Source of the DNA: a bacterium
Lineage (GTDB): Bacteria; Hinthialibacterota; Hinthialibacteria; Hinthialibacterales; Hinthialibacteraceae
DNA: 64,000 nt
Direction: 5' to 3'
Assembly (NCBI GenBank): GCA_041946805.1
Contig: JBHGBC010000002.1
Span: forward strand, 82,354 to 146,353
The translations under genes and the position numbers were made by a program. This document shows, one piece after another, positions 1-64,000 of this stretch. Numbering within the stretch: position 1 is the stretch's first letter; each line of letters opens with the position of its first letter. The notes beneath the pieces are model-generated. The model worked only from the letters and a program-made list of their open reading frames with translations. It had not been told where the DNA came from and ran no database searches.

Positions 1-107
1 ATATTTTCCTGAAGAACGGTTTCAGGGATGGGTGGGCTACGCTTCGCTTGGAGCCCACCCTATATTCCCTGTGCAACGCGCCCACTGTCTTCATGTATCA
101 CAGCGCA

Positions 108-150
108 ACCCTCCCCTCTTCCCCTGGGAGAGGGCCAGGGTGAGGGAATT
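108..150. repeat. REP-like GC-rich palindromic element, copy A (ccctcccctcttcccctgggagagggccagggtgaggg)
   Basis: Imperfect hairpin. Shares the core GGGAGAGGGCYAGGGTGAGGG with copies at 19459, 36168 (reverse orientation), 62288 and 31681. Intergenic. Generates the spurious ORF 32..265 (…PLFPWERARVREF…). Confidence 0.7.
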
Positions 151-159
151 CTGTAGGGT

Positions 160-185
160 GGGTGGATTGAAGCGAAATCCCCCAT
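160..185. repeat. Second hairpin repeat family, copy 1 (gggtggattgaagcgaaatccccc)
   Basis: Near-identical to 2244..2273 (gggtggattgagcctcgcgaaatccaccc). Both lie immediately 3' of minus-strand genes. 9-bp stem gggtggatt/aatccaccc. Confidence 0.55.
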
Positions 186-309
186 CCGGATCTGATTCAG
201 ACAAAAACCTGCCCTTTTCTCTCTCAGGAGCCCCGGAGGGGCATTCCTATTTTAGCCAGGGGTAAAACCCCTGGAACATTGAAATATCTTGACATCCGAT
301 CAGGCGGGA

Positions 310-2100
310 TTACTCGGATGGGGTATACACATTCCGGCCGCTATCCAGCAGAGTGCTGATCGTGGGAGACACGGTGATGTTCACCCCGTGTTTTTCACAG
401 ATCCTCTGAATCAACGGAAAATGCTCCGACTGGGTCATCCATTCCCAGGTGATGAGCAGGTCGGGATGATACACTTCGAACAACGATTCCAGGTCCGGAA
501 TCGTCCCGATGATGTTGAATCCGGAGATCGAGGAATAGCGCTTCCACTCGATGTCCGTCACGATCCCCAGAATCTTCCAGGCGTCGTTGTTGATCCGCTC
601 CAGGGTGCTGAGCAGGAGTTCGGCCTCGAGGCCCACGCCCAGCAGGATCACCCGCCGGGGGGCCGGCTGCGCGGCGGCGTTGAACTGGGGCAGGCACCAC
701 AAGAGCGCCATGACCGCCGACAACACCGAGAAGACCACCGTGTCCAGGATGATGGAAAGACGGGAGTAGTTCGGATCCTGCCGGATCAAGTACACCAGTA
801 GAATCAGGCCCATCCCGATCATGGAAACATGCGTGATACGGAACAGTTCCCGCCCGAAGAACGAACGCCAGGTCTTGGCCCGGGGAGGCCAGAGAAACAG
901 CGCCAAGGCCGCGCGGATGGCGAAAGTGAACAGGGAGACGGCCCACACTTTGGGAATCAAGAGGGCGATGTTCAACTGGCTCAGCCGGATCATGTGCGAG
1001 ATCCAGAACGAAAAAAAACCGATCAATCCGTACAGCGCCAGTATAACTAAATGAGTCAGCGCGCCGCTCAGGGACTGGAAAAATCCGGTGGCCAGAAACG
1101 CGTCGTGGATGGCGATGTATCCGATGCGCGCCGCCGTCAGGAAGGCCGGCAGCAGCAGCGCATCGGTGATGTGGGCGCTCAAGTACAAATCCCGCTCCTC
1201 GAAGAACATCAAGACCGTGGTCAACGCCAGCGAGGAATAGAGCGAAGCCTTGATGAGGGTCAACAAATAGCCGGCGGTGATCGCGGAGGAAATCGGATAC
1301 CGGTGCAGCCCGAACAGGAAAAACACCGCGGGCCGGATCAACAGGCTGAGCCAGACCACCTTGCGCAGGCTGGGGAACACGTCGGGCGGTATGCCCATCT
1401 GGAACACCAGGTGAAAAGCCAGCACCAGGCTGAATCCCGAGACGATCGTGTCGGAGAGCAGCATGAACGCGTGGGTCAGATGGACCAGCAGCCATTGCCA
1501 GGTGATGGTCTTGGTGAACAATGCTCCGGCGACTCCGATGAAGATCTTCAGATCGAGCGCCAGGCTCTTCCCCGCGATGTATTCGATCTCGTGGTCCAGT
1601 TTTTCCGGCAGGATGTGTTCAACGTAATACTTCTCGTGGTCCACGCAGCCGGGCGGGTAGAGGTCGGTTTCATGGGGATGCTTGATCTGGCTGTATCCGA
1701 TCACCCCGGGGCGGACGGAGAGTACCTGTTTCCACTTTTCAGGATAGAAGGCGGTGAACTTGGGGATCTCGGGACGTGGGCCAATCAGGGCCATGTGCCC
1801 GAGGAGGATGTTGACGATCTGGGGCAGCTCGTCCAGCTTGAAGCGTTCCAGGAACCGGCCGATGCGCGTGAGGCGCACATCATGCCGCGTGGTGATGCCC
1901 TTGCCGTCCGGAGGGACGTAGGAAGGCATTTTGCGGAACTTGATCATCCAAAAATACCGGCCGTGGATCCCCACACGGCGCTGAAAAAAGAGCGGCCATC
2001 CAGGGGAATCCAGCACGATAGCGGCCATCAGCACCAGAAACAGCGGGCTGAGAAGGAGCAGCGCCAACAACGCCAGTATGAATTCCAACCACCGCGGCAT
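310..2100 (-). CDS. Phosphoglycosyl transferase with permuted architecture. N-terminal PglC/WbaP-type monotopic sugar-transferase catalytic domain, then polytopic membrane region, then C-terminal CoA-binding/Rossmann-like domain
   Basis: N-terminus has a reentrant helix (FILALLALLLLSPLFLVLMAAIVL) then DSPGWPLFFQRRVGIHGRYFWMIKFRKM…ELPQIVNILLGHMALIGPRP…, the hallmark of bacterial sugar transferases (PF02397). It ends with DHEIEYIAGKSLALDLKIFI. The C-terminal 400 aa are multi-TM plus RRVILLGVGLEAELL…ILGIVTDIEW…, resembling the N-terminal TM+CoA-binding module of large WbaP-type PGTs. Domain order is inverted relative to WbaP. Confidence 0.8.
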   Translation of the reverse strand: MPRWLEFILALLALLLLSPLFLVLMAAIVLDSPGWPLFFQRRVGIHGRYFWMIKFRKMPSYVPPDGKGITTRHDVRLTRIGRFLERFKLDELPQIVNILLGHMALIGPRPEIPKFTAFYPEKWKQVLSVRPGVIGYSQIKHPHETDLYPPGCVDHEKYYVEHILPEKLDHEIEYIAGKSLALDLKIFIGVAGALFTKTITWQWLLVHLTHAFMLLSDTIVSGFSLVLAFHLVFQMGIPPDVFPSLRKVVWLSLLIRPAVFFLFGLHRYPISSAITAGYLLTLIKASLYSSLALTTVLMFFEERDLYLSAHITDALLLPAFLTAARIGYIAIHDAFLATGFFQSLSGALTHLVILALYGLIGFFSFWISHMIRLSQLNIALLIPKVWAVSLFTFAIRAALALFLWPPRAKTWRSFFGRELFRITHVSMIGMGLILLVYLIRQDPNYSRLSIILDTVVFSVLSAVMALLWCLPQFNAAAQPAPRRVILLGVGLEAELLLSTLERINNDAWKILGIVTDIEWKRYSSISGFNIIGTIPDLESLFEVYHPDLLITWEWMTQSEHFPLIQRICEKHGVNITVSPTISTLLDSGRNVYTPSE

Positions 2101-2243
2101 AACGAATGTCTACCCAAATCGGTCCTGCATCAACAACCTGCCCTCGCCGGTCGATCGCCTGATCCGCGTTTCCTTGCGCAGTACCCATCCATCTCTATCA
2201 TACCGTATTTTCGGCGGACCGTCTGGATTCATTGAGACTAGGC

Positions 2244-2273
2244 CGGGTGGATTGAGCCTCGCGAAATCCACCC
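2244..2273. repeat. Second hairpin repeat family, copy 2
   Basis: gggtggatt-gagcctcgcga-aatccaccc, a perfect 9-bp stem. Homologous to 160..185. Confidence 0.55.
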
Positions 2274-2282
2274 CATCGCCAG

Positions 2283-3575
2283 TCACCCCCTCCCCGCCTT
2301 CCCGGACGCGATCCCGGCGGCGGAGCAGACCATCGCCAGGGTGGTCAAGCCGTCGGTGGCGACAGTCATCCAGGCGGCCCCAATGAAGCCCCAGGCGGGG
2401 ATCAGTATGGCATTGCCGGTGATGTTGATCAACAGTCCGGCCAGATTGATGCCCATATAGTGGCGGATGCCCCGCCGTTCCTCGTTGACCAGAAAATAGC
2501 CGAAGGCGTTGCCCAGAAAAGTGATGGGCAGGGTCCAGGCCATCACTTGCAGGGCATGGGTGGTCTGCTGGTACGCATCCGGATAGAGCCAAGCCGTGAT
2601 CCGGCCGCTTTCGGCCTGTAACAACAAGGCCAGGAACAATCCCAGGGCGCCCAGCAGCAGCCCGACGGCCGCGACGAAGCGGAAGGCCGCCGGGCGGGAG
2701 CGGTTGATCCGGCGGCTGATGGTGGGAGCCAGGGCCTGGTAGACGGAGAGGAAAATCATGCTCAGAAGGCCGGCCAGCCGGAACGCCCCGCTGTAGTAGG
2801 CGATCGAGGAGACTGGGCCAAGCCATTCCAGCATGATCATGTCGATCCGGGCGTATAAAATGAAAAAAACGGAACCCAGCGTCAGGGGGTAAAAATCGCG
2901 CGCCAGTTCGGCCAGGGACATGGGCGCGGCCGGCGCGCCGGGGGGCATCGCCGCGTAAATCCGCCGGACGCGCCGGACATACAAGACATGGTTAAGCACC
3001 CAGCGCAAAAGCAGGACCAGCGAAGCACCGGCCAGCGGGAACGGGAGATACAGCACCAGCGCCGCGCCCAGCCCCAGCACCGCTAGGTTGCACAGCACGT
3101 TGACGCTCATCGCCCACTGCACCTGGTTGAGCGAGATGAAAAGCGACTCGTACACGCTGCAGGTGCTTTGAAAATAGATCGCGGCGCAGAACATCCCCAG
3201 CACGCCGGCGCGGGTGAAAGTGAAGGATTCGAGGATGACCGCGGCGAAGAGCAGCGTGGCCGCCACGAGGACGATCTGGTCCAGCAGAGCCATCACCCCC
3301 GGCCCCTGATCGCGCCACCATTCCTGGCGGCGGGAGTTCTCACGCAGGACGATCAGGGCCAAGCCGGGAACCGCCACGCCGGCCCCGATCTCCAGGCAGG
3401 CGCGTCCCAGCTCGAACAGGCCGAGTTCGTCGGATGTGAACGTGTTGATCAGCAACAGGAAAAAAAGGAATTGCACCGCCCCGTTCGCGATCTTTTGTCC
3501 CGCGATGAAGGCGCTGTTGCTCAAGACACGGAAAATTTCTTTCATATCGAGAAGGCCGCGCGGGGCCCTGGACAC
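2283..3575 (-). CDS. Polysaccharide/O-antigen flippase (Wzx-like, MOP/polysaccharide biosynthesis protein family)
   Basis: 430 aa with ~12 predicted TM helices. Typical Polysacc_synt N-terminus (VLSNSAFIAGQKIANGAVQFLFFLLLINTFTSDELG). Gene context between the PGT and a nucleotidyltransferase. Confidence 0.7.
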   Translation of the reverse strand: MSRAPRGLLDMKEIFRVLSNSAFIAGQKIANGAVQFLFFLLLINTFTSDELGLFELGRACLEIGAGVAVPGLALIVLRENSRRQEWWRDQGPGVMALLDQIVLVAATLLFAAVILESFTFTRAGVLGMFCAAIYFQSTCSVYESLFISLNQVQWAMSVNVLCNLAVLGLGAALVLYLPFPLAGASLVLLLRWVLNHVLYVRRVRRIYAAMPPGAPAAPMSLAELARDFYPLTLGSVFFILYARIDMIMLEWLGPVSSIAYYSGAFRLAGLLSMIFLSVYQALAPTISRRINRSRPAAFRFVAAVGLLLGALGLFLALLLQAESGRITAWLYPDAYQQTTHALQVMAWTLPITFLGNAFGYFLVNEERRGIRHYMGINLAGLLINITGNAILIPAWGFIGAAWMTVATDGLTTLAMVCSAAGIASGKAGRG

Positions 3576-3587
3576 TTCCCTGCCGGA

Positions 3588-4298
3588 TCAAGCCGGGGGC
3601 CAATATCGGTCCCGGTGGGCCTCGAATTCCTCGATGGCGAGGTTCAGTTCATCCGGGGTTCCCATGTCGAGCCAATGGCCCGTAAAGGGGTAGACCGCAA
3701 CCCGTTCGCCGGCCGCCAACAGGCGGTGCATCAGGTGATCGAAGCCGAACGGTTCGCCGCGGGGAATGTAGTCGAGGATCCGCGGCTCGAAGATGTAGAC
3801 GCCCATGCTCACGTCGTAGTCGAACTCGGGTTTCTCCTGGAATCCGGTGATCCGCCGGTCCGCGCCGTAAGTGATCACTCCCAGCGCCAGGCGGACATGC
3901 CGCTTGCAGGTCCCCACCGTGGCGATCGCGCCGCCGCGGCGGTGGGTTTCATACAGATCGCGGTAATCGAGATCGGTCAACAGGTCGCCGTTCATGACCA
4001 GGAACGATTCATTCAGGCCGGAAATCAGGGTCAGGGGTGCGATGGTATTGAGGGGTTTGTCCTCCAACGAATAATCGACGCGGATGCCCAGGCGGGAGCC
4101 GTCGCCCATCACGGCCATGATCAGTTCCGCGTGGTAGCCGACCGAGATGGTGATGTGATCGAAGCCCCGCCAGGCCAGCTGGCGGATGACGACTTCCAGG
4201 ATGGGCTTATCCCCCAGGGGAACGAGGGGCTTGGGCAGGACCAGGGTGTAGGGAAAGAGGCGCTGGCCCCGGCCGCCCGCCATGATGATCGCGCGCAT
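3588..4298 (-). CDS. Sugar-1-phosphate nucleotidyltransferase (NTP_transferase family)
   Basis: N-terminal MRAIIMAGGRGQRLFPYTLVLPKPLVPLGDKPILEVVIRQL, the G-rich nucleotide-binding loop of glucose/mannose-1-P nucleotidyltransferases. 236 aa. Confidence 0.8.
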   Translation of the reverse strand: MRAIIMAGGRGQRLFPYTLVLPKPLVPLGDKPILEVVIRQLAWRGFDHITISVGYHAELIMAVMGDGSRLGIRVDYSLEDKPLNTIAPLTLISGLNESFLVMNGDLLTDLDYRDLYETHRRGGAIATVGTCKRHVRLALGVITYGADRRITGFQEKPEFDYDVSMGVYIFEPRILDYIPRGEPFGFDHLMHRLLAAGERVAVYPFTGHWLDMGTPDELNLAIEEFEAHRDRYWPPA

Positions 4299-4526
4299 GA
4301 ATCCCGCTTCCTTTCACGAGGTATGATACGTTCTTGGTTCCCTCCACCACCGGTCGGATTTGCCCAAAGGCCCAGCCAAGAACGGGTGAAGTATAAGGGC
4401 CGGGCGGGGATAAATCCACCCGGAGCGATGGCAGAGGAGGAATCACCACCCGGGTATGGAAAGTTGTCTGTATCTGAATGGCCGGCGAGAAGCGCGGAGA
4501 TTCCTAACGAATTCCTCCCCGAGGGG

Positions 4527-4550
4527 AATCCATGTGTATAGACATGGATT
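4527..4550. promoter_or_regulatory. Perfect 9-bp inverted repeat with 6-bp spacer (aatccatgt-gtatag-acatggatt) in a divergent promoter region
   Basis: Seen directly. Lies between the divergently transcribed nucleotidyltransferase operon (-) and the antitoxin-like/VapC pair (+). Candidate operator for a dimeric regulator (possibly the TA complex itself). Confidence 0.4.
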
Positions 4551-4741
4551 TTAACCTGCGGTAAAAAAAACCTTACCAGCAATGTGTTGATCATCCCACG
4601 ATTGATAAGACTGATTTGTAAATTAATTTTCTGTAAAAAATCACTTGACAATTCCTAGAACCGGATGGGGAAATAAAAAGGAGAGGAATTGAAATAGGGG
4701 TGCTGGATAGATTCAAAGCGGGTACGCCAAGGAGGTTCCTG

Positions 4742-5728
4742 ATGAGCAATAAACAACTCCCGCTCTTGATGATTGAATTGGAAGGGCCGGGTATCGGGCC
4801 GGGACGCATGACCGTGTCGCAACTACTCTGTTTGCTGGAAAACTTTGGCAAAGTACTGTTACGAACCGGCCAGGTTCTCGCCGGGGAGAGCCATAGCACC
4901 CGCAAAGGCCCCAAAACCAAGCGGCTCAAGGAATCGATTGACCTCCAACTCGTTCAACTGACACATGGCAGCCCTACGACCGTGCTTGGTTTCGATCGTG
5001 GAGTGCAGATCGATTTTCCAGAAATGGATGATGGTGAATATATTCTTGAAACCACGCTCCAAGGACTCACCGCAATTCAAAATCCGGATCATCCCTTACC
5101 TGCCGGTGTGGACCGGGGAGTTTTACTCGCTTGGCGAGAGTTAGGCCTCCTCTTTCGCAAAAGATGCAATCGAATTTTATTTTCTCTAAATAACCGCGCA
5201 ATTCCGTTACGGATTAAATATACCCCCGCGGGATTCGAACAGATTCAGAAGCGTATTCGAGGTCCCGAACTCAACCTTCGTACAGTCGAGGGCAGGCTTT
5301 TGATGACGGATTTCAAAGAATACGGCACCCGTTGCCGGATTCACCCTCCGATCGGCGATCCCATTATTTGCCTGTTTGATGAAGACCAGAAAGAGGCCGT
5401 TTTGGAAAATATTCTCCAATATGTGCGGATCGAGGGAGAAGCCCAAGAAGACTCGATTTCCAGAAAAATTACAAATATAAAGATCCGCGATATTGAAAGA
5501 ATAGAGGATATGGAGGTCGATGAGAAAAACATCCCAACGGGTGAACCCTTACCGTTCGATTTCTGGAAATCCTGGACGATCGAAGAACTCGCGGAAGCGC
5601 AAGGAGTCATTCCCGTTACGGATGTGACAGCCCTTTTGGGAACATGGCCCGGGGAAGTGGACGATGGTTTTGAGGAATTTATCCAAGACTTGAGGCGGCA
5701 AAATTCGATTGGAGAAAATAACCCGTAA
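4742..5728 (+). CDS. Hypothetical 328-aa protein with a C-terminal antitoxin-like tail (DUF2281/VapB-like motif …LLGTWPGEVDDGFEEFIQDLRR) and a large N-terminal domain of unknown function
   Basis: ATG at 4742 is preceded by a strong SD (aaggagg, 7 nt spacer). The ORF track's 4700 start is GTG without SD. The stop overlaps the VapC start (TAATG at 5725-5730). The C-terminal ~40 aa resemble the toxin-binding tails of small antitoxins partnered with PIN toxins. The N-terminal ~280 aa have no similarity I can recognise. Lies in a low-GC islet. Confidence 0.65.
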   Translation: MSNKQLPLLMIELEGPGIGPGRMTVSQLLCLLENFGKVLLRTGQVLAGESHSTRKGPKTKRLKESIDLQLVQLTHGSPTTVLGFDRGVQIDFPEMDDGEYILETTLQGLTAIQNPDHPLPAGVDRGVLLAWRELGLLFRKRCNRILFSLNNRAIPLRIKYTPAGFEQIQKRIRGPELNLRTVEGRLLMTDFKEYGTRCRIHPPIGDPIICLFDEDQKEAVLENILQYVRIEGEAQEDSISRKITNIKIRDIERIEDMEVDEKNIPTGEPLPFDFWKSWTIEELAEAQGVIPVTDVTALLGTWPGEVDDGFEEFIQDLRRQNSIGENNP

Positions 5729-6128
5729 TGGTAGCGAAACTCATCTTGGATACCAACATTGTATCGTACCTCATGAAGAGGCACTCTTTCGGTCAAAAAT
5801 ATTTGCCACACCTCTTGGGTAAGCTTTTGGCGATCAGCTTCATCACGGTGGGGGAACTTTATGTCGGGGCGGAAAAAGACAAATGGGGAGAAAGAAAGCG
5901 CCTTCATCTCCAGCCATGCTCAAAAACTATGTGGTGATTCCTTATGATGATGGCATCGCGAAGGAGTTTGCGCGAATTTTTGTCAATCGGATGCGGTTGG
6001 GTAAGCCCATTTCATTTTCAGACGCCTGGATATCGGCCTGTGCTGTACGGCATGATGTACCTTTGGTTACACACAATGCGATACACTTTGAGTCCATACC
6101 AGGATTACGGATTATTACTGAGCCATAA
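5728..6128 (+). pseudogene. vapC: VapC-type PIN-domain toxin, split by a +1/-1 frameshift near 5910-5920 (frames 5728..5937 and 5883..6128)
   Basis: N-terminal part MVAKLILDTNIVSYLMKR…ITVGELYVGAEKDKWGERKRLHLQP, with the conserved first acidic residue (LDTN). C-terminal part in another frame: MLKNYVVIPYDDGIAKEFARIFVNRMRLGKPISFSDAWISACAVRHDVPLVTHNAIHFESIPGLRI, the canonical PIN VLPFD / D-x-x-IAA / LVT-N motifs. The shift falls in an a/g-rich stretch (ggaaaaagacaaatggggagaaagaaagcgcc). Either a real pseudogene or a sequencing indel. Confidence 0.65.
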
Positions 6129-6260
6129 AGCTCAAGCTCATGAACTGTTCACTTGAATGAAGTCCATAACGCTACTGAAAGAAATATGGCATTGAAAATC
6201 GGACTATCTAAATTTCCTACCTCTTTTTAGCCCGATTATCGAATTGCATTTAAGAAAATT

Positions 6261-7418
6261 TCACCGCGGCTCCAGCCGGTCCTTCCCTCCCGTCAGCCAT
6301 TCCAGGGTCAGGCGGGCGAAGGTGATCGTTTCGTACGGGCTTTCGTCTCCCCGTTCGTAGAGGCAGCCGATCGTCCCATCCGGCAGCACCACCAGGTCCG
6401 AGTAGGCGGCGGGGCCGGGGTGGATCATCCGCGCCACGGGCCAGGTCTCGCCCTCGTCATAGCTGAGACGGATCGTCAGTTTTTCCCGCTCCGTGCTGGC
6501 GGGATTGGAAAACAGGATCCGGCTTCGGTGAAAATCCCGGGACGAGGTGTAGCGGATCACGGAGGCCTGGCAGACCGGCTCGATCAAGGCGGGATCTTCG
6601 CGCGCCGGCGTCCAGGTCATCCCGCCGTCCCGGCTGTGAGAAACCTGGCGGCGGTGGGTGCTTTTGTATCCCCGCATGTTCAAATAGAGCGAGCCGTCAT
6701 CTCTTTCCAGCACCGTGGATTCGTTGGTGAAGCCGCCAGGCACCGTCCCTCCAATCCGCCAGCCGGCTCCCCGGTCGTCGCTGTAAAAAATGTGGGAATA
6801 CCACTGGAAGAAATCCGGCCCGGTGGAATGGTCGCCGGGGATCACCAGCCGGCCGCCGCGCGTTTGGATCCCATGGCAGGGACCCGTGGCGTACCAGCGC
6901 CAGTCCGTTTTTTTGACGTATTGCGTGATTTCCACCGGTTCGGCCCAGGTGGCGCCGTCATCCCGGCTGAAGGTGATCCACGCGGTACGGGAGCCTTGGC
7001 CCCGGTGGATGGCGCTCTCCTCGATATCGCCGCCGTTCTTGGTGAAGGGCAGCCAGATCGTGCCCGATTCGCGGTCCACCACGGGCGCGGGATTGCCGCA
7101 CGTGTTGCCGCCGTCGTCCACCAGGATTTGCAGGGGGAGCCAGGTTTTCCCCTGGTCGCGGCTGCGTTTGAGCACCAGGTCGATGTTCCCCGAGTCGCCC
7201 CGCCCCGCTTTCCGGCCCTCGCCGAACGCGAGGAGGGTCCCTTGGTTCGAGACCACCACGGCGGGGATCCGGTAGGTATCGTAACCGTCCAAGCCCGAGA
7301 CGTAGACTGGTTTTTGGCGGATCCAACTGTCTTGGGGATTCGATTCGCCCGGCCGACTGCTGCTTCCGGCAAGAAATAAGAAAACAAGTGGAATCCCGAG
7401 TGATTTCATTACGCTCAT
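6261..7418 (-). CDS. Exo-alpha-sialidase (GH33, BNR/Asp-box repeats) with N-terminal signal peptide
   Basis: YRIPAVV (RIP arginine motif) plus four Asp-boxes (SRDDGATW, SDDRGAGW, SRDGGMTW, SYDEGETW). Likely start at MSVMKSLGIPLVFLFLAGSSS (signal peptide). The ORF track's 7520 start adds 34 non-conserved residues. Confidence 0.85.
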   Translation of the reverse strand: MSVMKSLGIPLVFLFLAGSSSRPGESNPQDSWIRQKPVYVSGLDGYDTYRIPAVVVSNQGTLLAFGEGRKAGRGDSGNIDLVLKRSRDQGKTWLPLQILVDDGGNTCGNPAPVVDRESGTIWLPFTKNGGDIEESAIHRGQGSRTAWITFSRDDGATWAEPVEITQYVKKTDWRWYATGPCHGIQTRGGRLVIPGDHSTGPDFFQWYSHIFYSDDRGAGWRIGGTVPGGFTNESTVLERDDGSLYLNMRGYKSTHRRQVSHSRDGGMTWTPAREDPALIEPVCQASVIRYTSSRDFHRSRILFSNPASTEREKLTIRLSYDEGETWPVARMIHPGPAAYSDLVVLPDGTIGCLYERGDESPYETITFARLTLEWLTGGKDRLEPR

Positions 7419-8298
7419 GATCAAATGTTTCACCCCTGTTTCAAAAGATGCATCCATGATACGGCTGGAAAGGCCGGCAAGGCAACATGGTTCTGCCGAG
7501 TTTTTCCAACACCGATCCAATACCCCTCCAATACCCCAAACGGAGCGGATTCATCGATTGCACAAAACACCCATATGGCGCCCTTTCCGGGTCTCCCTCG
7601 ACTTGATCCTCTCAGAGGGTGAGGGGAATTGTCAGCGGGAGGCCATGGAGTGGCCGGATTGAACCACGGATGACACGGAGGGGGCATATGGATTTCAAAG
7701 AAAAAAGAGATTCGGAAAGGACGTTCTGGTCCGGGGCCGCCCAGGATTTGGCAAGGATTTGCGTAAGGATTTTGTTCAGGTTTGTATCGCGCCCCGGGTC
7801 GAAATCCTCAATTGAGGAAAGCGTCATTCATCGGGTTCGCGTGGTATAAGAACCAGGGTTGCATGGCCGTAACCGTACGGTAACCGCGGTGGCGAAGGCA
7901 CGTTGCCCCGAGGGGAACGGATAAGCCGATTCCGCACCTTGAAACGGCGCGGCTGCCACCCCATCGCGATCCTCGCGGCCGCCGTCCGGGAATTCGTCCG
8001 CACCGGACAACGGCCGCCCTTCCCGCCGGTCATCAATTCAGAAGGGCGGCCAATTGCGAAATATTCAACCCTGCACTATGCAGTTCATCCCTAAAAAATG
8101 CAATTCATCACAAATTATTTCTCATTTACTTGAATTAGAATTATATCACTTTAAAATAAATCCCAGACGGTTGGAGAAGGGAGGATGAATCGGGAACCAA
8201 TCTACGGATCTAACTTACGGCTCAACCAATATTCAATGTGGATTGGACTATGAATACCCTGCTAAATTAAAACAGTTCTCGTGCCGAAAGGAAGAACC

Positions 8299-9303
8299 AT
8301 GGATAATAAGCAAACCCGGCGGCATTTCATAAAAACCAGCGGTATCGCTTTGGGGACAGTTGCCTTGAACAGCTGGATAATTCCCGGTAATCCTGTCCCG
8401 GCGGCGGAGAGTAAAATCCCGGTATATTTCACTAGCAATATCAGCGCAAAGGGATTGCAAAATATTTATTCCAAACTGGAGCGAAACCGGAAATTGCCCG
8501 GAAAAACCGCAGTCAAAATACATTCCGGTGAACCTGGCGGTCAACATTTTCTTTCTGCCAATCTGATCAAGGAATTGGTCCGATCGCTTAACGGCACTAT
8601 CGTTGAATGCAATACCGCTTACCGCGGCAAGCGCTACGAAACAGCGAGTCATAAAAAGGTAATGCAAGACCACGGTTTGGCTGAAATTGCGCCCGTGGAT
8701 ATTCTGGATGAAGAGGGATCGATCAGTTTGCCAATCCCGAAAGGTCAAAACATACAGGAGAATTTTGTCGGATCTCATTTTACGAAATACGATTCATTCC
8801 TGATCCTGTCCCATTTCAAGGGCCACGCCATGGCGGGATTCGGCGGCGCGATCAAAAACATGTCGATCGGAATCGCTTCCGCCGAGGGGAAATTATGGAT
8901 TCACACCGCCGGGTCTACCAAGAATCTAGATAATTTCTTTGATGCCTTTCGGACGAAACAGGATCTATTTCTGGAATCGATGGCCGAAGCCGCCGGATCG
9001 GTGATCACCAAACTTGATCATAACCTGCTGTATATCAATGTAATGAATAATCTCTCCGTGGACTGTGACTGTAGCAACAGACCCGCCCCGCCGGAGCTCG
9101 AGGATATAGGCATTCTGGCTTCCCTGGATCCGGTGGCGCTGGATAAGGCTTGCGTCGATTTGGTCTATGCCGCAGACAAAGGCAAGAATGCCGCTCTACG
9201 AGAACGCATCGAATCCCGAAACGGCATCCATGCCCTGGATCACGCCGAGAAAATGGGCCTGGGCAGCCAGGAATATGTTTTGGAAAAAATTGATGTTTCT
9301 TGA
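8299..9303 (+). CDS. DUF362-domain protein with twin-arginine (Tat) signal peptide
   Basis: MDNKQTRRHFIKTSGIALGTVALNS is a Tat motif. Body resembles the DUF362 family (…LILSHFKGHAMAGFGGAIKNMSIGIAS…SVDCDCSNRP…). An SD (aaggaag) precedes the ATG at 8299. Lower-GC region. Confidence 0.65.
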   Translation: MDNKQTRRHFIKTSGIALGTVALNSWIIPGNPVPAAESKIPVYFTSNISAKGLQNIYSKLERNRKLPGKTAVKIHSGEPGGQHFLSANLIKELVRSLNGTIVECNTAYRGKRYETASHKKVMQDHGLAEIAPVDILDEEGSISLPIPKGQNIQENFVGSHFTKYDSFLILSHFKGHAMAGFGGAIKNMSIGIASAEGKLWIHTAGSTKNLDNFFDAFRTKQDLFLESMAEAAGSVITKLDHNLLYINVMNNLSVDCDCSNRPAPPELEDIGILASLDPVALDKACVDLVYAADKGKNAALRERIESRNGIHALDHAEKMGLGSQEYVLEKIDVS

Positions 9304-9656
9304 GGATATCAATCCGATCCAGCTATCCAGTTCCCGCCGCGGAAAGGAACAAAAGATTCATCCGGGAAGCGCGCGCATCATGAGGAAAATCGATTCCCTT
9401 CACTCCGGTCTGAGGGCGGACACCCAGATCCGTCCCAACAAAAATACCCTCCTCCTGGCCCTCGCCCAGAAGGAGCGGAAATTCAGGGGGCGGTTTTCAT
9501 CGCTCCTTTCGAAGCGATGCGGTCCGGCGATCTAAATAAAGTATGCGCTTGCCGGATGAGCCATCATTACTCCTGCCGTACCATCAAAATCCTACCGTAT
9601 GGCGATGGGATTTTTGAATTGTCTCTCAATAATCCAACGGCAGGTTTGATTTTCCC

Positions 9657-10640
9657 TTACTTCTTGGGACGGTTATGCGAGGAGGGCAGTGCGTGCGACG
9701 AGGGCCACGCCTGGGACGAGGGCCACTGCTCGGTGGTGATGTTCCACGGCACGCGCGCCCGCTGCCGCAGTACGTGGGCGGTCACGCCGGCGGACGATCC
9801 GCCCCCCGCGGCGAAATCCAGTCCCCCCGCATGCTGCAGGACGTCCTGGAATTCCTCGCTGACCATGGACCAATGTTCGTCGGTGACCGTGCTTGGCTCC
9901 CGCGGGGGCAGGGTCACCCGGTTGGATCGGGCCAACGAACGGAACTTGCCTTCCGGCCCCTTGAGCCCCAACTCGAATTCGTACGTTTGGCTGTGCGCCA
10001 GATTCAGATACCAGTTGTGCGCGTCCAGGAGGATCGGCACATCCTGGATAACCCGGCCGCTCTCGTCGTACACCAGCAGGCAGGGATCGGCGATGTCGAA
10101 AAACCACTCGCCTTCCTCGGCGCGGATGCTGTTGCGGGTCTCTTCCGATATCTCCCAGTACAAGCAGACCCAATGCGGATCCCTCGGCATGGCGCGCAGC
10201 ACGGTCACTCCATATTGGCCGGGCAGTTCAGGGCCTTCCTCGCCCTCCCACACCGGCGCGGGTTCGGCCACGGGGGCGGCGGGGGCGGGAGCGGGGACGC
10301 CCGATGTGACGGAGGCCGTTTCCAATGCGGTTTGCGGGGCCGGCGCGGGACGCGCCGGCGGAGCCGTCACCACCTCGTTTGTCTCGGATTTCGCCGCGGC
10401 CGAGGGAATCTTTTCCAAGAGCGCGGCTTTCCTGGCCGGATCGGATTTCATGAATTGCTCCATAATCGGCTTGGTTTCCTCCGGTTTTTCGGATAAGGCA
10501 TCGACCAGGTCCTGCTTCGACATGGTGCTTCGTCCCGTGATACCCATGGATTGCGCGATCCGGTAAAGGGCCGATTTGGTCAATTCGGCCAATTCCTGGA
10601 AAAGGGAATTGGAATGCGGGGGATTAGGAGTCGCAGTCAT
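9657..10640 (-). CDS. Rho_N-domain / DUF4912-like protein with Pro/Ala-rich linker
   Basis: N-terminal LTKSALYRIAQSMGITGRSTMSKQDLVDAL matches the Rho termination factor N-terminal helix-hairpin (Rho_N). Low-complexity PAPAP linker. Conserved C-terminal domain (…VLRAMPRDPHWVCLYWEISEE…DIADPCLLVYDESGRVI…). An alternative GTG start lies at 10688. Confidence 0.55.
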   Translation of the reverse strand: MTATPNPPHSNSLFQELAELTKSALYRIAQSMGITGRSTMSKQDLVDALSEKPEETKPIMEQFMKSDPARKAALLEKIPSAAAKSETNEVVTAPPARPAPAPQTALETASVTSGVPAPAPAAPVAEPAPVWEGEEGPELPGQYGVTVLRAMPRDPHWVCLYWEISEETRNSIRAEEGEWFFDIADPCLLVYDESGRVIQDVPILLDAHNWYLNLAHSQTYEFELGLKGPEGKFRSLARSNRVTLPPREPSTVTDEHWSMVSEEFQDVLQHAGGLDFAAGGGSSAGVTAHVLRQRARVPWNITTEQWPSSQAWPSSHALPSSHNRPKK

Positions 10641-11286
10641 GAGTCTCTCTCTTTCGTCAAACGACGGTTTCCCGGGCTGAGGTACCACGAAGGGTCTGAG
10701 TCAGATTTCACATAATAACTCCTAATTATAGTAGCGCAAATCGCATACCATAAGGAGAGGATTGGCGTTCAGGGGAAATTCCCTGAAAAAAAGCGATTGA
10801 CCTGCGGATACGAGGCATCGGGTGTTCAAGGACCAACAATTGGTTAGAAAAAATCAGCAGAAGCATCCAGCGCGCAGTATGGATGAAGCCCGGCCGGCTG
10901 CTCTTCCATCGAGCTGACCGGGAAGATTAACTCCCAATCCCCGTACTTCCCAGGAAAGGAATACAATGCGGGAATTTTACAGGGGTGAACTCATGCGTAC
11001 AGCCGCTTGCCGAAGAGGATATAGAAAGCCTTTTTCAACATCCGATGCCAACTACCCGGTGGAAACGTTTTTCCAAAGGGACCGTGGATTATCCTTGTCT
11101 ATGCCAGGCCCTTCTGGTATATTCCGTCGGACGTAACCAGAAACCGAAATGCCGCGCCCCGGTTCCGCCGCCATTTCCGGGACGCGCCAGGCGGTTCCGG
11201 CCCCGATGCGGTTTGCCCGTGGAATCCATTCGTCCCACCGGTTGAGGTCAAATGTCCCCACTCCGGGGATCCAGCATGAAAACGCG

Positions 11287-12411
11287 ATGAATTGGCACCA
11301 CTATCTCGCCCTCTTCTTCCAAGGCTTTCTTTTCTCGGTGATTATGACTCCCGTTATGCGGCGCCTGGCGCCCTCCTTGGGTTTCCTCGATCAGCCCGGC
11401 GAACGCAAGGTCCACAGCCATCCCAAACCCCTGCTCGGCGGCGCGGCGATCTTTCTCTCGTATGTGCTCCTGATCGGCATCGACCTGGCCGTATTGCGCT
11501 GGATTTTCGTGCAGGACATCCGCGGGACGGGCTGGCTCGCCAACCAGCTCAATCTGCTGGCCTGGAACGCGGCGGGTGTCACCCGGGTGATCCACCAGTT
11601 GGCGGGCCTGCTGGCCGGGGGAACGGTCCTGTTCCTCGTGGGGCTGGTGGACGACCGGATCGGGCTGAAACCCTTCGTGAAACTGGCCGCCCAGACCCTC
11701 GCCGCCGTGATCCTTTACCTGGCCAACGTGCAGATCGCCTTGTTCATCTATCACCCGATGATCAATTTTCTCATCACCCTTGCCTGGATCGTCCTCATCA
11801 CCAACTCCTTCAACCTGCTGGACAACATGGACGGCCTCTCGGGGGGAGTGGCCATGATCTGCCTGATCCTCATCGGCATCTCCACGCAGTTGGTCAACAA
11901 GCAGATCTTCATGACCTCCGCGTCGTTCGCCCTGGCGGGCTGCATTGCTGGATTTTTGCGGTATAACCTGCATCCCTCCACGATCTTCATGGGCGATGCG
12001 GGTTCATTGTTCATCGGCTTCACGGTGGCGGCCCTGACCATTCAAGCCACGTACTATCAATACGGCACCGAAACCGCCACCGCCTGGGCGGTGGTGATGC
12101 CCTTCGTTATCCTGGCGGTGCCCATTTTCGATACGCTGTCGGTGATCTGCATCCGGCTGCGCAATCACAAGCCGGTCTTCGTAGGCGACAAAAACCATTT
12201 TTCCCACCGCCTCGTGGCCCTGGGCATGAGCCAGCGGCGGGCGGTGTTCTTTATTCATCTGATCACCTTGTGCGAGGGCAGCGCGGCGCTCATCCTGGCC
12301 ATCATCACCGAGTCGTTCGGGGCCTATATCGTGTTGACCCAGACGGTGCTCTTCTTCATCATCATCGCCATGCTGGAACGGGTGCGCAATCACTCCCAAC
12401 CGTCTTCTTGA
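11287..12411 (+). CDS. Glycosyltransferase family 4 polyprenyl-phosphate N-acetylhexosamine-1-phosphate transferase (WecA/WbpL/MraY-like)
   Basis: MNWHHYLALFFQ… with …DNMDGLSGG…, the MraY/WecA signature (NxxNxxDGIDGL-like), and 10-11 TM helices. Start chosen at ATG 11287, where the conserved N-terminus begins. The track's 11149 start adds an unconserved Arg/Pro-rich extension. Confidence 0.8.
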   Translation: MNWHHYLALFFQGFLFSVIMTPVMRRLAPSLGFLDQPGERKVHSHPKPLLGGAAIFLSYVLLIGIDLAVLRWIFVQDIRGTGWLANQLNLLAWNAAGVTRVIHQLAGLLAGGTVLFLVGLVDDRIGLKPFVKLAAQTLAAVILYLANVQIALFIYHPMINFLITLAWIVLITNSFNLLDNMDGLSGGVAMICLILIGISTQLVNKQIFMTSASFALAGCIAGFLRYNLHPSTIFMGDAGSLFIGFTVAALTIQATYYQYGTETATAWAVVMPFVILAVPIFDTLSVICIRLRNHKPVFVGDKNHFSHRLVALGMSQRRAVFFIHLITLCEGSAALILAIITESFGAYIVLTQTVLFFIIIAMLERVRNHSQPSS

Positions 12412-12908
12412 GTTTCATCCGGCCGCGGCGGCGGGTCTTTCTGGCGCAGCCATTCCCAAAAGATGATCCGGAACAACAGAAGGACTACCAGAAAAATGAA
12501 GAGGTTTTTGATCAAGTAGTACGGGACCGGATTTTGCAGCCGGACTTCACCGAATAGCACATACTCCATCCCGTTCATCAGGTAGAGCAGTCCCATCAGC
12601 AAACCCAGGTAGAAGACATGCGACTCGTAGGCGGTCCAACGGGACAACCGCCACGCCCGGTAGAGGATGGCGGCCGAAAAGAGGGTGAACAACAAGGCGA
12701 TCAGGGCGTACACCACCAAGCCCAGGTTGTTGCGCAGATGGACAAAGCCGAGAGGCGTCAGGTTGAACGCGATCGTGGTTTCCAGGTACAGGCCGAACAG
12801 AAACGCGATGACGAGCGTCAGGATCACGGAAATCTTGATGAGGGGCGACTTCCATAAATCCATATCACCCGCCGATTCATCCGGATGAGTGATCGATTGC
12901 TGTTCCAT
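12390..12908 (-). CDS. Hypothetical small integral membrane protein (4 TM)
   Basis: 172-aa ORF with four hydrophobic helices. Coding-like composition. Converges on the WecA-like gene with a 22-nt overlap. Confidence 0.45.
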   Translation of the reverse strand: MEQQSITHPDESAGDMDLWKSPLIKISVILTLVIAFLFGLYLETTIAFNLTPLGFVHLRNNLGLVVYALIALLFTLFSAAILYRAWRLSRWTAYESHVFYLGLLMGLLYLMNGMEYVLFGEVRLQNPVPYYLIKNLFIFLVVLLLFRIIFWEWLRQKDPPPRPDETQEDGWE

Positions 12909-13113
12909 GAGTGAGTATCATACAAAGAAATCACCGCGGATCAAAGCAATGGACGTTTGGATCGGCACGAAAATTCCTGGCCGTGGTTTCATGGCCGTCC
13001 GGCCATTTACTTCCTTCCCGCGGTTCGCCTAGAATGACTGGCTGGAGATCGTACTACGGGGGAATCGGAAAAAGAACGCGCCCCCGGTTTATTTCTGTCT
13101 GGGAAGGTCTACC

Positions 13114-14319
13114 ATGCGGATCCTGGTCACCAATGTCGGCAGCACCTCACTCAAGTACCATCTCTACGATTTCCCCCAGGAACAGTCGCGGGCTTCCGGA
13201 CGGGTGGAACGGATCGGCTCGGGAAAGGGGATGGCGGCCTGGAACCACGGCGGGCAAACAGGCAGCGCGGAACAGGCCTTCGCCAGCCACCGCGAGGCCA
13301 TCGAGTTCATCCTGGAAAAACTGCGGGAGAACGGCCTCGCCTCCATCAGCGATTTGGACTGTGTGGCCTTCAAGACCGTCATCGCCAAGGGATACGTAGG
13401 CTGCGAATGGCTGGATGAAACGGTCTTGCAGGCCATGCAGGATTATGTATTTCTGGCCCCCGCCCACAATCCCCCGTACATCAAGGCCATCCGCCTGTTC
13501 CGGGAGATTCTGCCGGACACGCCGCTGATCGGCCTGTTCGAACCAGCCTTTCACCTCACCATGCCCGAGTACGCCCGGGTGTACCCCATCCCCAAGGCCT
13601 GGCGGGAGAAACACCGGATCCAACGCTATGGATTTCACGGCGCGTCGCACCGCTATATCTCCGAACGCCTGCCCCAATTGATGAACCGCCCGAAGGAAGA
13701 TCTTAACCTCATTTCCTGCCACTTGGGCGGCAGTTCGTCCTTGTGCGCGATCGCCGGGGGGAAATCCATCGACACCTCCCTGGGATTCACGCCCCAGACC
13801 GGCATCTTCCACGGTTCGCGGATCGGGGATTTCGATCCCTTCGCCGTGCTGTTCCTGATGCGGGAAGAAGGCTTTACGATTGACACCATGGTGGACGAAT
13901 TGACCCGGAAGAGCGGGCTCTTGGGCCTCTCGGGCGTATCGGAGGACATGCGCGACATCGAGGCGGCCATGGACGCGGGGAATCCGGACGCGGCCCTTGC
14001 GTTTCAATCGTTTTGCTACCATATAAAGAAATATATCGGCGCCTATACGGCGGTGCTTGGCCGCGTCGACGCCCTGGCCTTCGCCGGAGGTATCGGCGAA
14101 CGCGGGGCGCGCGTGCGGGAAGAGGTTTGCCGGGGATTGGACCATCTGGGCATCTGCCTCGATCCCTCTCAAAACGCCGCCTGTTCCGCCAGGGAGATGG
14201 ATCTCAGCGCTCCGGGAGCCCCGGTGGCCGTCTGGGTGGTCCCCACCAACGAGGAACTGATCGTCGCGCGCGCGGCCTATGAGAAACTGGGAACCGTGGA
14301 CCAAGCCACCCAGCCGTAA
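13114..14319 (+). CDS. ackA: Acetate kinase
   Basis: MRILVTNVGSTSLKYHLYDF…, the canonical acetate/propionate kinase N-terminus. 401 aa. Conserved …ISCHLGGSSS…, …HGSRIGD…. Confidence 0.9.
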   Translation: MRILVTNVGSTSLKYHLYDFPQEQSRASGRVERIGSGKGMAAWNHGGQTGSAEQAFASHREAIEFILEKLRENGLASISDLDCVAFKTVIAKGYVGCEWLDETVLQAMQDYVFLAPAHNPPYIKAIRLFREILPDTPLIGLFEPAFHLTMPEYARVYPIPKAWREKHRIQRYGFHGASHRYISERLPQLMNRPKEDLNLISCHLGGSSSLCAIAGGKSIDTSLGFTPQTGIFHGSRIGDFDPFAVLFLMREEGFTIDTMVDELTRKSGLLGLSGVSEDMRDIEAAMDAGNPDAALAFQSFCYHIKKYIGAYTAVLGRVDALAFAGGIGERGARVREEVCRGLDHLGICLDPSQNAACSAREMDLSAPGAPVAVWVVPTNEELIVARAAYEKLGTVDQATQP

Positions 14320-14382
14320 CGTGACGAAATCTGTGGTTATCAACCCGTTCCAGCGGTTAAACACCCGCGTAGGTGCGATTTT

Positions 14383-15384
14383 GTGTTTGAACAATCGGGA
14401 AGGAATGCAATCGTGCGAGGCAATGGAGGCAGGACCTTGAAAGTCTTCTCCGGGTTGTCCAACCGCCCCCTGGCGGAAGAAATCTGTTCCTACATGGACA
14501 TTCCTCTCGGCAAAATAGAAATCATCGAATTCAAGAACGAAAACCTCTTCGTCCGGATCGGTGAAAACGTGCGGGAATGCGATGTGTTCGTCATTCAGAC
14601 CTCCACTACGCCCGTCAACACCCGCATCATGGAATTGCTTTTGATGATCGACGCCATGAAGCACGCCTCGGCGGCGCGCGTCACCGCCGTGTTGCCCTAT
14701 TTCCCCTACGTCCGCTCCGACAAGAAGGACCAGCCCCGCATTTCTATCGCCGCCCGGCTGATGGTCGATCTCATCGAGGCCGCGGGAGCCGACCGGGTGC
14801 TGACCATGAACCTGCACTCGTTCCAGATCCAGGGTTTCTTCCGGATCCCCACCGACCACCTGCTGGCCACGCCCGTGCTGGTCGATTATTTCAAGAACAC
14901 GGATGTCTCCAACTCGGTGGTGGTCGCGCCCGACGCGGGCAGCGCCAAGCGGGCGGAAAAATACGCCCGGCTGCTGAACCTGCCCCTGGCCATCATCGAC
15001 AAGCGGCGGATCGGCAACAAGGACACGGCAGTGGTCAAACACATCATCGGCGACGTGAAGGGGAAGCGGGCGATCATCTTCGATGACGAGATCAGCACCG
15101 GCGGCTCGCTCATCAACACGGCGGAGACCTTGGAAGAGCAAGGCGTGACCGACATCCGCGCCAGCGTGGTGCACCCGGTGTTGTGCGGCGACGCCGTGGA
15201 ACGGATTCAAAACTCCAACATCAGCGAAGTGATCGTCACCAACACCATCCCGGTCGAAGGCCCCAAAAAGATCGACAAGATCAAGGTGCTGTCGGTGGGC
15301 AAGATTTTTGCCAAGGCCATCCGCCGCATCCACAACGGCGAATCGGTGAGCGTGTTGTTTACGCCGTTCGAGGATTTTAAATAG
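14383..15384 (+). CDS. prs: Ribose-phosphate pyrophosphokinase (PRPP synthetase)
   Basis: LKVFSGLSNRPLAEEI…CDVFVIQTS…PYFPYVRSDKKDQPR…VVAPDAGSAKRA… DDEISTGGS, the PRPP synthetase motifs. Exact start codon uncertain (14383 or the GTG a few codons in). Confidence 0.9.
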   Translation: MFEQSGRNAIVRGNGGRTLKVFSGLSNRPLAEEICSYMDIPLGKIEIIEFKNENLFVRIGENVRECDVFVIQTSTTPVNTRIMELLLMIDAMKHASAARVTAVLPYFPYVRSDKKDQPRISIAARLMVDLIEAAGADRVLTMNLHSFQIQGFFRIPTDHLLATPVLVDYFKNTDVSNSVVVAPDAGSAKRAEKYARLLNLPLAIIDKRRIGNKDTAVVKHIIGDVKGKRAIIFDDEISTGGSLINTAETLEEQGVTDIRASVVHPVLCGDAVERIQNSNISEVIVTNTIPVEGPKKIDKIKVLSVGKIFAKAIRRIHNGESVSVLFTPFEDFK

Positions 15385-15472
15385 GCAAAAATGAACCCAA
15401 TCAGATAACCGGGATGGTTGGAATGAACTGTCAACCATCAAGCACTCAGGAACCGGATGAACTTAATTTACC

Positions 15473-15691
15473 TCAAGGAAAATATCGACAGATTTCACTT
15501 CGATGCAAAAAGCGGACAAAGATCAGTGGCTTTTGCTCGGAGAAAAGTCCAATCCGGTATTCCCCGATTCGAATGGCCCAGTGTGAGCCCTCCGTTTTCA
15601 GTTTTTTCAATTGAGAAATAGACGGGTGGTCATCCGCCTGTTCCACGAGGAGAATCAATTTTTTTGATCCTCCGCAATAAGGATTGATCAT
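15473..15691 (-). CDS. RelE/ParE-family toxin-like small protein (72 aa)
   Basis: C-terminus …WAIRIGEYRIGLFSEQKPLIFVRFLHRSEI matches the RelE/ParE consensus RIGDYRIIY…(8-10 aa)…VLRIGHRxxxY. Starts 3 nt after the stop of the upstream 82-aa ORF. Lies in a low-GC gap after prs. Confidence 0.5.
   Translation of the reverse strand: MINPYCGGSKKLILLVEQADDHPSISQLKKLKTEGSHWAIRIGEYRIGLFSEQKPLIFVRFLHRSEICRYFP
15619..15633. repeat. 15-mer tagacgggtggtcat, copy 1 (second copy at 19620..19634)
   Basis: Exact 15-nt match in two separate intergenic regions. Very unlikely by chance in 64 kb. Confidence 0.6.
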
Positions 15692-15694
15692 GTA

Positions 15695-15943
15695 TTATTT
15701 CGGGATCTTTACAAAATGATTCCCGGAAAGCGGTTTTCCTGGTTTATCATCGAGCCGTGAGATGATTTCATCCCGGCTGACCGGCGGCGTGCCCATCCCT
15801 TCATCGACCGCCCGGCTCAGCGCGTTATCCTCCCCGATGCCATGGATATATTCCTGAATTTCCTTCTTTTGCTCGATTAGGAATTCATTGAATGCTTCCT
15901 TGATCAGTTTCTTAAGAACCTTTTCATTCGTGGAAAGGTTCAT
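15695..15943 (-). CDS. Putative antitoxin / addiction-module component (82 aa) upstream of the RelE-like ORF
   Basis: …EYIHGIGEDNALSRAVDEGMGTPPVSRDEIISRL resembles the C-terminus of the short 'putative addiction module component' (TIGR02574-like) partners of RelE/ParE toxins. Operon arrangement fits an antitoxin-toxin pair. Confidence 0.4.
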   Translation of the reverse strand: MNLSTNEKVLKKLIKEAFNEFLIEQKKEIQEYIHGIGEDNALSRAVDEGMGTPPVSRDEIISRLDDKPGKPLSGNHFVKIPK

Positions 15944-16044
15944 AGCTCTTCCCTGTTTTTTTATCGTTATTCCAGATCCATTATACTCTAGGGGGGTGGT
16001 GGGATTTCATTAAACCGGCTTTTTTCGCAAGGCGTCTTTCTCCC

Positions 16045-18999
16045 TCACCGCGACGTCAATTCCTTCATCTTCGTGTACACGGCGGGATCATCGGCCGCGC
16101 CGTGGAATTCGAAGGGAACATATTGGTTCAATTCCTTGTGCATGAAGCCCCACGACGCGCCGTTCCGGACGGACAACTCCGCCGCTTGAGCCGCCTCTGC
16201 CCCGGTTTTGTCATCCTCGTTGCAGACGATCGGTTTGCCGTACTTTTTCAAAGCTTGTATGCATAGGGGAATATCTTTGAGAGCCACCCCGTTGAAATGG
16301 ATCAGGATGAAATCCGCCGCTTCCGCCACGGCTTCGGGATACCGCCCATCGCCGATGCCGCTGGTGGATACCAGCAACTCCGGCCAGGTGCGCCTCGCCA
16401 GGCGGATCAGTTCCGCCTCTCCTTCCGGCGATTTGAGGATCGCGTGGTCATAGCCCTCGTGGGGGAACTCGTTGGCGATTTCCAGCAGGACATGCGTGAA
16501 GCCCTCGGAGCGGATCCAGTTCACGGTTTCCACCACCGCCCGGCGCACGGCGGCCTCGTCGCGCAGAATCTGGTCCTGCCGTTGATAGAAACACCCCAGG
16601 ATGACCGCGCAACCCTGACTGTCGCAGGCATCGATCACCCGCTTGACTCTCGGGAGATACGTCTCGTCCAGGGATCCGTCCGGGTGAAACGCGGAATTGA
16701 CCGCGCCTTCGTATCCCGGCATGCCGCCCTGCAGGTTGAGGGTGAACGCGCGGACGCCATGCGATACGTAATCGGGGATCCGCCGGATGAAACGGTCCGT
16801 GTTTTCATCGGGATCGAATTCAGGCTTGTTCTTGTCCTCAAAGGTCGAATTGACCATGCGGACGTTCATCAGCAGACCCTCGGCCGGGGTGCCGGGATAG
16901 GTTACTGATCCGTTCACGTGCCATTTTCCATCCTGAAGCGATATCTTGACCGCCTGGCCGGCATGTTGGGAATGATCATCCGCGAGGGTGAAGAAGGCCT
17001 GCCGGACGGAGAAACAATCCTGGCCGGAGAAAACCAGCCAGGCGGAGCGGCCGTCCAGGCTCATCCATTTCGGAGGAAACGAGCTGGTTTCGCCGGGGCC
17101 GGTATCCCATAACTCCGTGAAATAGGCTGTAGTCCAAGGTCCCCAAGGCTCGGGAGCGTCGTAGATGCCGAATCCGCCTTCGAAGCGGGGGGCCTCGCCG
17201 GGGAGAATCTGGCACCACAAGTAACGTTGCAAGGCGGGATTGAAGCTGATCCCGGAACGGTAACAGCGCCGGTAATGATCAAAGACGCCGCCGCGCTCGC
17301 GGATATCCCGGGTCCAGACCGGCCGGCCGTATTCATCGAGCCGCCGGAAGAATTCATAGGCGGATTGATCCCGCAGGCGTTCCTTGGGGACGCGGGCCAT
17401 CACCATGCGGTCCGCGGCCTCGTAGGCGCTGCCGCTGTCCGGCGAGTAGATATAGACATGCCCATCGCACGCAGTTTCATAATTCTTCCCGAAATTCAAA
17501 AAAGTAGGGCAGCCGAAACTCTCGGTGAATTTCCAGTCACACCAATGCCAGGTTTGCGCGTGATCGTCTGACCAAGCCAGTTGAGAATTACCGGCATTGC
17601 GCGCCCAGAGGTACAAAACGCCGTCCACCATCAGCAGGCCGCTGGCTTTTTTCCCCTGCGGCCCCTCGCCGATTTGCTCCCCGCTTTGGGGCCGGATATT
17701 GGTTCCCTGAATCGCCGGCGGCATGCCGGACACGCGGGCGAAACCCAGGCTTAACTTTTCGGAGATGAAAGGCTCGAATCCGGCCCCGTCCCCGTACGCG
17801 GTATAGAGTTCATCGTCATCCGCCCAGGTTAGAGGCCAGTTGTCTCCACCGGTGGCCATCCGAACGATGGTAGAGACAGGCGCCCAGGCCACCTCCCGAA
17901 TCACCGGGCTGGGGGGATAAGGTTTCCTTACGGAATCCACGATGAGCCGCACGGCGCGGTTGGTCTGGGTGTCCGGATTACCGGGGCTGTCGTCGTGATC
18001 CTCGACGGTCGTATCGTTCCAGGAAACCACCAAGTCCAGGCTGGGGAAAATCCAGACCGCCCGCTTGCCGCCATGACCGCTGGCCACGAACGTATCGGGC
18101 GGCGCGGCGGTAAACAAGCGGCGGCCTTGCTGATCGGTTTTGTTCAACCACCAGTTGAAACTGTAAAAGCCAGGACCGATGGGGGTGATGTTTTTACCTC
18201 CGCCGATGGAACGCTGGCCGGGAAGCATATCGGCTTCGCGGCCGCTGACGGGCGGCGTATCCGCGGGAACCAGGCTGTAGAGCATGAGATCGAAGTACTT
18301 TTTCTCCAGAAGTTGTTGATCCAGCCAGCGTCCCTGGTTGAGCATCCAGAGGCCGTAACGGGCGAAATCGCGGACCGACAGCGCCAGGCGGCCGGGACGG
18401 TTTTGGGGACCGAACGCGTCGAAGGTATAGGAATCCTGGAATCCCAGCGGCTTGGCGATGTATTGGGCCAGCACGTCCGTGCCGGATTTATGAAACACCT
18501 TATCCATTAACGTGTCGTAATACAGGGCGAGGGCGAAATCGTTGTACGCCCACGCCGTGCCTGGCGGTTCCGCCCAGCCGTAGGCGGCGGTCTGCGAGGC
18601 GAGATGCCGCCAGGTCATGGATGCGTCCTTGCCTTGGTTGATCTCCTTCAAACGCGGCTCCCAGTTGGTGACCAGATCGTCGGGGCTGGAGAGTTTCCCT
18701 TCCTGCAACGCGAAACACAGCAACGTGCTCAATACCGGTTTGAAGGCGGAGGCCACATCTCCGCTGCGGGTTGGATCCCCCCAGGCATAGACCATATACC
18801 CATACCGGACTACACAGCCGCGCCCGCCCACCAGATCCCGCAAGGCATCCAGTTCACCGGCATCGAGTCCGGCTTCGTCCGGCGTCTTGGTCTGCCACTC
18901 TTCCCGCGGAAAAACGAGAGAGACTCCCGCCGCCCGGCCGGCGCCAGGAAATCCGGAAAGCATGAAGCATAGGGGTATTATGAAATGGATAGGTTTCAT
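16045..18999 (-). CDS. Secreted 984-aa multidomain hydrolase. N-terminal beta-lactamase-fold serine hydrolase, central DUF4185-like beta-propeller, C-terminal GH-A (GH5-like) TIM-barrel
   Basis: Signal peptide MKPIHFIIPLCFMLSGFPGAG. S-x-x-K (SAFKPV) and Y-x-N (AWAYNDF) motifs of class C beta-lactamase/family VIII esterases. Middle region has TAYGDGAG and WSDDHAQTW (Asp-box-like). C-terminal HVLLEIANEFPHEGYDH and IVCNEDD are GH5-type NE motifs. Confidence 0.7.
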   Translation of the reverse strand: MKPIHFIIPLCFMLSGFPGAGRAAGVSLVFPREEWQTKTPDEAGLDAGELDALRDLVGGRGCVVRYGYMVYAWGDPTRSGDVASAFKPVLSTLLCFALQEGKLSSPDDLVTNWEPRLKEINQGKDASMTWRHLASQTAAYGWAEPPGTAWAYNDFALALYYDTLMDKVFHKSGTDVLAQYIAKPLGFQDSYTFDAFGPQNRPGRLALSVRDFARYGLWMLNQGRWLDQQLLEKKYFDLMLYSLVPADTPPVSGREADMLPGQRSIGGGKNITPIGPGFYSFNWWLNKTDQQGRRLFTAAPPDTFVASGHGGKRAVWIFPSLDLVVSWNDTTVEDHDDSPGNPDTQTNRAVRLIVDSVRKPYPPSPVIREVAWAPVSTIVRMATGGDNWPLTWADDDELYTAYGDGAGFEPFISEKLSLGFARVSGMPPAIQGTNIRPQSGEQIGEGPQGKKASGLLMVDGVLYLWARNAGNSQLAWSDDHAQTWHWCDWKFTESFGCPTFLNFGKNYETACDGHVYIYSPDSGSAYEAADRMVMARVPKERLRDQSAYEFFRRLDEYGRPVWTRDIRERGGVFDHYRRCYRSGISFNPALQRYLWCQILPGEAPRFEGGFGIYDAPEPWGPWTTAYFTELWDTGPGETSSFPPKWMSLDGRSAWLVFSGQDCFSVRQAFFTLADDHSQHAGQAVKISLQDGKWHVNGSVTYPGTPAEGLLMNVRMVNSTFEDKNKPEFDPDENTDRFIRRIPDYVSHGVRAFTLNLQGGMPGYEGAVNSAFHPDGSLDETYLPRVKRVIDACDSQGCAVILGCFYQRQDQILRDEAAVRRAVVETVNWIRSEGFTHVLLEIANEFPHEGYDHAILKSPEGEAELIRLARRTWPELLVSTSGIGDGRYPEAVAEAADFILIHFNGVALKDIPLCIQALKKYGKPIVCNEDDKTGAEAAQAAELSVRNGASWGFMHKELNQYVPFEFHGAADDPAVYTKMKELTSR

Positions 19000-19458
19000 A
19001 CTCTGAGATCCTTTTGGAATCCATCATGTGAACAGAAATTGGGGCTATTTTACCGGAAGGAACGGATCGATGGGAACGCCGGCGGCGCGAGATAAAATAT
19101 CCCCACGATTTGCTACCGGACTGCAAGTTATGAAGCGTAGGGGCACATTGCAACGTGCCCCCGCTTTGCATGTGAAAGGCCATTAAGCCGATTGGCGCGG
19201 GAGAGTGGGCTCAAGCATGTTTTCATCCTCGGATACCCGCTTTAACCTCGGGTCCTTTATGAACCGCACCAAAACAATGCTGGTTTTAACTTGGGGATAC
19301 AAAACACCTTTCTTTTCGGTTTCCCCTCTCCCTTTGGGCCGATCTCAAGTTCATGAAAATCGATGCATATATATGGCGCATCCAGCAAGTGCGTACTTAT
19401 TTTCCGATCGCCGGTTCGCATCTCTTCGAAGTGATCGATGAAAACCACCCCCCAAATT

Positions 19459-19491
19459 CCCTCTCCCTCTGGGAGAGGGCTAGGGTGAGGG
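19459..19491. repeat. REP-like element, copy B (ccctctccctctgggagagggctagggtgaggg)
   Basis: Exact reverse complement of copy C at 36168..36200. Confidence 0.75.
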
Positions 19492-19576
19492 AATTTTTGT
19501 AGGGGCGGACCTTGGTGTCCGTCCCCATCCAGAAGTGAATGGAATCGCTTTTACCTCATGATGTACGCACTTCTCG

Positions 19577-19605
19577 GATGAACCATATATATTGGATGAA
19601 CCAGA
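19577..19605 (+). promoter_or_regulatory. Perfect 10-bp direct repeat ggatgaacca-N8(tatatatt)-ggatgaacca upstream of the leuA promoter
   Basis: Seen directly. Centred ~70-100 bp upstream of the -35. Next to the shared 15-mer at 19620..19634. Candidate transcription-factor site. Confidence 0.4.
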
Positions 19606-19619
19606 AAAAAGAGGATCAT

Positions 19620-19634
19620 TAGACGGGTGGTCAT
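19620..19634. repeat. 15-mer tagacgggtggtcat, copy 2
   Basis: Identical to 15619..15633. Lies 24 bp upstream of the -35 hexamer of the leuA promoter. Confidence 0.6.
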
Positions 19635-19657
19635 TTTGATTTTCTTCTGGAATTGAG

Positions 19658-19685
19658 TTGACAGTCCCGGAATGTAGACTATAAT
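19658..19685 (+). promoter_or_regulatory. Consensus sigma70-type promoter (TTGACA-16 nt-TATAAT) driving the T-box leader/leuA
   Basis: ttgaca at 19658-19663 and tataat at 19680-19685. Both hexamers perfect. Confidence 0.6.
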
Positions 19686-19692
19686 CACACGA

Positions 19693-19966
19693 GATATAGG
19701 CCATCAAAGACGGTGAAGAGGAGTAGTAGGCGTTCCCACGGGATGGAGAGAGCCGGTGGTTGGTGCGAACCGGTTCCCGCGAATGCCGAACTCGCCTCGG
19801 AGTCGCCTCCGCGAAGCCCGGAGATCCGGGTGGTAGTCGAGGCCGGGACGCGACCGTGACATCGCGGAAACGAGGGCGGCGCCAACGGCCGCCGAACCAG
19901 GGTGGTACCACGGGGAAACCGAAAACGAACCTCGTCCCTGACACGGGACGGGGTTTTTTGTTTTTA
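19693..19966 (+). promoter_or_regulatory. T-box riboswitch leader (Leu specifier CUC) with intrinsic terminator, upstream of leuA
   Basis: AGAGAG box and GGUGG distal-loop motif. Candidate specifier GAA-CUC-G (Leu codon + purine). T-box sequence ccaGGGTGGTACCACGG (consensus AGGGUGGNACCGCG; UGGU matches tRNA-Leu discriminator A). Overlapping terminator cctcgtccc-tgacac-gggacgggg + TTTTTTGTTTTT (19929..19966). Confidence 0.7.
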
Positions 19967-20033
19967 TTACCGTTTTTATCACCGGCGCGGCCGGAAGCCA
20001 AATCGTTCTTCGATCCGGAAGGAGGTGGTGACC

Positions 20034-20189
20034 GTGTTGGGTTTAGGCAGCGAAGAGAGCGACCTGAGCGACCTTAGCGACTTGGGTTGGAAGCCGAAAA
20101 GCCGAATGGGAACGCTAAGCACAATCAATCCGCCGGCGCGGGGCACGGATCACCGCCCGGCCAGAACGGAGAAACGCAATCATGACTGA
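20034..20189 (+). other. Possible upstream ORF (~51 codons, GTG start, SD ggaaggagg) overlapping the leuA start (ATGACTGA). Contains 3x tandem 9-nt repeat agcgacctg/agcgacctt/agcgacttg (SDLSDLSDL)
   Basis: Strong SD 8 nt before GTG 20034. Stop TGA overlaps the leuA ATG. Tandem repeat at 20058..20085. Coding status unverified. Confidence 0.3.
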
Positions 20190-21726
20190 GAAAATCATAA
20201 TCTTCGATACGACGCTGCGGGACGGGGAGCAATCGCCCGGCTTCAGCATGAACATGAAGGAAAAAATCGAGTTCGCGCAGCAGCTGAAGCGGCTGAACGT
20301 GGACATCATCGAAGCCGGATTCCCGATTTCGTCGCCCGGGGATTTCGACTCGGTGAAGGCCATTGCCCAACAGGTGGAAGGGCCGCAGATCTGCGGGCTG
20401 GCGCGGGCGCTGGAGAAGGACATCGACCGCTGCTGGGAAGCGGTGCAGTACTCGAAACGGCCGCGCATCCACACCTTCATCGCCACCAGCCAGGTGCACA
20501 TGGAGAAGAAACTCAAGAAAACGCGGAAAGAGGTGCGCGACCTGGCGGTGCAGGCGGTCCAGCATGCCCGGAAATACACGGACAACGTGGAGTTTTCGAC
20601 GGAAGACGCCGCGCGCACGGAGCGGGATTACATCTGCGAGGTGGTGGAGGCGGCGATCGACGCGGGAGCCACGACCATCAACATTCCCGACACGGTGGGG
20701 TATTCCAATCCGTGGGAATTCGGCGATCTCATCGCCTATATTTTCGAGAAGGTCCCCAACGTGCATCAGGCCATCATCAGCGTGCACTGCCACAACGATC
20801 TGGGGCTGGCGGTGGCCAATTCGCTGGCGGCCATCCGCAACGGGGCGCGGCAGGTGGAATGCACCATCAACGGGATCGGCGAGCGGGCCGGCAACGCCTC
20901 GCTGGAAGAGACCGTGATGAACATCAAGACCCGGCAGGATTTCTTCCCGTTCCACACGGACGTGAACACGGAGCAGATTTATCCCGCCAGCCGCATGCTG
21001 ACGCGCTTCACGGGCATCGCGGTGCAGCCGAACAAGGCCATCGTGGGGGCGAACGCCTTCGCGCACGAGGCGGGCATCCACCAGGATGGGGTGCTCAAGG
21101 AGCGGACGACGTACGAGATCATGCGGCCGTCGGCGGTGGGGTGGACGGGCAGTTCGATGGTGCTGGGCAAGCATTCGGGGCGGCACGCGTTCGTCGCGCG
21201 GCTCTCCGAGCTGGGCGTCACCCTGGAGGGGCCGGCGCTGGAGAACGCCTTCAACGCCTTCAAGGAACTGGCCGACCGCAAGAAGACCGTTTTCGACGAG
21301 GACCTGATCGCCATCGTGGACGAGCAGACGCGGAGCGTCGAGCAGGCGCGCTTTGTGCTGCAAGACCTGTTCATCAAGATCGGGCCGGACATGAAGCCGT
21401 CCGCGACGGTGCGCATCCAGGCCAACGGGGAAACGCTCGAAGGCAGCGGGACGGGCGACGGAGCGCTGGACGCGGCGTTTTCGATCATCAAGCAGCTGAC
21501 CGGCATGCAGGAAGCGGTGCTGGTGGATTACAGCGTCGGAGCGGTCACCGTGGGAACGGACGCGCAAGGCTCGGCGCGGGTGGTGCTCAAGAAAAATAAC
21601 CGGGAAGCGGTGGGCCGCGGGACGGACACGGACGTGATCCGGGCCAGCGTGAAGGCGTTCCTCAACGCGGTCAACCGCCTGTGCACGGCCGCCGAGCGGG
21701 AGAAGGAAGTTACGCCGTCGGTGTGA
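20182..21726 (+). CDS. leuA: 2-isopropylmalate synthase
   Basis: [24 protein letters not shown]…[16 protein letters not shown]… conserved throughout. 514 aa with C-terminal LeuA dimerisation/regulatory domain. Confidence 0.95.
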
Positions 21727-21756
21727 CGGCCTCCCATCCATCGGATTGCATCATTT

Positions 21757-21788
21757 CCCGGGGGTGTTCGAAAGGATGCCCCCGGGGG
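21757..21788. terminator. GC-rich hairpin (cccggggg-N15-cccccggg) between convergent leuA and methyltransferase genes
   Basis: 8-bp G/C stem. Weak U-tract (gtttgtaaatg). Possible bidirectional terminator. Confidence 0.3.
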
Positions 21789-21808
21789 TTTGTAAATGAA
21801 TTTACAGA

Positions 21809-22474
21809 TCATAAATCAGGTATTAAAAGGCCCTGGATGTGGGTTTTTAAAACAGGTTTTGTATGGTTCGAATAAGTTGGCCAGGTAGGTTGATAATCGT
21901 CCACTTCATTTCCCCACTGTGTCCAATGATTTCTTTTACCCCGTGCAAAGAGTTCAAGATATGGACCTGGACTACAAGATTCGATAATGGAATATAGTTC
22001 ATCTGGTTTCCGGGAATGTTCTCGTTTTTGCGCACGAATGATATTTACTTGTTTGCGGCCAGGGGGAAGTGTACGAAGATGACCACGCACACCAAATAAC
22101 ACTAATTCAGTTGTATTTCTGAAATAAAAACCAACCCCACGGCCATCTGGTCCTCCATCTTTTCTTATCTTATGCCAAACCAGGTTTGTTTTATAAATAT
22201 ACCCCCAAGATTTCATAACTTCTAAACCTTCTAACAGTAATGCATTAGGTACCCAGAGGTATAAATGACTTTGATCGGCTGACACAGAACATATAGGAAG
22301 ATTTTTTATTATATCGAGTTTCAATGTTTCATAGCGGGATAAACGCTTATGTTCAGGGGCCATTTTCCCCGTTCGATTAACAAATTGCCAAGGGGGATCC
22401 GCTAGTATTGTACCAAATTTCTGCCCATTTATTGTTTTTAATAAATCTTCTGAAATTTCATCTAATATTTTCAT
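21809..22474 (-). CDS. DNA methyltransferase, MT-A70 family (DPPW motif; N6-adenine/N4-cytosine beta-class)
   Basis: ILADPPWQF (motif IV DPPW), …RYETLKLDIIKNLP…LYLWVPNA… typical of MT-A70-like bacterial MTases. Start codon overlaps the stop of the upstream endonuclease gene (ATGA at 22474). Low-GC DNA. Confidence 0.75.
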   Translation of the reverse strand: MKILDEISEDLLKTINGQKFGTILADPPWQFVNRTGKMAPEHKRLSRYETLKLDIIKNLPICSVSADQSHLYLWVPNALLLEGLEVMKSWGYIYKTNLVWHKIRKDGGPDGRGVGFYFRNTTELVLFGVRGHLRTLPPGRKQVNIIRAQKREHSRKPDELYSIIESCSPGPYLELFARGKRNHWTQWGNEVDDYQPTWPTYSNHTKPVLKTHIQGLLIPDL

Positions 22475-23064
22475 TATTCATCCTCAATATATAACTTTCG
22501 GGTAATTCCGAATATCAAGATAGGACATCCGCCACCGCCACCACCCTCTATTCTTGGTAATAATCTGCTCATATGAGTAGTTGAAGTTCCATATGATTTG
22601 CCTCTTCCAATCGAATCAAATATTTCTTGAAGTTCATCACAACGAGTAATTATTATGCCAATACTGATTGCTCTTAGATCAAACAAGAGTCTAAAATTAT
22701 TCAAATCACGGTCAAAAAATGGATCCTTGTTATTCCATTCAATTTCTAGAGCTATGCGGTTTTTATAGCAATCAATTTTGTGTGTCGGAGTTTCCATCGC
22801 ATGGTCATCAACCACAACTTTCGTTGAAAAATCTTTTTCTTGCCATCCTCGAGCATATAAAAAATGATCAATGAATTCCGATATTTTAGATTTTCGACCC
22901 CCACCGATGGTTATCCAACTCTTATAAAACCTGAATTTCATTAAAACTTCAATCAAATCATTCCACTCATTTTGGAAATCATTTTCTAGAATTGCCGAAG
23001 CATGTTTCCATTCATGAATCTCGTAATTTTCTTGAATATATGATGGAAATCTTTCTACAGTCAT
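22474..23064 (-). CDS. Type II restriction endonuclease, BglII/BstYI-like fold
   Basis: …IALEIEWNNKDPFFDRDLNNFRLLFDLRAISIGIIITRCDE… parallels the BglII catalytic core (…EVQFSNYPFLLNNTVRSELF…KVAIIITKG…). 196 aa. Translationally coupled to the MTase. AT-rich promoter region 23065-23170. Confidence 0.55.
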   Translation of the reverse strand: MTVERFPSYIQENYEIHEWKHASAILENDFQNEWNDLIEVLMKFRFYKSWITIGGGRKSKISEFIDHFLYARGWQEKDFSTKVVVDDHAMETPTHKIDCYKNRIALEIEWNNKDPFFDRDLNNFRLLFDLRAISIGIIITRCDELQEIFDSIGRGKSYGTSTTHMSRLLPRIEGGGGGGCPILIFGITRKLYIEDE

Positions 23065-23169
23065 TCTCTACCCAAAATCTCGTGAAAATTTGTTCACTTT
23101 TTCATTATAACAAAAAAAACCTATAATTAATACTCCCATAAAAAAATTCTCCAAAAAAATTATAACTAT

Positions 23170-26100
23170 CTACAAATCCACCACATACGTCGTGAACGGC
23201 GCGGCGCCGTCGGAGTTGTAGTGGTGCTCCTCGCGGCCGCCGGGATATTGCTGGCGGACCGGATTCAGGTACTTGCGGTTGGCGCGGACAAACAGGAAGC
23301 ACACCGGGCCGCGGCGGAGAATCTTGGTCTTGAGAAATTGCTCCGGCTCCAAGACGTCCTTGCCCTGGGCCTCGGGGGCCAGGAACTGGATGGTCCCGTA
23401 TTGGAAAAACACGTGCGGCGGGCCGAAGAAATAGGTGTACGGCGTGGAACCCGCCTCATGCAGATAGCGGGCGATGCGGGTCCATTCATCGAGCAGTTGA
23501 GGCTTGGCCTGGATCTGATGGAAATAGCGGTGCATGCCCAGTACAAGGATCAATACCAAGGCCAGGGCCGTAAATCCGGCGCGGGCGCGCCCGGACCATT
23601 GGCAAATCCCTCCCAAGTGGTTCAACACCCCTTGCAGCACCGGCGCGGCGATCAGTATCAGGAGGGGAATCAGGCCCACCAGGCGCTGGTAGGCGGGGGC
23701 GTGATCGGTGAGGGCGCTGCCCGCGATCACCGTGACCACGCTCCAGTAGAGGAGCAGGCGGGCCGCCGGGTGGCGTAACATGGTGAAGAGCATCAGGAAG
23801 CCCACGGTAAACAACACGGCGGGGATGGGATCGAGCATCCCGCCGTGGCGGCTGTTGATCAGGTAAGGGCTATGGTCTTCGTGGGTGATGGGCGCCAGGA
23901 AGCTGCGCTCGAACTGATGCCGCACGATTTCGGCGAGGGAGAGGTCGGCGGGATAATCCCGTAGGATCAGCTCGCGGCCGCTCTTGGAAAAGAGGCTCAC
24001 GCTCTGGGCGCGGGAGAAGGCCGATCCCGGCGCGGCGAGGAAGGTCCCCGCCAGGGGCGCGATTCCCACCCAGAAGGCCAGCAGGTACGCGAATACGCTG
24101 GTGATCAGCGAACGGAAGCGGAGGGCGCGGGTCAGCCACAATAAAATCAGCGAAGACAAAATCAGGGGGGTCAGCAGTTTGGTGGCCTGATAGGACAGTT
24201 CGCCCACGGCGGTGAGCAATCCCGCGTAACAGAGATACCGGCTATCTTCTTGCAATCCGCGCGCCAGGCAATAGAGGACGGCCACGGTGAACAGGATGGT
24301 TTGATTGTACCCGATGCCAACGCGGGAAAAATGCACCGTGTAGGACGAGACGGTGAACAGAAAGACTGCGAGCACCGCCGGCGCGGGCCGCAAAAACCGC
24401 CGGGCCAGAAGATAAAACACGGGGATGGCGGCCAGGGAGATCAGCGCCCCCGTCAGGCGGACGCCGAACAGATTGCCGCCGAACAGCCACATGCCCCACG
24501 AGGGGATGAGATAAAACAAGTAGGGGATCTGGTACCAGCCCAGGTCGAAGAAGTTCCAGTTGCCGGCGTCACGGAGGCGCAGGGCTTGCAGGGCCACTTC
24601 GCCTTCATCCCCGTGCACGTCGGTGGGGATGGAAGTGGAGCCGATGGAATACAGGCAGGCGCCCAGCAGCACGATGAGCGCCACGGCCGTGTTGCCCCAA
24701 TACTCCGCCACGCGGGAGGGCGCATCGGAAGCGGACGGCGCATCCGGGGCGTCCCGGTCCGGGGAGGGATCTTTCGGTAAAGATACCGGAAACGCGAATG
24801 TCAACGGCCCGATCCGCAGCAGGCCCGGCTCGAAATAACCTTTGCGTTCAGGACGGGGGAAATAACGGAACAGCAAGGCCAGTGAGAATCCCCAGGCAAT
24901 CATGGGCCAATACCACGGCCAAGGGCCGCCCACGGCAAATCCCCGGACATGGAAATATTGGCAAAGCAGAGGGATCAAGGGGAATAGAATCAAGATCAAG
25001 GTTTGACGCTTCGTGAAGGGAAATGGAATGATCCCGGCGAGGGACTGCCACCGGCCGCGGGGAAGGTAGGCGTCCGCGGCGTGGCGCAGGGTGAAGAGCA
25101 ACAACAGCGCGCAACCGAGCCAATAAGTCAATCCTGGGCGGTGGCTGGGCGAAGCCGCCGCCAGGGCGTGAGCATGGTAGGTAATGGCGAACGCCAGCGC
25201 GTAGGCTGTCACCAACGCGGCGCGGACCCTGGGACCTCCCGGAGTGAAGCGGGAACTCAGCCACCAGGCCAATCCCGCCGCCAGCAGTCCCACATAGGCA
25301 TTGAAAAGCGGAAATCCAGACGATGAGGCAGCCGGAGCCTGAACCGCTGGTTCACCGGGAGTCGCGGGCGGCGCGGCCGGCGGGGGAAACTTGGCCTGCA
25401 CGAGGCACAAGAACAAGTTCGCTTCCTGAAAGAATTCCACGGCCTGGATGAAGTTGAGTTGTTTTCGGAATACTTTGAGAGAGCCCTCGGGAGTGAGTTC
25501 CTGGATTTGCTGCTGGTCGCCGTCGGCGATGAGGACCGAGCCGGTGGGCAGCGGCGTCAGCTTCACGGGGTGGTTGAATCCCCGGTATTCTTTCTCGATC
25601 TGGCCGGAGGGCCGGACATCCAGAAGGCGGTGGTTGTCGAAGTCGGAGATCAGGGTGTTGCCGTTGGGCAGGCGCAGGGCGTCCATGGGCTGCGTGAGGC
25701 CCTGCTCGTAACTCCAGGCCAATTGGCCGTCTCGGGTGACTTCGAGGATGGCGCCGGCCTGGGCGTCGCACACGAGGAGGTTGCCGTTGGACAGCAAATC
25801 CGCGTCGACGGGGCCCTGGAAAGGATACGGAACATTCTCCTGGAATCCGGTTTCCTGGTTATAAAAAAAAACCCGTTTGCCCGGGCGGGAGGTTAAGAGA
25901 AAAAGACCCGGCTCCAGATCCAGGACATCGACATCGTTCAGCGGCTCGAAGGAGGATTTGAACACCTGCACGCCGTCGCCGGAGTAGATGAGGAAATCCC
26001 CGGAAAGCGTGGTCACCGCGAAATGGGCCCGGGCCGGGATGACGGCTAGGTCGGTGGGGCTGTCAGGCACGGGATAAAGCCCCTGTGGCCCCCCCCGGGC

Positions 26101-26244
26101 ATCCAGAACCACCACGCCGGATTTTGTGGGAAAGCCATCCACCAGCGCCTCGGATTGCGCGCGGGAGATTGCGGGAAACACCAGCCCGAGCCCGGCCGCG
26201 GCCGCCACAATCAGCAGCCGGGACGCAGAGAATTTGTTCTCCAT
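23170..26244 (-). CDS. 1024-aa membrane protein. Signal peptide, NHL-repeat/beta-propeller domain, and a polytopic GT-C-fold (PMT_2/ArnT-like) glycosyltransferase domain
   Basis: N-terminal repeated blades (…LSNGNLLVCDAQAGAILEV…, …LPNGNTLISDFDNHRLLDV…, …LPTGSVLIADGDQQQIQEL…). C-terminal ~650 aa have >12 TM helices with the …PTDVHGDEGEVALQAL… loop typical of ArnT/PMT-type GT-C enzymes. Confidence 0.65.
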   Translation of the reverse strand: MENKFSASRLLIVAAAAGLGLVFPAISRAQSEALVDGFPTKSGVVVLDARGGPQGLYPVPDSPTDLAVIPARAHFAVTTLSGDFLIYSGDGVQVFKSSFEPLNDVDVLDLEPGLFLLTSRPGKRVFFYNQETGFQENVPYPFQGPVDADLLSNGNLLVCDAQAGAILEVTRDGQLAWSYEQGLTQPMDALRLPNGNTLISDFDNHRLLDVRPSGQIEKEYRGFNHPVKLTPLPTGSVLIADGDQQQIQELTPEGSLKVFRKQLNFIQAVEFFQEANLFLCLVQAKFPPPAAPPATPGEPAVQAPAASSSGFPLFNAYVGLLAAGLAWWLSSRFTPGGPRVRAALVTAYALAFAITYHAHALAAASPSHRPGLTYWLGCALLLLFTLRHAADAYLPRGRWQSLAGIIPFPFTKRQTLILILFPLIPLLCQYFHVRGFAVGGPWPWYWPMIAWGFSLALLFRYFPRPERKGYFEPGLLRIGPLTFAFPVSLPKDPSPDRDAPDAPSASDAPSRVAEYWGNTAVALIVLLGACLYSIGSTSIPTDVHGDEGEVALQALRLRDAGNWNFFDLGWYQIPYLFYLIPSWGMWLFGGNLFGVRLTGALISLAAIPVFYLLARRFLRPAPAVLAVFLFTVSSYTVHFSRVGIGYNQTILFTVAVLYCLARGLQEDSRYLCYAGLLTAVGELSYQATKLLTPLILSSLILLWLTRALRFRSLITSVFAYLLAFWVGIAPLAGTFLAAPGSAFSRAQSVSLFSKSGRELILRDYPADLSLAEIVRHQFERSFLAPITHEDHSPYLINSRHGGMLDPIPAVLFTVGFLMLFTMLRHPAARLLLYWSVVTVIAGSALTDHAPAYQRLVGLIPLLILIAAPVLQGVLNHLGGICQWSGRARAGFTALALVLILVLGMHRYFHQIQAKPQLLDEWTRIARYLHEAGSTPYTYFFGPPHVFFQYGTIQFLAPEAQGKDVLEPEQFLKTKILRRGPVCFLFVRANRKYLNPVRQQYPGGREEHHYNSDGAAPFTTYVVDL

Positions 26245-26325
26245 GGAGGTTCATCCTCATTCAAAGGGTACCCACCCCGAATCAGGATGGGTACCCCGGT
26301 ATGACAAGCGAAAGAATCCCGCCGA

Positions 26326-29283
26326 TCAACGGCCCTGCTTGGTTTGCGAAAGTTTCTCGTTGGTGGTCCCGTCTTCTTCCGTGGCGGAATCCACGTGGTA
26401 TTTGATCGTGGCCGCCGCGCTGACTTCCTCGATCCAGGCCTGAAAGGCGACCGCTTTCAGGCGTTGCTCCAATTGCTGGAGGCTGGGAATCTCGGCATCG
26501 GGCTTTTCCTGGGCCGCGGACTTACCCAACACTTGTACGATATACGCGCCGGCCAGGCGGTCACGAACCCAGTGTTTGTTTTCATCCATGCGCTCCTGAT
26601 AGATCTTCACGACGCCCGAGATCTTGCCTGGTTCGAGTGCGAGCACGGTCTTGGTGAACGGCAGGGCGCGCCCGGCGATGCCCGGGACGAAGCCGTTGCC
26701 GGTGATCTCACTGGGGCCGCGGTACAAGGCTCCCTTGCCGGTGGGACGCTTGCTGTCCAGATCATCGTACTGCTTCAACGCGACGGCTTGCGTGGCGGAG
26801 ACCGGCTGGGCGTTGACCAGGGCGTCCTGGATCATTTTCAACGTCTGCTCCGCGGACTGGATGGCCAGGTCACCGGCCATGAAGAGGCGGTAGTCTTCCT
26901 CGGCCTTTTCCCGGACCTCGGCGAGATCGGGGATGTAGGGCTCCTTGATCTCGTTGAGTTTCATGATGTAGTACGCCTGCACGGGCTGCTTGGCGGAAGG
27001 ATTGGCCGGATTGGATTGCGGCGACACCGGAACCGGCAGGGAGACTTCGCCGACCTTTTGCAGATCGAACGCCGCATAGTTGAACGCGGGCTGTGGCCCG
27101 ATGCCTTCGATGGGATCGGACATCTTGAACAGAGGCGTCGTGCCCCAGGCGATATTCTGTTTCGCGGCGGCTTCGGGAAGGCTCAGGGCGTTGTCGATCA
27201 CGAAATAGGCGAAGTTGTTGGCCTCGACGCGGGCCAAGGACTCGGCGCGGGACTGGACGTATTCCTTGACGGCGCGGTCCCGCACTTCCGCCAGTTCGGG
27301 CAGGTGTTCCGGCTCGCGGGCGGTCAGGCGGATAATATGAACGCCGTCTTGCATTTGGATGGGTCCGCCGGTTTCACCGACGTTGAGGGTAAAGGCGGTG
27401 CTGATCAGTTCCGTCGGGCGGGGGCCGAAGCCGGGCACGTACGAATCCTCCCGGCCGAAGAGGCCGGAGGTTTGAATCTCCAATCCCCGCTCCTTGGCGA
27501 TGTCCTCGAGTTTCAGGGATTCCTTCTTGATCCGGTCGAGATCGGCCTGGGCGAATTCCTTGACCAGAGAGGCCGCCTTGGTTTGCTTCAACTGCAGGAC
27601 CACACGGCTCCGGGCTTCCTCCAGGGTCATGGGTGTGGCGGGTTGCCGCTCCAGGAATTCAATGACATAGAGATTTTCGCTGAATTCCCGCCCGGCGATC
27701 TGGACCGGCTTTTCGGCGTTGGTCTGGAAGGCGGCGGAAGAGAAGATCAGCCGGTCGCGGGTGGGAATGCCGGCGATGTCCTCCCCACGGGCGAACCAAT
27801 CGGTGGTCTTGATTTCATATTGTCCGGCGAGTTCGTCGAGCGATTTGACCGGGGCGGTCTTGGCCTGGAAAGCCTGGAAGGCATTCTGTTTTTGGATTGT
27901 GTCGCGGATTACGTTCTTCACCGCCTCCAGGGGATCGGTGCCCTTCTGCTTGCGGTCCTCGACCAGGATCAGATGGTAGCCGTATTCGGTCTTGACCGGT
28001 TCGGAGATCTGTCCCAGGGGGAGTTCGAAGGCCGCTTTTTCGAACGCGGCGGTCATGCGGCCGCGGGGGAAGTAGCCCAGTTCCCCGCCCTGCACGGCGC
28101 TGCTGTCCTGGGAATATTTCTTGGCCGCGTCGGCGAAGGTGATTTTCCCGTCCGCAATTTCCTGGCGGATATCGAGTATGCGTTTCTTCACCGCCTCGGA
28201 CTCCTCGGCCGTGGCTTCCGGGGTGACTTTCAACAGGATGTGGCTGGCCTTGGCCAAATCTTCCGGATGCTGGAAACGGGCCAGGTTGGTTTCATAGTAC
28301 TGCTGGATGGCCTCGTCCGTGACGGCCTCCTGGCCGGCCATGGGCGCGAGGGGCTGCATGACATAGCGGACCCGGATCTTCTCCTGATGCTGGTAGGAGG
28401 CGAGGTTGTCATTGTAGTATTTCTGGATTTCTTCCTCCGTGACCTGCGCCCGGTCGGCGAACTGCTTGGCGGTATAGGCGATGTGATCCACGCGGACGCG
28501 GTCGGGAATCCGGTAATTTTCCTGGTTTTCCTGGAAGAAACGGGTGAGCTGGGTCTCGCTGAAGGTGACGCCGTTGACGAAGGACGAAGGCAGGAACACG
28601 GCGTAATCGACGCGGCGCTGTTCAGGAATCTCGTACTGCTTTTTCCGCCCTTCGAAGAATTCCTTCAGTTTGCCTTCATCCACCTGGACATCCTGGGTAT
28701 AGCGGCTGGGCTCGAAGGCCAGGTATTCGACCTGGATCTTCTGCTCTTCCTGGCTTTTGATCCGCTGGAGTTCCCCGGCGGACGGGAAAAGCGTCGAGGA
28801 GACAAAGGATTGGATTTTCATCCGGGTGAGGTTGTCCCGTTGTTCCTCTTCAAACTGGATGGGATGGATGTTGTTGGACAGCAGGACATTGCGGTAACGG
28901 GCGGCGCTGAAGTTGCCGGCCTCGTCCTTGAAATACTCCATTTCGCGGATGGAGCGGGAGACTTCGCTGTCGGTGGTGTGCAAGCCGAGCTCCCGGGCCT
29001 TCTGCTCGTTCAACACGGACACGATAGCCCGGCGCATGGCCTGGGCATGGAGCTGATCGAAATCCAGGTCCTGGCCGAATTGTTGATACTGGCGCTGGAG
29101 GTTTTCGCGCAAGGCGGCGAGTTGCTGATCCGTGATCTGGTCTCCGTTGACGGTGGCGGCCCATTGGATCATGGCGGGTTTCTGGCATTCCCCGTAGCCG
29201 TACAGCACGATAAAGGATGGTATGACCAGCCACAGGGTGTAGGTCATGATGTCTTTCTTGTGCCGATTCATCCATTCAAACAT
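26326..29283 (-). CDS. ppiD: Giant PpiD/SurA-like periplasmic chaperone with parvulin-type PPIase domain (985 aa)
   Basis: N-terminal TM anchor (YTLWLVIPSFIVLYGY). Repeated SurA_N-like segments. Parvulin signature …ASHILLKV…GGELGYFPRGRMTAAFEKAAFELPLGQISEPVKTEYGYHLILVED…. Confidence 0.75.
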   Translation of the reverse strand: MFEWMNRHKKDIMTYTLWLVIPSFIVLYGYGECQKPAMIQWAATVNGDQITDQQLAALRENLQRQYQQFGQDLDFDQLHAQAMRRAIVSVLNEQKARELGLHTTDSEVSRSIREMEYFKDEAGNFSAARYRNVLLSNNIHPIQFEEEQRDNLTRMKIQSFVSSTLFPSAGELQRIKSQEEQKIQVEYLAFEPSRYTQDVQVDEGKLKEFFEGRKKQYEIPEQRRVDYAVFLPSSFVNGVTFSETQLTRFFQENQENYRIPDRVRVDHIAYTAKQFADRAQVTEEEIQKYYNDNLASYQHQEKIRVRYVMQPLAPMAGQEAVTDEAIQQYYETNLARFQHPEDLAKASHILLKVTPEATAEESEAVKKRILDIRQEIADGKITFADAAKKYSQDSSAVQGGELGYFPRGRMTAAFEKAAFELPLGQISEPVKTEYGYHLILVEDRKQKGTDPLEAVKNVIRDTIQKQNAFQAFQAKTAPVKSLDELAGQYEIKTTDWFARGEDIAGIPTRDRLIFSSAAFQTNAEKPVQIAGREFSENLYVIEFLERQPATPMTLEEARSRVVLQLKQTKAASLVKEFAQADLDRIKKESLKLEDIAKERGLEIQTSGLFGREDSYVPGFGPRPTELISTAFTLNVGETGGPIQMQDGVHIIRLTAREPEHLPELAEVRDRAVKEYVQSRAESLARVEANNFAYFVIDNALSLPEAAAKQNIAWGTTPLFKMSDPIEGIGPQPAFNYAAFDLQKVGEVSLPVPVSPQSNPANPSAKQPVQAYYIMKLNEIKEPYIPDLAEVREKAEEDYRLFMAGDLAIQSAEQTLKMIQDALVNAQPVSATQAVALKQYDDLDSKRPTGKGALYRGPSEITGNGFVPGIAGRALPFTKTVLALEPGKISGVVKIYQERMDENKHWVRDRLAGAYIVQVLGKSAAQEKPDAEIPSLQQLEQRLKAVAFQAWIEEVSAAATIKYHVDSATEEDGTTNEKLSQTKQGR

Positions 29284-29324
29284 GGAACGACGTCCTCCTC
29301 AAACGTTCGGTCTCTTCCTCCGCT

Positions 29325-31550
29325 TCAGGGGAGCGGCATTTCCACGCCGTTAGCCACCCGGCGTACACGGAATGCGGTATCCTTCCGAAAGGATGGAAGT
29401 GGAATATTCAAGCCTGTGCTGGTTGCCGCGAGCACCGTGGCGGAACCGGCCGTCCCCATGTAGGGATCAAACGGTTCCACGCGGAATTCACCCTCGCGGA
29501 GGGCCGGAAGGGTCAGCACCGTGGGTTCGGTGGGGCCGTACTCCGCGTACCGGGCAAGCATCGCGAATTGATGCGGCCGGTCATGCACCCACACCAGCAC
29601 CCGGTCGGTGTTGCCGCGCGCGTAGGCCACGGCCCGCTCCACGAAATCTTCCAGCGTGTACGACTGGACCCGGAACCAATCCCGCCCTGGATTGAGCACC
29701 GCGATCGTGTGACTGCCCGCGGGGACGGGAACGGCGATCCGCCCTTCCTCGCCTGACATTGTAGAATCATTTTCCTGCGGCGCGAATGTCCGCCGGAAGA
29801 CCTCGGCGCCGTCCAGTTCGAGGGCGCAGACCGCCCCGGCCGCCGCCGCCCGGTCGATTTGCAGAACAAACCGGGATGGCTGCTCCAGAACAAAGCGGAA
29901 CAAGGGATTGGGCGCCATGTCGCGGTGGGCCGCGCCATGGACGAAATGGGTGCATTGCTCCAGGCCTTCCACGTTGCCATCGGATTGGATTATGAAGTAG
30001 CGGCGTTGCGAAGTCCCCCAGTCCACCAGGGGAATAAAGGTCAGATCGCTGCGGTTGGCCGGGAGGGGTTCGATCCGCGTTTCCATGGGCAGGAGATTTT
30101 CCTTGTCCCAATGAATCCCCTCCACATAATTGGCCACGGCCCGGAAATGAGGATACAAATTGTAAGGCCGGACCCAATTGTCCCACCACCAGGTCATGGC
30201 GGTTCCCGCGTCATACGAATGGACCGAGGCCCAAAGTTGGTTGTGAAGAATCACGCCTTCCTGGTCGCCGGTGTTGGGGCCGCGCCAATCGTAGGACATT
30301 TCCCCAAAAAAGTGGGGGAGGCGGGGATAAGCCTCGCGCCGCTGGCGGGAAGTGGTCAACTGGGTACCGATGATATTTTGCACATACGCATGGGACTGCA
30401 GGTAATCCAGACCCTGGACGTCGTAAAGTTCCGGCCGGTTGCTGGAGGTGCTAGTCGTCCTCAGGTGGTCGTAGGGATCGAGGCGGTGGAGATACTCCGC
30501 CATTTCCTCGTGCCATTGTTTCACGGTGGCGGCGTTGTAGCGGTGGGTGAGGTCCACTTCGTTCCAAAATTCCCACGCCAGCAAGTGCGTGTTGTATCCC
30601 CAGCGGGCCACCAGGTACCGCAACCGGTCGCGGTAGTGGCGCTTGGCTTCTTCGTTGGTGAAGAATTGCTCGGGCGATTCCAGAAATCCGCCGTTCTTGA
30701 CGTTGTACGGATTCTCGTCCCACACCGGATTGGTGTCGATGGAATACTGGCCGTGGTGATTGATGACCCACTGAATAAAAATGCCCCGTTTTTGGGCTTC
30801 TTGAAAGATGCCGTCATTCACGCGGGCGTTTTCGAGGTCATATTGCTGGTAACCGTGGTAGCGCCCGTTCTGCGGGGTCCAGACCAATTCGGTCATGCCC
30901 CAGGAGCACATCCAGATCCGGATCCAGTTCACGCCGGACAGCTGGCATTCATCCAGGTATCCGGTCCAGGTTTTCAGGTTGGACGAACCGCCCCAGCGTA
31001 CCCAGCCCAGATTCTCGCCCACGGGAAAATAGGAATCCCCGTTGTCGAACACAAAATGCCGGGACGTGTTTTTCCCCACCCGGACAAAGCCCGGTTCCGC
31101 GCCCGGTTCCATCTGAAACCGGCCCGCCGCCGCTTCGGTTTGGACGGCCGGGGTTTTGGCTATCACCCGATAAGAATACTCGCCGGGCCGGGAGGGGGTG
31201 AAGCGCAATTTCCAGCCCGCCGCGCCATCGAAAAAGCAAGGAACCGTGAGGATGGAGCCATCCGGCGTCCGTATTTCGGCATCCACCTGGATGCTGGAGG
31301 AATCAAAGGGATTGTCGTACTCCAGAGTGACCGCGAAGGAGGTTTCGAACAAACCATACGCGGGAATCCTTACCGGGGAAGGCGCGGTTGTTTCGGAAAA
31401 AGCGGAATCGGCCGTTCCCAGCCAGACGGCCAGCAGGAGGACGGGAATCCCCACGGGGATCATCCACAACCGGCTGGGAGTTATCGAAATCCGATCGCTC
31501 CACCGGAATCGCCTGATCGAGTTCATTTCCTTCTCCATGGATAGAGGCAC
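29325..31550 (-). CDS. Glycoside hydrolase, DUF5060 N-terminal domain + GH5-type (DUF4038/cellulase-like) TIM barrel, N-terminal membrane anchor/signal
   Basis: WEFWNEVD (GH5 acid/base NE motif). …WIRIWMCSWG… typical of DUF4038/GH5. N-terminal beta-sandwich (DUF5060-like …IRTPDGSILTVPCFFDG…). 741 aa. Confidence 0.7.
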   Translation of the reverse strand: MPLSMEKEMNSIRRFRWSDRISITPSRLWMIPVGIPVLLLAVWLGTADSAFSETTAPSPVRIPAYGLFETSFAVTLEYDNPFDSSSIQVDAEIRTPDGSILTVPCFFDGAAGWKLRFTPSRPGEYSYRVIAKTPAVQTEAAAGRFQMEPGAEPGFVRVGKNTSRHFVFDNGDSYFPVGENLGWVRWGGSSNLKTWTGYLDECQLSGVNWIRIWMCSWGMTELVWTPQNGRYHGYQQYDLENARVNDGIFQEAQKRGIFIQWVINHHGQYSIDTNPVWDENPYNVKNGGFLESPEQFFTNEEAKRHYRDRLRYLVARWGYNTHLLAWEFWNEVDLTHRYNAATVKQWHEEMAEYLHRLDPYDHLRTTSTSSNRPELYDVQGLDYLQSHAYVQNIIGTQLTTSRQRREAYPRLPHFFGEMSYDWRGPNTGDQEGVILHNQLWASVHSYDAGTAMTWWWDNWVRPYNLYPHFRAVANYVEGIHWDKENLLPMETRIEPLPANRSDLTFIPLVDWGTSQRRYFIIQSDGNVEGLEQCTHFVHGAAHRDMAPNPLFRFVLEQPSRFVLQIDRAAAAGAVCALELDGAEVFRRTFAPQENDSTMSGEEGRIAVPVPAGSHTIAVLNPGRDWFRVQSYTLEDFVERAVAYARGNTDRVLVWVHDRPHQFAMLARYAEYGPTEPTVLTLPALREGEFRVEPFDPYMGTAGSATVLAATSTGLNIPLPSFRKDTAFRVRRVANGVEMPLP

Positions 31551-31680
31551 AAGAAATTAAATATACCATCGAGCCGGAGAAGCGGCTAGGAGCGGAGGAG
31601 GGGGGCATCCCCAAAGTCGTTGTTGGAAGCGGAGGGTTGTTTGAATCAAATCGGAAAGGGAACACGAGAAGGGAGGTTTT

Positions 31681-31725
31681 CCCTCACCCCGGCCCTCTCG
31701 GGGGGGAGAGGGAGGTGAAAAGCAA
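31681..31725. repeat. REP-like element, divergent copy E (ccctcaccccggccctctcgggggggagagggaggtg)
   Basis: Shares the ccctcacc…gccctctc…gagaggg arms with copies A-D. Intergenic between the GH5 gene and tyrA. Confidence 0.5.
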
Positions 31726-31747
31726 GGGGCTCGGCGGGGGGCGAGGA

Positions 31748-32614
31748 TCAGCGGGAGCGGATGTTTTTTTTCCATTCCTGGGCTTCGGCGAGAAACTGGA
31801 GAATGGCCGCTTCGTCCCCGTGGTCCAGCCAGGAGAGGAAATCGGCGATCCACCGCTGCAAAACCAGAAGCGAATCGCGCAGGGATTCGCGGTTTTCCAT
31901 GCAGATATCCAGCCACAGGCCGGGATCGCCCCCGGCGACACGGGTAGTGTCGCGGAAGCCTCTGCCCAGCAGGGCTTCGATGGATTTCCCCTTTCCCATC
32001 GCGGCGTGACACAGGGCGGCGGCGGCGATATGGGGCAGATGGCTGGAAAAGGCCAGGAAGTGGTCGTGTTCCCCGGGATCCATGTGGATGACTTTCATGC
32101 CAAGAAACCGCCATAAACCGGTAATGGCTTCTAGGGCCGGCGGATGCGAGCGGCCGGTCGCGGTGACGACGCAAACCTTGTTGTGAAAGAGATTGGCTTT
32201 GGCGGCCTGGACGCCGGTTTGGTGCGATCCCGCGATGGGATGCGAGCCGATGAACCAGACGGCGTCTTCAGCGAGTTCCTCGCATTGGCGGACCAGGCCG
32301 GCCTTGGTGCTGCCGACGTCGGTGACCAGGGCCTGGGGCGCCAGGGAAGGCAACGCGGTCCGCAGCGCGGCGGGGACAAGCCGGACCGGCGTGCAGATCA
32401 CCAGGGCGTCGAGGGGTGGATCGATGACCGCGGAACCCAGCGCGTACTGATCGATGGCCCCCCGGCGGAGCGCCGCGGCCAGCCGTTCCTCGGACCGTCC
32501 GATGCCGGTGATCTGGATGTCCGGCGCGCGGGATTTGAGCGCCAAGCCCAGCGAACCTCCCAAGAGGCCCACTCCCACGATGCCCAGGCGTTGAAAGGGA
32601 AGTTGTGAATTCAC
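31748..32614 (-). CDS. tyrA: Prephenate dehydrogenase
   Basis: LGIVGVGLLGGSLGLALK (Rossmann GxGxxG), …ICTPV…VTDVGSTK…GSHPIAG… typical TyrA. Confidence 0.85.
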   Translation of the reverse strand: MNSQLPFQRLGIVGVGLLGGSLGLALKSRAPDIQITGIGRSEERLAAALRRGAIDQYALGSAVIDPPLDALVICTPVRLVPAALRTALPSLAPQALVTDVGSTKAGLVRQCEELAEDAVWFIGSHPIAGSHQTGVQAAKANLFHNKVCVVTATGRSHPPALEAITGLWRFLGMKVIHMDPGEHDHFLAFSSHLPHIAAAALCHAAMGKGKSIEALLGRGFRDTTRVAGGDPGLWLDICMENRESLRDSLLVLQRWIADFLSWLDHGDEAAILQFLAEAQEWKKNIRSR

Positions 32615-32628
32615 GCTTCGCCTTTCCC

Positions 32629-33777
32629 TCAGGCCGGTTTGAGTTCCGAGGCGGTGACCCGCGATTGCGGATAGGAGCCCAGGATTTTCACATAGAGGCT
32701 GCTGGATTTGATTTCCTCCACGGCCCGCTTGAGGTTGTCATCCTCGAAATGGCCCTGGCATTCGAGAAAGAACATGTATTGCCAGGCTTCCTGCTTGGTG
32801 GGGCGGGACTGGATGTTGGTCAGGTTGATCCCGCGGTTCTTGAAGGGTTCGAGCATGGAGAACAGCGCGCCCACCTGGTCGCGCAGGAAGATCACCATGG
32901 ACGTTTTGTCGTCGCCGCTGGGGGGCACCTGGTTCACGCCGAGGACGAAAAACCGGGTGGTGTTGCCGGCGAAATCCTCGATGCCGCGCACCTGGATGGG
33001 GACATCCAGCATTTCGGCGGCCAGATCGCTGCCCACGCCGGCCGCCCGGCGGTCTTGCAGGCAGCAGCGGATGCCCTCGGTGGTGCTGGACGAGTCGATG
33101 AGGCGGGCCTTGGGGAGATTCGATTCCAGCCAGTTCCGGCATTGGGCCAGGGCCTGGGGATGGGAATAGACCTTCTCGATTTCATGCAGCTCGGAAAAAC
33201 TGACGAGATTGTGGCGGATGGGCAGGAAGACCTCGCCGGTGACACGGACATTCGAATGGGCGAGGAAATCGATGGTCTGGGCGACGCTGCCCTCGATGGA
33301 GTTCTCGATGGCCACGATGCCGTAATGGACCCGGCGGCATTCCACCTCTTGAAAGACGGCGCGAAGGGTTTCCATGGGGATGAACCGGGCGGACCGGCCG
33401 AAATGCGATTGCGCGGCGGAATGATGAAACGTCCCCTCGGGACCCAGGTAGGCGATGCAGAGATTGGTTTCGAGGGCGCGGCAGGCGCTGATGATTTCCC
33501 GAAACACGGCCTCCACGGCTTCGTCGGGCAAGGGGCCGGAATTGAGCCCGCGGACGCGTTTCAAAATTTCCTTTTCCCGCGAGGGGATGTAATATTCGGC
33601 ATCGAAACGGTTCTTGATCTTGCCCACGTCCTGGGCCAAACGCGCCCGTTCGTTGAAAAGCGCGAGCAGCCGGCTGTCGATGCCGTCGATCGCCTGGCGC
33701 AACGCGGCCAAATTGTCCGGGAGTTCCCCGGCGGGGGAATCGTGATCCTTCAATCGAGTCTCTTCCATGCGCGCCAC
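32629..33777 (-). CDS. pheA: Bifunctional chorismate mutase / prephenate dehydratase (P-protein)
   Basis: N-terminal CM_2 (LRQAIDGIDSRLLALFNERARLAQDVGKIK). PDT domain (IAYLGPEGTFHHSAA…). C-terminal ACT domain (TSMVIFLRDQVGALFSMLEPF…). Confidence 0.9.
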   Translation of the reverse strand: MARMEETRLKDHDSPAGELPDNLAALRQAIDGIDSRLLALFNERARLAQDVGKIKNRFDAEYYIPSREKEILKRVRGLNSGPLPDEAVEAVFREIISACRALETNLCIAYLGPEGTFHHSAAQSHFGRSARFIPMETLRAVFQEVECRRVHYGIVAIENSIEGSVAQTIDFLAHSNVRVTGEVFLPIRHNLVSFSELHEIEKVYSHPQALAQCRNWLESNLPKARLIDSSSTTEGIRCCLQDRRAAGVGSDLAAEMLDVPIQVRGIEDFAGNTTRFFVLGVNQVPPSGDDKTSMVIFLRDQVGALFSMLEPFKNRGINLTNIQSRPTKQEAWQYMFFLECQGHFEDDNLKRAVEEIKSSSLYVKILGSYPQSRVTASELKPA

Positions 33778-33903
33778 TCCACGCTACGCTCCGGGCGGGA
33801 TTCATCGCCGGTCCCGCGGCGGCCGGCGGGCGGTCCGGTGATAATCGAACGTTGGCATCAGGGATTGGTGGATACGGGCCGGGGAGTGGGCGGCCAATCC
33901 GGA

Positions 33904-34359
33904 TTATTGAAGGAGGTAGCTCATGGAAGGGGAATCTTCTCCCGGCCAGGCGTCTCCTCCCAGGATTTGGTTCACCAGGTATTGAATCTCACCCACGTCC
34001 ACTTCGGAGGTATCCAAGAAGAACGCCCGTTCGACGACATCTTCCCGTTGCTCGGGAGTCAGGACGCCTTCTTTCACGAGGGTTATTAAATAGCCCCGCG
34101 CCGCGATTGTCAATTTCATGCGTTCCAGGAACTGATAGATCTGGTTGGTGCGGAGCGGAAAGGAGATGGAAGGCCCGTCCTCGACGCGGGAGCGGATGCG
34201 ATTGGCGACTTCAAAGGCGATATCGATTTCGTGATCCTTGAATCCACGGCCTTCCAATTGCTCGGTCAACTCGCTGCGGAGCAGTCCCCAGTCGTCGTCA
34301 TCGCTTTCCAGGGTTTTCGCCAGGATGTAGCTGACCATTTCAATCAAACGTGAGAGCAT
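33904..34359 (-). CDS. smg: Smg-family protein (DUF494)
   Basis: MLSRLIEMVSYILAKTLESDDD…, ~150 aa acidic protein matching the Smg/DUF494 family. Start taken at MLSRL (the track's 34383 start adds 8 aa). Confidence 0.7.
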   Translation of the reverse strand: MLSRLIEMVSYILAKTLESDDDDWGLLRSELTEQLEGRGFKDHEIDIAFEVANRIRSRVEDGPSISFPLRTNQIYQFLERMKLTIAARGYLITLVKEGVLTPEQREDVVERAFFLDTSEVDVGEIQYLVNQILGGDAWPGEDSPSMSYLLQ

Positions 34360-34671
34360 AGTGTCTCCAGACCATTCTTGCACGGTGTTCCCGCGTTGAA
34401 AAATATGGAACGCGAGGCGGCTCGCTTTCCCCCGCCATTCCTCCTCCCCATCATCATATCACAAAATACATTCCCCTATTGAGGGAGAAGTATAGAATCA
34501 ACTCCCGCGGATGGCTAGCGGAAAAACGGGTAAATTGGAGGAGGTCTGGCTCCGCCCAAAAGAAGGAGGAATCGGCCACCGGCCCGCGCCGGATGGTTGA
34601 CAAATCGCGAACGCTAATTACTATTATCACCTGTTTGCGCCACTACACGCTCCTTGACGGGAAAAACACAC

Positions 34672-34744
34672 GGGCCATTAGCTCAACCGGTAGAGCATCC
34701 GACTCTTAATCGGCAGGTTGAAGGTTCGATTCCTTCATGGCCCA
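34672..34744 (+). tRNA. tRNA-Lys (anticodon CUU)
   Basis: GGGCCATTAGCTCAACCGGTAGAGCATCCGACTCTTAATCGGCAGGTTGAAGGTTCGATTCCTTCATGGCCCA. Cloverleaf with 7-bp acceptor stem, anticodon loop CU-CUU-AA, T-loop GGTTCGATTCC. No encoded CCA. Confidence 0.9.
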
Positions 34745-35169
34745 TTTCCCCCTCTTCCTCCCTTCCTGGTCTTCGCTTACCAACCGGCAGGTAATGCCGT
34801 TCCGATGCAGGCTGGATGCCGCGGGCCAACCCCGGAGGCGGGAAACGATCTCCTTGCGGCTCATCCCGCCTGCGTATCACGAATGCTGAACATGGCATTC
34901 CCTCCCCTTTCTGATACGGATGAACACGAAGGTCCTGCCCGGCCAGAGTCCCTCACCCAAATCCACGTCCCGGGAGAGAGGGGATGATTTACTTTTGTCT
35001 CACCCACCCCAGAGCACATGCCATGAGATTTACTCATGCAGGACCGTTGGCGCTCAAAAAAACAACGCGGTATACGTAAATCAGTTCCGGAAGCCGATCC
35101 GGGAGAGGTGCTCAGGCCACACGGCATGAGAAAGGCCGGCAGGATGCTTGGACCACTATTATTGGAGTG

Positions 35170-35210
35170 GAGGAGTATCGCATGAGGAGTATCGCATGAG
35201 GAGTATCGGA
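35170..35210. repeat. Tandem repeat 14-nt unit gaggagtatcgcat x ~2.9
   Basis: gaggagtatcgcat gaggagtatcgcat gaggagtatcgga, seen directly, in the 500-bp non-coding stretch downstream of tRNA-Lys. Confidence 0.8.
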
Positions 35211-35247
35211 GGATTCCACGTTGCGCGCCAATCCACCCTCCCGCGCT

Positions 35248-36111
35248 TTATCCGGGATTTTGGGCCACTCCCTTGAAGAAAGTATAGCAGAACACGCCGT
35301 CCGGAGGCGTGGCGGTCCGCCACAGGGCCTGGATGCCCCGCTCCCAACGTGCAGGATCCGACAGCCCCATGGCCAGCGCCCGTTCGCGCACGCCTTCCAC
35401 CATCGCGATGATGGTTTTGACCGTGAAGTATTCCACCCACCGCGGGCGGCTCGCGTCGGCGTAGATGAAGCGCGGCGAGACCTGGGGTGTCTCGAAGCCT
35501 GCTTCACACAGCAAGGGATACAGCCGCCGGCCGATGAGCGAATCACCCCCCAGCCGCGCCTGCGCCTCGATCAGGCAGTTCCACACATGCCCGGCTTCCT
35601 GGCTGCGCGGGTGGAAGAAGCACGAGCCGTGATCGCCCTCGATCACCGTGATCGTCCCGCCGGGTTTCAAGACCGCTTTCAATTGCCTCAGCGCGCCCAC
35701 GGGTTCCGCCAGGTGTTCGAGCACGAAACACACGAACACGTGATCGAACACGCCATGGCCAAAGGGCAGATGAAAGAGATCGGCCTGGAGTAAATCGGGG
35801 AGCGGTCCCTTCATGTCCCGCAATGTGGCCCGGGCCAGCCGCAATGAATCCAGCGAGAGGTCCAACGTGGTCAGCGAGATCTCCGGGCTGCCCGCCAGCA
35901 GATGGACGGTTTGCGCGCCCACGCCGCAGCCCGCTTCCAGCACGCGTTCCCGGGGGGCGTAGCGGGTGTCATGATGCAGCAGATCGCTCAGGATGAACGA
36001 CTGGTCGCGCAGCCGCCGCGTTTCCGGGCCGGAATAGCCGTGGACATAGGTGCTCATGAACGGGGCGTCCTTCGTTCGGTTGAATTCGTCCATGGGATCC
36101 ATGAAAACCAA
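35248..36111 (-). CDS. Class I SAM-dependent methyltransferase
   Basis: VLEAGCGVGAQTVHLL (motif I GxGxG), …VFVCFVLEHL…LKPGGTITV… (motifs II/III). Confidence 0.75.
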   Translation of the reverse strand: MVFMDPMDEFNRTKDAPFMSTYVHGYSGPETRRLRDQSFILSDLLHHDTRYAPRERVLEAGCGVGAQTVHLLAGSPEISLTTLDLSLDSLRLARATLRDMKGPLPDLLQADLFHLPFGHGVFDHVFVCFVLEHLAEPVGALRQLKAVLKPGGTITVIEGDHGSCFFHPRSQEAGHVWNCLIEAQARLGGDSLIGRRLYPLLCEAGFETPQVSPRFIYADASRPRWVEYFTVKTIIAMVEGVRERALAMGLSDPARWERGIQALWRTATPPDGVFCYTFFKGVAQNPG

Positions 36112-36167
36112 TCGGTGATTTCATCCCCGATCGCACGGATGATACGCATCCTGCCCTTTCAGGATTA

Positions 36168-36200
36168 CCCTCACCCTAGCCCTCTCCCAGAGGGAGAGGG
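36168..36200. repeat. REP-like element, copy C (reverse orientation; ccctcaccctagccctctcccagagggagaggg)
   Basis: Exact reverse complement of copy B (19459..19491). Flanked by gaattc/gaatt on both copies. Confidence 0.75.
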
Positions 36201-36325
36201 AATTCATGGCTCGGACCGGCATTTGTCCCAGGGCTAAAAGCCCTGGGCTAGTTTAAACACACCGCCGGCGTTTGAAAACCAGACCGCATTCCTGGAAATC
36301 ATTTGTTAACATGTCGAAATAGACC

Positions 36326-37627
36326 CTAATTTTTCTTGGGTTTGGAAGGGGGCTTGGCCGGTTTTTTCTCGGGCTTTTTCTCCGGAGCGGATTTCGCCGC
36401 GGGTTCCGCGGGTTTCTCAATGGGGGCGGGCACCGGGGAATATTGCAGCAGACGGGGGCGGAAATCCTCGCCGGTCACGGACTGAATCGCGTCCAGGATG
36501 ACGTTGAGATCCCGGATCACGATTTTACCCGAGATTTTCCCGTCCGGCTGCGCCGCGGCTTTCAGTTCCTCCTCGGAAGGCGCGTGTTTGCGGACCTCGG
36601 CGAACAGTTTGGGGATGATATCGGGATTGTGGCGTTTGACCAGTTCCATGATTTCATACGTGGCGAAGGCATAGCGCACCCGTTGCAGCACGCCCGCCGC
36701 CATACTGCTGGAGGTTTGATCCGTCGCGCTCTTGGGCTCTTCTCCGATCCATTGGACCAGGCGGACCAGGTGTTTCTTGCCTTCGAAGGGCTGAGTGCTT
36801 TGCGTCTCCAAGTAGATTTGAGCGGCGTTCTCGGACACGTAATTTTTGAGCGACATCCAGGTCAGGTACCCGCCCAGACCCGCGCTGAACCAGCGGATCA
36901 GGCAGAGGGAGGGATAGAGGTTCTCGCGGATCACCATCTCCAACTGGGTTTGCAGGCAGGTGGCGGCCATGATCGGAGGCATTTGGGGGATGTTATTCAA
37001 CGCCTCGGTCAGAAAGGTTTTGGCCGCCTCGAGATCATCCTCCGGTTTGTCGTTTTTCAGGATCACGGGCAGCAGGGGCGCGTCGACGGCGCTCTTTTTC
37101 GTTTCGCCCTTTTCGCTGAAGGTGATGCTTTTTTCCATGATCAGCTGGTTGTCCCCCGAGGAGCCCGGGATATACCGGTAACCCGGAATGCTGCCGCCGC
37201 CGTCCAGAAAGGCCTTCAAATCGTCCCGCCGCCAGATCTGGAGATGCCGCAGGTCGGGCGCGGGATTCCCTACCTCCAGGTATTTGGCCATGACCTTGGG
37301 CATGTCGTTCTTCATGAAATCCGAAGGCTGGGCGAGAGCCAGCTGCTGCGTCAGAAAGGCAACGATCTTCTCCTGGTTTTTGATCAACTGCTGGATATCG
37401 GTGTTGAGGTTCTCGGGATATTTTTTGAGTTGGCCGGTGTACCAGGGATGCAATTGTTTCACCATCGGCATCAGATCCGGCACACACTCGATTTTCACGC
37501 CGTTCTGGTCCAAAGCCGCCAGGGAAGGGATCTCCTTGGCTTGTCCGGGAAGGGAAAACAGGATCAGCGCCAACCATCCTGCCCACGCGGAAAAAACCAA
37601 TCGAAACGGTTGCTGAAAGTCTGACAT
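36326..37627 (-). CDS. Hypothetical secreted protein with Lys/Pro-rich basic C-terminal tail
   Basis: Start at MSDFQQPFRLVFSAWAGWLALILFSLPGQA (signal peptide). C-terminus …KPAEPAAKSAPEKKPEKKPAKPPSKPKKN. No recognisable domain. Confidence 0.5.
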   Translation of the reverse strand: MSDFQQPFRLVFSAWAGWLALILFSLPGQAKEIPSLAALDQNGVKIECVPDLMPMVKQLHPWYTGQLKKYPENLNTDIQQLIKNQEKIVAFLTQQLALAQPSDFMKNDMPKVMAKYLEVGNPAPDLRHLQIWRRDDLKAFLDGGGSIPGYRYIPGSSGDNQLIMEKSITFSEKGETKKSAVDAPLLPVILKNDKPEDDLEAAKTFLTEALNNIPQMPPIMAATCLQTQLEMVIRENLYPSLCLIRWFSAGLGGYLTWMSLKNYVSENAAQIYLETQSTQPFEGKKHLVRLVQWIGEEPKSATDQTSSSMAAGVLQRVRYAFATYEIMELVKRHNPDIIPKLFAEVRKHAPSEEELKAAAQPDGKISGKIVIRDLNVILDAIQSVTGEDFRPRLLQYSPVPAPIEKPAEPAAKSAPEKKPEKKPAKPPSKPKKN

Positions 37628-38465
37628 GACGGGTACTCCTTGGTTCGTTGGGCGGCCTCGATCGAAGGCTGGATTCATCCGGAATGGAGAGCTTGGGAGA
37701 TTCACGTTTCTCCACTACGCTCTACGGTATCGCCGAAGAACGCGAACCGGCAGCCTGAACCGTGTACCGTTGGAGAGCCATGCGGTGAAACCCTACGAAG
37801 CCTTCGCCCAGAAACCCTTTCCCCGGCGGCGGTCCCGGCTCGAACAGTGGGCTGACCGCAGCGGCCTGACCCGCCTCTTTTTGCGCGAGGGCCGGCGGCC
37901 GCAGGTCCGCGCCGCCGGCGACACGATCGTTTCGCCCGCCGAATGCCGTCTGAGGGAGATCCAAACCCTGCGCGGGGGCGGCGAGATCCTGGGCAAACAA
38001 GGTATCGCCCGGGCCGAGCACTACACCTTCGAGCAAATCGTCCATGGGTTGGAAATGCGCGAGGCCTTCGTGGACGGCTTGTGCTTCAACCTGTATCTCT
38101 CGCCCCTAAGCCTGCACTATCTGCTCTATCCGGTCAACCTGCGCGTGCTTATGATCCGCCACCATCCCGCTTTTTGCCGCCCGATCTGCTTCATGAAATC
38201 GGGCGAAATCCACAATGAACGGCTGGTGATTTACGCCGAAAGCGCCCAAGCCATTCCATTGGTGATCGTGCTGGTGGGATCCTTTCTGGTCAGCGGAATC
38301 GAATGCCTCGCCGAGGAGGGCGGCGAATACAGGGCGGGCGAGCTGATGGGCGGTTTCAAACTCGGTTCCACGGTGCTGCTGCTCTTCCCGCGGGACCGGG
38401 TGAAACCCCTGGCCCAGCCGCGCGGCCGCCTGTTTCTGGGCGAACCGCTGGCGCGCCTGGCGTAA
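37626..38465 (+). CDS. psd: Phosphatidylserine decarboxylase-related (small Psd/Asd type). True start probably internal (~37770)
   Basis: C-terminal FKLGSTVLLLFP contains the G-S-T motif where PSD proenzymes self-cleave to form the pyruvoyl group. The track ORF start overlaps the divergent upstream gene start, so a TTG/GTG start near LESHAV is more likely. Confidence 0.65.
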   Translation: MTGTPWFVGRPRSKAGFIRNGELGRFTFLHYALRYRRRTRTGSLNRVPLESHAVKPYEAFAQKPFPRRRSRLEQWADRSGLTRLFLREGRRPQVRAAGDTIVSPAECRLREIQTLRGGGEILGKQGIARAEHYTFEQIVHGLEMREAFVDGLCFNLYLSPLSLHYLLYPVNLRVLMIRHHPAFCRPICFMKSGEIHNERLVIYAESAQAIPLVIVLVGSFLVSGIECLAEEGGEYRAGELMGGFKLGSTVLLLFPRDRVKPLAQPRGRLFLGEPLARLA

Positions 38466-38468
38466 GGC

Positions 38469-39080
38469 CTACCGGTACAATCCTTTTTCCTCGATATAAA
38501 GACGCACCGGTTCCGGCACCCGGTAGAGGATGGATTTCCCCGTTTGGACTCGTTCGCGGATCATGGAGGAGGAGATGTCGATCCGCGGCATGTCCACATA
38601 GAGGATGCGTTCACCCTGTGGATCGTACCGCAGGTGGGTTTCGTGCCGGAAATCCGGCCGCGAGAAGAGGGCGATGGTGAATTCGCGCGTCAGGAGATCA
38701 CCGTCTTTCCAGGTGGGGATCTTGTCTTTCCAGTCGCCTCCGGCCAGGAAGAAGATTTCCGTGCCCGGCGGGTAATGGTCCCGGAAGTGGCGCAGCGTGT
38801 CGATCGTGTAGCAGAACTGTTTTTGCCGGACTTCGTAATCGCAGGTTTCGAAGAGGGGATTGGAAGCCACCGCCAAGCGCGCCATGGCCAGGCGGTCCGG
38901 GCCGGAGGCGACGTTCCGGTCTTCCTCCTTGTAATGAGCGTGGCCGCCCGAGGGAAGGAAAACGATCCGGGAGAGATTCAATTCCTCGAGGGCGGTTTGG
39001 GCCAACAGCAAGTGCCCGATGTGGATGGGATCAAAACGTCCCCCGAAAATGCCTATGCGTTCCCTATTTGGTTGGTTCAC
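38469..39080 (-). CDS. nadD: Nicotinate-nucleotide adenylyltransferase
   Basis: IGIFGGRFDPIHIGHLLLA (HxGH nucleotidyltransferase motif), …ISSSMIRERV… (ISST/SxxxxR motif). Confidence 0.85.
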   Translation of the reverse strand: MNQPNRERIGIFGGRFDPIHIGHLLLAQTALEELNLSRIVFLPSGGHAHYKEEDRNVASGPDRLAMARLAVASNPLFETCDYEVRQKQFCYTIDTLRHFRDHYPPGTEIFFLAGGDWKDKIPTWKDGDLLTREFTIALFSRPDFRHETHLRYDPQGERILYVDMPRIDISSSMIRERVQTGKSILYRVPEPVRLYIEEKGLYR

Positions 39081-39113
39081 CGGTTTCGAGAATCCCGCCT
39101 CCCTGGCTTAAAC

Positions 39114-40412
39114 CTATTCGCGGATGTGCCCGTCTCCCAGGACGATGAATTTCTGGCAGGTGAGTTCCACCAGGCCCATCGGCCCCCGGGCGTGGAGTTT
39201 GTCCGTGGAGATGCCCATTTCGGCTCCCAGGCCATACTCGCCGCCGTCCGAGAAGCGGGTGGAAGCGTTGACCATGACCGAGGACGAATCCACTTCGCGC
39301 AGGAAACGCTGGCTGGCGGCGTAGTCATTTGTGACGATCGCGTCGGTGTGGCGGGACGAATGCCGGCCGAGGTGCTCCAGCGCCTCGTCGAGGCTTTCCA
39401 CGATTTTCACGGCGACGATCAGGTCGAGATATTCGGTATCCCAATCGGCTTCCGTGGCGGGACGGACAGCGGGATAGAGGGCGCGGGTCTTTTCGCAGCC
39501 GCGCACTTCCACCCCGTGTTGGATCAAATCCTCCAGGAGATTTTTCAAAAACGCGCCGCTGTGGGCTCGATGGATCAAAAACGTCTCGGCGGCGTTACAC
39601 ACCCCGGGACGCTGGACTTTCGCGTTCAGGCAGATCTTGTGGGCCATGGCGGGATCGGCGTGTTCGTCCACATACACATGACAGTTGCCGTCGTAGTGCT
39701 TGAGGACCGGGATGGTGGCCAGCTCCACGACCGTTTCGATCAGCGATTTCCCGCCCCGGGGGATGATGACATCCACCAGGCCCCGCAAACGGCACAAGAC
39801 ACGCACCGCCTCGCGGTCGGTGGTCTCGATGAACGACACCGCCGCCGGGGGCAGGCCGCAATCCACCAGCGCGCCTTGCAGCAACCGCGCGAGGGCCCGG
39901 TTGGAGTGGATTGCCTCCGAGCCGCCGCGCAGCAGGCAGGCGTTGCCCGACTTGAGGCACAAGGCCGCCGCGTCGGCCGTCACGTTGGGACGCGATTCGT
40001 AGATCAGCCCGATCACTCCCAGCGGGACGCGCATCCGCCCCACGCGCATCCCGTTGGGCCGGACGGTCATGCCGGTGATCTCGCCCACCGGATCGGGCAG
40101 CGCCGCCACTTCTTCCAGCATGACGGCGATGGCTTCCAGCCGCTTGCCGGTCAAGGCCAGGCGGTCCAGCATCGCCGCGCTCAGGCCCTTGGCCTTGCCC
40201 GCGTTCAAGTCCAGCTGATTTTGCGCCTGGAGATCGGCCTGGCGTTCGCGAATCCGGCGCGACGCTTCCAAGAGGGCCTGGTTTTTCAACCGCGTGGAGA
40301 TCCGGGCCAGGGACACCGCGGCGGTCTTGGCCTCGCGCGCGGCCTCCTGAACATACGCTTCCACGTTTTGGATCGGGGGGGATTGCGTCACCGCCATGGT
40401 TTTCCTCGTCAT
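39114..40412 (-). CDS. proA: Gamma-glutamyl phosphate reductase
   Basis: Aldehyde dehydrogenase-fold ProA (…LIYESRPNVTADAAALCLKSGNACLLRGGSEA…, catalytic Cys in …PGVCNAAETFL…). Confidence 0.9.
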   Translation of the reverse strand: MTRKTMAVTQSPPIQNVEAYVQEAAREAKTAAVSLARISTRLKNQALLEASRRIRERQADLQAQNQLDLNAGKAKGLSAAMLDRLALTGKRLEAIAVMLEEVAALPDPVGEITGMTVRPNGMRVGRMRVPLGVIGLIYESRPNVTADAAALCLKSGNACLLRGGSEAIHSNRALARLLQGALVDCGLPPAAVSFIETTDREAVRVLCRLRGLVDVIIPRGGKSLIETVVELATIPVLKHYDGNCHVYVDEHADPAMAHKICLNAKVQRPGVCNAAETFLIHRAHSGAFLKNLLEDLIQHGVEVRGCEKTRALYPAVRPATEADWDTEYLDLIVAVKIVESLDEALEHLGRHSSRHTDAIVTNDYAASQRFLREVDSSSVMVNASTRFSDGGEYGLGAEMGISTDKLHARGPMGLVELTCQKFIVLGDGHIRE

Positions 40413-40531
40413 TCAGATCGATCGCCGGGACAGGCAATCAGCATAGGGGATTCACGGGCTTCGGACAACCCGGATGGTCCAGTCCGGATGGGCGGGCCGC
40501 GATGCGCGCATACCTCCCGGCATTTTCACTT

Positions 40532-43333
40532 TCAATACCGTTCCCGCGTGGGAAGTATACACGAAAGCCTCTTTTCCCCGCCATCCGCAAAATGCAGAAT
40601 GGCCTCTGCCATTGTTCCGCGTGGAACATACTGTTCCCGGAACCGGTTGCCCGCGAAGATCCGGAAAAACATAGGGCCATCCACGGGAATGGAAAACTCC
40701 CGTTCCTGTTTGTCCCACGAATAGGTGGAGGGATCATACCTCATCAACACGGCCTTCCAATCCTCGCTGGGCCGCGAAGACCACACGAATTCCCGGCCCG
40801 GCCCTTCCCTTCCCGGTGTGCACAAGGTGACGGCTTCCAGAGTGCGGTCCTGGCAATCCCGCCCGAGGATCAATCCGAATTCCAAATCCGCCAGGCGGTC
40901 GGCGCCCCAGCCGGTGGTTCCCACCGCGTCCAGATTCACTCCCGCGAACCAGAGGCGGGTATCGGCTTCCGGCCGCGCGATCCATACCGCCAACATGCCG
41001 AAGGCGATCAACGCGCACATGCCAGCCGATACGGACCACGCGGGAACCAACTTGGGAATCCCAAAACGTTCACGCGATTCGGTGGCTGAGATTCGTGGAT
41101 AAACAAAACCCGCAATCAGTACTATCCCCGCTGCCAGCGAAACCAGCCGCCCGGCCCAATCCACCGGCTCCAAGACATAACGCAATTCAATCCAGCCGTT
41201 GCCCGCGGCCACGGTGATGAATTTCCCCGCGTAGGGGGATTCATAGGGACGGATGTATTCAAGGATGGGGATTTCCTTCCCATTCTCATATGCCCGCCAT
41301 TTACGGTACCGCGAGATAGGAAACCGGACATGGACCGGCTGGGCGTACCCCTCCAGATTCACCGCCATGTAGCCATACTCCATCCGTTCCAGCCGGGCCT
41401 GGCCTGTCACGGATTCCAGTATCAAAAAAGGATCGTTCCGGTAGTTGCGGTTCTCGTACAGCACATAATCATTAAAGCGATGGATTTCGTCCATGCCCGG
41501 CACAGCCAGCACCCGGGTCCGATTGCCCCGCCCGATGCAATATTTCATGTGCGACAAGGCGGGGCTGGTCCAATCCACCCAGGCGGCGCGGGTCGATAAG
41601 ACTTGCGTAGGCATATACGGAGGTGGCACGATGCCATAGCCGTAAGCGATGGGGATCACGCTCTCCATCACGTTTGAACGCACGCCGACGCGCGGGGCGC
41701 TGACCGGCAGGAAAAAGGCCGCATCGCCGGGCGGCAGCGGTCCCCGCGCCGCAATGAGCGCCATCGCCTGTTCGAAAGCCCACCGCTGGCCGGGCTCGGC
41801 TGTACCCAGCGGGAATTGCCCGTCCCGTCCGGGGACATGCGGCAGCACGCGGGGCAAGGATTCCAGCACGGGAAGCATCCCCATCCCGGCGGCGGCCAGG
41901 AGCAACGTGGTGAACAGAGAAACGAACCCGGATGCATTCCCCGCGCCATTTTCCGGGTGGAAAACCGGGCCGTGTATCAACCCGCTTAAACCACGGAGCC
42001 TCGCGCCGGTTTGGGCGAGCAGCGGTTGGAGCATCCCTCCCGCCAAAATCGCTCCCCCCAATTTGGCGTAGCCGGGGAACCGGATCGAACGCACGGTATC
42101 GGCATACGCCGTCAACCACTCCGAGGGGAACCAGGAGTAAAACACATCCTGAATCAACGCCCAGTTCACCAGGGCTGACACCGCCAATCCCATGGCCGCG
42201 GCCCGGCCGGAAACCAGCCCCCACAGACAGCCGCCGAGCATCAAGAAAGTAAACAGGGGGAGGGTGTTGACCCAGGCCGTGCCGTCCCAAATCCCCTCGG
42301 CGATCCGCCCGGGTGAGGTCAATAGCGAGCCATAAGGCTGGATCCAGTCGAAACTCGCCAGGCAAGGGATCAGCCACCAGCCGCTCAGGAGGATCCCCAA
42401 TCCCACATAGAAGGCGTTCCGCAAGGCCGTATGGAGAAAGAGACGCGGATTGGGCGCGTGAAAATATAAAACGAGTGTGAGGATCGAGAGATTGGTCACC
42501 AACACCAGCAAGGAAAACACATGCGCCAGGATGGAGGCCGCCGCCAGCGCCGCCAGCAACGCCATCCAGCCGCGATGGACGGAGCGGCCAAGGGTTTCGA
42601 TAAATATCAAGATGGCAAAGACCACCAAACCCCCGCTCAAGGCCATCGGCCACACGCCGATCGAAAAACAAGCCCCCCAGCCGAAGAGGTCCATGGCCCC
42701 CACGTCCAGAAGAATCAGAAGCGCGGCCGCCGCGCCGCCCGCCACGCCGAACCAATACCGCCCCGCTGTATACAAGGCTCCGATCAACAGAAACCATGAG
42801 CAAAACACGGTGGCCTTGTATGCCGCCGGGACCGTCAAAAATCCCAACGAGAGCAGGCGCGTTACACAATACAGCATCACCCCACCAGGAGGATACAAAT
42901 CGTTGAGGGGCGTCCCGGAACCGATGGCCGAGGTCCAGGGCAACAGCGTTCCCTCCCGCCTGACGGCCAGTTCGGTCAGCCAGGCGCGCAACAAATGGGT
43001 AGTGTGATCGAAGGTGGCGGGAATCTCCACCATCCATGCCGAGCGGAACAGGTACAACGACAATCCGGTGAGGATCAGGGGAACACCGCCCTCCCGGATT
43101 CCGGATCGCGTCCAGCCAGGCGCGCGGTCCCAGACGAACAAGACCCACCGCGGCGTCAGGGCCAACAACAGGACGAACAGCAGGGACCGGGATAGATCAT
43201 GAAAGAAGGCGGGGGAGAGCAAGCCGGCGGCGATCCTCCCCTGTCCCAGGCTCCAAGCCAGGACGGCGGACAAACCGGTCAATCCGGCATGGATCCCTGC
43301 CGGATGTCTCCTCCACCAATCACGCCATGCCAT
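40532..43333 (-). CDS. 933-aa polytopic membrane protein (~14 TM) with large C-terminal extracytoplasmic domain; possibly GT-C/YfhO-like
   Basis: Long hydrophobic N-terminal half. No catalytic motif I can assign with confidence. Confidence 0.55.
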   Translation of the reverse strand: MAWRDWWRRHPAGIHAGLTGLSAVLAWSLGQGRIAAGLLSPAFFHDLSRSLLFVLLLALTPRWVLFVWDRAPGWTRSGIREGGVPLILTGLSLYLFRSAWMVEIPATFDHTTHLLRAWLTELAVRREGTLLPWTSAIGSGTPLNDLYPPGGVMLYCVTRLLSLGFLTVPAAYKATVFCSWFLLIGALYTAGRYWFGVAGGAAAALLILLDVGAMDLFGWGACFSIGVWPMALSGGLVVFAILIFIETLGRSVHRGWMALLAALAAASILAHVFSLLVLVTNLSILTLVLYFHAPNPRLFLHTALRNAFYVGLGILLSGWWLIPCLASFDWIQPYGSLLTSPGRIAEGIWDGTAWVNTLPLFTFLMLGGCLWGLVSGRAAAMGLAVSALVNWALIQDVFYSWFPSEWLTAYADTVRSIRFPGYAKLGGAILAGGMLQPLLAQTGARLRGLSGLIHGPVFHPENGAGNASGFVSLFTTLLLAAAGMGMLPVLESLPRVLPHVPGRDGQFPLGTAEPGQRWAFEQAMALIAARGPLPPGDAAFFLPVSAPRVGVRSNVMESVIPIAYGYGIVPPPYMPTQVLSTRAAWVDWTSPALSHMKYCIGRGNRTRVLAVPGMDEIHRFNDYVLYENRNYRNDPFLILESVTGQARLERMEYGYMAVNLEGYAQPVHVRFPISRYRKWRAYENGKEIPILEYIRPYESPYAGKFITVAAGNGWIELRYVLEPVDWAGRLVSLAAGIVLIAGFVYPRISATESRERFGIPKLVPAWSVSAGMCALIAFGMLAVWIARPEADTRLWFAGVNLDAVGTTGWGADRLADLEFGLILGRDCQDRTLEAVTLCTPGREGPGREFVWSSRPSEDWKAVLMRYDPSTYSWDKQEREFSIPVDGPMFFRIFAGNRFREQYVPRGTMAEAILHFADGGEKRLSCILPTRERY

Positions 43334-43887
43334 TCCGTGAATCCCCTTCCAGCCCGGTATCTGTTATATATATCCATAACCACGCGCGCGATGTATACCC
43401 GCGCGCGGGTGATCCTATATCCTGGCGAGGCAATGATATTCATCCCCCGCATTCACAGGGTGTCGTGCCATTCCGGATGGCAGGATCCGGGCGGCCGGCG
43501 GATCGCCCCTTGTCCAATACAGTCTAGGATCCTCATCGATTTTACAAGATCCAAATGCCGTGCCTCACGCAGCGGAATCGCAGATCCAGGTGACGTCATC
43601 TCCCCCCCGGCCGGGCGGTTGCATTGAAAGCCGGATCAGAGAGGCTGTATTTTTAGACCATATAAAAATAATTGGCACGGTGCGTCCGGTCTTCCCCGCC
43701 ATTTTCCCTGAAAGGACTTGCTGCCTGTTTCATTTTATTTTATTATGACAAAGTCTGTTGATATCACAACAAAAAAGCGCGGGATCAATCCCCGCGAATC
43801 CCTTGGGATTCAGGACCGTCATCAAGGCAAACAGAACGTATTCTGTGCGCTTAAAACCAACCATATTCTGGAGAGAAGGGGGACACC

Positions 43888-45294
43888 ATGAGCGAGAACA
43901 AAGTATCTCGACGTATATTCATCCTGAGCGGCGCGGCGGCGGCCATGGCAGGCTGCGCCAGCCTGCAGAAAACCCAAACGGCAGAGACCGCGCGCCGCGG
44001 CACGCCGAGCCTGAAACGGCTGGGATATAAATCACCCAACGAAAAACTGAACGTGGCGGCGATCGGCGCCGGCGGCAAGGGCGGCGGAGACATCGAACAA
44101 TGCGCGGGCGAAAACGTCATCGCGCTGTGCGACGCCGATTGGGACAAGGCGGCGGGCTCGTTCCGCAAATTCCCGAACGCCCGGAAATACAAGGATTTCC
44201 GGGACATGCTGGACAAGGAACCGGCCATCGACGCGTGCACCATCTCGACGCCGGACCATGTCCACGCCGTGGCCGCCATGGCCTGTATCAAGCGCGGGAT
44301 CCACGTCTACGTCCAAAAACCCCTGACTCATACCGTGTACGAAGCCCGGATGCTCACCGAGGCCGCCCGCGAGTACAAAGTCGCCACCCAAATGGGCAAC
44401 CAGGGCCATTCCGGCGACGGCGTGCGGGAAATGTGCGAAATGATCTGGGACGGCGCCATCGGCGATGTCCAGGAAGTCCATGCCTGGACCAACCGCCCCA
44501 TCTGGCCCCAGGGAATGCTCGAAGCCTGGAAAGACGGCGTGCCCAAACCCCTGCCCGAGGAACCGATTCCCGGCACCATGGATTGGGACGCCTGGATCGG
44601 CCCGGCGCCTTTCCGCCCCTACAACTCGGCCTACGCGCCCTTCAACTGGCGCGGCTGGTGGGATTTCGGCTGCGGCGCGCTGGGCGACATGGCGTGCCAT
44701 ATCCTCGATCCTGTCAACTGGGCCTTGCGGCTGACCGCCCCCATCAGCGTCGAGTGCGTCAAACAAGAACAGAACAACGACCAGACCTTCCCCACCAAGT
44801 CGATCATCAAGTATGAATTCCCGCGCCGGGGGGCCATGGGTCCCGTCACCGTCTATTGGTATGACGGCGGGCTGATGCCCGAACGGCCCGAGGGCGTCGA
44901 TCCCAACGTCCAGCTGGGGGACGGCGACAACGGCTCGCTGTTCATCGGCGCCAAGGGCATCCTCTCCACCGGGACGTACGGCGGCGGCTCGCGCATGATC
45001 GCCGGAGAAAACATGAAGGATTACAAGAAGCCCCCGCAGATCATTCCGCGGATGCCCGAGGGCGATGACGACTACCGCCAGAAGATCGATTGGATCAATG
45101 CCTGCAAGGGCGGTCCGGCGGCGGGCGCCAATTTCGATTATTCCGGCCCCTTCACCGAGTGGGTGGTGCTCGGCAACCTGGCCCTCAAGTTCCAGGGCAA
45201 ACTGGAATGGGACGCGGCCCACATGAAGGTGACCAACGTCAAGGAAGCCAACGAATGGGTGAAGCGGCCCTTCCGTAAAGGCTGGTCGTTGTAA
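43888..45294 (+). CDS. Gfo/Idh/MocA-family NAD(P)-dependent oxidoreductase with Tat signal/lipoprotein-like N-terminus
   Basis: SRRIFILSGAAAAMAGCAS (twin-arginine motif). NVAAIGAGGKGGGD Rossmann loop. …CDADWDKA…FRDM…HVYVQKP… typical of Gfo/Idh/MocA (GH109-like) enzymes. Confidence 0.8.
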   Translation: MSENKVSRRIFILSGAAAAMAGCASLQKTQTAETARRGTPSLKRLGYKSPNEKLNVAAIGAGGKGGGDIEQCAGENVIALCDADWDKAAGSFRKFPNARKYKDFRDMLDKEPAIDACTISTPDHVHAVAAMACIKRGIHVYVQKPLTHTVYEARMLTEAAREYKVATQMGNQGHSGDGVREMCEMIWDGAIGDVQEVHAWTNRPIWPQGMLEAWKDGVPKPLPEEPIPGTMDWDAWIGPAPFRPYNSAYAPFNWRGWWDFGCGALGDMACHILDPVNWALRLTAPISVECVKQEQNNDQTFPTKSIIKYEFPRRGAMGPVTVYWYDGGLMPERPEGVDPNVQLGDGDNGSLFIGAKGILSTGTYGGGSRMIAGENMKDYKKPPQIIPRMPEGDDDYRQKIDWINACKGGPAAGANFDYSGPFTEWVVLGNLALKFQGKLEWDAAHMKVTNVKEANEWVKRPFRKGWSL

Positions 45295-45331
45295 CCGTAC
45301 CGGGTTCGTACTACCTTCTCTCGAGGCAACA

Positions 45332-45358
45332 GCCGCCGGGCGACCGGCGGTTTTTTGT
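45332..45358 (+). terminator. Rho-independent terminator after the oxidoreductase gene
   Basis: ccgccgg-gcga-ccggcgg followed by TTTTTTGTT. Confidence 0.65.
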
Positions 45359-45570
45359 TGGATACCCTTCACTCCGGCCCTTTCCCATATAAGGAAGAGG
45401 GAGGGTTGGATGTGTTACGCGGCGCCAATCCATCCTACTTTTTCACCCCCTCCACACCTCCTCCAATCTGTGGGGGAAGGAATCCGAAAAAACCAGAAGG
45501 ACATGGCAGGGGCAATATGCCCACACCACAAAAAGACCGGTCGGGGGGGGTAAAATAGGCCCAAATAGGC

Positions 45571-45600
45571 AAAAAAAGGGTGGGAAACGAGTTTCCCACC
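45571..45600 (-). terminator. Rho-independent terminator downstream of ftsZ (minus strand)
   Basis: On the minus strand: ggtgggaaa-ctcg-tttcccacc followed by CTTTTTTT. Confidence 0.6.
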
Positions 45601-45771
45601 GGTCACAATCAGGACATCCTTGGGTAGGGATGTTTTGAGATCCGTGGTTTGGTTTGGTACGATCCGCCCGGCGCGTGTATTGGGCGAGGATGCGTGGGAC
45701 CCGAAGGTCCCACACATCCTACCTGTGACACACACCCAACCGTGCGGTACTCGGCGAATCGGGAATCCGGC

Positions 45772-47097
45772 TCAGCGTTCCTTGCGGATGCTGAACAGGG
45801 TCTTGGTCATGGGCGGCAGCCGCTTGCCCGGATCGGTTTTGGGCCGCGTATCCAAGACCGGAACCGGCGTGGATTTGGACGTTTCCATCAGGACCAGTTC
45901 CTCCATTTCGTGCTGATCGCCATCGACGGTGTCGCTGAGTCCCTTTTTCGTGTAGGGAAGCGGGGCCTTCAGGGGATTCTTCTGGATATGGACGCTGGGC
46001 CGTTCCTCGGCCTTGGCCTTGGGATATTCCCGCTTTTCCGTCTGGGTCGAGCCGGTGGCCAGGATAGTGACCTTCATCTCTTCCTGCAGGTCGGGATCGA
46101 TCACTACGCCGAAGATCACGTTGGCGTCGGCGTCGGCCTTGTCACGCACATGGCGGGTGATCGCCTTGTCGATCTCCAGCAGCTTGATGTCCGGGCCGCA
46201 GGTGATGTTGATCAAGATGCCCTTGGCGCCCTCGATCACCTGTTCCTCCATCAGCGGGCTGCAGGACGCCTGCTTGAAGGCCTCGTCCGCCCGGTCGCCG
46301 CCGCGGCCGTAGCCCACGCCCATGACCGCGCCGCCGGCGGTGTCCATGATCGCCTTGATATCGGCGAAATCGAGATTGATCAGGCCCGGGCGGGTGATCA
46401 GGTCGGCGATGGACTGCACACATTGCTTGAGCACGCCGTCGGCCACCCGGAACGCCTCGATCAGGGTGGTGTTTTCGTCCACCACGCTGATCAGCCGCTG
46501 GTTGGGGATGGTGATGAGCGTGTCCACCTTCTTGCGGAGAATTTGCTGCCCTTTTTCGGCGTGGTTGCGGCGCACGGAGCCTTCGAAATCGAAGGGCTTG
46601 GTGGTGATGGCCACCGACAAGGCCCCGATTTCCTTCACCACGTCGGCGATGACCGACGAGGCCCCGGTGCCCGTGCCGCCGCCCAGTCCGGCGGTGATGA
46701 ACACCAGGTCGGCTCCTTCGAGATTCTGGCGGATCACGTCCCGGTCCTCGTTGGCCGCCTGTTCGCCCAGGACGGGATTCGCGCCCGTGCCCAGCCCCTT
46801 GGTCACGCTCCGGCCGATGTGGATGCGCCGCACGGTCTTGGCCCGCTGGAGGGCCTGCAGGTCGGTGTTGATGATGATGAATTCCACGCCGTCCAAGGCC
46901 CCGTCACCCATCGAATCGACGGCGTTGCTGCCGCCGCCCCCGACGCCCACCACGGTGATCTTGGGGCCGCCGTTGGCCCCGAAGGTGTCCCGCGTGTGGT
47001 CCTCGGCGAATTCGATCGTCGGCTTGACCTTGGCCGTATGGTACTCCCGGCCTTCCATTTCTCCGTAATTCTGATCCTGGTTGAAGTCGATTCCCAT
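45772..47097 (-). CDS. ftsZ: Cell division GTPase FtsZ
   Basis: KITVVGVGGGGSNAVDSM (tubulin GGGTGTG signature region …AGLGGGTGTGA…). 441 aa. Confidence 0.95.
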   Translation of the reverse strand: MGIDFNQDQNYGEMEGREYHTAKVKPTIEFAEDHTRDTFGANGGPKITVVGVGGGGSNAVDSMGDGALDGVEFIIINTDLQALQRAKTVRRIHIGRSVTKGLGTGANPVLGEQAANEDRDVIRQNLEGADLVFITAGLGGGTGTGASSVIADVVKEIGALSVAITTKPFDFEGSVRRNHAEKGQQILRKKVDTLITIPNQRLISVVDENTTLIEAFRVADGVLKQCVQSIADLITRPGLINLDFADIKAIMDTAGGAVMGVGYGRGGDRADEAFKQASCSPLMEEQVIEGAKGILINITCGPDIKLLEIDKAITRHVRDKADADANVIFGVVIDPDLQEEMKVTILATGSTQTEKREYPKAKAEERPSVHIQKNPLKAPLPYTKKGLSDTVDGDQHEMEELVLMETSKSTPVPVLDTRPKTDPGKRLPPMTKTLFSIRKER

Positions 47098-47237
47098 CTT
47101 CGTGTCCCTCCCGTGGTTTTATTCAAACGATGCCTCTTTGCACACCCGTTGGCGGTATCCGGCCCGGTGCGCGCCCTCAGCCCCGGCCGGATTCCAAGAC
47201 GGCCCGGAATCCGGACCGTCTTGGAACGCCGTTCCTC

Positions 47238-48479
47238 TCAAAAGGTCTCCTGGAGCCATCGCAGCGCCCGGCGCGCCACGCCCGTCCATCCCGTGCCGTA
47301 CACGGCGGCCTGCGCGTCCCGCCGTTCATACCCGTAATGCAACAATCCGATGACCGTGGCGTAGCTGGGACTCGATACGATCTCCTCGTAGCCCGCCACC
47401 CCGTTGGGAAATCCGATATGCGTGTCCCGCTGGAACTGGTCCTGGGTCTTTTCGCGGATGCCCTCCAGCAGCGAGCTGCCGCCGGTCAGCACGATGCCGC
47501 CGTACATCACGCCCATCAGGTCGCGGGAACGCAGGGAGCGGATCACCTCCTCGATGATCTGCTCCACCCGCGCATCGATGATCTCGCACAAGAGCCGCCG
47601 TTTCACCGTGATCGTCCGGCGGTTCTTGAAGCGCACCACTTCCAGCGGTTCCTCGGGATCCACGGCGTCGAGCCAGGTGGAGCCGGAATATTTTTTCAAG
47701 GTCTCCGCGTTCTCCAAGGGGGTTTGGAAGTAATGGTTGATGTCCCGGGTGATGTCCTCGCCGCCGATGCCGATCGTTTCGCTGTGATAGATGCTGCCCT
47801 CGTAGAAAACCAGCACCGAGGTGGTTTCGCCGCCGATGTCCACCAGCGCCACGCCGATGTTCTTTTCATCCTCGGTGAGCACCGAGAGGCTGGAGGCCAC
47901 CGGCTGATAAGCCAGGTCTTCCACGGCGAAACCGGCCTTGATCACGCAGCGCCGCAGATTTTTGAGAATCGAAACCCGGCCGATGATCAGGTGCACGTCC
48001 ACTTCCAGCAGGCTGCCCACCATGCCCAGGGGGTCGCGGATGAAGGGCGTTTCGTCCAGCCGGAACCAGCGGGGCATGGGGTGGATGACCTCGAACTCGC
48101 TGGGCACGGATTTGCGGATGGCGGCCTCGATGCACTGGGCGATGTCATCGGCATTCACCGGGCGGCCGTGCTTGGAGAGAATCAGCGATCCGGTGGTGTT
48201 TTGGCTCTGGATGAAGGTGCCCGAAACGGCCGCCACGGCCTTGTGGATCTCCAGGCCGGGGACATGGTTCAAGGCCTTGTGACAGGCGTTGGAGATGGAA
48301 GCGACGATCTCTTCCAGGTTCACGATGCCGGTGGCGGACAGGCCGGAGCAGGGATGCAGCCCGTGACCCAGGATTTCGATCACCCGCCGCTCGTTCCGCC
48401 GCGCCACCACCGCGCAGACTTTCGTCGTGCCGATGTCGATGGCCAACATGTAATCCCGGTCGTACATGCGTTTCCTCAT
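47238..48479 (-). CDS. ftsA: Cell division protein FtsA
   Basis: MLAIDIGTTKVCAVVAR… actin-like ATPase. Position between ftsQ and ftsZ. Confidence 0.9.
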   Translation of the reverse strand: MRKRMYDRDYMLAIDIGTTKVCAVVARRNERRVIEILGHGLHPCSGLSATGIVNLEEIVASISNACHKALNHVPGLEIHKAVAAVSGTFIQSQNTTGSLILSKHGRPVNADDIAQCIEAAIRKSVPSEFEVIHPMPRWFRLDETPFIRDPLGMVGSLLEVDVHLIIGRVSILKNLRRCVIKAGFAVEDLAYQPVASSLSVLTEDEKNIGVALVDIGGETTSVLVFYEGSIYHSETIGIGGEDITRDINHYFQTPLENAETLKKYSGSTWLDAVDPEEPLEVVRFKNRRTITVKRRLLCEIIDARVEQIIEEVIRSLRSRDLMGVMYGGIVLTGGSSLLEGIREKTQDQFQRDTHIGFPNGVAGYEEIVSSPSYATVIGLLHYGYERRDAQAAVYGTGWTGVARRALRWLQETF

Positions 48480-49387
48480 GGCTCCAGGCGTCCGGATTGG
48501 GTGAGATACGTTTTCTCCGAGCGGTACAGGCGCGCCCACTGTTCCGGCTGCGTGGCATCGCCCCGCACGGCGAATCCTTTATCAGGAAAGCGCGCGTCGA
48601 CGTATACCGCCCGCAGGTTTTCTTCCTCCATCATGCGCCAAAACGCGCCTATCTTTTGCGTCAAGTCCGGGGATTGCAGATCGTGCATCACCATCACCCC
48701 GATCCGGCGGCGGAGATGCAGCGTGAAATTGCCGTCCTTCTGGATTTCCATCTCCACGATTTCCCGGAAAAACACGGGAACCTGGTTTTGCAATTGGTCC
48801 AAAAATCCCAGTCCCCGGATCACCCGGGGCTCTTGGACGCGATCGCCCGCCTTCTCCGGCAGGGGCAAGGCGGTTTCGATGAGTGGATGGGACAACAGCG
48901 TCTGGATATCCTCCTCGGCCGCCGGATTCTCCCCGTCCGGCCCCGCCGGGGGGATCAACGGCGGCAGCACCATGCCGTCCAGATCCAGCCCGTACAGGCC
49001 GCCGTCCGCTTTGCGCAGGAAGAAGGCCACCGGCGCGCGCTCCACGATGCTCAGATGGATCCGCTTGGGCGGAATGCGGCGCACCGCCGCGGTCCGGATG
49101 TAGGGATGCGTCTCCAGCCGCGCTCCCAGCTCTTCCAGGCTGATCAGCCAGATGTTCGTCCCCGGGGGAATGGCGGCCAGCGCGCGGATCTCCTCCCCGG
49201 TCACGCGGTGATTCCCCTGGATGGTGATTTCCTGGATGGTGAAATCGGGGGAGCGGTAGAACTTCAGGGCCAGGTCCAGGACCAGCAGGATCAGGCCGGC
49301 CAGGGAGATGCCCAGGATCAGCACCCGGCACACGTACTGCACCAGGTACACCAGGGCGTCCACGCCGCGGGAAACGAATCCGCTCAT
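48476..49387 (-). CDS. ftsQ: Cell division protein FtsQ/DivIB (POTRA domain)
   Basis: Single N-terminal TM, then POTRA-like …FTIQEITIQGNHRVTGEEI…. dcw context. ATGA start/stop overlaps with its neighbours. Confidence 0.8.
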   Translation of the reverse strand: MSGFVSRGVDALVYLVQYVCRVLILGISLAGLILLVLDLALKFYRSPDFTIQEITIQGNHRVTGEEIRALAAIPPGTNIWLISLEELGARLETHPYIRTAAVRRIPPKRIHLSIVERAPVAFFLRKADGGLYGLDLDGMVLPPLIPPAGPDGENPAAEEDIQTLLSHPLIETALPLPEKAGDRVQEPRVIRGLGFLDQLQNQVPVFFREIVEMEIQKDGNFTLHLRRRIGVMVMHDLQSPDLTQKIGAFWRMMEEENLRAVYVDARFPDKGFAVRGDATQPEQWARLYRSEKTYLTQSGRLEP

Positions 49388-50784
49388 GGTCCGCCTCCCT
49401 CCAGGCGCGCGCGGAGTTCCTCCAGAATCCGCCGGCCCACTTTCCCCACGTCCCCCGCCCCCAGGGTCACGATCAGGTCCCCTGCCCGGGCGTACGACGC
49501 CGCCACGCGGGGAATCTCATCCAGCGAGGGCACGTAGACCGCCTCGGCGCCGGCGCGCCGGACCGGATCCAGCAGCACCGCGCCGGTCACGCCGGGGATG
49601 GGCTTTTCGCGGGCGGGATAAATATCCGTCAGGATGAGAAGATCCAGCCCGGTGAAGGCCTGGCCGAATTCCTCGAGCAACTTGAGCGTGCGGGAATAGA
49701 GGTGCGGCTGGAAAATGCCGATGAGGCGGCGGGGGCGGCGGTCAAGCAGGGCCTGGATGGTCGCCTGGATTTCCGTGGGGTGATGGGCGTAGTCGTCGAT
49801 CACGGTCACGCCCCCGGCCTCGCCGGTCCTCTCCAGGCGGCGGCGAATGCCCGTAAAGCGGGAGAGGGATTCGGCGGCCTGATCAAACGGAATGCCGGCC
49901 AGATGGCTGACGGCCAGGGCGGCCAGCGCGTTGTGGGCATGCATGCGTCCGCTGACGCGCAGCCGGAGGATCCCGGCCCGTTTCCCATGGATCGAGACCT
50001 TGCAACGTCCGCCGTCCGGCTCGGGCTCATAATCCCCGCCCTGGATGTCCGCCTGGGAAAAGCCGTAACTCAGGCGCTGGATTCCGGGACGGCCCACGAG
50101 CCGCCGGCAATGGGCGCAATCCACCGAGGCCACGATCCACCCGCCGTCCCGGACGCCGTCCAGGAAGCGGTTGAACCCGGCGATGATCGCGTCCAGGTCC
50201 GGATAGAAATCGAGATGGTCGGCGTCGATGTTGTTGACAACCGCGATTTCGGGCTTGAGATGGACGAACGAACCGTCGCTCTCGTCCCCCTCGGCGATCG
50301 CCCATTCGCCCCGCCCCACGCGGCAATTGCCCCCGATCCGGTCCAGGTCCCCGCCGATAAACGCCGTGGGATCCTTCCCGGCGTCCAGGAAGACCGACAC
50401 GGTCATCCCCGTGGTGGTGGTCTTGCCGTGGGCGCCGGTGAACACCGCGGCGCGGTAATCGCGCAGCAGATAGCCCAACATCTTGGCGCGCGGCCAGATG
50501 GGAACGCCCCGCGCGCGCGCCGCCTGGATTTCGGGATTGTCTTCCTTCGCCGCCGAGGTGACAACCAACAGCGAGGCCCCCTCGATGTTCGCGGCTTGGT
50601 GATCGTGATAAATAAGGATTCCCTGCCGCTCGAGGCGTTCGGTCACGGCGTTGCGCGCCGGATCCGAGCCGGTCACGGTAAACCCCCGGCGGCGCAGGAG
50701 CGGCGCCAGCGCGCTCACTCCGATGCCCCCGATACCCACCAGGTGGATATGGGTGATCCCCGGCAGGGATTCCTGGTTCGGCAT
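49384..50784 (-). CDS. murC: UDP-N-acetylmuramate--L-alanine ligase
   Basis: IHLVGIGGIGVSALA…AVFTGAHGKTTTTGM (Mur ligase P-loop). Confidence 0.9.
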   Translation of the reverse strand: MPNQESLPGITHIHLVGIGGIGVSALAPLLRRRGFTVTGSDPARNAVTERLERQGILIYHDHQAANIEGASLLVVTSAAKEDNPEIQAARARGVPIWPRAKMLGYLLRDYRAAVFTGAHGKTTTTGMTVSVFLDAGKDPTAFIGGDLDRIGGNCRVGRGEWAIAEGDESDGSFVHLKPEIAVVNNIDADHLDFYPDLDAIIAGFNRFLDGVRDGGWIVASVDCAHCRRLVGRPGIQRLSYGFSQADIQGGDYEPEPDGGRCKVSIHGKRAGILRLRVSGRMHAHNALAALAVSHLAGIPFDQAAESLSRFTGIRRRLERTGEAGGVTVIDDYAHHPTEIQATIQALLDRRPRRLIGIFQPHLYSRTLKLLEEFGQAFTGLDLLILTDIYPAREKPIPGVTGAVLLDPVRRAGAEAVYVPSLDEIPRVAASYARAGDLIVTLGAGDVGKVGRRILEELRARLEGGGP

Positions 50785-50791
50785 GGTTCCC

Positions 50792-51907
50792 TCAACCCTT
50801 CAACAATTCAAGCAGATCGTTCGCGATGACATCCGCCGCGTCACGGCGCGCCAAGGCGGCCGCCCGCCGGCCCATTTCCCTCCGCGTTTCGGCCTGTCCC
50901 AGAAGATCCGCCAAGGCGGCGGCGAGTCCTTCCGGCGTCAGGTCTTTCTCCTCCATCACGCGGGCCGCGCCCGCGTCCTGAAACGCTCTCGCGTTCACGT
51001 ATTGATGATTCCCGCTGGCGTACGGATACGGCACGAGAATCGCGGGCAAACCCCACAGGGCGATCTCCGACAGCGAGCCCGATCCCGCACGGCTCACCAT
51101 CACGTCCGCGTCCCGGTACGCCGCCGCCATGTCGTGGATAAACGGCACGAGTTCCACGGCGGCGGGACAGAGCCGCGTCCGCGCCCAGTCGTAATTCCGT
51201 TCCCCGGTCTGCACCACCGCCCGGAACGCGGCGCCCCGGGCGGCCAGGCGGTGGAACGCCTCCAGGCTGATCTCCACCAGCCGCCGGGCTCCCTGGCTGC
51301 CCCCGGTGACCAGCACCCCGGGAACCGCCTTCGTGGAACCGGACACGGCCCGGTCCCGTTCCTCGATCAATTCCCGGCGCAGGGGAAACCCGGTCACCTG
51401 GCAGGGTAGGGTCTTCCAAAAGTCCCGCGTGGCGGGATACGTCACATACACCCGGCCGCACCAGCGCGCCATGATCCGGTTCACGGCGCCGGGCCGCACG
51501 TTCTGCTCGTGCAAGGTCAGTTTCCATCCCCGCCACCGGCCCGCGAGCAGGGCGGGAGCGGAAACGTACCCGCCCACGCCGAAAATCACGCCGGGCCGGA
51601 GAGGCTTCATCCACCGGCCGCATTGCCAGGCCGCGGCGGCGGCCCGCCACAAGGCGCGGGCGTTGGTCCAGGTCAGCCGCCGGCGCATCCCCTCCACCCT
51701 GAAGCCATGAAAGGGGATACCGCGTTTTTCGACTTCCTCCCGGTCCCGGGGGGCCTCCTTCCCGAGGTAAGCCAGCCGGACATCCGGGTCCGCGGCGCGC
51801 AGGGCTTCGGCCACCGCCAACGCCGGATACAAATGCCCTCCCGTTCCCCCGCCGGTCAGGATGATCGTCCCGGTACGGCCTTCTTCCGTTGTCCGGCTCG
51901 CGTTCAC
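50792..51907 (-). CDS. murG: Undecaprenyldiphospho-muramoylpentapeptide beta-N-acetylglucosaminyltransferase
   Basis: IILTGGGTGGHLYPALAVAEAL (MurG G-loop). GT28 C-terminal domain. Confidence 0.9.
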   Translation of the reverse strand: MNASRTTEEGRTGTIILTGGGTGGHLYPALAVAEALRAADPDVRLAYLGKEAPRDREEVEKRGIPFHGFRVEGMRRRLTWTNARALWRAAAAAWQCGRWMKPLRPGVIFGVGGYVSAPALLAGRWRGWKLTLHEQNVRPGAVNRIMARWCGRVYVTYPATRDFWKTLPCQVTGFPLRRELIEERDRAVSGSTKAVPGVLVTGGSQGARRLVEISLEAFHRLAARGAAFRAVVQTGERNYDWARTRLCPAAVELVPFIHDMAAAYRDADVMVSRAGSGSLSEIALWGLPAILVPYPYASGNHQYVNARAFQDAGAARVMEEKDLTPEGLAAALADLLGQAETRREMGRRAAALARRDAADVIANDLLELLKG

Positions 51908-51950
51908 CCCGTCCGCCCTTTCCGTCTTCCGCTTTCTGAGGCCGGCCCGG

Positions 51951-53072
51951 TCATCCCCGGGACCGGACCTGGTTGGCGTCGAAGGTCTCCTTGGCGACGC
52001 TCATCAACAATCCGATCATCGCCATGCTGACGCACAACGACGATCCGCCGTACGAGATGAACGGCAGCGAAATCCCCGTGGTAGGCAGGCAGCCGGTTAC
52101 CACGGCGATATTGATGGCGGACTGCATCCCCAGCGCGGCGGTGCATCCCGTGGCCAGCAGGCGGCCGAAGGGATTCTGGCACCGCAGCGCGATCGTGAAG
52201 CCCAGCCATACGATGGCGAGAAAGATCAGCAGCACCAGCGAGCACTTCACGAATCCCAGTTCCTCGCCCATGGCCGCGAAAATGAAGTCCGTGTGCACGA
52301 AGGGGATGAAACCCAGGGTTTGCTGCCCTTCACCCAGTCCCACGCCCCACATCCCCCCGTGGGCGAATCCGATCTCGGCTTGCTCGACGTGAAACGATTT
52401 GTCCTTGTAGGCGCCGGGCTGGAAAAAGGCGTAAATCCGCTCCAACAGATACGGCTTTTGATAGAGGGCGACCAGCACCGCCACGCACAACGCCGCGAAA
52501 AAGGGAATCACGTGCCGTATCCGGCCGCCGGCCACATACCAGATCGACACGGAGAGCACGCCGATGAACAGCGTGGCGCTGTGGCTCGGTTCCAGCAGGA
52601 TCAACCCCAGCGCCGTCACGACCAGCGACATGGGAAACATCACGCCCTTGAAGAACGAGCCCAACCGCTCGTAACGGCCCGCCCATACCGACGAGAGATA
52701 CAGGATGACCGCCAGTTTCGTGAACTCCGACGGTTGGAACTGCAAACCGAACACTACGATCCACCGCCGCGCGCCGTTCACCTTCGGCCCGAAAAACAGA
52801 ACAAAAACCAACAGGCCGATCGCCAGCACCATGAGGGCCCGCGACCACCGGTCCCAGCGGTTGTAATCCCGCGTGCTGCAGAATCCGAGGCAGGCCAGGC
52901 CGAGACTGAACGAGATCAGCTGCTTGCCCATGTACTGATACATGTTCCGGTCGGGATTCGCGGACGAAAACACGAACTGGCTGGCGCTGAGCACCATGAT
53001 GATTCCCAGCATCACCAGTCCCAGGGTCAGCACGAACAAGGCGCCCACGACAAAAGGGCCGGTGCGGATCAT
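51951..53072 (-). CDS. ftsW: Peptidoglycan glycosyltransferase FtsW (SEDS family)
   Basis: FtsW/RodA/SpoVE family multi-TM protein. Start MIRTGPF with ATGA overlapping the murD stop. The longer track ORF (to 53141) overlaps murD. Confidence 0.85.
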   Translation of the reverse strand: MIRTGPFVVGALFVLTLGLVMLGIIMVLSASQFVFSSANPDRNMYQYMGKQLISFSLGLACLGFCSTRDYNRWDRWSRALMVLAIGLLVFVLFFGPKVNGARRWIVVFGLQFQPSEFTKLAVILYLSSVWAGRYERLGSFFKGVMFPMSLVVTALGLILLEPSHSATLFIGVLSVSIWYVAGGRIRHVIPFFAALCVAVLVALYQKPYLLERIYAFFQPGAYKDKSFHVEQAEIGFAHGGMWGVGLGEGQQTLGFIPFVHTDFIFAAMGEELGFVKCSLVLLIFLAIVWLGFTIALRCQNPFGRLLATGCTAALGMQSAINIAVVTGCLPTTGISLPFISYGGSSLCVSMAMIGLLMSVAKETFDANQVRSRG

Positions 53073-54496
53073 GAATTCCACTCCTCCACCGCGCGCTTGA
53101 ACCGGTCGCCGCGGTCCGCGTAGTTCTTGAACATGTCCCAACTGGCGCAGGCGGGGGAAAGGAGCAGAATCTCACCCGCCGCGCCGTCCCGCAGGGCGTG
53201 GTCCACCGCCGCCTCGAGGGTGGCTTCCAGGTGGACCGCGGTTAGAGGCCGCCAGGCGCGCGCGAAGGTTTCCGCCGCCTCGCCGATCAGGTAAATAGCG
53301 CGGACTTTATCGCGGATCAGCGGCGTGAGGGGATCCAGGCTGTCGCCCTTGGCCTGTCCGCCGGCGATCAGCCGGACGGGCCCGGGCAGCGATTTCAAGG
53401 CGGCTTCCACCGCGTGCACGTTGGTGGCCTTGGAATCGTTGTAGCAGCGGATCCCCTTTACGTCCTTGACGAACTCCAACCGGTGCGGCAACGCTTGAAA
53501 CGATTCTATGGCGTGCAACGCCTCAGCCAGGGGGATGCCATACGACACCGACGCGCCGGCGGCCGCCAGCGCGTTCAATCCCTGCTGAGCCGGATAATTG
53601 GCGAAAGAGGGCCACGAGTGGCTCTCTTCCCTCGAACCGTCCCGGTACACCACGGATCCGTTCTGGTACAAGAGTCCCTGGGATTCCAACGAATCCACGG
53701 CAAAGGACATCTTTTGGGAACGGACCCACCGGGGACAGTTCCCCTCAACCATGGGGCCCAACCACAGTGCCTCATCCGGCGCCTGATTGATACACATCCG
53801 GAACTTCGTTTCGTAGTACTCGCGGACGGAGTTGTACCGGTCCAGGTGGTCGGGAGCGAGGTTCGTGACCACCGCCACCGCCGGCCGGAAATACTCCATC
53901 GTCTCGCACTGGTAACTGCTCACTTCCATGACCAACGGCGCGCCGCCGGTCCGCCGTCCTTCCGCCGCCACCCGCGACACGGGGTAGCCCACATTCCCCA
54001 CCGCCTCGGCGGGAATGCCCTGGCGGTTGAGAATATGCCGGATCATGTGCGTCACGGTGGTCTTGCCGTTGGTTCCCGTCACCGCCAGGATGGCGCGCTG
54101 GAGAAACCGGCAGGCCAACTCCAACTCGCCCAGGAGCGGGATGCGCGCCTGCCGCAGCCAGGTAAAAAACGGTCCGAACGGCGGCACGCCCGGGCTGACG
54201 ACGCAAAAGTCGAGCTTCTCCACCGGCTCCAACCGGCCGCTCAGCAGCTTCACGCCGCGCGGCTCCCATTCCGCCCGCAGCGCCTCGATCTTCTTGGCGT
54301 CGCTGTCGTACACGGTCACCACGGCCTTTTCCCGGCACAGCAAATCGGCGGCTCCCTGGCCGCTCTCGCCCATGCCCACGACCAGGACGTTCAGCCCGGC
54401 CAGATCGGGGCGGGGAGGGGCCAGGCGCGGCCGGATCGGCGAATCGGCCGCTTTCCAGAACCCGGGATCTATGGTATCCAAGCCGCCTGGTTCCAT
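53069..54496 (-). CDS. murD: UDP-N-acetylmuramoylalanine--D-glutamate ligase
   Basis: VLVVGMGESGQGAA…ILAVTGTNGKTTVTHM (MurD Rossmann-like N-domain and P-loop). Confidence 0.9.
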   Translation of the reverse strand: MEPGGLDTIDPGFWKAADSPIRPRLAPPRPDLAGLNVLVVGMGESGQGAADLLCREKAVVTVYDSDAKKIEALRAEWEPRGVKLLSGRLEPVEKLDFCVVSPGVPPFGPFFTWLRQARIPLLGELELACRFLQRAILAVTGTNGKTTVTHMIRHILNRQGIPAEAVGNVGYPVSRVAAEGRRTGGAPLVMEVSSYQCETMEYFRPAVAVVTNLAPDHLDRYNSVREYYETKFRMCINQAPDEALWLGPMVEGNCPRWVRSQKMSFAVDSLESQGLLYQNGSVVYRDGSREESHSWPSFANYPAQQGLNALAAAGASVSYGIPLAEALHAIESFQALPHRLEFVKDVKGIRCYNDSKATNVHAVEAALKSLPGPVRLIAGGQAKGDSLDPLTPLIRDKVRAIYLIGEAAETFARAWRPLTAVHLEATLEAAVDHALRDGAAGEILLLSPACASWDMFKNYADRGDRFKRAVEEWNS

Positions 54497-54499
54497 GGA

Positions 54500-55615
54500 T
54501 TACCGCACTTTCAACGTGGCCAGCCCCAGAAAGGCGAAGACCGCCGCCAGAATCCAGAAGCGGACCACGATGGTGGTCTCGGACCACCCTTTCATTTCAA
54601 AGTGATGATGCAACGGGGCCATCAAAAACACCCGCTTTTTGTTGCGATATTTGTACGACGCCACCTGCAGGATCACCGACACCGCTTCCAGCACGAAGAC
54701 GCCGCCGATGATGAACAGCAATAGTTCCTGCTTGATGAAAACCGCCAGGGTCCCCAGCGCTCCCCCCAGCGCCAACGACCCCGTGTCCCCCATGAATATC
54801 ATCGCTGGGTGGGCGTTGTACCACAGGAAGGCCATCGCCGCCCCGGCCAGGGCCATGGCGAACACCGCCAGCTCGCCGCTGTGGGGCACGTGCAGAATAC
54901 CCAGGTAGTTGCTGTAATCGACCCGGCCGACGATGTAGGCCAGCGCCGCGAAGGCCAAGGAGGCGATGATCACGCAGCCGCTCGCCAAGCCGTCCAGGCC
55001 GTCCGTGAGGTTCACCGCGTTGCTCGATCCGGTGATGACCAAGGCCACAAAGGGGATGTAGAAAATCCCCAGCGGGATGAAAGCGTTCTTGAAGAATGGC
55101 AATGGCAGATCGAATGGCCGGTCGGGGATCAACGGGTGGAGAAAATACAGGGAGAAGCCCACCGCCAGCCCGATGGAGAACTGCACGAACAGCTTTTGCC
55201 GGGCCTTCACGCCCAAGTATTTTTTCTCCGTCAGTTTGGTGTAATCGTCCAGGAAACCCAGCGCCCCCAGCGACAAGGTCCCCACCAGGCTGGCCAAAAC
55301 CAGGGGATTGGTCAGGTTGCCCCAGATCAAGATGGAGATGGTCACCGCGGCCAGAATCAGCGTGCCGCCCATGGTCGGCGTCCCGGATTTGTCCTTGTGA
55401 CGTTCATACAGCGCCTTGACTCCCTCGCCCCGGATGGTCTGTCCGATTTTCATCCGCGTCAGCCATTGGATGAAATAGGGACCGATCAACACGCCGATGA
55501 CCATGGCGGTCACCGCGGCCATCGCCGAGCGGAACGAGATGTAGCCCAGCACGTTGAGCACGCCCAAAAGGTCCGGATACGTCCGTGAGAGAGGGAAGAG
55601 GAACATCAGCGCCAT
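54500..55615 (-). CDS. mraY: Phospho-N-acetylmuramoyl-pentapeptide transferase
   Basis: …TPTMGG… and …NAVNLTDGLDGLA… are MraY signatures. 371 aa, 10 TM. Confidence 0.95.
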   Translation of the reverse strand: MALMFLFPLSRTYPDLLGVLNVLGYISFRSAMAAVTAMVIGVLIGPYFIQWLTRMKIGQTIRGEGVKALYERHKDKSGTPTMGGTLILAAVTISILIWGNLTNPLVLASLVGTLSLGALGFLDDYTKLTEKKYLGVKARQKLFVQFSIGLAVGFSLYFLHPLIPDRPFDLPLPFFKNAFIPLGIFYIPFVALVITGSSNAVNLTDGLDGLASGCVIIASLAFAALAYIVGRVDYSNYLGILHVPHSGELAVFAMALAGAAMAFLWYNAHPAMIFMGDTGSLALGGALGTLAVFIKQELLLFIIGGVFVLEAVSVILQVASYKYRNKKRVFLMAPLHHHFEMKGWSETTIVVRFWILAAVFAFLGLATLKVR

Positions 55616-57114
55616 GAGCCGTCCTCCCTTCCCTTGCCCGCCTCGATCAGCAGCGCGCGGGTGATTTCCCGGTCGTCAAAGGGATATTTCTGGCGGCCGA
55701 TGATCTGGTAGGTTTCGTGGCCCTTGCCCGCCACCAGCAAGATATCCCCCGCGCGCAGCTCGGTCACTCCCGCCCGCAGTGCTTCCCGCCGGTCCACGAT
55801 GATCCGGTAGCGGTCCCGGCCGGATGACATGCCCGCCACGATGTCCTCGATGATTTTCTCCGGGTCCTCGGTGCGGGGGTTGTCGGAGGTCACGATCACC
55901 CGGTCGCTGTAGCGCAGCGCGATTTCACCCATCAGGGGACGCTTGCGCTTGTCGCGGTCGCCCCCGCAACCGAACAGGGTGATGATCCGCTGGTGAGGGA
56001 TGACGGCCAGCGCCTGGAGGCATTTCTCCAGCGCGTCCGGCTTGTGACAGTAATCGACCACCACTTGCGCGCCGATCGTGTTGGGGACGGATTCGAGCCG
56101 CCCCGGCACCCCGTGGCAGGCTTCCAGTCCCTGCTGGATGACCTCCACCGGGGTTCCTGATGCCCAGGCGGCCGCGCCCGCCGCCACCAGGTTGGACACG
56201 TTGTGCGCACCGATCAGCGGGGAGTGAATGTCACACGTCCGGCCGCCGGGAAACTCCAAGCGGAAACGGAAGCCGTCCAGGCTCATGTCGATCCCGCGGG
56301 CGCGGACGTCGGCCTCCCGTTCGACCGCATAGGTCAGGAGTTTGCGCCCGGCGAGTTCGTCCCGGAAGCGGCGGCCGGTCTCGTCATCGAGGTTCAACAC
56401 CGCCGTCCCTTCCGGTTTGAGGTGCCCGGTGAACAACCGCTTTTTGGTTTCGCGGTAGTGATCCATGGTGGGGTGGAAATCAAGGTGCTCCGGGGTCAGG
56501 TTGGAGAACACGGCCACATCGAAGGCGATCTCGTCCACGCGGTGCAGCGCCAGGCCGTGCGACGACACTTCCATCACCACATGGCGGATTCCCCGGTCCG
56601 CGATTTCCCGCAGCAGCTGTTGCATTTCATGCGGCAAGGGGGTGGTGTTGGGCGATTCGCGGATCTGATCGTCGAAGCGGTACTCGATCGTGCCGATCAC
56701 CGCCGCCCGCACGCCCTCCGCCTTCCAGATGGATTCGCGCAGATAGGTGAAGGTAGTCTTGCCGCTGGATCCGGTCACGCCGGTGATATTCAGATCCCGG
56801 GCTGGATTCCCGTAGAAATTGGCCGCGACACGGGGCAGCGCCGCCAGGGTGTCGGCCACCCGGATCTGGGGCAGCGTAGACGGTTCTCCGAATCGGTCCA
56901 CCACCGCCGCGCCCGCTCCCCGGGCCGCCGCGTCAGCCAGGAACTGGTGTCCGTCGAACGCGGAACCGCGCAGCGCCACGAATAGCCCGCCCGCCCGCGT
57001 CTCGCGCGAATCGCAGGTCAGCTGTTCGAAAACGCCGGGAAGCGCGCCCCGCGTCTCGAGAATTTCCACGCCCGAAAAGATCCGGCTGCCCTCGGCCATG
57101 CCACCTCTCCTCAT
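55606..57114 (-). CDS. murE: UDP-N-acetylmuramoyl-L-alanyl-D-glutamate--2,6-diaminopimelate ligase
   Basis: GVTGSSGKTTFTYL (P-loop) and DNPR motif (…VTSDNPRTEDPE…), which specifies meso-DAP. Confidence 0.9.
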   Translation of the reverse strand: MRRGGMAEGSRIFSGVEILETRGALPGVFEQLTCDSRETRAGGLFVALRGSAFDGHQFLADAAARGAGAAVVDRFGEPSTLPQIRVADTLAALPRVAANFYGNPARDLNITGVTGSSGKTTFTYLRESIWKAEGVRAAVIGTIEYRFDDQIRESPNTTPLPHEMQQLLREIADRGIRHVVMEVSSHGLALHRVDEIAFDVAVFSNLTPEHLDFHPTMDHYRETKKRLFTGHLKPEGTAVLNLDDETGRRFRDELAGRKLLTYAVEREADVRARGIDMSLDGFRFRLEFPGGRTCDIHSPLIGAHNVSNLVAAGAAAWASGTPVEVIQQGLEACHGVPGRLESVPNTIGAQVVVDYCHKPDALEKCLQALAVIPHQRIITLFGCGGDRDKRKRPLMGEIALRYSDRVIVTSDNPRTEDPEKIIEDIVAGMSSGRDRYRIIVDRREALRAGVTELRAGDILLVAGKGHETYQIIGRQKYPFDDREITRALLIEAGKGREDGSWR

Positions 57115-57205
57115 GATGAGGAAGTACCGCTTCGTATTCGTTATTGATCAATCCCTGCATCCCGGGAAGTCTCTTCCCGCCGCGGCCCAAACGCCACACA
57201 CAGAG

Positions 57206-59338
57206 CTAACGGGTCACCACCATCTCCGGGGTGGGTAGAATGCCGGGATCGGTCAGCGCCGGTTCACATTCCACCACGCCGATCTTTTTCAAACCGTTCA
57301 AGGGAGTCCCCGGGGGGATCGGCTGTTTCACGACCTTCCCGGTTCCCTGAATGTCCGCTTTCAATCCATTCACCGCCAGCCGCACATAGGCTTCGCGGAT
57401 GGACAAGCCCACCAGATCGGGCATGGTCCCGTTCCCGGGAGTCCAGACCGGCGCGGGCGGAACCGGCAGTTGCCGGGTCACACCGAACGAGAGAAAGGGC
57501 TTGGAGTCGCCGGGACCGGAAACCGAAGTGGCGGATTGGATCTCCGCCTGGGCCTTGGCGGCCGCTTGAACCAGCAGAGGATCTTCTTTGTACGTGGGAC
57601 TCAAGCCCCAATAGGCGATGATTTCCTCGGCAATGGTCTTCCAGACCGGGCCGGCGGTTTCGCCGCCGTATTTCTTTTTCTTCGGCTCGTCGACAACCAC
57701 CACGATCACGGCTTCGGGATTTTCAGCAGGGAAAAATCCGGCGAACGAGGCGATGCGTTTGCCGCGGGCATAGGCCCCCGTGCGCGGATCGGTTTTTTGC
57801 GCGGTTCCCGTCTTGCCGGCGATATGGAACCCCGGTATCCGCACATAACGTCCTGTCCCTTCAGGGTTTTCAGTGACGTCGATCATCATTTTGATTAATG
57901 CGTCCGCCGTCTGTTCCGAGATGATGCGGTAGGGCGGCACAGGTTCCCGCGGATAGAAATACCGGTCCATGACCTGGTATCCGCGCAGGATCGAGGGTTT
58001 CTGATAGAGGCCCCGGTTCGCCAACGCACCATAGGCCGCTGTCAGGATCAGCGTGTTGGTGGCGATCTCCTGCCCGTAGGGAATCGAGCCGATGGACGCG
58101 GGCTGCCACTGTTGCGGCGGCCGCAAAATTCCGCCGCTCTCGCCGGGCAACAGGGTGGTCGCTTCCCCCCCGTTCCGGAAGCCGAAGCGGGTCAGGTAGT
58201 CATACAACACCCGCGCCTGGCCGCGGAAGTCATCGGGATGGGAGCCCAACCGCTGGGTGATCTTGATGGTTCCAATGTTGCTCGAGTAGACGAGAATATC
58301 GTGCACCGAAAGCGTATCGAAGCGGTGGATGTCGTCGCGGATGGTGCGGCCCTTGAAGTAGAACGATCCGTTTTCGCAATAAAAGCGGGTGCCGGGCGTC
58401 ACCACTCCCTGATCGAGGGCCGCGGCGATCGTGAACGGCTTCATCACCGATCCCGGTTCGAATACGTCGGTGAGCAGCCGGTTTTTGCGGTAGTCTTCCG
58501 AATAATTCTGGTAGTCGTTCGGATCATACGTGGGATAGTTTGCTAAAGCTAAAATTTCACCGCTGTGGGGATGGATGACTACGGCGTCAGCCTGGACCGC
58601 GTTGGTTTCCTCGCACACTTTCTTGAGTTCCCGCTCGACGATGTATTGGATGTAGCTGTCGATGGTCAGCACATAATCCGCGCCACGGATCATGGCCTTG
58701 GTGTAATCCGTGTCGGCGATGGGCCGGCGGCGGATGTCCTTGTCGGCCTCGATCACCTGGGGCATGCCCTTCAGTTTCTCGTTCAAGGAAAATTCCAGCC
58801 CCGCCAGGCCGGCGTTATCCGCTCCGGTATAGCCCACCACGTGGGCGGCCAGCGTTCCCTCCGGGTAGAAGCGGATCGGCTGTTCATGGAATTCGATCCC
58901 GGAGATCCCGGCGGCCTCGATCCGCTCCTTGTCTTCTTCGGTCAGATTTTGCTTCAGTTCGCGGGCCTTGACCTTTTCCTTGAGCAAAAACGAGATATGA
59001 CGCTGAATTTCAGCGGGCGACAGGCTCAACATCCCGCCCACCTGTTCCAAGGTTGCGGTCACGTTCTGGATATGAGTTTTGTCGGCCACGGCCGTGTACA
59101 GAATGTCGTTCTGCGCCAGCGCCTTGCCGTTTCGGTCGAGGAGCAAACCGCGCGTGGGAGGCAAGGGCAGATGGAAGGTCCGCGCGCGCCCGCTCCGGGC
59201 GATCACGTCGGGGGCGTGGACCACCTGCAGAAAGAAAAGGTTGATGACGAGGCCCGCGTACACGAGAGTCGCGATCCCCATCAACAACACAATACGTGAC
59301 GCCGAGATCTGGTTACTCTTCACGATCCCACCTGCCAT
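57206..59338 (-). CDS. ftsI: Penicillin-binding protein (class B transpeptidase FtsI/PBP2x/SpoVD-like) with C-terminal PASTA domain
   Basis: PBP dimerisation plus transpeptidase (SxxK …SVMKPF…, SxN, KTGT …AGKTGTAQ…). C-terminal PASTA (…MPDLVGLSIREAYVRLAVNGLKADIQGTGKVVKQPIPPGTPLNGLKKIGVVE…). Confidence 0.9.
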   Translation of the reverse strand: MAGGIVKSNQISASRIVLLMGIATLVYAGLVINLFFLQVVHAPDVIARSGRARTFHLPLPPTRGLLLDRNGKALAQNDILYTAVADKTHIQNVTATLEQVGGMLSLSPAEIQRHISFLLKEKVKARELKQNLTEEDKERIEAAGISGIEFHEQPIRFYPEGTLAAHVVGYTGADNAGLAGLEFSLNEKLKGMPQVIEADKDIRRRPIADTDYTKAMIRGADYVLTIDSYIQYIVERELKKVCEETNAVQADAVVIHPHSGEILALANYPTYDPNDYQNYSEDYRKNRLLTDVFEPGSVMKPFTIAAALDQGVVTPGTRFYCENGSFYFKGRTIRDDIHRFDTLSVHDILVYSSNIGTIKITQRLGSHPDDFRGQARVLYDYLTRFGFRNGGEATTLLPGESGGILRPPQQWQPASIGSIPYGQEIATNTLILTAAYGALANRGLYQKPSILRGYQVMDRYFYPREPVPPYRIISEQTADALIKMMIDVTENPEGTGRYVRIPGFHIAGKTGTAQKTDPRTGAYARGKRIASFAGFFPAENPEAVIVVVVDEPKKKKYGGETAGPVWKTIAEEIIAYWGLSPTYKEDPLLVQAAAKAQAEIQSATSVSGPGDSKPFLSFGVTRQLPVPPAPVWTPGNGTMPDLVGLSIREAYVRLAVNGLKADIQGTGKVVKQPIPPGTPLNGLKKIGVVECEPALTDPGILPTPEMVVTR

Positions 59339-59381
59339 TGTCCGGCGCCGGCCGCGCAGCGCGGCGCGTCACCGGGACGTT

Positions 59382-59828
59382 CTACTCGATCCACCTATGC
59401 ACTTGTTCCCTCACCCAATCTCCCATCCGTTGCCAATATTTCCGGACGCGGGACAACAGGCCCGGTTCCTCCAACTCCGGGGCCGCCGGGACCGGCAAGC
59501 CCGTACGGGTTTGCAGGCCGGGAACCACCAGCTCGATCGCCGGGTGGCGCGGCGGACCCAATTGCGGCAACTGCGTCCGCACCAATTCCGCAATGCGGTG
59601 GTAGCGTTCCAGTTCGCCGATGCGGTTTTCCACCCGCCGCAATTCATCCAGAAGACGTATCTTCTCGAGGTTCTTCTCACCCAGGCTGTAGCGGATCCGT
59701 TTCACTTCCATGGACATGTTCACGATCAGAATGACGCTGCCGGCCAGGACAATCATCCAGATATAACCCAAAAAGCCCCGCGCCACGTGAATCGTGGTAT
59801 GAAAGTCATCCGCCGGTTTCCGCGGCAT
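59382..59828 (-). CDS. ftsL: Cell division protein FtsL
   Basis: Small bitopic protein (TM YIWMIVLAGSVILIVNM + coiled coil) between rsmH and ftsI. Confidence 0.7.
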   Translation of the reverse strand: MPRKPADDFHTTIHVARGFLGYIWMIVLAGSVILIVNMSMEVKRIRYSLGEKNLEKIRLLDELRRVENRIGELERYHRIAELVRTQLPQLGPPRHPAIELVVPGLQTRTGLPVPAAPELEEPGLLSRVRKYWQRMGDWVREQVHRWIE

Positions 59829-59927
59829 CGCTCGCCCTGTTTTTTTTATATAATGGAAACCGGGGGTTCCGCCGGAATCCTGGACTGAATCCCTGGACCG
59901 CAGGACACCCTCCCGGTCAGCATTCCC

Positions 59928-60902
59928 TTAATCCGCCCGGACGCCCAGGCGTTCCATAACCCGGAACTGCGCGCTGCGGGAGCGTGGATTCCGGTTCAGT
60001 TCGGCCGCGCAGGGCCGGATGGCCTTGCGCGTGAGGATCACTCCCCGGGCCGGTTCTTCATCGCCCCGCACCGGCATCCCGGGAGGATGCTGCCGCGGGC
60101 CGCAGAATTCTCCAAACTCTTTCTTCGTGATCCGATGCTCGAGCGAGTGGTAACTCAGTACGCCGATCCGGCCGCCGGGGCTCAGATGCGCCTGGGCCGC
60201 CTGGATTCCTTTCCGCAAGGCCTCCAGCTCGTCGTTCACGAAGATCCTCAACGCCATGAACACCCGCGTGGCGGGATGAATCCCTTCCTGATGCTGGTAC
60301 CGGGCGGGAATCGTCTGGATCACCACATCCGCCAGCTGCTGGGTGGTGCCGATCGGTTCATCTTTCCGCCGGCGGACGATCGCCTTGGCGATCCGCCGGG
60401 AAAACCGTTCCTCGCCATACCGCTGAAACAAGCCGGCCAGCTCCTTTTCATCCCATGTCTGGATCACATCCTTGGCCGTCAGGGGCTGCCGCCGGTCCAT
60501 TCTCATGTCCAGCTCGGCGTCCCGTGAAAAACTAAAGCCTCGCTCCGCCCGGTCCACTTGGGGGGATGAAAAACCACAGTCGATGAGGTACCGGTCCGCG
60601 GCATGGATCCCCTCTTCCGTCAGGATTTCCTCCAATTCCTCAAATCCCCGATGATGGAAACTCACTCGGAACGGTGCGTCTCGAAAGCGCTCCCGGCAGA
60701 AGGCCAAGGCCTCGTCATCCCGGTCGATTCCGATCAGCCAATCCCGGGAATCAAAAAAGCGGGTAATCGCCGCGCTGTGCCCCCCATACCCAATCGTACA
60801 ATCCACGAAAACGGCTCCTGGCATGGCCGGCCGCAGCATCTCGGCCACTTCGCTCTCCATGACCGGAACATGATAAACATTATGCGGATCCATTGGATCC
60901 AT
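59928..60902 (-). CDS. rsmH: 16S rRNA (cytosine1402-N4)-methyltransferase
   Basis: HVPVMESEVAEML…FVDCTIGYGGHSAAI…DLGFSSPQVD…, the RsmH/MraW signature. Start taken at MDPMDPHN. The upstream extension in the track is unconserved. Confidence 0.9.
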   Translation of the reverse strand: MDPMDPHNVYHVPVMESEVAEMLRPAMPGAVFVDCTIGYGGHSAAITRFFDSRDWLIGIDRDDEALAFCRERFRDAPFRVSFHHRGFEELEEILTEEGIHAADRYLIDCGFSSPQVDRAERGFSFSRDAELDMRMDRRQPLTAKDVIQTWDEKELAGLFQRYGEERFSRRIAKAIVRRRKDEPIGTTQQLADVVIQTIPARYQHQEGIHPATRVFMALRIFVNDELEALRKGIQAAQAHLSPGGRIGVLSYHSLEHRITKKEFGEFCGPRQHPPGMPVRGDEEPARGVILTRKAIRPCAAELNRNPRSRSAQFRVMERLGVRAD

Positions 60903-61494
60903 TCTTGCCGGATGGATTCTGAGCCATCTCTTTCTCGAAGACTTCCCAGCTTTTCCGCCCTTGCGTGACCGCCAGCACACTGGGCATCTTCTCGTTGAGC
61001 GTCACATCATCTTTCGCGATTTGCTCGAGGAAGATGGCGTGATTCCAGATCATGATTTTGTCCCAATCGCCTGATACAATAACTTTTCCATCCAATCGCG
61101 CATATTCCACCATATCTTGTGGTATAATGATGCGGCCTTCTTTATCCAAACTGACTTCGCGCGCATTGGCGTACATCTGGCGGCGGATCGCCTGCCCTTC
61201 CTTTGTATAGTAAGCCAAACGGCTGACATTCTCCGCCAAGGGCAGCCAATTGCACTCGGGAAAGAGAACCAGCGATTTGTCCATCCAACGGATCAGGATG
61301 AGCGGAGAATTCCCGAGTTTGTCGCGAAATTGATGAGGCAGACCGATGCGCGATTTGGAATCGATCGTGCGCTCATATGTCCCGATTAATCTGTCAATGA
61401 CCGGCGGATTCCCCGGACGGGCGTTAGGGCCATGTTCCAAACTGCCGGAGTTCTCGCCGTTCATCCTAATTTTTACTTTTCCCCAATGTTTGGG
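60880..61494 (-). CDS. mraZ: Transcriptional regulator MraZ
   Basis: Two MraZ/SpoVT-AbrB-like halves: …TYERTIDSKSRIGLPHQFRDKL… and …VSLDKEGRIIIPQDMVEYA…. Start taken at MNGENSG (61494). The track ORF extends to 61587. Confidence 0.8.
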   Translation of the reverse strand, partial: PKHWGKVKIRMNGENSGSLEHGPNARPGNPPVIDRLIGTYERTIDSKSRIGLPHQFRDKLGNSPLILIRWMDKSLVLFPECNWLPLAENVSRLAYYTKEGQAIRRQMYANAREVSLDKEGRIIIPQDMVEYARLDGKVIVSGDWDKIMIWNHAIFLEQIAKDDVTLNEKMPSVLAVTQGRKSWEVFEKEMAQNPSGKNGSNGSA

Positions 61495-62287
61495 TTTTTT
61501 TGGAATTTTTCGGGATTTTGTTCCACAACATGGGATAGTAGCAGAGTCGGAGGGCGGTTTCAAGCGAATTTTGCGAAAAATAAGCACCTAAATTCTTTTT
61601 TCCAAGCCATTTAAGTGTACATTTGTGCAGTAAATCCCAGACTGTTTCGATGGGTAGAAATCCCAAATACATGAGGTTCTTCGCGATTAAATTACAGACT
61701 CTCTAATTTGATTGATTCATCCGCCGAAACGTGTTACGCAGAGTGGAATCGGTATTACTCATACCGCCAAGAGGCTTTCCCCCACTCATATCCCGATCCG
61801 GAAGGTGGATACACCCATCCACAAGGAAATCTCCCATACTATAACCTTTTTATAATCAGGAAGATACAATCGGAAAGAGCCGTAGGGGCGCCGCAACCGG
61901 AAGCAAAGAACCGGGCAATCGATGATCCGGGGAGCAGGGGCTGGATGAATCGGGAGAGAGTATTGCAACGGCTAGTACATTAAGAACTTAGACATCCGGG
62001 TACTATGTACGGGATGGAGAAAAAGGTATTACCTCCCCGCAAGGAAGCGGGCGGATGCCAAGGTACACCCTGACGTAATTTCCCCCAACCTATCCCAAAG
62101 ACAGAGATGTTCTTTGCCCCGAAGTCTTGATCACACAATAGAACTTCATGTCCCTCCGGTTAGTGAATCCATGACGGGCGAAATCGCATTTCAATTCCAA
62201 TTCTCCAAACCGAAAAGAGAAACTACTTTCTTCCCCAGCGATCATTGGATCCAGCCGGGGGATAGACGGTGAAACAAGGTTTTCCCG

Positions 62288-62317
62288 CACCCTGGCCCTC
62301 TCCCAGAGGGCCAGGGG
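62288..62317. repeat. REP-like element, copy D (caccctggccctctcccagagggccagggg), a near-perfect 12-bp palindrome
   Basis: ccctggccctct-ccc-agagggccaggg. Intergenic between the mraZ upstream region and the aminotransferase gene. Confidence 0.65.
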
Positions 62318-62476
62318 ATAGCGGATGGCTCTCTCCCACCCGTCGAATCGATAGCCGGCCGCGCGTTCGGAAAAATGTACGCACTTATCGGATGAACCTT
62401 AATGATCCTTTTGCGAGCGGGTACACGGCGGCAAGCCAAGAAAGGCCGGCCGGATCCCATTTCGCCAGCCTTCCTT

Positions 62477-63808
62477 CTAACTGATTTTGGCCAGCTGCCC
62501 GCGTTTGGCCCACACTTTTTCGAATGCTCGGGCGTATTGTTCGATCAATTCCGGCGCTTCTTCATACAATAACGCCACAAAGAAGTGCGACCGGTTGACC
62601 TGCTCCGAGCCCGGAAGCACATCGGGTATCTTCGGCTTGTGGTGCCACCACTTCGCCTCGGAATAGATTTTATACTTGTGTTGGAGGGGATATCCGTCTT
62701 CACCCCAAATACTCGCCTTCACTCCCTCGGTCCGTAAAGCCTTCAGGAGAGCCTGGCGCGAGAATCCAGCCTTCTTCTCATCGAAGAACAGCATATTGGC
62801 ATAGTAGTAAACACGCTTCTGATCGGGACGGCAGACCGGTTCCGACAAACCGGGCAGCTGGGCGAGGCGGCCGTTCAATTGACGAACCTGACGTTCCACG
62901 AGAGCGTTGCGTTGATCGAGAGTGCGCAGCTGCTCGCGAAGCAGGACCGCCGCCAGGGGATGCATGCGATACTTTTGGCCGAAACCGGTACCCTCGTAGG
63001 CGCGGACCGGGCTGTCTTCCGGGAATTTGGCCGGGTCTTCATAATGTCCGAAGGCGGCGGCGCGCTCGTAGTATTCCCGCTTTTGATACATGCCCATGCC
63101 GCCTTCGATGGCGGGTAAAACCTTGCTTTTTTGGAAACTGCAAATACCCATATCGCCCCAGGTACCCATCATTTTGCCTTGCATCGAGGCTCCGTGAGCG
63201 TGGGCGGCGTCTTCGAGTAGGATCAATCCTTTTTCCTGGGCGAAGCTGGAGATCCTGTCCATTTCGCAAGGCATTCCCCACGAGTGCATCGGGCACAGGG
63301 CGCGCGTCCGTTTGGTCAAGTGGCGCGTGGCATAATCCAGATCGAAAGTGGCCGTGCGGGGATCGATGTCGATGAAGATCGGCGTACAGCTAAAGAAGCG
63401 CATCGGAAGGATTTGAGCGAAAAAAGTGTACGACGGGACCATGATTTCGCTTCCCGGGGGCAGGTCGAGCGCGAAGTACATCGAGGTCAAGGCGCTTGAT
63501 CCATTCATGTGCGCTTTGCAAAACGCCGTCCGGGTGTACGCCTTCCACTCCTCTTCCAGAAGAGGAAGCTGTTGGTAGAAGTCGCCCTTCTCAATCACCG
63601 CGGCCAGGGCGTTCTTTTCCTCGGGCCCATAGCGCGGCCATTTCGTCAAGGCGCTATGGCGATCCTCAGGAAAGGTCACAGCCTGAGGGCCGCCATCGAG
63701 GGCCAGCCGCTCCGGGTTGGAGACCGCCTGCACCCGGCTACTCCCGCCGAGACCGGCCAAGGCTACAGTGGTTTTCAAGAACGCCCTGCGAGTCGGTCCC
63801 GGTTCCAT
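62477..63808 (-). CDS. DegT/DnrJ/EryC1/StrS-family PLP-dependent aminotransferase with twin-arginine signal peptide
   Basis: MEPGPTRRAFLKTTVALAGLGG (S/T-R-R-x-F-L-K Tat consensus). …DGGPQAVTF…, …SFQKSKVLPAIEGG… (PLP-lysine in the DegT sugar aminotransferase/dehydratase context). Confidence 0.8.
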   Translation of the reverse strand: MEPGPTRRAFLKTTVALAGLGGSSRVQAVSNPERLALDGGPQAVTFPEDRHSALTKWPRYGPEEKNALAAVIEKGDFYQQLPLLEEEWKAYTRTAFCKAHMNGSSALTSMYFALDLPPGSEIMVPSYTFFAQILPMRFFSCTPIFIDIDPRTATFDLDYATRHLTKRTRALCPMHSWGMPCEMDRISSFAQEKGLILLEDAAHAHGASMQGKMMGTWGDMGICSFQKSKVLPAIEGGMGMYQKREYYERAAAFGHYEDPAKFPEDSPVRAYEGTGFGQKYRMHPLAAVLLREQLRTLDQRNALVERQVRQLNGRLAQLPGLSEPVCRPDQKRVYYYANMLFFDEKKAGFSRQALLKALRTEGVKASIWGEDGYPLQHKYKIYSEAKWWHHKPKIPDVLPGSEQVNRSHFFVALLYEEAPELIEQYARAFEKVWAKRGQLAKIS

Positions 63809-64000
63809 TTTTGGCTTGCCGCGTAACATAGTTCATGTCCCTCCTTTCTTGTACATGTCGATTCAAGGATTATTACTATAACACCATTTTGTGGCGCATG
63901 CGGTCATTCTGTACTTTATTATATAGTTCATCCAGCCAATGAGGTTCATCGGGCCAGTGAGTATGAGATGGGCGAATTCGCGTTTCCATTCCATGACTCC

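What the first reader, a model, noticed from the sequence alone, without database searches (positions are those of the whole stretch)
310..2100. Domain-permuted phosphoglycosyl transferase: catalytic PglC-like domain first, WbaP-type TM+CoA-binding module last
Large WbaP-family initiating transferases normally run N-terminal TM bundle, then CoA-binding-like domain, then C-terminal catalytic domain. Here a complete monotopic catalytic domain (reentrant helix + …KFRKM…PQIVNILLGHMALIGPRP… ending …DLKIFI) is at the N-terminus. It is followed by ~6 TM helices and a C-terminal Rossmann/CoA-binding-like domain (RRVILLGVGLEAELL…ILGIVTD…). This is a circular permutation or fusion with altered topology, and it is not the textbook arrangement. 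It begins an EPS operon (with wzx and a nucleotidyltransferase).
Basis: partly seen in the sequence, partly recalled or inferred. Interest (0 to 1): 0.55.

Follow-up and report, generated by a model that had tools for sequence, protein, structure and literature searches.

The report
Sugar-phosphate transferase with accessory module last
This gene encodes a glycan-initiating enzyme whose catalytic domain comes first and whose membrane-bundle plus nucleotide-binding accessory module comes last (the reverse of the textbook order, with the bundle doubled to eight helices); the reversed order is real and conserved, but it is shared by hundreds of unremarked metagenomic proteins and probably arose by capture of a dehydratase-type module, not by circular permutation.

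Summary
Window 310..2100 (-) is one intact 596-aa ORF with three parts:
- a complete monotopic PGT catalytic domain (aa 1-198; Pfam Bac_transf, 153 bits);
- eight TM helices (aa 201-474), not about six;
- a C-terminal Rossmann domain (aa 482-592).

The last four TMs plus the Rossmann domain are homologous to the 4TMH+DUF (PF13727) module of Lg-PGTs (hhalign 98.6%, E 1e-15). For the isolated C-module model, WbaP 8T53 is the top PDB hit.

It is not an assembly artefact. About 20 full-length homologs (43-92% identity) exist, and one ortholog recurs in four independent assemblies.

It is also not unique. More than 100 clusters of about 467-aa Cat-4TM-DUF proteins exist, plus about 840-aa Cat-4TM-DUF-dehydratase fusions. 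The same module also follows polytopic PGTs and a GT2.

Three results favour capture of a PglF-type module over permutation of an Lg-PGT, without proving it:
- the catalytic-domain tree gives 93% bootstrap for all Cat-first classes against Lg-PGTs;
- an exhaustive search returned 29 PglF-like hits against 3 Lg-PGT hits;
- the module profile hits 3NKL but no WbaP chain.

The extra four TMs look like a bundle duplication and are rare. The PGT is the last gene of its three-gene operon, not the first.

Verdict: a new variant of a known kind, of moderate interest.

The parts
310..2100 (-). Whole gene: a 596-aa monotopic phosphoglycosyl transferase with a C-terminal 8TM+DUF module
   Evidence: ORF. 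20 full-length homologs at 43-92% identity, all starting MPRWLE-like. AF2 mean pLDDT 84.8.
1507..2100 (-). Catalytic monoPGT domain (aa 1-198), PglC-like
   Evidence: Pfam PF02397 at aa 3-191, 153.5 bits. phmmer to PglC 8g1n E 5e-19 and WbaP 8t53 E 6e-16. Foldseek to PglC E 8e-9 with TM-score 0.72 on the target.
2008..2094 (-). Re-entrant membrane helix (aa 3-31) with a Ser18-Pro19 break
   Evidence: AF2 helix 3-31. P19 is at least 90% conserved in the family. Aligns to the PglC N-terminal helix.
1828..1833 (-). Asp90-Glu91 of KLDELPQ, the predicted catalytic dyad. GPRPE (aa 107-111) is at 1768..1782.
   Evidence: D90/E91 are at least 90% conserved and G107-E111 are invariant. They align with the sLDELPQ / GPRP motifs of PglC and WbaP.
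1087..1500 (-). First four-TM bundle (TM1-4, aa 201-338)
   Evidence: AF2 helices and hydropathy. Aligns in register with the 4TM bundle of the short Cat-first class (hhalign E 2.6e-6) and weakly with the canonical Lg-PGT bundle (E 6e-4).
679..1071 (-). Second four-TM bundle (TM5-8, aa 344-474). It is the extra segment relative to the 467-aa class and a probable duplicate of TM1-4.
   Evidence: The short class aligns to aa 1-327 and 466-595 only. TM1-4 against TM5-8 gives hhalign P 2.6e-4 over 109 columns in register, while reversed controls give P >= 0.15. It is contiguous with the DUF in the match to canonical N-modules.
325..657 (-). C-terminal Rossmann-like DUF (aa 482-592; PF13727/CoA_binding_3-type; GVGxExE in place of GxGxxG)
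   Evidence: AF2 beta-alpha-beta fold. hhalign to the Lg-PGT DUF E 2e-12 and to the PglF-type DUF E 1e-9. 3NKL by sequence profile E 1e-10 and by structure rmsd 2.9 A.
2283..3575 (-). Upstream co-directional gene: Wzx/MATE-like polysaccharide flippase (430 aa)
   Evidence: Pfam Polysacc_synt 43 bits and MatE 40 bits. Same position in the ortholog loci L001-L004.
3588..4298 (-). First gene of the trio: sugar-1-phosphate nucleotidylyltransferase (236 aa)
   Evidence: Pfam NTP_transferase 139.8 bits. NCBIfam best hits are below equivalog cutoffs. Conserved in L001-L004.

Best explanation
SHOWN. The gene encodes an intact monotopic phosphoglycosyl transferase. Its PglC-like catalytic domain has a re-entrant helix with a Ser-Pro break, the Asp90-Glu91 dyad and the GPRPE motif, and it sits at the N-terminus. 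It is followed by eight TM helices and a C-terminal Rossmann-like domain. The last four TMs plus that domain are homologous to the '4TMH + DUF (PF13727)' accessory module that lies N-terminal in Lg-PGTs such as WbaP and in PglF/CapD-like dehydratases.

INFERRED FUNCTION.
- The nucleotide sugar is plausibly made by the nucleotidylyltransferase encoded two genes upstream.
- The lipid-linked product is then handled by the Wzx-like flippase encoded between them.
- The even TM number keeps the DUF cytoplasmic, where it can cap the bundle as in WbaP.
- By analogy with WbaP, the DUF would act as a nucleotide-sensing, regulatory or scaffolding domain.
- The WbaP DUF-to-catalytic beta-hairpin that makes the swapped dimer cannot exist in this order, so any oligomerisation must differ.

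INFERRED ORIGIN.
- The protein belongs to a clade of 'catalytic-domain-first' PGTs that also contains the abundant Cat-4TM-DUF proteins (about 467 aa) and the Cat-4TM-DUF-SDR proteins (a small PGT fused to a whole PglF-like dehydratase).
- The most likely history is fusion of a small PGT to a neighbouring PglF-type gene or module, then loss of the dehydratase domain.
- In this rare sub-lineage, a tandem duplication of the four-helix bundle (4 to 8 TM) followed.
- The result mimics a circular permutation of an Lg-PGT without being one.
For: Architecture and homology.

Conservation, not artefact.

Topology: 8 helices; positive-inside 8.6 against 3.8 K+R.

A populous Cat-first class: 107 of 115 new 90%-identity clusters are Cat-first, 443-522 aa. 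Their C-module matches the canonical N-module at E 8e-28.

Link to PglF-type fusions:
- P0045 has Bac_transf 3-188, CoA_binding_3 317-428 and Polysacc_synt_2 474-756.
- Most of the 120 hits listed carry both Bac_transf and Polysacc_synt_2 at about 830-870 aa.
- The catalytic-domain NJ split {8TM family + short classes + fusions} against {Lg-PGT + others} has 93/100 bootstrap support. The SDR-less classes never group to the exclusion of the fusions (0/100).
- DUF identities: short classes to PglF-type or fusions 27-34%, against 20-21% to Lg-PGT.
- Single-sequence hhalign medians: PglF 57 against Lg-PGT 29 for the query family, and 115 against 59 for the short class.
- Exhaustive phmmer with aa 200-596 found 29 PglF-like hits and 3 canonical Lg-PGT hits.
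- The module profile hits 3NKL (E 1e-10) but no WbaP chain at E <= 10.

Module promiscuity: it lies C-terminal to Glycos_transf_4 polyPGTs (with or without an SDR) and to a GT2.

Duplication.

Role of the DUF in WbaP (uridine-nucleotide binding, UMP inhibition, hairpin-swapped dimer, shared with PglF): eLife 2024, PMC10942596.
Against: Origin:
- Profile-profile scores of the query's C-module are better against the (deeper) Lg-PGT profile (E 1e-15) than against the PglF-type (4e-10) or fusion (1e-8) profiles. Its TM bundles match only the Lg-PGT profile appreciably.
- The best individual Lg-PGT modules score as high as PglF-type ones.
- The DUF tree is unresolved, and the query family's DUF is 16-19% identical to every class.
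- Trees were simple NJ on samples biased toward the queries used.
- No dehydratase remnant was found in or next to the query gene.
- The SDR next to the S4b genes is GDP-mannose-dehydratase type, not PglF type.

Duplication: support is modest (P about 3e-4 and 16% identity between TM segments).

Function:
- No experiment was done.
- The DUF's glycine motif is GVGxExE, not GxGxxG, so nucleotide binding is uncertain.
- Substrate sugar is unknown.
- The NCBIfam hits of the nucleotidylyltransferase are below equivalog cutoffs.
Confidence: 0.6

Rival explanations
1. True circular permutation. An Lg-PGT gene (4TM-DUF-Cat) duplicated in tandem and fused in frame, then lost the first 4TM-DUF and the last Cat. 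That gave Cat-4TM-DUF, and the PglF-type fusions arose later by adding an SDR.
For: The three modules are exactly those of an Lg-PGT in circularly permuted order. The query's C-module and TM bundles score best against the Lg-PGT N-module profile (E 1e-15 against 4e-10 and 1e-8; TM5-8 7e-5 against 0.1). The short class's TM bundle scores 1.6e-11 against Lg-PGT and 1.6e-5 against PglF-type. The top NCBIfam hits of the catalytic domain are Lg-PGT families. WbaP is the top structural hit of the C-module.
Against: No duplication intermediate was seen among hundreds of retrieved relatives. The catalytic domains group with the PglF-type fusions and not with Lg-PGTs (93%). The exhaustive search gave 29 PglF-like hits and 3 Lg-PGT hits. 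The module profile hits 3NKL but no WbaP sequence. The same module is appended to polytopic PGTs and a GT2, where permutation cannot be the explanation. The Lg-PGT profile was much deeper (51 sequences against 8), which inflates its scores (one search compared).
Confidence: 0.25
2. The 8-TM region is not just an accessory bundle. It has an activity of its own, such as lipid-carrier binding or recycling, or a flippase- or polymerase-like function, and this makes the protein bifunctional.
For: The region is long (about 275 aa) and has invariant polar or charged residues inside or next to helices (D217, R256-P257, R303-D304, H310, D313, R325, H350, R396, W404-P405-P406, R447, D453). Divergent family members sit next to Wzy-like genes.
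Against: No Pfam or NCBIfam family matches aa 200-430. Foldseek gave only low-probability transporter matches. Both halves align in register to the ordinary 4TMH bundle of Lg-PGTs and the short class. A dedicated Wzx-like gene is adjacent.
Confidence: 0.1
3. Artefact: two adjacent genes (a small PGT, and a membrane protein with a Rossmann domain) were joined by a sequencing or assembly error.
For: None was found.
Against: The same continuous ORF is present in about 20 homologs down to 43% identity, with no gap at the junction. The 85%-identical ortholog is identical in four independent assemblies from different samples. It also occurs in GTDB representative MAGs. AF2 models the junction with high confidence (pLDDT 79-91 over aa 180-220).
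Confidence: 0.01

Closest known systems
Large monotopic PGTs (Lg-PGT; WbaP, WcaJ, CpsE; PDB 8T53)
   Same: Same catalytic domain family (PF02397) with the same motifs. Same kinds of accessory parts: a four-TM-helix bundle and a PF13727 Rossmann-like DUF, homologous at hhalign E 1e-15, with WbaP as the top structural hit of the module. Probably the same chemistry and cytoplasmic orientation.
   Different: The order is reversed: the accessory module is C-terminal. There are 8 TM helices, not 4. There is no DUF-to-catalytic linker beta-hairpin, which is the dimer swap element in WbaP (PMC10942596). The protein fails the full-length NCBIfam Lg-PGT cutoffs (213.8 against 295.55 bits). Its catalytic domain groups outside sampled Lg-PGTs.
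Cat-4TM-DUF proteins of about 467-505 aa (for example P0022 and P0164 from Candidatus Binatia; annotated only as 'sugar transferase')
   Same: Same domain order. Collinear alignment over Cat+TM1-4 (37% identity) and over the DUF. The nearest outgroup by catalytic domain.
   Different: They have 4 TM helices, not 8. Their DUF passes Pfam's PF13727 cutoff and has a normal GxGxxGE motif. They are abundant, with more than 100 clusters at 90% identity, and sit in large Wzx/Wzy loci.
Bifunctional PGT-PglF/CapD-like fusions (Cat-4TM-DUF-Polysacc_synt_2, about 830-870 aa; for example P0045)
   Same: Catalytic domain first, followed by 4TM+DUF. The catalytic domains fall in the same bootstrap-supported group (93%).
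   Different: They carry a C-terminal PglF-type SDR dehydratase that the query lacks. About a quarter of those sampled have degenerate PGT motifs (IDRIPE, GPAAE/GPAPE), whereas the query's motifs are intact.
PglF / Cap5D / WbpM-type membrane dehydratases (N-terminal 4TMH+DUF; DUF structure 3NKL)
   Same: Share the TM+DUF module. The query module profile hits 3NKL at E 1e-10, with structural rmsd 2.9 A. They are the most frequent class among remote hits (29 of the classifiable hits).
   Different: They have no PGT domain. The module is N-terminal and is followed by an SDR dehydratase.
Small monoPGT PglC (PDB 8G1N/8E37)
   Same: Best solved match to aa 1-198 (E 5e-19 by sequence; TM-score 0.72-0.75 on the target). 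Same re-entrant helix and catalytic motifs.
   Different: PglC is the catalytic core only (about 200 aa) and is monomeric, with no accessory module.

Membership tests
Monotopic PGT superfamily (Pfam PF02397 Bac_transf) | Sequence match to the family model above the curated threshold | tested here: met
   153.5 bits against cutoff 27, aa 3-191 covering model positions 2-174 of 179.
Monotopic PGT superfamily (Pfam PF02397 Bac_transf) | N-terminal re-entrant membrane helix with a Ser-Pro break | tested here: met
   Hydrophobic helix aa 3-31 with S18-P19. P19 is at least 90% conserved. Re-entrance itself is inferred from PglC, not tested.
Monotopic PGT superfamily (Pfam PF02397 Bac_transf) | Asp-Glu catalytic dyad and the downstream PRP motif | tested here: met
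   KLD90E91LPQ and G107PRPE111 align with PglC and WbaP. They are invariant or nearly so in the family.
Monotopic PGT superfamily (Pfam PF02397 Bac_transf) | Phosphosugar transfer to polyprenol phosphate | not testable with these tools
   Requires an enzyme assay.
Large monoPGT (Lg-PGT) as defined by O'Toole, Imperiali and Allen (quoted in PMC10942596 and PMC11626204) | Presence of a four-TM-helix bundle and the PF13727 DUF | tested here: met
   hhalign 98.6%, E 1e-15 to Lg-PGT N-modules. WbaP is the top structural hit. Pfam's own cutoff is missed in the query (16.6 against 25 bits) but met in family members such as P0006.
Large monoPGT (Lg-PGT) as defined by O'Toole, Imperiali and Allen (quoted in PMC10942596 and PMC11626204) | [quoted passage not shown] | tested here: not met
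   The catalytic domain is aa 1-198, the TM region 201-474 and the DUF 482-592.
Large monoPGT (Lg-PGT) as defined by O'Toole, Imperiali and Allen (quoted in PMC10942596 and PMC11626204) | Beta-hairpin between the DUF and the catalytic domain that mediates a domain-swapped dimer | tested here: not met
   The DUF is followed only by helix 581-592 and a disordered 4-residue tail, and no hairpin is modelled. The oligomeric state itself is not testable here.
Large monoPGT (Lg-PGT) as defined by O'Toole, Imperiali and Allen (quoted in PMC10942596 and PMC11626204) | Full-length match to curated Lg-PGT models (TIGR03025, TIGR03023, TIGR03022) | tested here: not met
   213.8 against 295.55 bits, 188.6 against 410.75 and 131.4 against 403. 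The matches are split into 2-3 stretches.
Bifunctional monoPGT (Bi-PGT) | A second catalytic domain fused to the PGT core | tested here: not met
   No further Pfam or NCBIfam family was found. The C-terminal domain is the non-catalytic DUF type.
PglF/CapD-like dehydratase (Pfam PF02719 Polysacc_synt_2) | SDR dehydratase domain | tested here: not met
   No PF02719 hit. The protein ends 4 residues after the DUF. Nothing coding was recognised by eye in the 309 nt downstream.
Circularly permuted protein in the strict evolutionary sense | Descent from the unpermuted form (duplication-and-truncation intermediates, or modules nesting within the unpermuted family) | tested here: inconclusive
   No intermediates were found. 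The catalytic-domain tree and the remote-hit census point to PglF-type fusions. Profile scores slightly favour Lg-PGT. The DUF tree is unresolved.

The most novel reading that the evidence does not exclude
The 4TMH+DUF unit may be an autonomous, portable regulatory or scaffolding cassette of polyprenol-phosphate glycan pathways. It can be attached to whichever enzyme starts or feeds the pathway: monoPGT at either end, polytopic PGT, GT2 or PglF dehydratase.

In the query's lineage the bundle was duplicated. One chain may therefore carry an intramolecular copy of the two-bundle 'stalk' that WbaP builds by homodimerisation. That would give a monomeric, single-active-site equivalent of the WbaP dimer that no longer needs the hairpin swap.

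If so, these natural variants would show that covalent order and the hairpin swap are dispensable for DUF-mediated control. They would also give a direct handle on why PGTs and PglF-like dehydratases share this module.
Probability: 0.2. Interest if true: 0.65.

Novelty: new variant of a known kind. Interest (0 to 1): 0.42.

Why it matters
What the N-terminal 4TMH+DUF module of Lg-PGTs does is an acknowledged open question, as is why PglF-like dehydratases share it. The eLife 2024 paper (PMC10942596) calls the sharing 'puzzling'.

This locus, and the families found from it, show three things:
- the module works in nature when placed after the catalytic domain;
- it occurs after polytopic PGTs and a GT2 as well;
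- it exists in chains that contain both a PGT and a PglF-type dehydratase.

That argues the module is a self-contained unit whose function does not depend on the WbaP-type linker hairpin.

It also supplies ready-made constructs for testing nucleotide sensing, dimerisation and membrane scaffolding: Cat-4TM-DUF, Cat-8TM-DUF and Cat-4TM-DUF-SDR.

In practice, these proteins fit none of the Sm/Lg/Bi-PGT classes and are annotated only as 'sugar transferase'. Classification schemes and family models that assume the N-terminal order mis-score them.

Tried and rejected
1. Assembly fusion. Rejected: the ORF is intact in about 20 homologs and in four independent assemblies.

2. A dehydratase domain encoded just downstream of the query (a split PglF). 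Nothing coding was recognised by eye in window 1-309, which was not translated or searched. In ortholog loci the next gene is a convergent Wza-like exporter.

3. 'Fission of a PGT-PglF fusion' in the S4b class. A 331-aa SDR lies 17 nt downstream in two loci. It is only 26% identical to the fusion-class SDR and is GDP-mannose-dehydratase/RmlB type (230 bits) and not Polysacc_synt_2 (66 bits). The idea was dropped.

4. KFRxM-DELPQ spacing as a marker of Sm-type against Lg-type catalytic cores. Not discriminating: 36-37 residues in nearly all classes.

5. DUF-domain NJ tree. Unresolved: all key splits had at most about 50% bootstrap support.

6. Profile-profile comparison with unequal profile depths gave the opposite ranking to single-sequence scoring. 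Neither is treated as decisive.

7. Foldseek of the full-length model found only the catalytic domain of WbaP. A separate model of the C-module was needed to see the TM+DUF match.

8. The afdb50 structure library was unavailable, so no census of AlphaFold DB architectures was possible.

9. Promoter and terminator scans near the gene were at background level.

10. Literature. No paper in the held library mentions circular permutation of PGTs or PF13727 placed C-terminal to a transferase. The key SSN paper (O'Toole 2021, PNAS) and the 2021 review are not held, so prior description there cannot be excluded.
Full report
**1. What is in the sequence**

Two genes lie upstream on the same strand. One is a Wzx/MATE-like flippase (2283..3575; Pfam Polysacc_synt and MatE). 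The other is a sugar-1-phosphate nucleotidylyltransferase (3588..4298; NTP_transferase, 139.8 bits). Transcription therefore runs NTP-transferase, then flippase, then PGT. The PGT is the last of the three, not the first. The 309 nt between its stop codon and the window edge show no obvious coding sequence by eye. Promoter and terminator scans were at background level.

**2. Domain content**

- Pfam places Bac_transf (PF02397) at aa 3-191 (E 6e-45).
- NCBIfam's full-length Lg-PGT models match that N-terminal stretch with their C-terminal positions, for example TIGR03025 positions 259-441 of 445. All stay below their curated cutoffs.
- Against solved structures, aa 3-143 align to PglC (E 5e-19) and to the C-terminal catalytic domain of WbaP (E 6e-16).
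- The KFRKM, KLD90-E91LPQ and GPRPE motifs are all in register.

Hydropathy analysis and an AlphaFold2 model (mean pLDDT 84.8) show three parts:
- the catalytic domain with an N-terminal helix (aa 3-31) carrying S18-P19;
- eight long helices (201-232, 242-262, 276-300, 307-338, 344-373, 378-402, 411-440, 447-474);
- a beta-alpha-beta Rossmann-like domain (482-592).

So there are eight TM helices, not about six. Because the number is even, the catalytic domain and the Rossmann domain lie on the same side of the membrane. Loop charges agree with both being cytoplasmic: family-mean K+R is 8.6 in the predicted inside loops and 3.8 in the outside loops.

**3. Is the C-terminal part really the WbaP-type module?**

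In the query itself, the Pfam CoA_binding_3 hit is sub-threshold (16.6 against 25 bits). Four other lines establish the homology.
- A profile of the family's aa 200-596 aligns to a profile of canonical Lg-PGT N-terminal modules at 98.6% probability and E 1e-15. The alignment covers 230 columns spanning TM5-8 and the Rossmann domain.
- Family members and relatives pass Pfam's cutoff (P0006 28.6 bits, P0022 59.4 bits).
- A profile of the module hits the solved DUF domain of a PglF/WbpM-type dehydratase (3NKL, E 1e-10).
- An AF2 model of aa 337-596 alone (pLDDT 85.2) has WbaP 8t53_A as its top PDB match (E 3e-6, 244 columns), although the rmsd is high because of domain orientation. Its Rossmann part superposes on 3NKL at 2.9 A.

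**4. Not an artefact**

A database search found about 20 full-length homologs of 587-611 aa at 43-92% identity. They have the same start and no gap at the catalytic/TM junction. The 85%-identical ortholog is encoded intact in four independent assemblies from different samples, always in the same three-gene arrangement and followed by a convergent Wza-like exporter. GTDB representative genomes carrying it are MAGs labelled Candidatus Omnitrophota, and one homolog is labelled Candidatus Hinthialibacter. More divergent members (43-56% identity) sit in other neighbourhoods, isolated or beside Wzy-like genes. The architecture is thus conserved independently of the operon.

**5. The arrangement is not unique**

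- The next-best relatives (P0021-P0028, P0030, P0033; 441-548 aa) are also catalytic-domain-first, followed by four TM helices and a PF13727 domain.
- A search with a profile of the C-module returned more than 100 further clusters at 90% identity. Of these, 107 of 115 are Cat-first proteins of 443-522 aa, and the rest are fragments or motif variants. They come from Binatia, Acidobacteria and other MAGs and are annotated only as 'sugar transferase'.
- Their C-module matches the canonical N-module at 99.8% probability and E 8e-28.
- P0045 has Bac_transf (3-188), CoA_binding_3 (317-428) and Polysacc_synt_2 (474-756). It is a small PGT fused to a complete PglF/CapD-like dehydratase. A search with its non-PGT part showed that such proteins of about 830-870 aa are numerous.

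**6. The extra four helices**

The 467-aa class aligns collinearly with query aa 1-327 (catalytic domain plus TM1-4; 37% identity) and again with aa 466-595. That leaves about 140 residues, roughly TM5-8, as extra. Three comparisons bear on their origin:
- TM1-4 resembles the short class's bundle (E 2.6e-6).
- TM5-8 is the half that is contiguous with the DUF in matches to canonical modules.
- The two halves align to each other in register over 109 columns (P 2.6e-4, 16% identity), whereas reversed-sequence controls give P >= 0.15.

A tandem duplication of the four-helix bundle is the simplest reading, but the statistical support is modest.

An exhaustive HMMER search with aa 200-596 against 1.84 billion cluster representatives found only 6 hits at E <= 1e-10, several of them fragments. 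The core 8-TM family is therefore rare. A few more distant clusters (P0362, P0412, P0396, P0389) also have about 8 TM segments, and two of them align across the whole 8TM+DUF region.

**7. Circular permutation or module capture?**

The eLife 2024 WbaP paper notes that the 4TMH+DUF module is shared with PglF-like dehydratases and calls this puzzling (PMC10942596). That allows two histories:
- (H1) permutation of an Lg-PGT by duplication and truncation;
- (H2) fusion of a small PGT to a PglF-type gene or module, followed by loss of the dehydratase.

Evidence for H2:
- In a bootstrapped NJ tree of catalytic domains, the split {8-TM family + both short classes + PglF-type fusions} against {canonical Lg-PGTs + others} has 93/100 support. 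The SDR-less classes never group to the exclusion of the fusions (0/100).
- DUF identities of the short classes are 27-34% to PglF-type or fusion DUFs and 20-21% to Lg-PGT DUFs.
- Scored one sequence at a time, PglF-type modules have about twice the median hhalign score of Lg-PGT modules.
- Among classifiable hits in the exhaustive search, 29 are PglF-like and 3 are canonical Lg-PGTs.
- The module profile hits 3NKL but no WbaP chain at E <= 10.
- The same TM+DUF module lies C-terminal to polytopic PGTs of the Glycos_transf_4 family (P0376, P0400, P0441; P0390 also carries the start of a PglF-type SDR) and to a GT2 (P0420). Permutation of an Lg-PGT cannot explain those cases.

Evidence for H1:
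- Profile-profile scores of the query's module are somewhat better against the Lg-PGT profile (E 1e-15) than against the PglF-type (4e-10) or fusion (1e-8) profiles, and its TM bundles match only the Lg-PGT profile. That profile is much deeper, however (51 sequences against 8).
- The best individual Lg-PGT modules score as high as PglF-type ones.

Other limits on this question:
- The DUF tree is unresolved, and the query family's DUF is about equally distant (16-19%) from all classes.
- No duplication intermediates were seen.
- Two further ideas failed. The SDR adjacent to S4b genes is not PglF type, and motif spacing is uninformative.

I put H2 at about 0.6 and H1 at about 0.25.

**8. How it most likely works**

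Shown: all catalytic hallmarks of a monoPGT are intact and conserved.

Inferred from the PglC/WbaP literature:
- The enzyme sits in the cytoplasmic leaflet through its re-entrant helix.
- It transfers a sugar-1-phosphate from an NDP-sugar to polyprenol phosphate.
- The adjacent nucleotidylyltransferase plausibly supplies the donor, and the Wzx-like protein flips the product.

In WbaP the DUF caps the TM bundle, binds uridine nucleotides, is implicated in UMP feedback inhibition, and dimerises through a beta-hairpin located between the DUF and the catalytic domain (PMC10942596). Here the DUF is terminal and is followed only by a helix and a 4-residue tail. That hairpin swap is therefore absent, and any regulation or oligomerisation must work through a different geometry. 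The DUF's glycine motif is GVGxExE, not GxGxxG, so nucleotide binding is uncertain.

One speculative reading cannot be excluded. The duplicated bundle may replace the two-bundle stalk of the WbaP dimer within a single chain.

**9. Comparison with known classes, and novelty**

[quoted passage not shown] This protein is a member of the monoPGT superfamily, but it fails one defining feature of each subclass:
- it is not core-only;
- its accessory domains are not N-terminal;
- it has no second catalytic domain.

I found no description of the reversed order in the held literature. The 2021 SSN paper, which is the work most likely to mention it, is not held. The AlphaFold DB library was also unavailable.

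My verdict is a new variant of a known kind. The Cat-first order is common but unremarked, and the 8-TM form is rare. Interest is moderate (0.42). The chemistry is ordinary, but the family offers natural constructs bearing directly on the open question of what the 4TMH+DUF module does.

Noticed in passing
P0376, P0400, P0441 (609-627 aa), P0390 (717 aa), P0420 (637 aa); proteins: The TM+CoA_binding_3 module also lies C-terminal to polytopic PGTs (Glycos_transf_4, MraY/WecA family). P0390 additionally carries the start of a Polysacc_synt_2 dehydratase. The module also follows a GT2 glycosyltransferase. This suggests a general pattern of initiating transferase, then 4TM-DUF, with or without an SDR.
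   Followed up: partly
P0045 and relatives (Cat-4TM-DUF-SDR fusions): About a quarter of the sampled PGT-PglF fusions have degenerate PGT motifs: IDRIPE in place of LDELPQ, and GPAAE/GPAPE in place of GPRPE. Their PGT domain may be catalytically dead and retained as a membrane anchor or scaffold.
   Followed up: partly
window 19704-19942 (+), upstream of 20182-21726 (+): A full-length T-box leader (Rfam RF00230, 104 bits against a gathering score of 93) precedes a 2-isopropylmalate/homocitrate synthase-like gene (HMGL-like + LeuA_dimer). T-boxes are mostly known from Firmicutes, whereas this genome is a candidate-phylum MAG.
   Followed up: no
window 11149-12411 (+): A second, unrelated initiating enzyme lies about 9 kb away: a polytopic PGT of the Glycos_transf_4 (MraY/WecA) family, 420 aa.
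   Followed up: no
window 4300-6250 (GC 44-50% against about 60% in the flanks): A low-GC island lies next to the operon. It holds a 342-aa ORF with no Pfam match (4700-5728). This is followed immediately by a PIN-domain toxin gene that appears split by a frameshift into two ORFs (5728-5937 and 5883-6128).
   Followed up: no
L006 1821-2816 and L007 4003-4998: In two loci of the 494-548-aa Cat-4TM-DUF subclass, a soluble GDP-mannose-dehydratase/RmlB-type SDR starts 17 nt after the PGT. An NTP-transferase follows, and in L006 a DegT aminotransferase after that. This is a conserved deoxy/amino-sugar cassette tied to that subclass.
   Followed up: partly

What the first reader, a model, noticed from the sequence alone, without database searches (positions are those of the whole stretch)
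4527..6128. PIN (VapC) toxin translationally coupled to a 328-aa 'giant antitoxin-like' protein inside a low-GC islet
The 4742..5728 ORF ends in a motif (…LLGTWPGEVDDGFEEFIQDLRR…) that resembles the C-terminal toxin-binding tails of small VapB/DUF2281-type antitoxins. It carries ~280 extra N-terminal residues with no recognisable homology. Its stop overlaps the ATG of a canonical VapC PIN toxin (TAATG). A perfect 9-bp inverted repeat (4527..4550) sits in the promoter region and could act as autoregulatory operator. Antitoxins extended by large N-terminal domains are rare, and a sensor/effector role for that domain is plausible. The PIN gene carries a single-nucleotide frameshift. Either the toxin is decaying (orphaned antitoxin-like gene kept for another reason) or this is an assembly indel. 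The islet has markedly lower GC than its neighbours, which suggests horizontal acquisition next to an EPS gene cluster.
Basis: partly seen in the sequence, partly recalled or inferred. Interest (0 to 1): 0.75.

Follow-up and report, generated by a model that had tools for sequence, protein, structure and literature searches.

The report
Large OB-fold antitoxin with broken VapC toxin
This is a slightly decayed copy of a widespread but unnamed two-gene toxin-antitoxin module, in which a 328-residue protein (an unknown domain, a nucleic-acid-binding-type barrel and a short toxin-binding tail) is paired with a PIN RNase toxin, and relatives of the module often sit inside restriction-modification operons.

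Summary
A 328-aa ORF (4742..5728) ends in TAATG, overlapping the start of a VapC-type PIN gene (5728..6128). That gene is broken by a 1-nt deletion at 5911/5912. The deletion is also present in an independent assembly, and the PIN is intact in syntenic relatives.

The 328-aa protein has no Pfam, NCBIfam, PADLOC or PHROG match. It belongs to a large family of fixed length: 973 clusters at 50% identity, spread over many phyla. In 80 genome loci a PIN gene follows directly (63 intact, 43 with an ATGA overlap).

The protein has three parts:
- a confidently modelled N-domain (1-175) with no PDB fold match
- a roughly 55-residue tail homologous to the C-termini of more than 1,100 small (58-105 aa) proteins; four of seven checked sit directly upstream of PINs of the same subfamily

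Distant scaffold members carry other tails and pair with RelE/ParE or MazF/PemK toxins. RM genes (type I, type III, DrmD) lie within 4 kb in 29 of 80 loci.

The 9-bp inverted repeat is not conserved, and no shared upstream motif other than the ribosome-binding site was found.

Verdict: a new, modular large-antitoxin variant of type II TA systems, probably defence-linked. The copy in this window has lost its toxin.

The parts
4450..6250 (.). Low-GC islet holding the two-gene module, between an EPS gene cluster and a BNR/sialidase-like gene
   Evidence: GC is 0.44-0.50 here against 0.61-0.66 in the flanks. Neighbour annotation comes from the identical Logan contig L092.
4527..4550 (.). Perfect 9-bp inverted repeat AATCCATGT-N6-ACATGGATT, probably fortuitous and not a conserved operator
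   Evidence: Present as described. It carries 3 mismatches in the closest relatives L093/L094. No equivalent was found in 66 homologous loci. The background rate is about 13 per 64 kb.
4630..4700 (+). Upstream block nearly invariant against relatives (4 differences in about 71 columns), containing TTGACA at 4645-4650. Candidate promoter region (inferred).
   Evidence: Alignment of the window with L093/L094. The consensus promoter scan did not call it.
4730..4735 (+). Shine-Dalgarno AGGAGG, 6 nt before ATG 4742
   Evidence: Read directly from the sequence. AGGAGG-type k-mers are the only motifs enriched upstream across 70 loci.
4742..5728 (+). Scaffold antitoxin-like gene, 328 aa, intact
   Evidence: ORF list. 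263 homologues of 326-331 aa. 973 clusters at 50% identity. dN/dS of 0.17 against L093. No extra loss of conserved residues.
4742..5266 (+). N-terminal domain (residues 1-175), alpha/beta, with no known fold relative
5270..5500 (+). OB-fold domain (residues about 177-253), carrying the most conserved motif EGRLLMxDFKExGTRCRxHP
5555..5725 (+). C-terminal tail (residues about 272-328), FW..s.eELAeaQGV.Pv.d...L.GtWPGE.DDGFEE.I..LR. Inferred to be the PIN-binding, toxin-neutralising segment.
   Evidence: The tail profile finds 1,104 small proteins. It is 45% identical over 53 residues to the C-terminus of P0285, a 94-aa protein located upstream of a PIN. AF2 confidence is low with short helices, as expected for a segment that folds on binding.
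5728..6128 (+). VapC-type PIN toxin pseudogene (133 aa when repaired). Its ATG overlaps the upstream stop (TAATG).
   Evidence: Pfam PIN 1e-14 and NCBIfam VapC 1.5e-20. The closest solved relatives are tRNA(fMet)-specific VapC, 3TND and 6IFC.
5911..5912 (+). Site of the 1-nt (A) deletion that frameshifts the PIN gene
   Evidence: Alignment with the intact L093/L094 genes. The same deletion is in the independent assembly L092.

Best explanation
The locus is a type II toxin-antitoxin-like operon of a widespread, so far unannotated kind.

**The toxin.** It is a VapC PIN RNase of the clade whose solved members cut initiator tRNA.

**The partner.** It is a 328-aa three-part protein:
- a new N-terminal domain
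- an OB fold
- after a flexible linker, a tail of about 55 residues of the same family as the C-termini of many small PIN-associated antitoxins

**Inferred mechanism.**
- The two genes are translationally coupled.
- The tail wraps and blocks the PIN active site.
- The conserved N-domain plus OB fold is not an operator-binding domain. It acts as a regulatory or sensor module, most likely binding a single-stranded nucleic acid or an invader factor, and decides when the toxin is released.
- The same scaffold is reused with other tails for RelE/ParE and MazF/PemK toxins.
- The module is often embedded in type I and type III RM clusters and in clusters with the DISARM helicase DrmD. Its likely role is therefore abortive-infection defence or stabilisation of defence islands.

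**State in this window.** The PIN gene has been inactivated by a 1-nt deletion, while the scaffold gene is still intact.

**Shown versus inferred.** Shown: gene anatomy, family size, conserved pairing, tail homology, OB fold, tail and toxin swapping, RM embedding, and the frameshift. Inferred: physical neutralisation by the tail (probability about 0.8), a sensor or regulatory role of the N-domain plus OB fold (about 0.45), and a defence function (about 0.45).
For: **Pairing**
- In 80 genome loci from many phyla the scaffold gene is followed directly by a PIN gene.
- 63 of these PINs are intact: 43 overlap by ATGA and 6 by 1 nt.

**Pattern of gene decay**
- About 11 loci have a broken or missing PIN next to an intact scaffold gene. 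The reverse was not seen. This is the asymmetry expected if the PIN is toxic and the scaffold protects against it.

**Tail**
- The tail profile finds 1,104 proteins of 58-105 aa.
- P0309, P0285, P0315 and P0341 each sit directly upstream of a PIN gene, overlapping it or within a few nt. Those PINs are 36-44% identical to the repaired window PIN.
- The window tail is 45% identical to the C-terminus of P0285.

**Modularity**
- P0391 and P0406 have the same N-domain plus OB fold. Their tail hits the C-terminal part (positions 49-79 of 79) of the NCBIfam RelN antitoxin model (8e-6), and a RelE/ParE toxin overlaps downstream.
- P0223 is followed by a PemK/MazF toxin.

**Structure**
- The N-domain is confidently modelled but has no fold match.

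**Genomic context**
- 29 of 80 loci have RM-like genes within 4 kb. These were confirmed as type I MTase/specificity subunit, type III MTase/REase and DrmD.
- L098 places the RelE version between HsdM-HsdS and another methylase.

**Selection**
- dN/dS is 0.17 for the scaffold gene.

**Toxin clade**
- The nearest solved relatives are tRNA(fMet)-specific VapC.
Against: - No experiment or complex prediction shows that the tail binds the PIN.
- Neither protein hits any PADLOC model.
- The family is absent from the phage and plasmid collections searched.
- In this window the module is not next to defence genes.
- Three of seven small tail-motif proteins have no PIN downstream.
- OB folds also occur in many non-sensing roles, and nothing here shows ligand binding.
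- The PIN carries His at the fourth acidic active-site position in this lineage, so its activity before the frameshift is uncertain.
Confidence: 0.72

Rival explanations
1. This is an ordinary autoregulated VapBC module. The N-terminal 256 residues are simply an unusual DNA-binding autorepressor domain, and the 9-bp inverted repeat at 4527-4550 is its operator.
For: Classical type II antitoxins combine a DNA-binding N-domain with a neutralising tail (established knowledge; discussed in PMC10440598). A perfect inverted repeat lies upstream. The scaffold is rich in conserved basic residues.
Against: - The inverted repeat has 3 mismatches in the closest relatives, while a nearby stretch of about 70 nt is far better conserved.
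- Of 66 loci, only 14 have any perfect inverted repeat of at least 8 bp upstream, and none resembles the others in sequence or position.
- The only k-mers shared upstream across 70 loci are ribosome-binding sites.
- Many copies sit 10-30 nt after an RM gene with no room for their own promoter.
- A scaffold that is 50-57% identical across phyla would be expected to keep a recognisable operator.
- OB folds typically bind single strands.
Confidence: 0.1
2. This is a purely selfish addiction module. The pair persists by post-segregational killing and stabilises whatever DNA it sits in (RM operons, islets). The large N-terminal part has no sensing role; it may, for example, only tune antitoxin stability or oligomerisation.
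For: - Distribution is patchy and spans phyla at 50-57% identity.
- Module GC is independent of host GC.
- The toxin decays repeatedly while the antitoxin is retained.
- PIN toxin-antitoxin modules linked to RM operons have been described as mutually stabilising (PMC5499597).
Against: - A 256-residue, two-domain scaffold kept at fixed length under purifying selection (dN/dS 0.17), and reused with three unrelated toxins, is costly if it has no specific function. Small antitoxins of 58-105 aa with the same tail are enough for the same PINs.
- The module was not found on plasmids or phages.
Confidence: 0.2
3. This is not a toxin-antitoxin pair but a two-subunit RNA-processing nuclease. The OB-fold protein recruits substrate RNA or tRNA, and the tail tethers the PIN catalytic subunit.
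For: PIN domains work together with OB/S1/CSD domains in enzymes such as Dis3/Rrp44 (established knowledge). The OB fold resembles tRNA anticodon-binding and ssDNA-binding domains. The PIN clade targets tRNA.
Against: - The tail is shared with small proteins that have no RNA-binding domain and occupy the antitoxin position.
- The same scaffold pairs with RelE/ParE and MazF toxins, which need no recruiting subunit.
- The catalytic subunit is lost in about 15% of loci while the partner stays intact.
- The sporadic, RM-embedded distribution is unlike that of a housekeeping enzyme.
Confidence: 0.05

Closest known systems
VapBC type II toxin-antitoxin systems (PIN toxin with a VapB antitoxin), especially the tRNA(fMet)-specific VapC clade (Shigella MvpT / Salmonella / Leptospira VapC)
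   Same: - The toxin is a roughly 133-aa PIN domain with D8, E43 and D99. Its best solved and NCBIfam matches are tRNA(fMet) VapC.
- The antitoxin gene lies upstream with overlapping stop and start codons.
- The C-terminal segment of the upstream protein is homologous to the tails of small PIN partners.
   Different: - The partner is 328 aa instead of about 70-90.
- It has no RHH, AbrB, HTH or Phd DNA-binding domain. It carries a new 175-residue domain plus an OB fold instead.
- No conserved operator was found.
- The Pfam VapB models are not matched at threshold.
Panacea-domain antitoxins (PanA, Pfam SocA_Panacea/DUF4065): a hyperpromiscuous antitoxin domain (PMC10440598)
   Same: One conserved, fairly large antitoxin scaffold is combined with unrelated toxin families. 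Here these are PIN, RelE/ParE and MazF/PemK. The modules occur among defence genes.
   Different: - There is no sequence match to SocA_Panacea or any other Pfam family.
- The architecture is different: a new domain plus an OB fold.
- Toxin specificity here appears to reside in exchangeable C-terminal tails borrowed from small canonical antitoxins (a VapB-like tail, a RelN-like tail).
RelNE-type modules (NCBIfam NF050107 RelN antitoxin with a RelE toxin)
   Same: The distant scaffold member P0391 ends in a segment matching the last 31 positions of the RelN model and overlaps a RelE/ParE toxin gene.
   Different: This applies to distant relatives, not to the window protein. Only the tail is RelN-like (26 bits against a cut-off of 70).
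Defence genes embedded in RM/Hma/BREX operons, for example the PADLOC 'HEC' candidates, including the ABC-ATPase plus VapC-like PIN system HEC-03 (bioRxiv 10.1101/2024.01.29.577857)
   Same: A VapC-like PIN effector with a large non-VapB partner, nested inside multi-gene immune systems.
   Different: The partner is not an ATPase. Neither protein hits a PADLOC model. No phage-defence test exists for this family.
OB-fold single-strand-binding proteins (SSB, RPA, PriB, aaRS anticodon-binding N-domains)
   Different: Sequence identity is 5-18% with no family match. The OB fold is embedded between a new domain and an antitoxin tail. Ligand binding was not tested.

Membership tests
VapBC type II TA system | The toxin is a PIN domain with the four conserved acidic residues | tested here: inconclusive
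   The repaired ORF hits Pfam PIN at 1e-14 (55.6 bits against a cut-off of 23.6). D8, E43 and D99 are conserved. The fourth position (Shigella E119) is His here, in L093 and in 10 of 63 family PINs, and Asp in 52 of 63. The gene in this window is frameshifted.
VapBC type II TA system | The antitoxin gene lies immediately upstream, co-transcribed and translationally coupled | tested here: met
   TAATG overlap at 5726-5730. Among 63 intact pairs, 43 overlap by ATGA and 6 by 1 nt.
VapBC type II TA system | The antitoxin's C-terminal region binds and inhibits the toxin | not testable with these tools
   Only indirect evidence is available. The tail is homologous to the C-termini of small proteins located upstream of PINs of the same subfamily. 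No complex prediction or experiment was possible.
VapBC type II TA system | The antitoxin's N-terminal domain is a DNA-binding fold (RHH, AbrB/SpoVT, HTH or Phd/YefM) that autoregulates through an operator | tested here: not met
   No Pfam or NCBIfam hit. The structure is a new domain plus an OB fold. The inverted repeat is not conserved and no shared upstream motif exists.
VapBC type II TA system | The toxin arrests growth and the antitoxin rescues | not testable with these tools
   The indirect evidence is the decay asymmetry: the PIN is lost in about 11 loci with the scaffold gene intact, and the reverse was never seen.
Pfam VAPB_antitox (PF02697) | Score at or above the gathering threshold (27.9 bits) | tested here: not met
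   The window tail gives no hit. The family consensus tail scores 16.9 bits, E 0.011, to profile positions 26-67 of 69.
Unannotated small PIN-partner tail family (motif ELAxxQGVxPv...LxGdFWPEDEsxDeFi..vr.wR) | Significant profile or pairwise similarity over the tail, with a PIN gene directly downstream | tested here: met
   1,104 hits with E down to 1e-21. The window tail is 45% identical to P0285 and 38% to P0315. A PIN lies downstream of four of seven sampled proteins, and downstream of the window protein.
Panacea (PanA) antitoxins | Presence of the SocA_Panacea/DUF4065 domain | tested here: not met
   No Pfam hit for the window protein, P0391 or P0223.
Panacea (PanA) antitoxins | One antitoxin scaffold paired with several unrelated toxin families | tested here: met
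   PIN, RelE/ParE and PemK/MazF. This is a functional analogy only.
OB-fold nucleic-acid-binding domains | A five-stranded closed beta-barrel with a helix between strands 3 and 4 | tested here: met
OB-fold nucleic-acid-binding domains | Binds single-stranded DNA or RNA | not testable with these tools
   Conserved basic and aromatic residues on the barrel (R185, K192, R197, R199, H201, F191, F212) are suggestive only.
Known anti-phage defence systems (PADLOC-DB 2.0) | A match to a PADLOC protein model | tested here: not met
   Zero families for both proteins. The neighbours of relatives do match type I and type III RM models and DrmD.

The most novel reading that the evidence does not exclude
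The N-domain plus OB-fold scaffold is a new promiscuous sensor-antitoxin module. It would be comparable in concept to Panacea or to the sensing domain of CapRel, and it plugs exchangeable toxin-specific tails onto at least three toxin superfamilies. By binding an invader-derived single-stranded nucleic acid or protein through the OB fold, it would release the toxin. That would make these pairs a new family of abortive-infection systems embedded in type I and type III RM clusters and in clusters with the DISARM helicase DrmD.
Probability: 0.35. Interest if true: 0.85.

Novelty: new variant of a known kind. Interest (0 to 1): 0.7.

Why it matters
**An unnamed but large family.** About a thousand 50%-identity clusters of a conserved protein of roughly 330 aa, present across many bacterial phyla, carry no Pfam, NCBIfam, PADLOC or PHROG name. 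The family was not found in the literature searched.

**A different antitoxin architecture.** The evidence shows that it is the upstream partner of VapC, RelE/ParE and MazF toxins. Its layout breaks the textbook antitoxin plan of a small DNA-binding domain plus a tail: it has a new fold, an OB fold and a swappable tail.

**A testable link to defence.** Its frequent position inside restriction-modification operons makes it a concrete candidate for how toxin-antitoxin modules sense infection or guard defence islands. The sensor and inhibitor parts are cleanly separable, so the idea is experimentally tractable.

**A second unnamed family.** The work also defines an unannotated family of small PIN-partner antitoxin tails with more than 1,100 members.

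**Annotation value.** Both families could be turned into profile models straight away.

Tried and rejected
- **Sequence libraries.** Pfam, NCBIfam, PADLOC and PHROG scans of the 328-aa protein, whole and in pieces, gave nothing usable. The only results were a 12-bit Lnu(G) chance hit and a sub-threshold VAPB_antitox hit for the consensus tail.
- **PDB sequence searches.** Searches with the family profile and with the tail profile returned only chance matches.
- **Phage and plasmid collections.** tblastn against both gave no match, so a mobile-element origin could not be shown.
- **Inverted repeat as operator.** Rejected. It is not conserved in the nearest relatives or in other loci, and its background frequency is unremarkable.
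- **Shared operator motif.** A search across 70 upstream regions found only Shine-Dalgarno k-mers.
- **Promoter and terminator scan.** The consensus scan of the islet gave counts at shuffle level.
- **Assembly artefact as the cause of the frameshift.** Considered unlikely. The same deletion is in a second, independently built assembly, and it is not in a long homopolymer.
- **Decay of the scaffold gene after toxin loss.** Not seen. The window protein has 11 deviations at conserved columns, against 12 in the relative with an intact PIN.
- **Recent insertion at this site.** Rejected. A relative at dS of about 0.3 has the same synteny.
- **Literature.** Searches for an OB-fold antitoxin or a large VapB found no description.
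Full report
**1. What is in the sequence**

- The ORF from ATG 4742 to TAA 5728 encodes 328 aa. It is preceded by AGGAGG at 4730-4735.
- Its stop overlaps the ATG of a second ORF (TAATG). That ORF is split over two frames, 5728..5937 and 5883..6128.
- When joined, the second ORF is a 133-aa PIN protein. It hits Pfam PIN at 1e-14 and the NCBIfam tRNA(fMet)-specific VapC models at 1.5e-20 and 2.9e-12. Its closest solved relatives are Shigella and Salmonella VapC.
- The 9-bp inverted repeat at 4527-4550 and the GC trough (0.44-0.50 against 0.61-0.66) are as described.

**2. The frameshift**

- Two contigs from a related organism (L093, L094) share 86% DNA identity with the window and have the same gene order: NTP_transferase, module, BNR gene. 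Both carry an intact 133-aa PIN.
- Alignment places a single-A deletion between window positions 5911 and 5912.
- An independent Logan assembly of run SRR29307520 (L092) is identical to the window here and has the same deletion.
- The toxin gene is therefore genuinely, and recently, inactivated in this lineage. The rest of the PIN shows little decay.
- The scaffold gene shows purifying selection (dN/dS 0.17). It has no more substitutions at conserved columns than its relative with an intact PIN.

**3. The 328-aa protein belongs to a large unnamed family**

- It has no Pfam, NCBIfam, PADLOC or PHROG match.
- A word-indexed search found 263 homologues. Nearly all are 326-331 aa, 50-57% identical and annotated as hypothetical.
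- An exhaustive HMM search of 1.84 billion cluster representatives found 973 clusters at E<=1e-3 and 526 at E<=1e-10.
- Genome hits span Planctomycetota, Hydrogenedentota, Desulfobacterota, Nitrospirota, Acidobacteriota, Gemmatimonadota, Spirochaetota, Verrucomicrobiota, Proteobacteria and Cyanobacteria (Thermosynechococcus), among other phyla.
- Module GC stays near 0.53 while host flanks range from 0.39 to 0.66, which is typical of horizontally moving DNA.
- No copy was found in the plasmid or phage collections.

**4. Conserved pairing with the PIN**

- In the 80 genome loci, tblastn with the repaired PIN finds a PIN directly downstream wherever the contig allows, except in L047.
- 63 PINs are intact. 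43 overlap the scaffold gene's stop by ATGA and 6 overlap by 1 nt.
- About 11 loci have a frameshifted, truncated or missing PIN next to an intact scaffold gene. The few broken scaffold genes that are not simply cut by a contig end lie next to a missing or truncated PIN (L047, L056) or at a contig end where the PIN cannot be assessed (L077); none was seen next to an intact PIN.
- This asymmetry is what a toxin and its protector predict. The window is one more example of toxin-first decay.

**5. Anatomy of the scaffold protein**

- AF2 on a 24-sequence alignment gave pLDDT 77.
- Residues about 257-328 are modelled at low confidence with short helices, as expected for a segment that folds on its partner.

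**6. The tail is a PIN-partner element**

- A profile of 34 diverse tails (A2) retrieved 1,104 proteins of 58-105 aa with E down to 1e-21. All are unannotated. They share the motif ELAxxQGVxPv...LlGDFWPEDEsxDeFI..VRqWRRE at their C-termini, behind varied N-termini.
- Of seven looked up, four are followed directly by a PIN gene (it overlaps the stop in three; a 9-nt gap in P0285). Three are not.
- Those four PINs are 36-44% identical to the window PIN over the full length.
- The window tail is 45% identical over 53 residues to the C-terminus of one of them.
- Only the family consensus weakly touches Pfam VAPB_antitox (E 0.011, below threshold).

**7. The scaffold is reused with other toxins**

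- Distant members keep the N-domain and OB fold but end differently.
- P0391 (Ca. Promineifilum breve) and P0406 end in a segment matching the last 31 positions of the NCBIfam RelN antitoxin model (E 8e-6). They overlap a 116-117-aa RelE/ParE toxin gene (Pfam RelE 29.8 bits, above the cut-off of 27).
- P0223 is followed by a PemK/MazF toxin.
- One scaffold with at least three tail types and three toxin superfamilies is a promiscuous antitoxin module. In concept it resembles Panacea, but it is unrelated in sequence.

**8. Genomic context**

- Only the two genes are conserved and the neighbours vary.
- 29 of 80 loci have RM-type genes within 4 kb. Pfam and PADLOC confirm these as type I methylase/specificity subunits, type III Mod and Res, and the DISARM SNF2 helicase DrmD.
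- In L028 the pair lies between a type III Mod and Res.
- In L098 the RelE version lies between HsdM-HsdS and a second methylase.
- PIN toxin-antitoxin modules inside RM operons are a known theme (PMC5499597). Embedded genes have also proved to be defence systems (bioRxiv 10.1101/2024.01.29.577857). Neither source describes this partner protein.
- In the window itself the module sits between EPS genes and a BNR gene, not in a defence island.

**9. The proposed operator**

- The perfect inverted repeat has three mismatches in the closest relatives, although a stretch of about 70 nt nearer the gene (4630-4700, with TTGACA at 4645-4650) is far better conserved, with only four differences.
- Of 66 homologous loci, only 14 have any perfect inverted repeat of at least 8 bp upstream, and none resembles the others.
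- The only upstream k-mers shared by 70 loci are ribosome-binding sites.
- Repeats of this quality occur about 13 times in the window.
- I therefore treat the repeat as fortuitous. The conserved scaffold is unlikely to be an operator-specific repressor.

**10. Interpretation**

- The best-supported reading is a type II TA-like module in which the tail neutralises the PIN. The new domain plus OB fold provides a regulatory or sensing function, probably by binding nucleic acid, that small antitoxins lack.
- RM embedding points to abortive-infection defence or stabilisation of defence islands.
- Neutralisation, ligand binding and defence are all inferred.
- Rivals, in decreasing order of plausibility:
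  1. A purely selfish addiction module.
  2. An ordinary autorepressor.
  3. A two-subunit RNase.

**11. Novelty**

- No description of this scaffold was found in four full-text searches or in the two most relevant surveys.
- It is a new variant of a known kind (type II TA) rather than a new category.
- The copy in this window is a toxin-dead remnant, which lowers its local biological importance. The family it reveals is large, unnamed and experimentally tractable.

Noticed in passing
window 19459-19479, 36180-36200, 62290-62316: A recurring REP-like inverted repeat, CCCTCTCCC-N3-GGGAGAGGG, extended to CCCTGGCCCTCTCCC...GGGAGAGGGCCAGGG at 62290. It turned up while counting inverted repeats.
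   Followed up: no
window 6085-6087 (PIN codon 120); PINs of L093 and L011 are other examples: The fourth acidic active-site position of VapC (Shigella E119) is His in the window, in L093 and in 10 of 63 family PINs. It is Asp in 52 of 63. This is a possible attenuated or altered-metal variant that predates the frameshift.
   Followed up: partly
L095 1373-2730 (Ca. Promineifilum breve LN890655.2): Directly upstream of the RelE-type scaffold module is another trio: a 239-aa and a 107-aa protein without Pfam hits, followed by a PemK/MazF toxin. It may be another unconventional toxin-antitoxin arrangement.
   Followed up: no
L081, L089, L091 (small tail-motif proteins P0279, P0336, P0325): Three of seven small proteins with the PIN-partner tail have no PIN downstream. 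The neighbours are a MazE-like gene plus a 187-aa unknown, a 216-aa unknown, or nothing nearby. They may be orphan antitoxins or may have other partners.
   Followed up: partly
L029, L050, L055: The module sits between a DrmD-type SNF2 helicase (PADLOC DrmD, 6e-206) and a type III-like methylase plus ResIII helicase. It is therefore embedded in a cluster containing the DISARM helicase DrmD.
   Followed up: partly
window 4700-4741: An in-frame GTG at 4700 would add 14 residues. Homologues and the AGGAGG at 4730 support ATG 4742. The public gene call P0001 instead starts at Met10 (319 aa).
   Followed up: yes
window 5728-6128 vs 4742-5728: Against the relative L093, synonymous divergence of the PIN (dS 0.11) is about a third of that of the adjacent scaffold gene (dS 0.31). 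Possible causes are recombination or codon constraint. It remains unexplained.
   Followed up: no

Follow-up and report, generated by a model that had tools for sequence, protein, structure and literature searches.

T-boxes are usually viewed as self-sufficient switches of Gram-positive bacteria. The leuA gene in the window analysed here (the whole stretch of DNA, 64,000 nt) raises the question of whether one such switch is all that reads leucine supply. A T-box leader lies upstream of the gene, and a preliminary description of the sequence had suggested a possible upstream open reading frame (uORF) between the two. We examined what this reading frame is, whether it is conserved and how it might act together with the T-box.

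The leuA gene and its relatives

The gene encodes a 2-isopropylmalate synthase (Table 1). The protein scored 727.8 bits against TIGR00973 (cut-off 598.7) and 774.7 bits against NF002086, and contained the Pfam domains HMGL-like, HCS_D2 and LeuA_dimer. It is monocistronic here, the neighbours on either side being on the minus strand. The nearest records were labelled Candidatus Omnitrophota and one of them was a Candidatus Hinthialibacter, in agreement with the earlier suspicion that the host is not a Firmicute. The comparison set consisted of 19 distinct leuA leaders labelled Omnitrophota or Hinthialibacterota, with LeuA identities of 62–96%. All leader sequences are from metagenome assemblies and, because the leaders are of one clade, counts over the 19 partly depend on one another. 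Every leader kept the order T-box, terminator, uORF and leuA. T-box and uORF co-occurred in 19/19 leaders and were both missing from L003/L031, and ordinary T-box leaders without a uORF were found before leuA in L013 and before ilvB in L008.

Table 1. Features of the leuA leader, with positions counted in the window
Feature	Position	Strand	Description	Basis
Sigma-70-type promoter	19658–19685	+	TTGACA 19658–19663, 16-nt spacer, TATAAT 19680–19685	12/12 consensus
T-box leader	19704–19942	+	Stem I, Stem II/IIA-B region, Stem III, antiterminator; class I transcriptional type	RF00230
AGAGA (AG bulge)	19747–19751	+		covariance-model alignment; kept in relatives
Distal loop	19755–19765	+	GGUGGUUGGUG	covariance-model alignment; kept in relatives
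Specifier	19791–19793	+	CUC (Leu), context GAA-CUC-G (19788–19794)	covariance-model alignment
T-box sequence	19899–19913	+	AGGGUGGUACCACGG	covariance-model alignment
Intrinsic terminator	19927–19965	+	stem 19927–19956, T-run 19954–19965	12 pairs, 7 G-C
uORF Shine-Dalgarno	20019–20027	+	AAGGAGGTG (AAGGAGGUG), 9 nt complementary to the 16S 3' end	
Long-range helix, 5' arm	20020–20039	+	3' part of the uORF Shine-Dalgarno, spacer, GUG and next 3 nt	predicted
uORF	20034–20189	+	GTG start 20034, 51 codons, TGA 20187–20189	frame conservation
Leu control-codon region	20037–20084	+	codons 2–17: L2 TTG, L4 TTA, L11 CTG, L14 CTT, L17 TTG	
9-nt tandem repeat	20057–20081	+	2.8 copies, 93% match, encodes SDLSDLSDL	TRF
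Local hairpin	20132–20161	+	20132–20141 / 20153–20161, competes for the 3' arm	predicted
Long-range helix, 3' arm	20141–20163	+	GGGCACGGAUCACCGCCCGGCCA, at −41 to −19 (leuA ATG as reference), in the 3' portion of the uORF, which is not conserved	predicted
leuA Shine-Dalgarno	20168–20171	+	weak, GGAG, 10 nt before the ATG	
leuA	20182–21726	+	2-isopropylmalate synthase, 514 aa	family and Pfam matches

Promoter and upstream sequence

The promoter had been described as a TTGACA-N16-TATAAT sigma70 element, and all 12 positions matched. TTGAC and TATAAT were retained in four of five aligned relatives (L001, L025, L002 and L004). Homology with the nearest relatives begins at 19633–19638, immediately 5' of the −35 box.

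Two repeats upstream of the promoter had also drawn attention. The 10-bp direct repeat GGATGAACCA at 19576 and 19594 is exact, but it is absent even from relatives with approximately 90% identical DNA. The first copy forms the right-hand end, a terminal inverted repeat, of a MITE-like element with further copies in the window. An operator function of the repeat was rejected on account of its lack of conservation at this DNA identity and its position at the end of the element. The 15-mer TAGACGGGTGGTCAT does recur exactly, at 19620 and 15619, but only at chance level: chance alone should give approximately four exact 15-mer pairs in 64 kb when both strands are counted (64000^2 / 4^15), and the match extends on neither side. 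A 14-nt inverted match (19313–19326 / 19912–19925) was discarded as chance-level for a window of 64 kb and as lacking any extension. The upstream repeats and the 15-mer are unrelated to the leuA leader.

T-box riboswitch and terminator

The leucine T-box was recognized in a scan against RF00230, with a match of 104 bits over the full model (positions 1–219; gathering score 93, E = 7e-22) and a CUC specifier. RF00230 matches above the gathering score, with GAACUCG, were obtained in 17 of the 18 other distinct leaders and in the near-duplicate L029; the sequence of L034 (counted with L001) is truncated within its T-box and gave no RF00230 match. The CUC specifier was common to 19/19 leaders, and GAACTCGCC was invariant in all aligned relatives. 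The UGGU acceptor-binding bulge (19903–19906) would pair with a tRNA 3' end ACCA, that is, with discriminator A. tRNA-Leu carries discriminator A73.

Folding bore out the proposed pair of alternative structures. The antiterminator with its 7-nt bulge had a predicted fold of −13.4 kcal/mol, and the terminator, with the T-run behind it, one of −21 kcal/mol (z = −4.6; none of 200 shuffles was equally stable). The 5' arm of the terminator overlaps the 3' half of the antiterminator; both share CCUCGUCCC, so that the two structures are mutually exclusive. A tRNA-Leu gene was not found in the window, in which tRNA-Lys(CUU) was the only tRNA gene, and an Rfam E-value scan of 19560–20260 gave noise only, the T-box excepted.

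A conserved reading frame between terminator and leuA

A strong Shine-Dalgarno sequence (SD), a GTG start and an ORF of approximately 51 codons ending on the leuA ATG had been noted in the sequence and tentatively called a coupled uORF. These elements were found at 20019–20189, and the uORF was conserved in all 19 related leaders. With this conservation and an Rfam T-box match that carries a Leu specifier, neither of the two refuting conditions named in the preliminary description applied, and its interpretation was supported. Its SD forms a duplex of −16.2 kcal/mol with CACCUCCUUA, compared with −6.6 kcal/mol for the leuA SD. The contrast between a strong uORF SD and a weak leuA SD was seen in 17/19 leaders, and in 17 the uORF SD was near-maximal. 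The spacing between SD (core GGAGG) and start was 8 nt throughout the 19 leaders, and the start codon was GTG in 16 and ATG in 3. The frame was open in every leader (stops per frame 0/57/35); the probability of an open frame by chance, taken as a product over 13 lineages, was approximately 2.5e-10.

The length of the uORF, its C-terminal sequence and its frame relative to leuA all vary. Its stop codon nevertheless fell between −2 and +17, counted from the leuA ATG, in all 19 leaders. In the window the TGA overlaps the ATG (20182) as ATGACTGA. The layout was ATGA in 13 leaders, ATGAnTGA in three and TAATG in one, with the stop at +8 or +17 in the remaining two. A frameshift close to the end of the uORF distinguishes L033 from the window, yet the stop in L033 still falls on the leuA ATG. 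Pairwise diversity at codon positions 1, 2 and 3 of the uORF was 0.235, 0.182 and 0.404, respectively, and the changes in codons 7–14 were almost all synonymous. The fixed start, the GTG/ATG switch, the open frame, the third-position diversity and the tracking stop together indicate that the uORF is a translated ORF under selection.

Conserved RNA structure was rejected as the cause of the conserved N-terminal codons, since RNAalifold finds none there and the substitutions are synonymous. The peptide had no match to a Pfam or NCBIfam family. A profile search with it in 5.8e9 proteins recovered only six clusters. In the four whose contigs were inspected, the sequence is immediately followed by leuA; the remaining two match the L001-type and L030 leaders.

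Leucine codons and the peptide core

Over the 19 leaders, leucine made up 25% of uORF codons 2–20 but 5.8% of LeuA, and at least one Leu was present among codons 2–5 in every leader. CTT, CTA and TTA accounted for 64 of the 91 Leu codons in codons 2–20 (70%), compared with 27/484 in LeuA (5.6%). The mean RSCU was 0.62 for the uORF Leu codons and 1.25 for the non-Leu codons (p = 6e-19), the latter being ordinary. The bias towards rare codons was thus specific to leucine; it was absent after codon 20. It had been missed in the preliminary description. With its own SD and an enrichment in Leu codons, mostly rare ones, the uORF appears in these respects to be an amino-acid leader peptide.

The earlier reading had pointed to a 9-nt triple repeat in this region. 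The repeat was recovered with TRF, but only its first two SDL units were conserved, and these as peptide and not as DNA. Residues E, S, D and L at positions 8, 9, 10, 11 and 14 were invariant in the first 12 leaders despite saturated synonymous change. The core motif, [DE]ESDL[SD][DE]L, comprises 7–8 residues and is located 4–11 codons from the start and 17–46 codons from the stop. D or E precedes 50 of the 91 Leu residues. For a pure codon sensor, such strict conservation of E-S-D between the Leu codons would be superfluous.

The peptide of L074 carries MELDPGDLPL. In work on MgtL, acidic/proline motifs at the N-terminus reportedly destabilise ribosomes, and the L074 sequence resembles them.

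The start of leuA

At the position of the leuA SD, (A)AGGA or GGAG was conserved whatever the frame of the uORF, with duplex energies of −5.4 to −9.3 kcal/mol with the anti-SD across the leaders. No terminator-like site was found between 20034 and 20400; the sole terminator is that of the T-box, upstream of the uORF. Known leader families were not recognized either: RF00512 (Leu_leader) gave no match, and RF01743 (leu-phe_leader), with a gathering score of 70, reached only 15.5 bits and did so elsewhere. This excludes a classical attenuator, and control by the uORF, if any, must act on translation. The stop-start overlap, conserved across relatives, marks uORF and leuA as a putative translationally coupled gene pair.

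A predicted long-range helix over the uORF ribosome-binding site

A long-range helix, also missed in the preliminary description, was predicted independently by the RNAalifold consensus and by single-sequence folds. Its duplex energy in the window was −27.3 kcal/mol, and across all leaders it was a near-continuous duplex of 15–18 bp with −18 to −34 kcal/mol. The segment that paired best with the uORF ribosome-binding site was located at −49 to −19 before the leuA ATG in every one of the 19 leaders. In an alignment-free test, cognate arms exceeded non-cognate ones in 10/10 spacer classes (p = 0.002; 5e-5 for all 19 leaders). For the core 8 bp, 86.8% of cells were paired, compared with 74.7% in shuffles (0/500) and 36–61% in slid controls, and changes on both sides were observed at 5/8 pairs. 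The covariation score, from an alignment that had not been fitted to the helix, was 0.353, compared with 0.146 in shuffles (0/500). The arms co-vary, and the predicted helix can sequester the uORF ribosome-binding site from its SD to +5, with the stretch at −45 to −20 before the leuA ATG as the pairing partner. The fold energy of the leader as a whole was not unusual (z = −0.09).

The local hairpin that competes for the 3' arm (Table 1) was predicted in most leaders, where it engages between about a half and three quarters of the nucleotides of the 3' arm. Its stability fell short of that of the long-range helix and, in most cases, did not differ significantly from that of shuffles; L074 lacks it. 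The hairpin may represent an alternative, 'open' conformation; its only partial conservation led us to reject it as a universal 'anti-anti' element. We also considered that the helix might directly mask the leuA SD. This was rejected because the calculated opening cost of the core leuA ribosome-binding site (−17 to +13) was unchanged: 6.0 kcal/mol with the uORF site free and 6.3 kcal/mol with it occupied. Secondary structure alone therefore leaves the route from the switch to leuA unexplained.

Comparison with known leaders

The open-access literature yielded no report of a T-box for Omnitrophica/Omnitrophota, and no T-box-coupled leader ORF except rtpLP. The latter belongs to the leader of the at (rtpA-ycbK) operon of Bacillus subtilis, where a Trp T-box is followed by the rtpLP leader-peptide ORF (Chen & Yanofsky 2003, 2004; summarised in PMC2311275). 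There, as here, a T-box serves transcription, and a short ORF with codons for the same amino acid lies between terminator and gene. The rtpLP ORF modulates downstream translation, so that one tRNA is sensed twice, and we propose the same for the present leader. Its layout seems to be of the rtpLP type, the uORF being placed between the T-box terminator and leuA with its stop inside the initiation footprint. The differences are considerable, however. The amino acid is Leu instead of Trp, the phylum and the regulated gene are others, and there is no sequence homology. The ORF has 32–60 codons in the present clade and 10 in rtpLP. The control codons of the uORF are N-terminal and adjoin its own ribosome-binding site; its stop lies across the start codon of leuA, and a peptide core is conserved. 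We know of no counterpart in the at leader to a helix that sequesters the ribosome-binding site of the uORF.

T-boxes before leuA outside the Firmicutes have been described earlier (2008, PMC2494555), and leuA T-boxes occur in Geobacter and Pelobacter. They share this feature with the present leaders, but no uORF was described for them, and the clade studied here is Omnitrophota or Hinthialibacterota. Another parallel is leuL, the leader peptide of the enterobacterial leu operon, which has rare Leu control codons (PMC1183508, citing Carter et al. 1986). Like leuL, the uORF is a leader ORF rich in rare Leu codons upstream of leuA. In contrast, leuL controls a downstream terminator (transcription attenuation), whereas there is none between the uORF and leuA. 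In the ermC/cat leader peptides and the 5'-3' pairing of hok/mok, the position of a leader ribosome or a long-range helix sets access to a ribosome-binding site, and the mok and hok genes are translationally coupled. Those systems either sequester the site of the downstream gene or are triggered by an antibiotic or by RNA processing; in the present leader the sequestration concerns the uORF's own site, and Leu-tRNA supply is the presumed trigger.

A proposed two-stage leader

A T-box, a uORF with rare Leu codons that ends on the leuA start and a ribosome-binding site that can be locked together lead us to propose that leucine supply is probably checked twice. On balance we favour a two-stage leader of leuA in which both stages, the T-box and then the rare-Leu uORF, read the charging of tRNA-Leu. 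The case for the first stage, a T-box of class I that carries a CUC specifier, is made by its sequence and its membership of the family. For the second stage the anatomy was observed, and from it we infer the function and the direction of the translational effect.

In the proposed mechanism, uncharged tRNA-Leu(GAG) would stabilise the antiterminator; otherwise, the 12-bp terminator would end transcription at approximately 19965. Read-through RNA would carry the uORF, whose strong SD would load ribosomes, whose first approximately 17 codons are a quarter Leu, most of these Leu codons being rare, and whose 3' part would be a spacer only. As the stop overlaps a leuA start with a weak SD, ribosomes finishing the uORF would be delivered to that start. 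With Leu-tRNA scarce, ribosomes would dwell at the rare Leu codons on or beside the uORF ribosome-binding site, and since Leu occurs in codons 2–5, with more up to approximately codon 19, a queued ribosome would also cover the site. The dwelling ribosomes would keep the helix from closing and the mRNA translationally open. With Leu-tRNA plentiful, the site would clear fast and be captured by the anti-site arm, and mRNAs that had leaked through or were left over would then go silent. If leuA needs coupling, stalling in the uORF by itself should lower leuA translation; the direction given here depends on putative 'hold-open' kinetics.

A more specific form of this mechanism is put forward tentatively, and we would not rely on it: a self-latching switch, in which the SD would capture a ribosome co-transcriptionally, the dwell time at the Leu codons would decide whether the helix closes and silences both uORF and leuA, and the ESDLSDL nascent chain would aid pausing or drop-off at hungry Leu codons. 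It would be the second natural case, after rtpLP, of a T-box and then the ribosome reading the charging of a single tRNA.

The coupling might also be of the opposite sign. In an rtpLP-like occlusion, ribosomes terminating the uORF under ample Leu-tRNA would block the leuA SD and ATG, and early stalling under Leu limitation would free leuA's own SD. The only tandem of T-box and leader peptide known so far is documented to work in this way (PMC2311275), and such a mode fits a uORF stop that coincides with the leuA start in 19/19 leaders, the rarity of the Leu control codons and a leuA SD that is kept in every uORF frame. That SD is weak, however (about −5 to −9 kcal/mol), and a conserved, co-varying helix over the uORF ribosome-binding site would be left without a role. 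ATGA-type overlaps, moreover, usually favour re-initiation and not blocking. We therefore regard occlusion as unlikely, though worth keeping in mind. Leucine sensing could, in turn, be dispensed with altogether. The very strong uORF SD, the stop-start overlap and the weak leuA SD are also expected of a constitutive 'launch pad' (bicistronic design), in which the uORF only loads ribosomes, unfolds the leader and hands over to leuA, and coupling uORFs are common in bacteria (PMC13285730). Such a device would explain neither the 25% Leu and the Leu-specific rare-codon bias confined to codons 2–20, nor the conserved peptide core, nor a selected helix that shuts its own ribosome-binding site, and we consider it quite improbable.

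Two further explanations were considered. The acidic N-terminal peptide itself might be the active element, either, as a nascent chain, by pausing or destabilising the ribosome or, as a small protein, by working with LeuA in a fixed ratio set by the coupling. The core residues that withstood saturated synonymous change in the first 12 leaders speak for this, as do the acidic residues before 50/91 Leu and the likeness of the L074 peptide to the reported MgtL-type destabilising motifs. Its motif, though, is just 7–8 residues long and at a variable distance from start and stop; the remainder is unconserved and constrained at the RNA level, the peptide belongs to no known family, and rare codons are unexpected in a gene selected for its product. 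As an alternative we judge it very unlikely; it is moreover compatible with a codon-sensor reading and does not exclude it. That the helix is an element of RNA processing or stability (an RNase III site or a protective stem) and not a translational switch, with the uORF incidental, appears hardly credible. A near-continuous duplex of 15–18 bp and −18 to −34 kcal/mol in all leaders would suit such an element, but what a conserved ORF contributes to the helix is exactly its SD, spacer and start codon, and the evidence for selection on the uORF is independent of the helix.

Significance

The leader places a T-box in an uncultured Omnitrophota/Hinthialibacterota lineage and ties it, throughout the clade, to a second, ribosome-dependent candidate sensor. 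"Empty" spacers of approximately 200 nt between a riboswitch terminator and its gene (here 240 nt) can hide conserved coding and structural elements. If the two-stage reading is true, the small conserved peptide/codon motif might be reused in synthetic amino-acid sensors, and the leader would represent a design that switches the ribosome-binding site of the leader ORF itself. For the organism, it would provide a fast shut-off of existing biosynthetic mRNAs once the amino acid returns, beyond what a transcriptional riboswitch can do.

The leuA leader and its host

The preliminary description had placed a textbook promoter and a leucine T-box upstream of leuA. The promoter was present as TTGACA-16-TATAAT (12/12 match), and the T-box matched RF00230 over the full model length at 104 bits (E = 7e-22; gathering score 93). 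In the RF00230 alignment the AG bulge and distal loop could be placed, as could a CUC (Leu) specifier in the loop GAA-CUC-G; the T-box sequence was AGGGUGGUACCACGG, which includes the UGGU bulge. Folding of the two alternatives gave an antiterminator (−13.4 kcal/mol) and an overlapping intrinsic terminator, a 12-bp stem followed by T-runs (−21 kcal/mol, z = −4.6). The gene downstream of the leader was confirmed as leuA, encoding 2-isopropylmalate synthase, with TIGR00973 (728 bits, cut-off 599), and its product contains HMGL-like, HCS_D2 and LeuA_dimer domains.

The T-box is an ordinary member of its family in an unusual host. The suspicion of a high-GC, non-Firmicute genome agrees with the G+C content of the window (~59%) and with the closest LeuA (96%), which is in a metagenome-assembled genome labelled Candidatus Omnitrophota. 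Further relatives are likewise labelled Candidatus Omnitrophota, and one is assigned to Candidatus Hinthialibacter antarcticus (phylum Hinthialibacterota). T-boxes of leuA have been reported outside Firmicutes in Geobacter and Pelobacter (PMC2494555); no mention of T-boxes in Omnitrophota was found in the open-access literature. The sole tRNA gene in the window is for tRNA-Lys(CUU), and no tRNA-Leu gene is available there to set against the specifier.

Features in and around the leuA leader, in window coordinates
Feature	Position	Strand	Detail
REP-like unit	114-150; 19459-19491; 62282-62310		CCCTCTCCCTCTGGGAGAGGGCTAGGGTGAGGG
REP-like unit	36168-36204	-	CCCTCTCCCTCTGGGAGAGGGCTAGGGTGAGGG
MITE-like element	~19375-19588		~220 bp
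MITE-like element, second copy	9357-9532	-	81% identical over 177 nt
MITE-like element, end fragment	62375-62398
Homology to nearest relatives	19633-21786
Promoter	19658-19685
T-box (RF00230)	19704-19942	+
Specifier CUC	19791-19793
Terminator stem	19927-19956
Tandem repeat	19960-19984		GTTTTTATYACC x2
SD of leader ORF	20019-20027		AAGGAGGTG
Long-range helix, predicted	20020-20039 and 20141-20163	+	folds and covariation
Leader ORF (uORF)	20034-20189	+	GTG at 20034, 51 codons, TGA 20187-20189 overlapping leuA ATG
Peptide core	20052-20075
Tandem repeat	20091-20106		AAGCCGAA x2
Mid-uORF segment	20094-20136
Local hairpin	20132-20161
leuA ATG	20182
Methyltransferase and endonuclease	21809-23064	-	46% GC
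tRNA-Lys(CUU)	34672-34744

T-box and leader ORF as one module

Leaders of leuA orthologues were collected by a genome scan, a metagenome scan, a peptide-profile search and a LeuA search, giving 19 distinct leaders with LeuA identities of 62%–96%. The leader ORF (uORF) proposed for the window was present between terminator and leuA in all 19. Every leader with the T-box region covered exceeded the RF00230 gathering score and contained GAACUCG; one sequence, a near-duplicate of the leuA locus L001, ends within the T-box and is outside the RF00230 count. The terminator and the leuA Shine–Dalgarno (SD) sequence are 240 nt apart in the window. In ordinary T-box leaders the SD immediately follows the terminator, as it does at a clostridial leuA locus (L013) and an ilvB locus (L008). 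Locus L013 also contains a c-di-GMP-II riboswitch (RF01786, positions 1527-1609, 58.9 bits), unrelated to the leader.

The T-box was missing from just one close relative (L003/L031, LeuA 78%, from a bin labelled Falkowbacteria), and so was the uORF. At this locus (L003 3380-4020, and L031) REP-like sequence is found upstream of leuA instead, which suggests that the entire leader module was lost or replaced. Because T-box and uORF are jointly present, and jointly absent in L003/L031, they behave as a single module.

A selected frame ending at the leuA start

The start codon (GTG in 16 leaders, ATG in three) was exactly 8 nt past GGAGG in all aligned leaders. The uORF frame was open to the leuA start in 19/19, in contrast to 57 and 35 stops in the other two frames over the same spans; the chance product of open frames was ~2.5e-10 over 13 representative lineages, a rough figure since the lineages are related. 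Pairwise diversity in codons 1–15 was 0.235, 0.182 and 0.404 at codon positions 1, 2 and 3. Variation in codons 7–14 (E-E-S-D-L-S/D-D/E-L) was almost wholly synonymous, with all four CTN codons and TTR found at the Leu positions. The fixed start, the open frame and the substitution pattern together argue that the uORF is under selection and translated.

The length of the uORF (32–60 codons), its C-terminal sequence and its frame relative to leuA varied. Its stop was always on the leuA start, as ATGA (13 leaders), ATGAnTGA (three), TAATG (one) or 8 or 17 nt inside leuA (two). In L033, a relative with 95% LeuA identity, a frameshift near the uORF end replaces the ATGAnTGA stop of the window by an ATGA stop. 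Comparison of the leaders indicates that the uORF end is constrained by the need to terminate where leuA begins rather than by its C-terminal peptide.

Pairing of the uORF SD with the 16S tail is worth approximately −16 kcal/mol in 17/19 leaders. For the leuA SD, which is conserved as (A)AGGA or GGAG ~10 nt upstream of the ATG, the value is −5 to −9 kcal/mol. A strong uORF SD, a weak leuA SD and a stop–start overlap make up the anatomy of translational coupling.

The peptide matched no Pfam or NCBIfam family. A peptide profile searched against 5.8 billion proteins retrieved six clusters; the four examined in context directly precede leuA, and the remaining two match leaders already among the 19. 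The core [DE]-E-S-D-L-[SD]-[DE]-L was conserved in 18/19 leaders, with Ser encoded by AGC in every case; locus L074 reads MELDPGDLPL instead. Asp or Glu precedes 50 of the 91 N-terminal Leu residues. Codon sensing alone does not explain the strict E-S-D conservation around the Leu codons, and the acidic residues before Leu, together with the L074 sequence, may reflect a nascent-chain contribution.

The triple 9-nt tandem repeat described earlier within the uORF was confirmed. Further tandem repeats lie inside the uORF and directly after the terminator, the latter not conserved in aligned relatives. The non-conserved mid-uORF segment is A/C-rich and G/T-poor (A 180, C 131, G 102, T 52, summed over leaders); it may simply be kept unstructured or may be a Rho-loading site.

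Leucine codons

Leucine made up 25% of uORF codons 2–20, versus 5.8% in the 19 LeuA proteins. The codons CTT, CTA and TTA accounted for 64/91 (70%) of the Leu codons in this segment, versus 27/484 (5.6%) in LeuA. In the window, LeuA uses solely CTG (23) and CTC (7), and the uORF uses TTG, TTA, CTG, CTT and TTG. Mean RSCU in codons 2–20 was 0.62 for Leu versus 1.25 for other degenerate codons (p = 6e-19; p = 5e-15 on 12 representatives). The rare-codon bias was Leu-specific and gone past codon 20. Together, CTT and CTC formed 43% of the Leu codons in codons 2–20 versus 14% in LeuA; both are decoded by tRNA-Leu(GAG), the tRNA that the CUC specifier selects. Every leader had a Leu within codons 2–5 and its last N-terminal Leu between codons 10 and 20. 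In these respects the uORF resembles a leucine sensor, the enterobacterial leu leader being the paradigm for rare Leu control codons (PMC1183508).

No terminator was found downstream of the uORF and no Rfam leader family matched this leader, which ruled out classical transcription attenuation; therefore, any effect of the uORF must be translational.

A predicted long-range helix over the uORF ribosome-binding site

Consensus folding of 12 leaders with RNAalifold joined GGUGGUG and the start codon to a C-rich segment ~125 nt downstream. Single-sequence folds independently gave the same helix at probabilities of 0.83–1.0 in nine of the 12; L033 and L002 favoured a local hairpin, and L004/L030 had the helix in the minimum free energy structure in a different register. 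In 19/19 leaders the −16 to +6 segment had its best duplex partner between −49 and −19, counted from the leuA ATG (−18 to −34 kcal/mol).

The 3' arm changed to complement the variants of the SD–start spacer (GACC, GAGC, GCGC, GAUC, UUCC, UCUCG, GUUC and others). In an alignment-free comparison of each 5' arm with a fixed window (−55 to −16) from every leader, cognate arms paired more stably than non-cognate ones in 10/10 spacer classes (Wilcoxon p = 0.002; p = 5e-5 for all 19). Within the core 8 bp, an unfitted MAFFT alignment had 86.8% of cells paired versus 74.7% in shuffles (reached by 0/500), with a covariation score of 0.353 versus 0.146 (0/500). Two-sided changes occurred in 5/8 core pairs, and slid controls were paired in 36–61% of cells. 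The helix is thus predicted to sequester the uORF's own ribosome-binding site. Its 3' arm falls where the peptide is unconserved and the constraint is on the RNA. In most leaders, but not all, a weaker local hairpin is a competitor for this arm.

The computed opening cost of the core leuA site was the same in the two states (6.0 vs 6.3 kcal/mol); therefore, a link to leuA must use coupling or an upstream standby region.

Surrounding repeats

A 10-bp direct repeat (GGATGAACCA) and a 15-mer recurring at 15619 had also been associated with the leader. Both exist, but neither is part of the leader: the repeat falls beyond the stretch of homology to the nearest relatives, and the 15-mer is at chance level for this window size. 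A MITE-like element adjoins the leuA promoter on its upstream side, and its right terminal inverted repeat accounts for the first GGATGAACCA copy; the element ends in ~24-nt terminal inverted repeats (ATGGCGCATCCAGCAAGTGCGTAC and GTACGCACTTCTCGGATGAACCAT). A REP-like palindromic unit recurs several times in the window, and a 66-nt match to 19456-19521, which includes one such unit, lies downstream of leuA in relatives (L001 5661-5724). A perfect 14-nt inverted match (GGGGAAACCGAAAA) between 19313-19326 and the antiterminator loop (19912-19925) is probably meaningless, with ~8 such pairs expected by chance in 64 kb. Directly downstream of leuA, a low-GC segment encodes an MT-A70-family methyltransferase and a BglII-like restriction endonuclease; it is probably an inserted restriction–modification island, since homology to the nearest relatives ends just before it.

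Proposed mechanism

We propose two stages. In the first, uncharged tRNA-Leu(GAG) would permit read-through at the T-box. In the second, the strong uORF SD would emerge ~125 nt ahead of its sequestering partner, so that a ribosome could load co-transcriptionally. With Leu-tRNA scarce, this ribosome would stall with a Leu codon of positions 2–5 in the A site, still covering the ribosome-binding site; alternatively, it would stall at codons 8–19 with a following ribosome parked on the start codon. Either stall would cover the 5' arm and keep the helix open, and ribosomes would trickle on to the leuA start. With Leu-tRNA ample, the site would clear fast, be captured by the 3' arm and leave the mRNA silent.

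Functionally, the composite comes closest to the Bacillus subtilis at-operon leader, which combines a Trp T-box with the rtpLP leader peptide (PMC2311275). Occlusion as in rtpLP would act in the same physiological direction but with the opposite role for uORF translation, and we consider it less likely here. The leuA leader differs from the at leader in amino acid, host, regulated gene and ORF length, and in its N-terminal control codons, stop–start overlap, co-varying ribosome-binding-site helix and conserved peptide core. In contrast to classical leader-peptide attenuators, it lacks their defining downstream terminator. If true, the proposed second stage would rapidly silence mRNAs that had leaked through or were left over, something beyond the reach of a transcriptional T-box.
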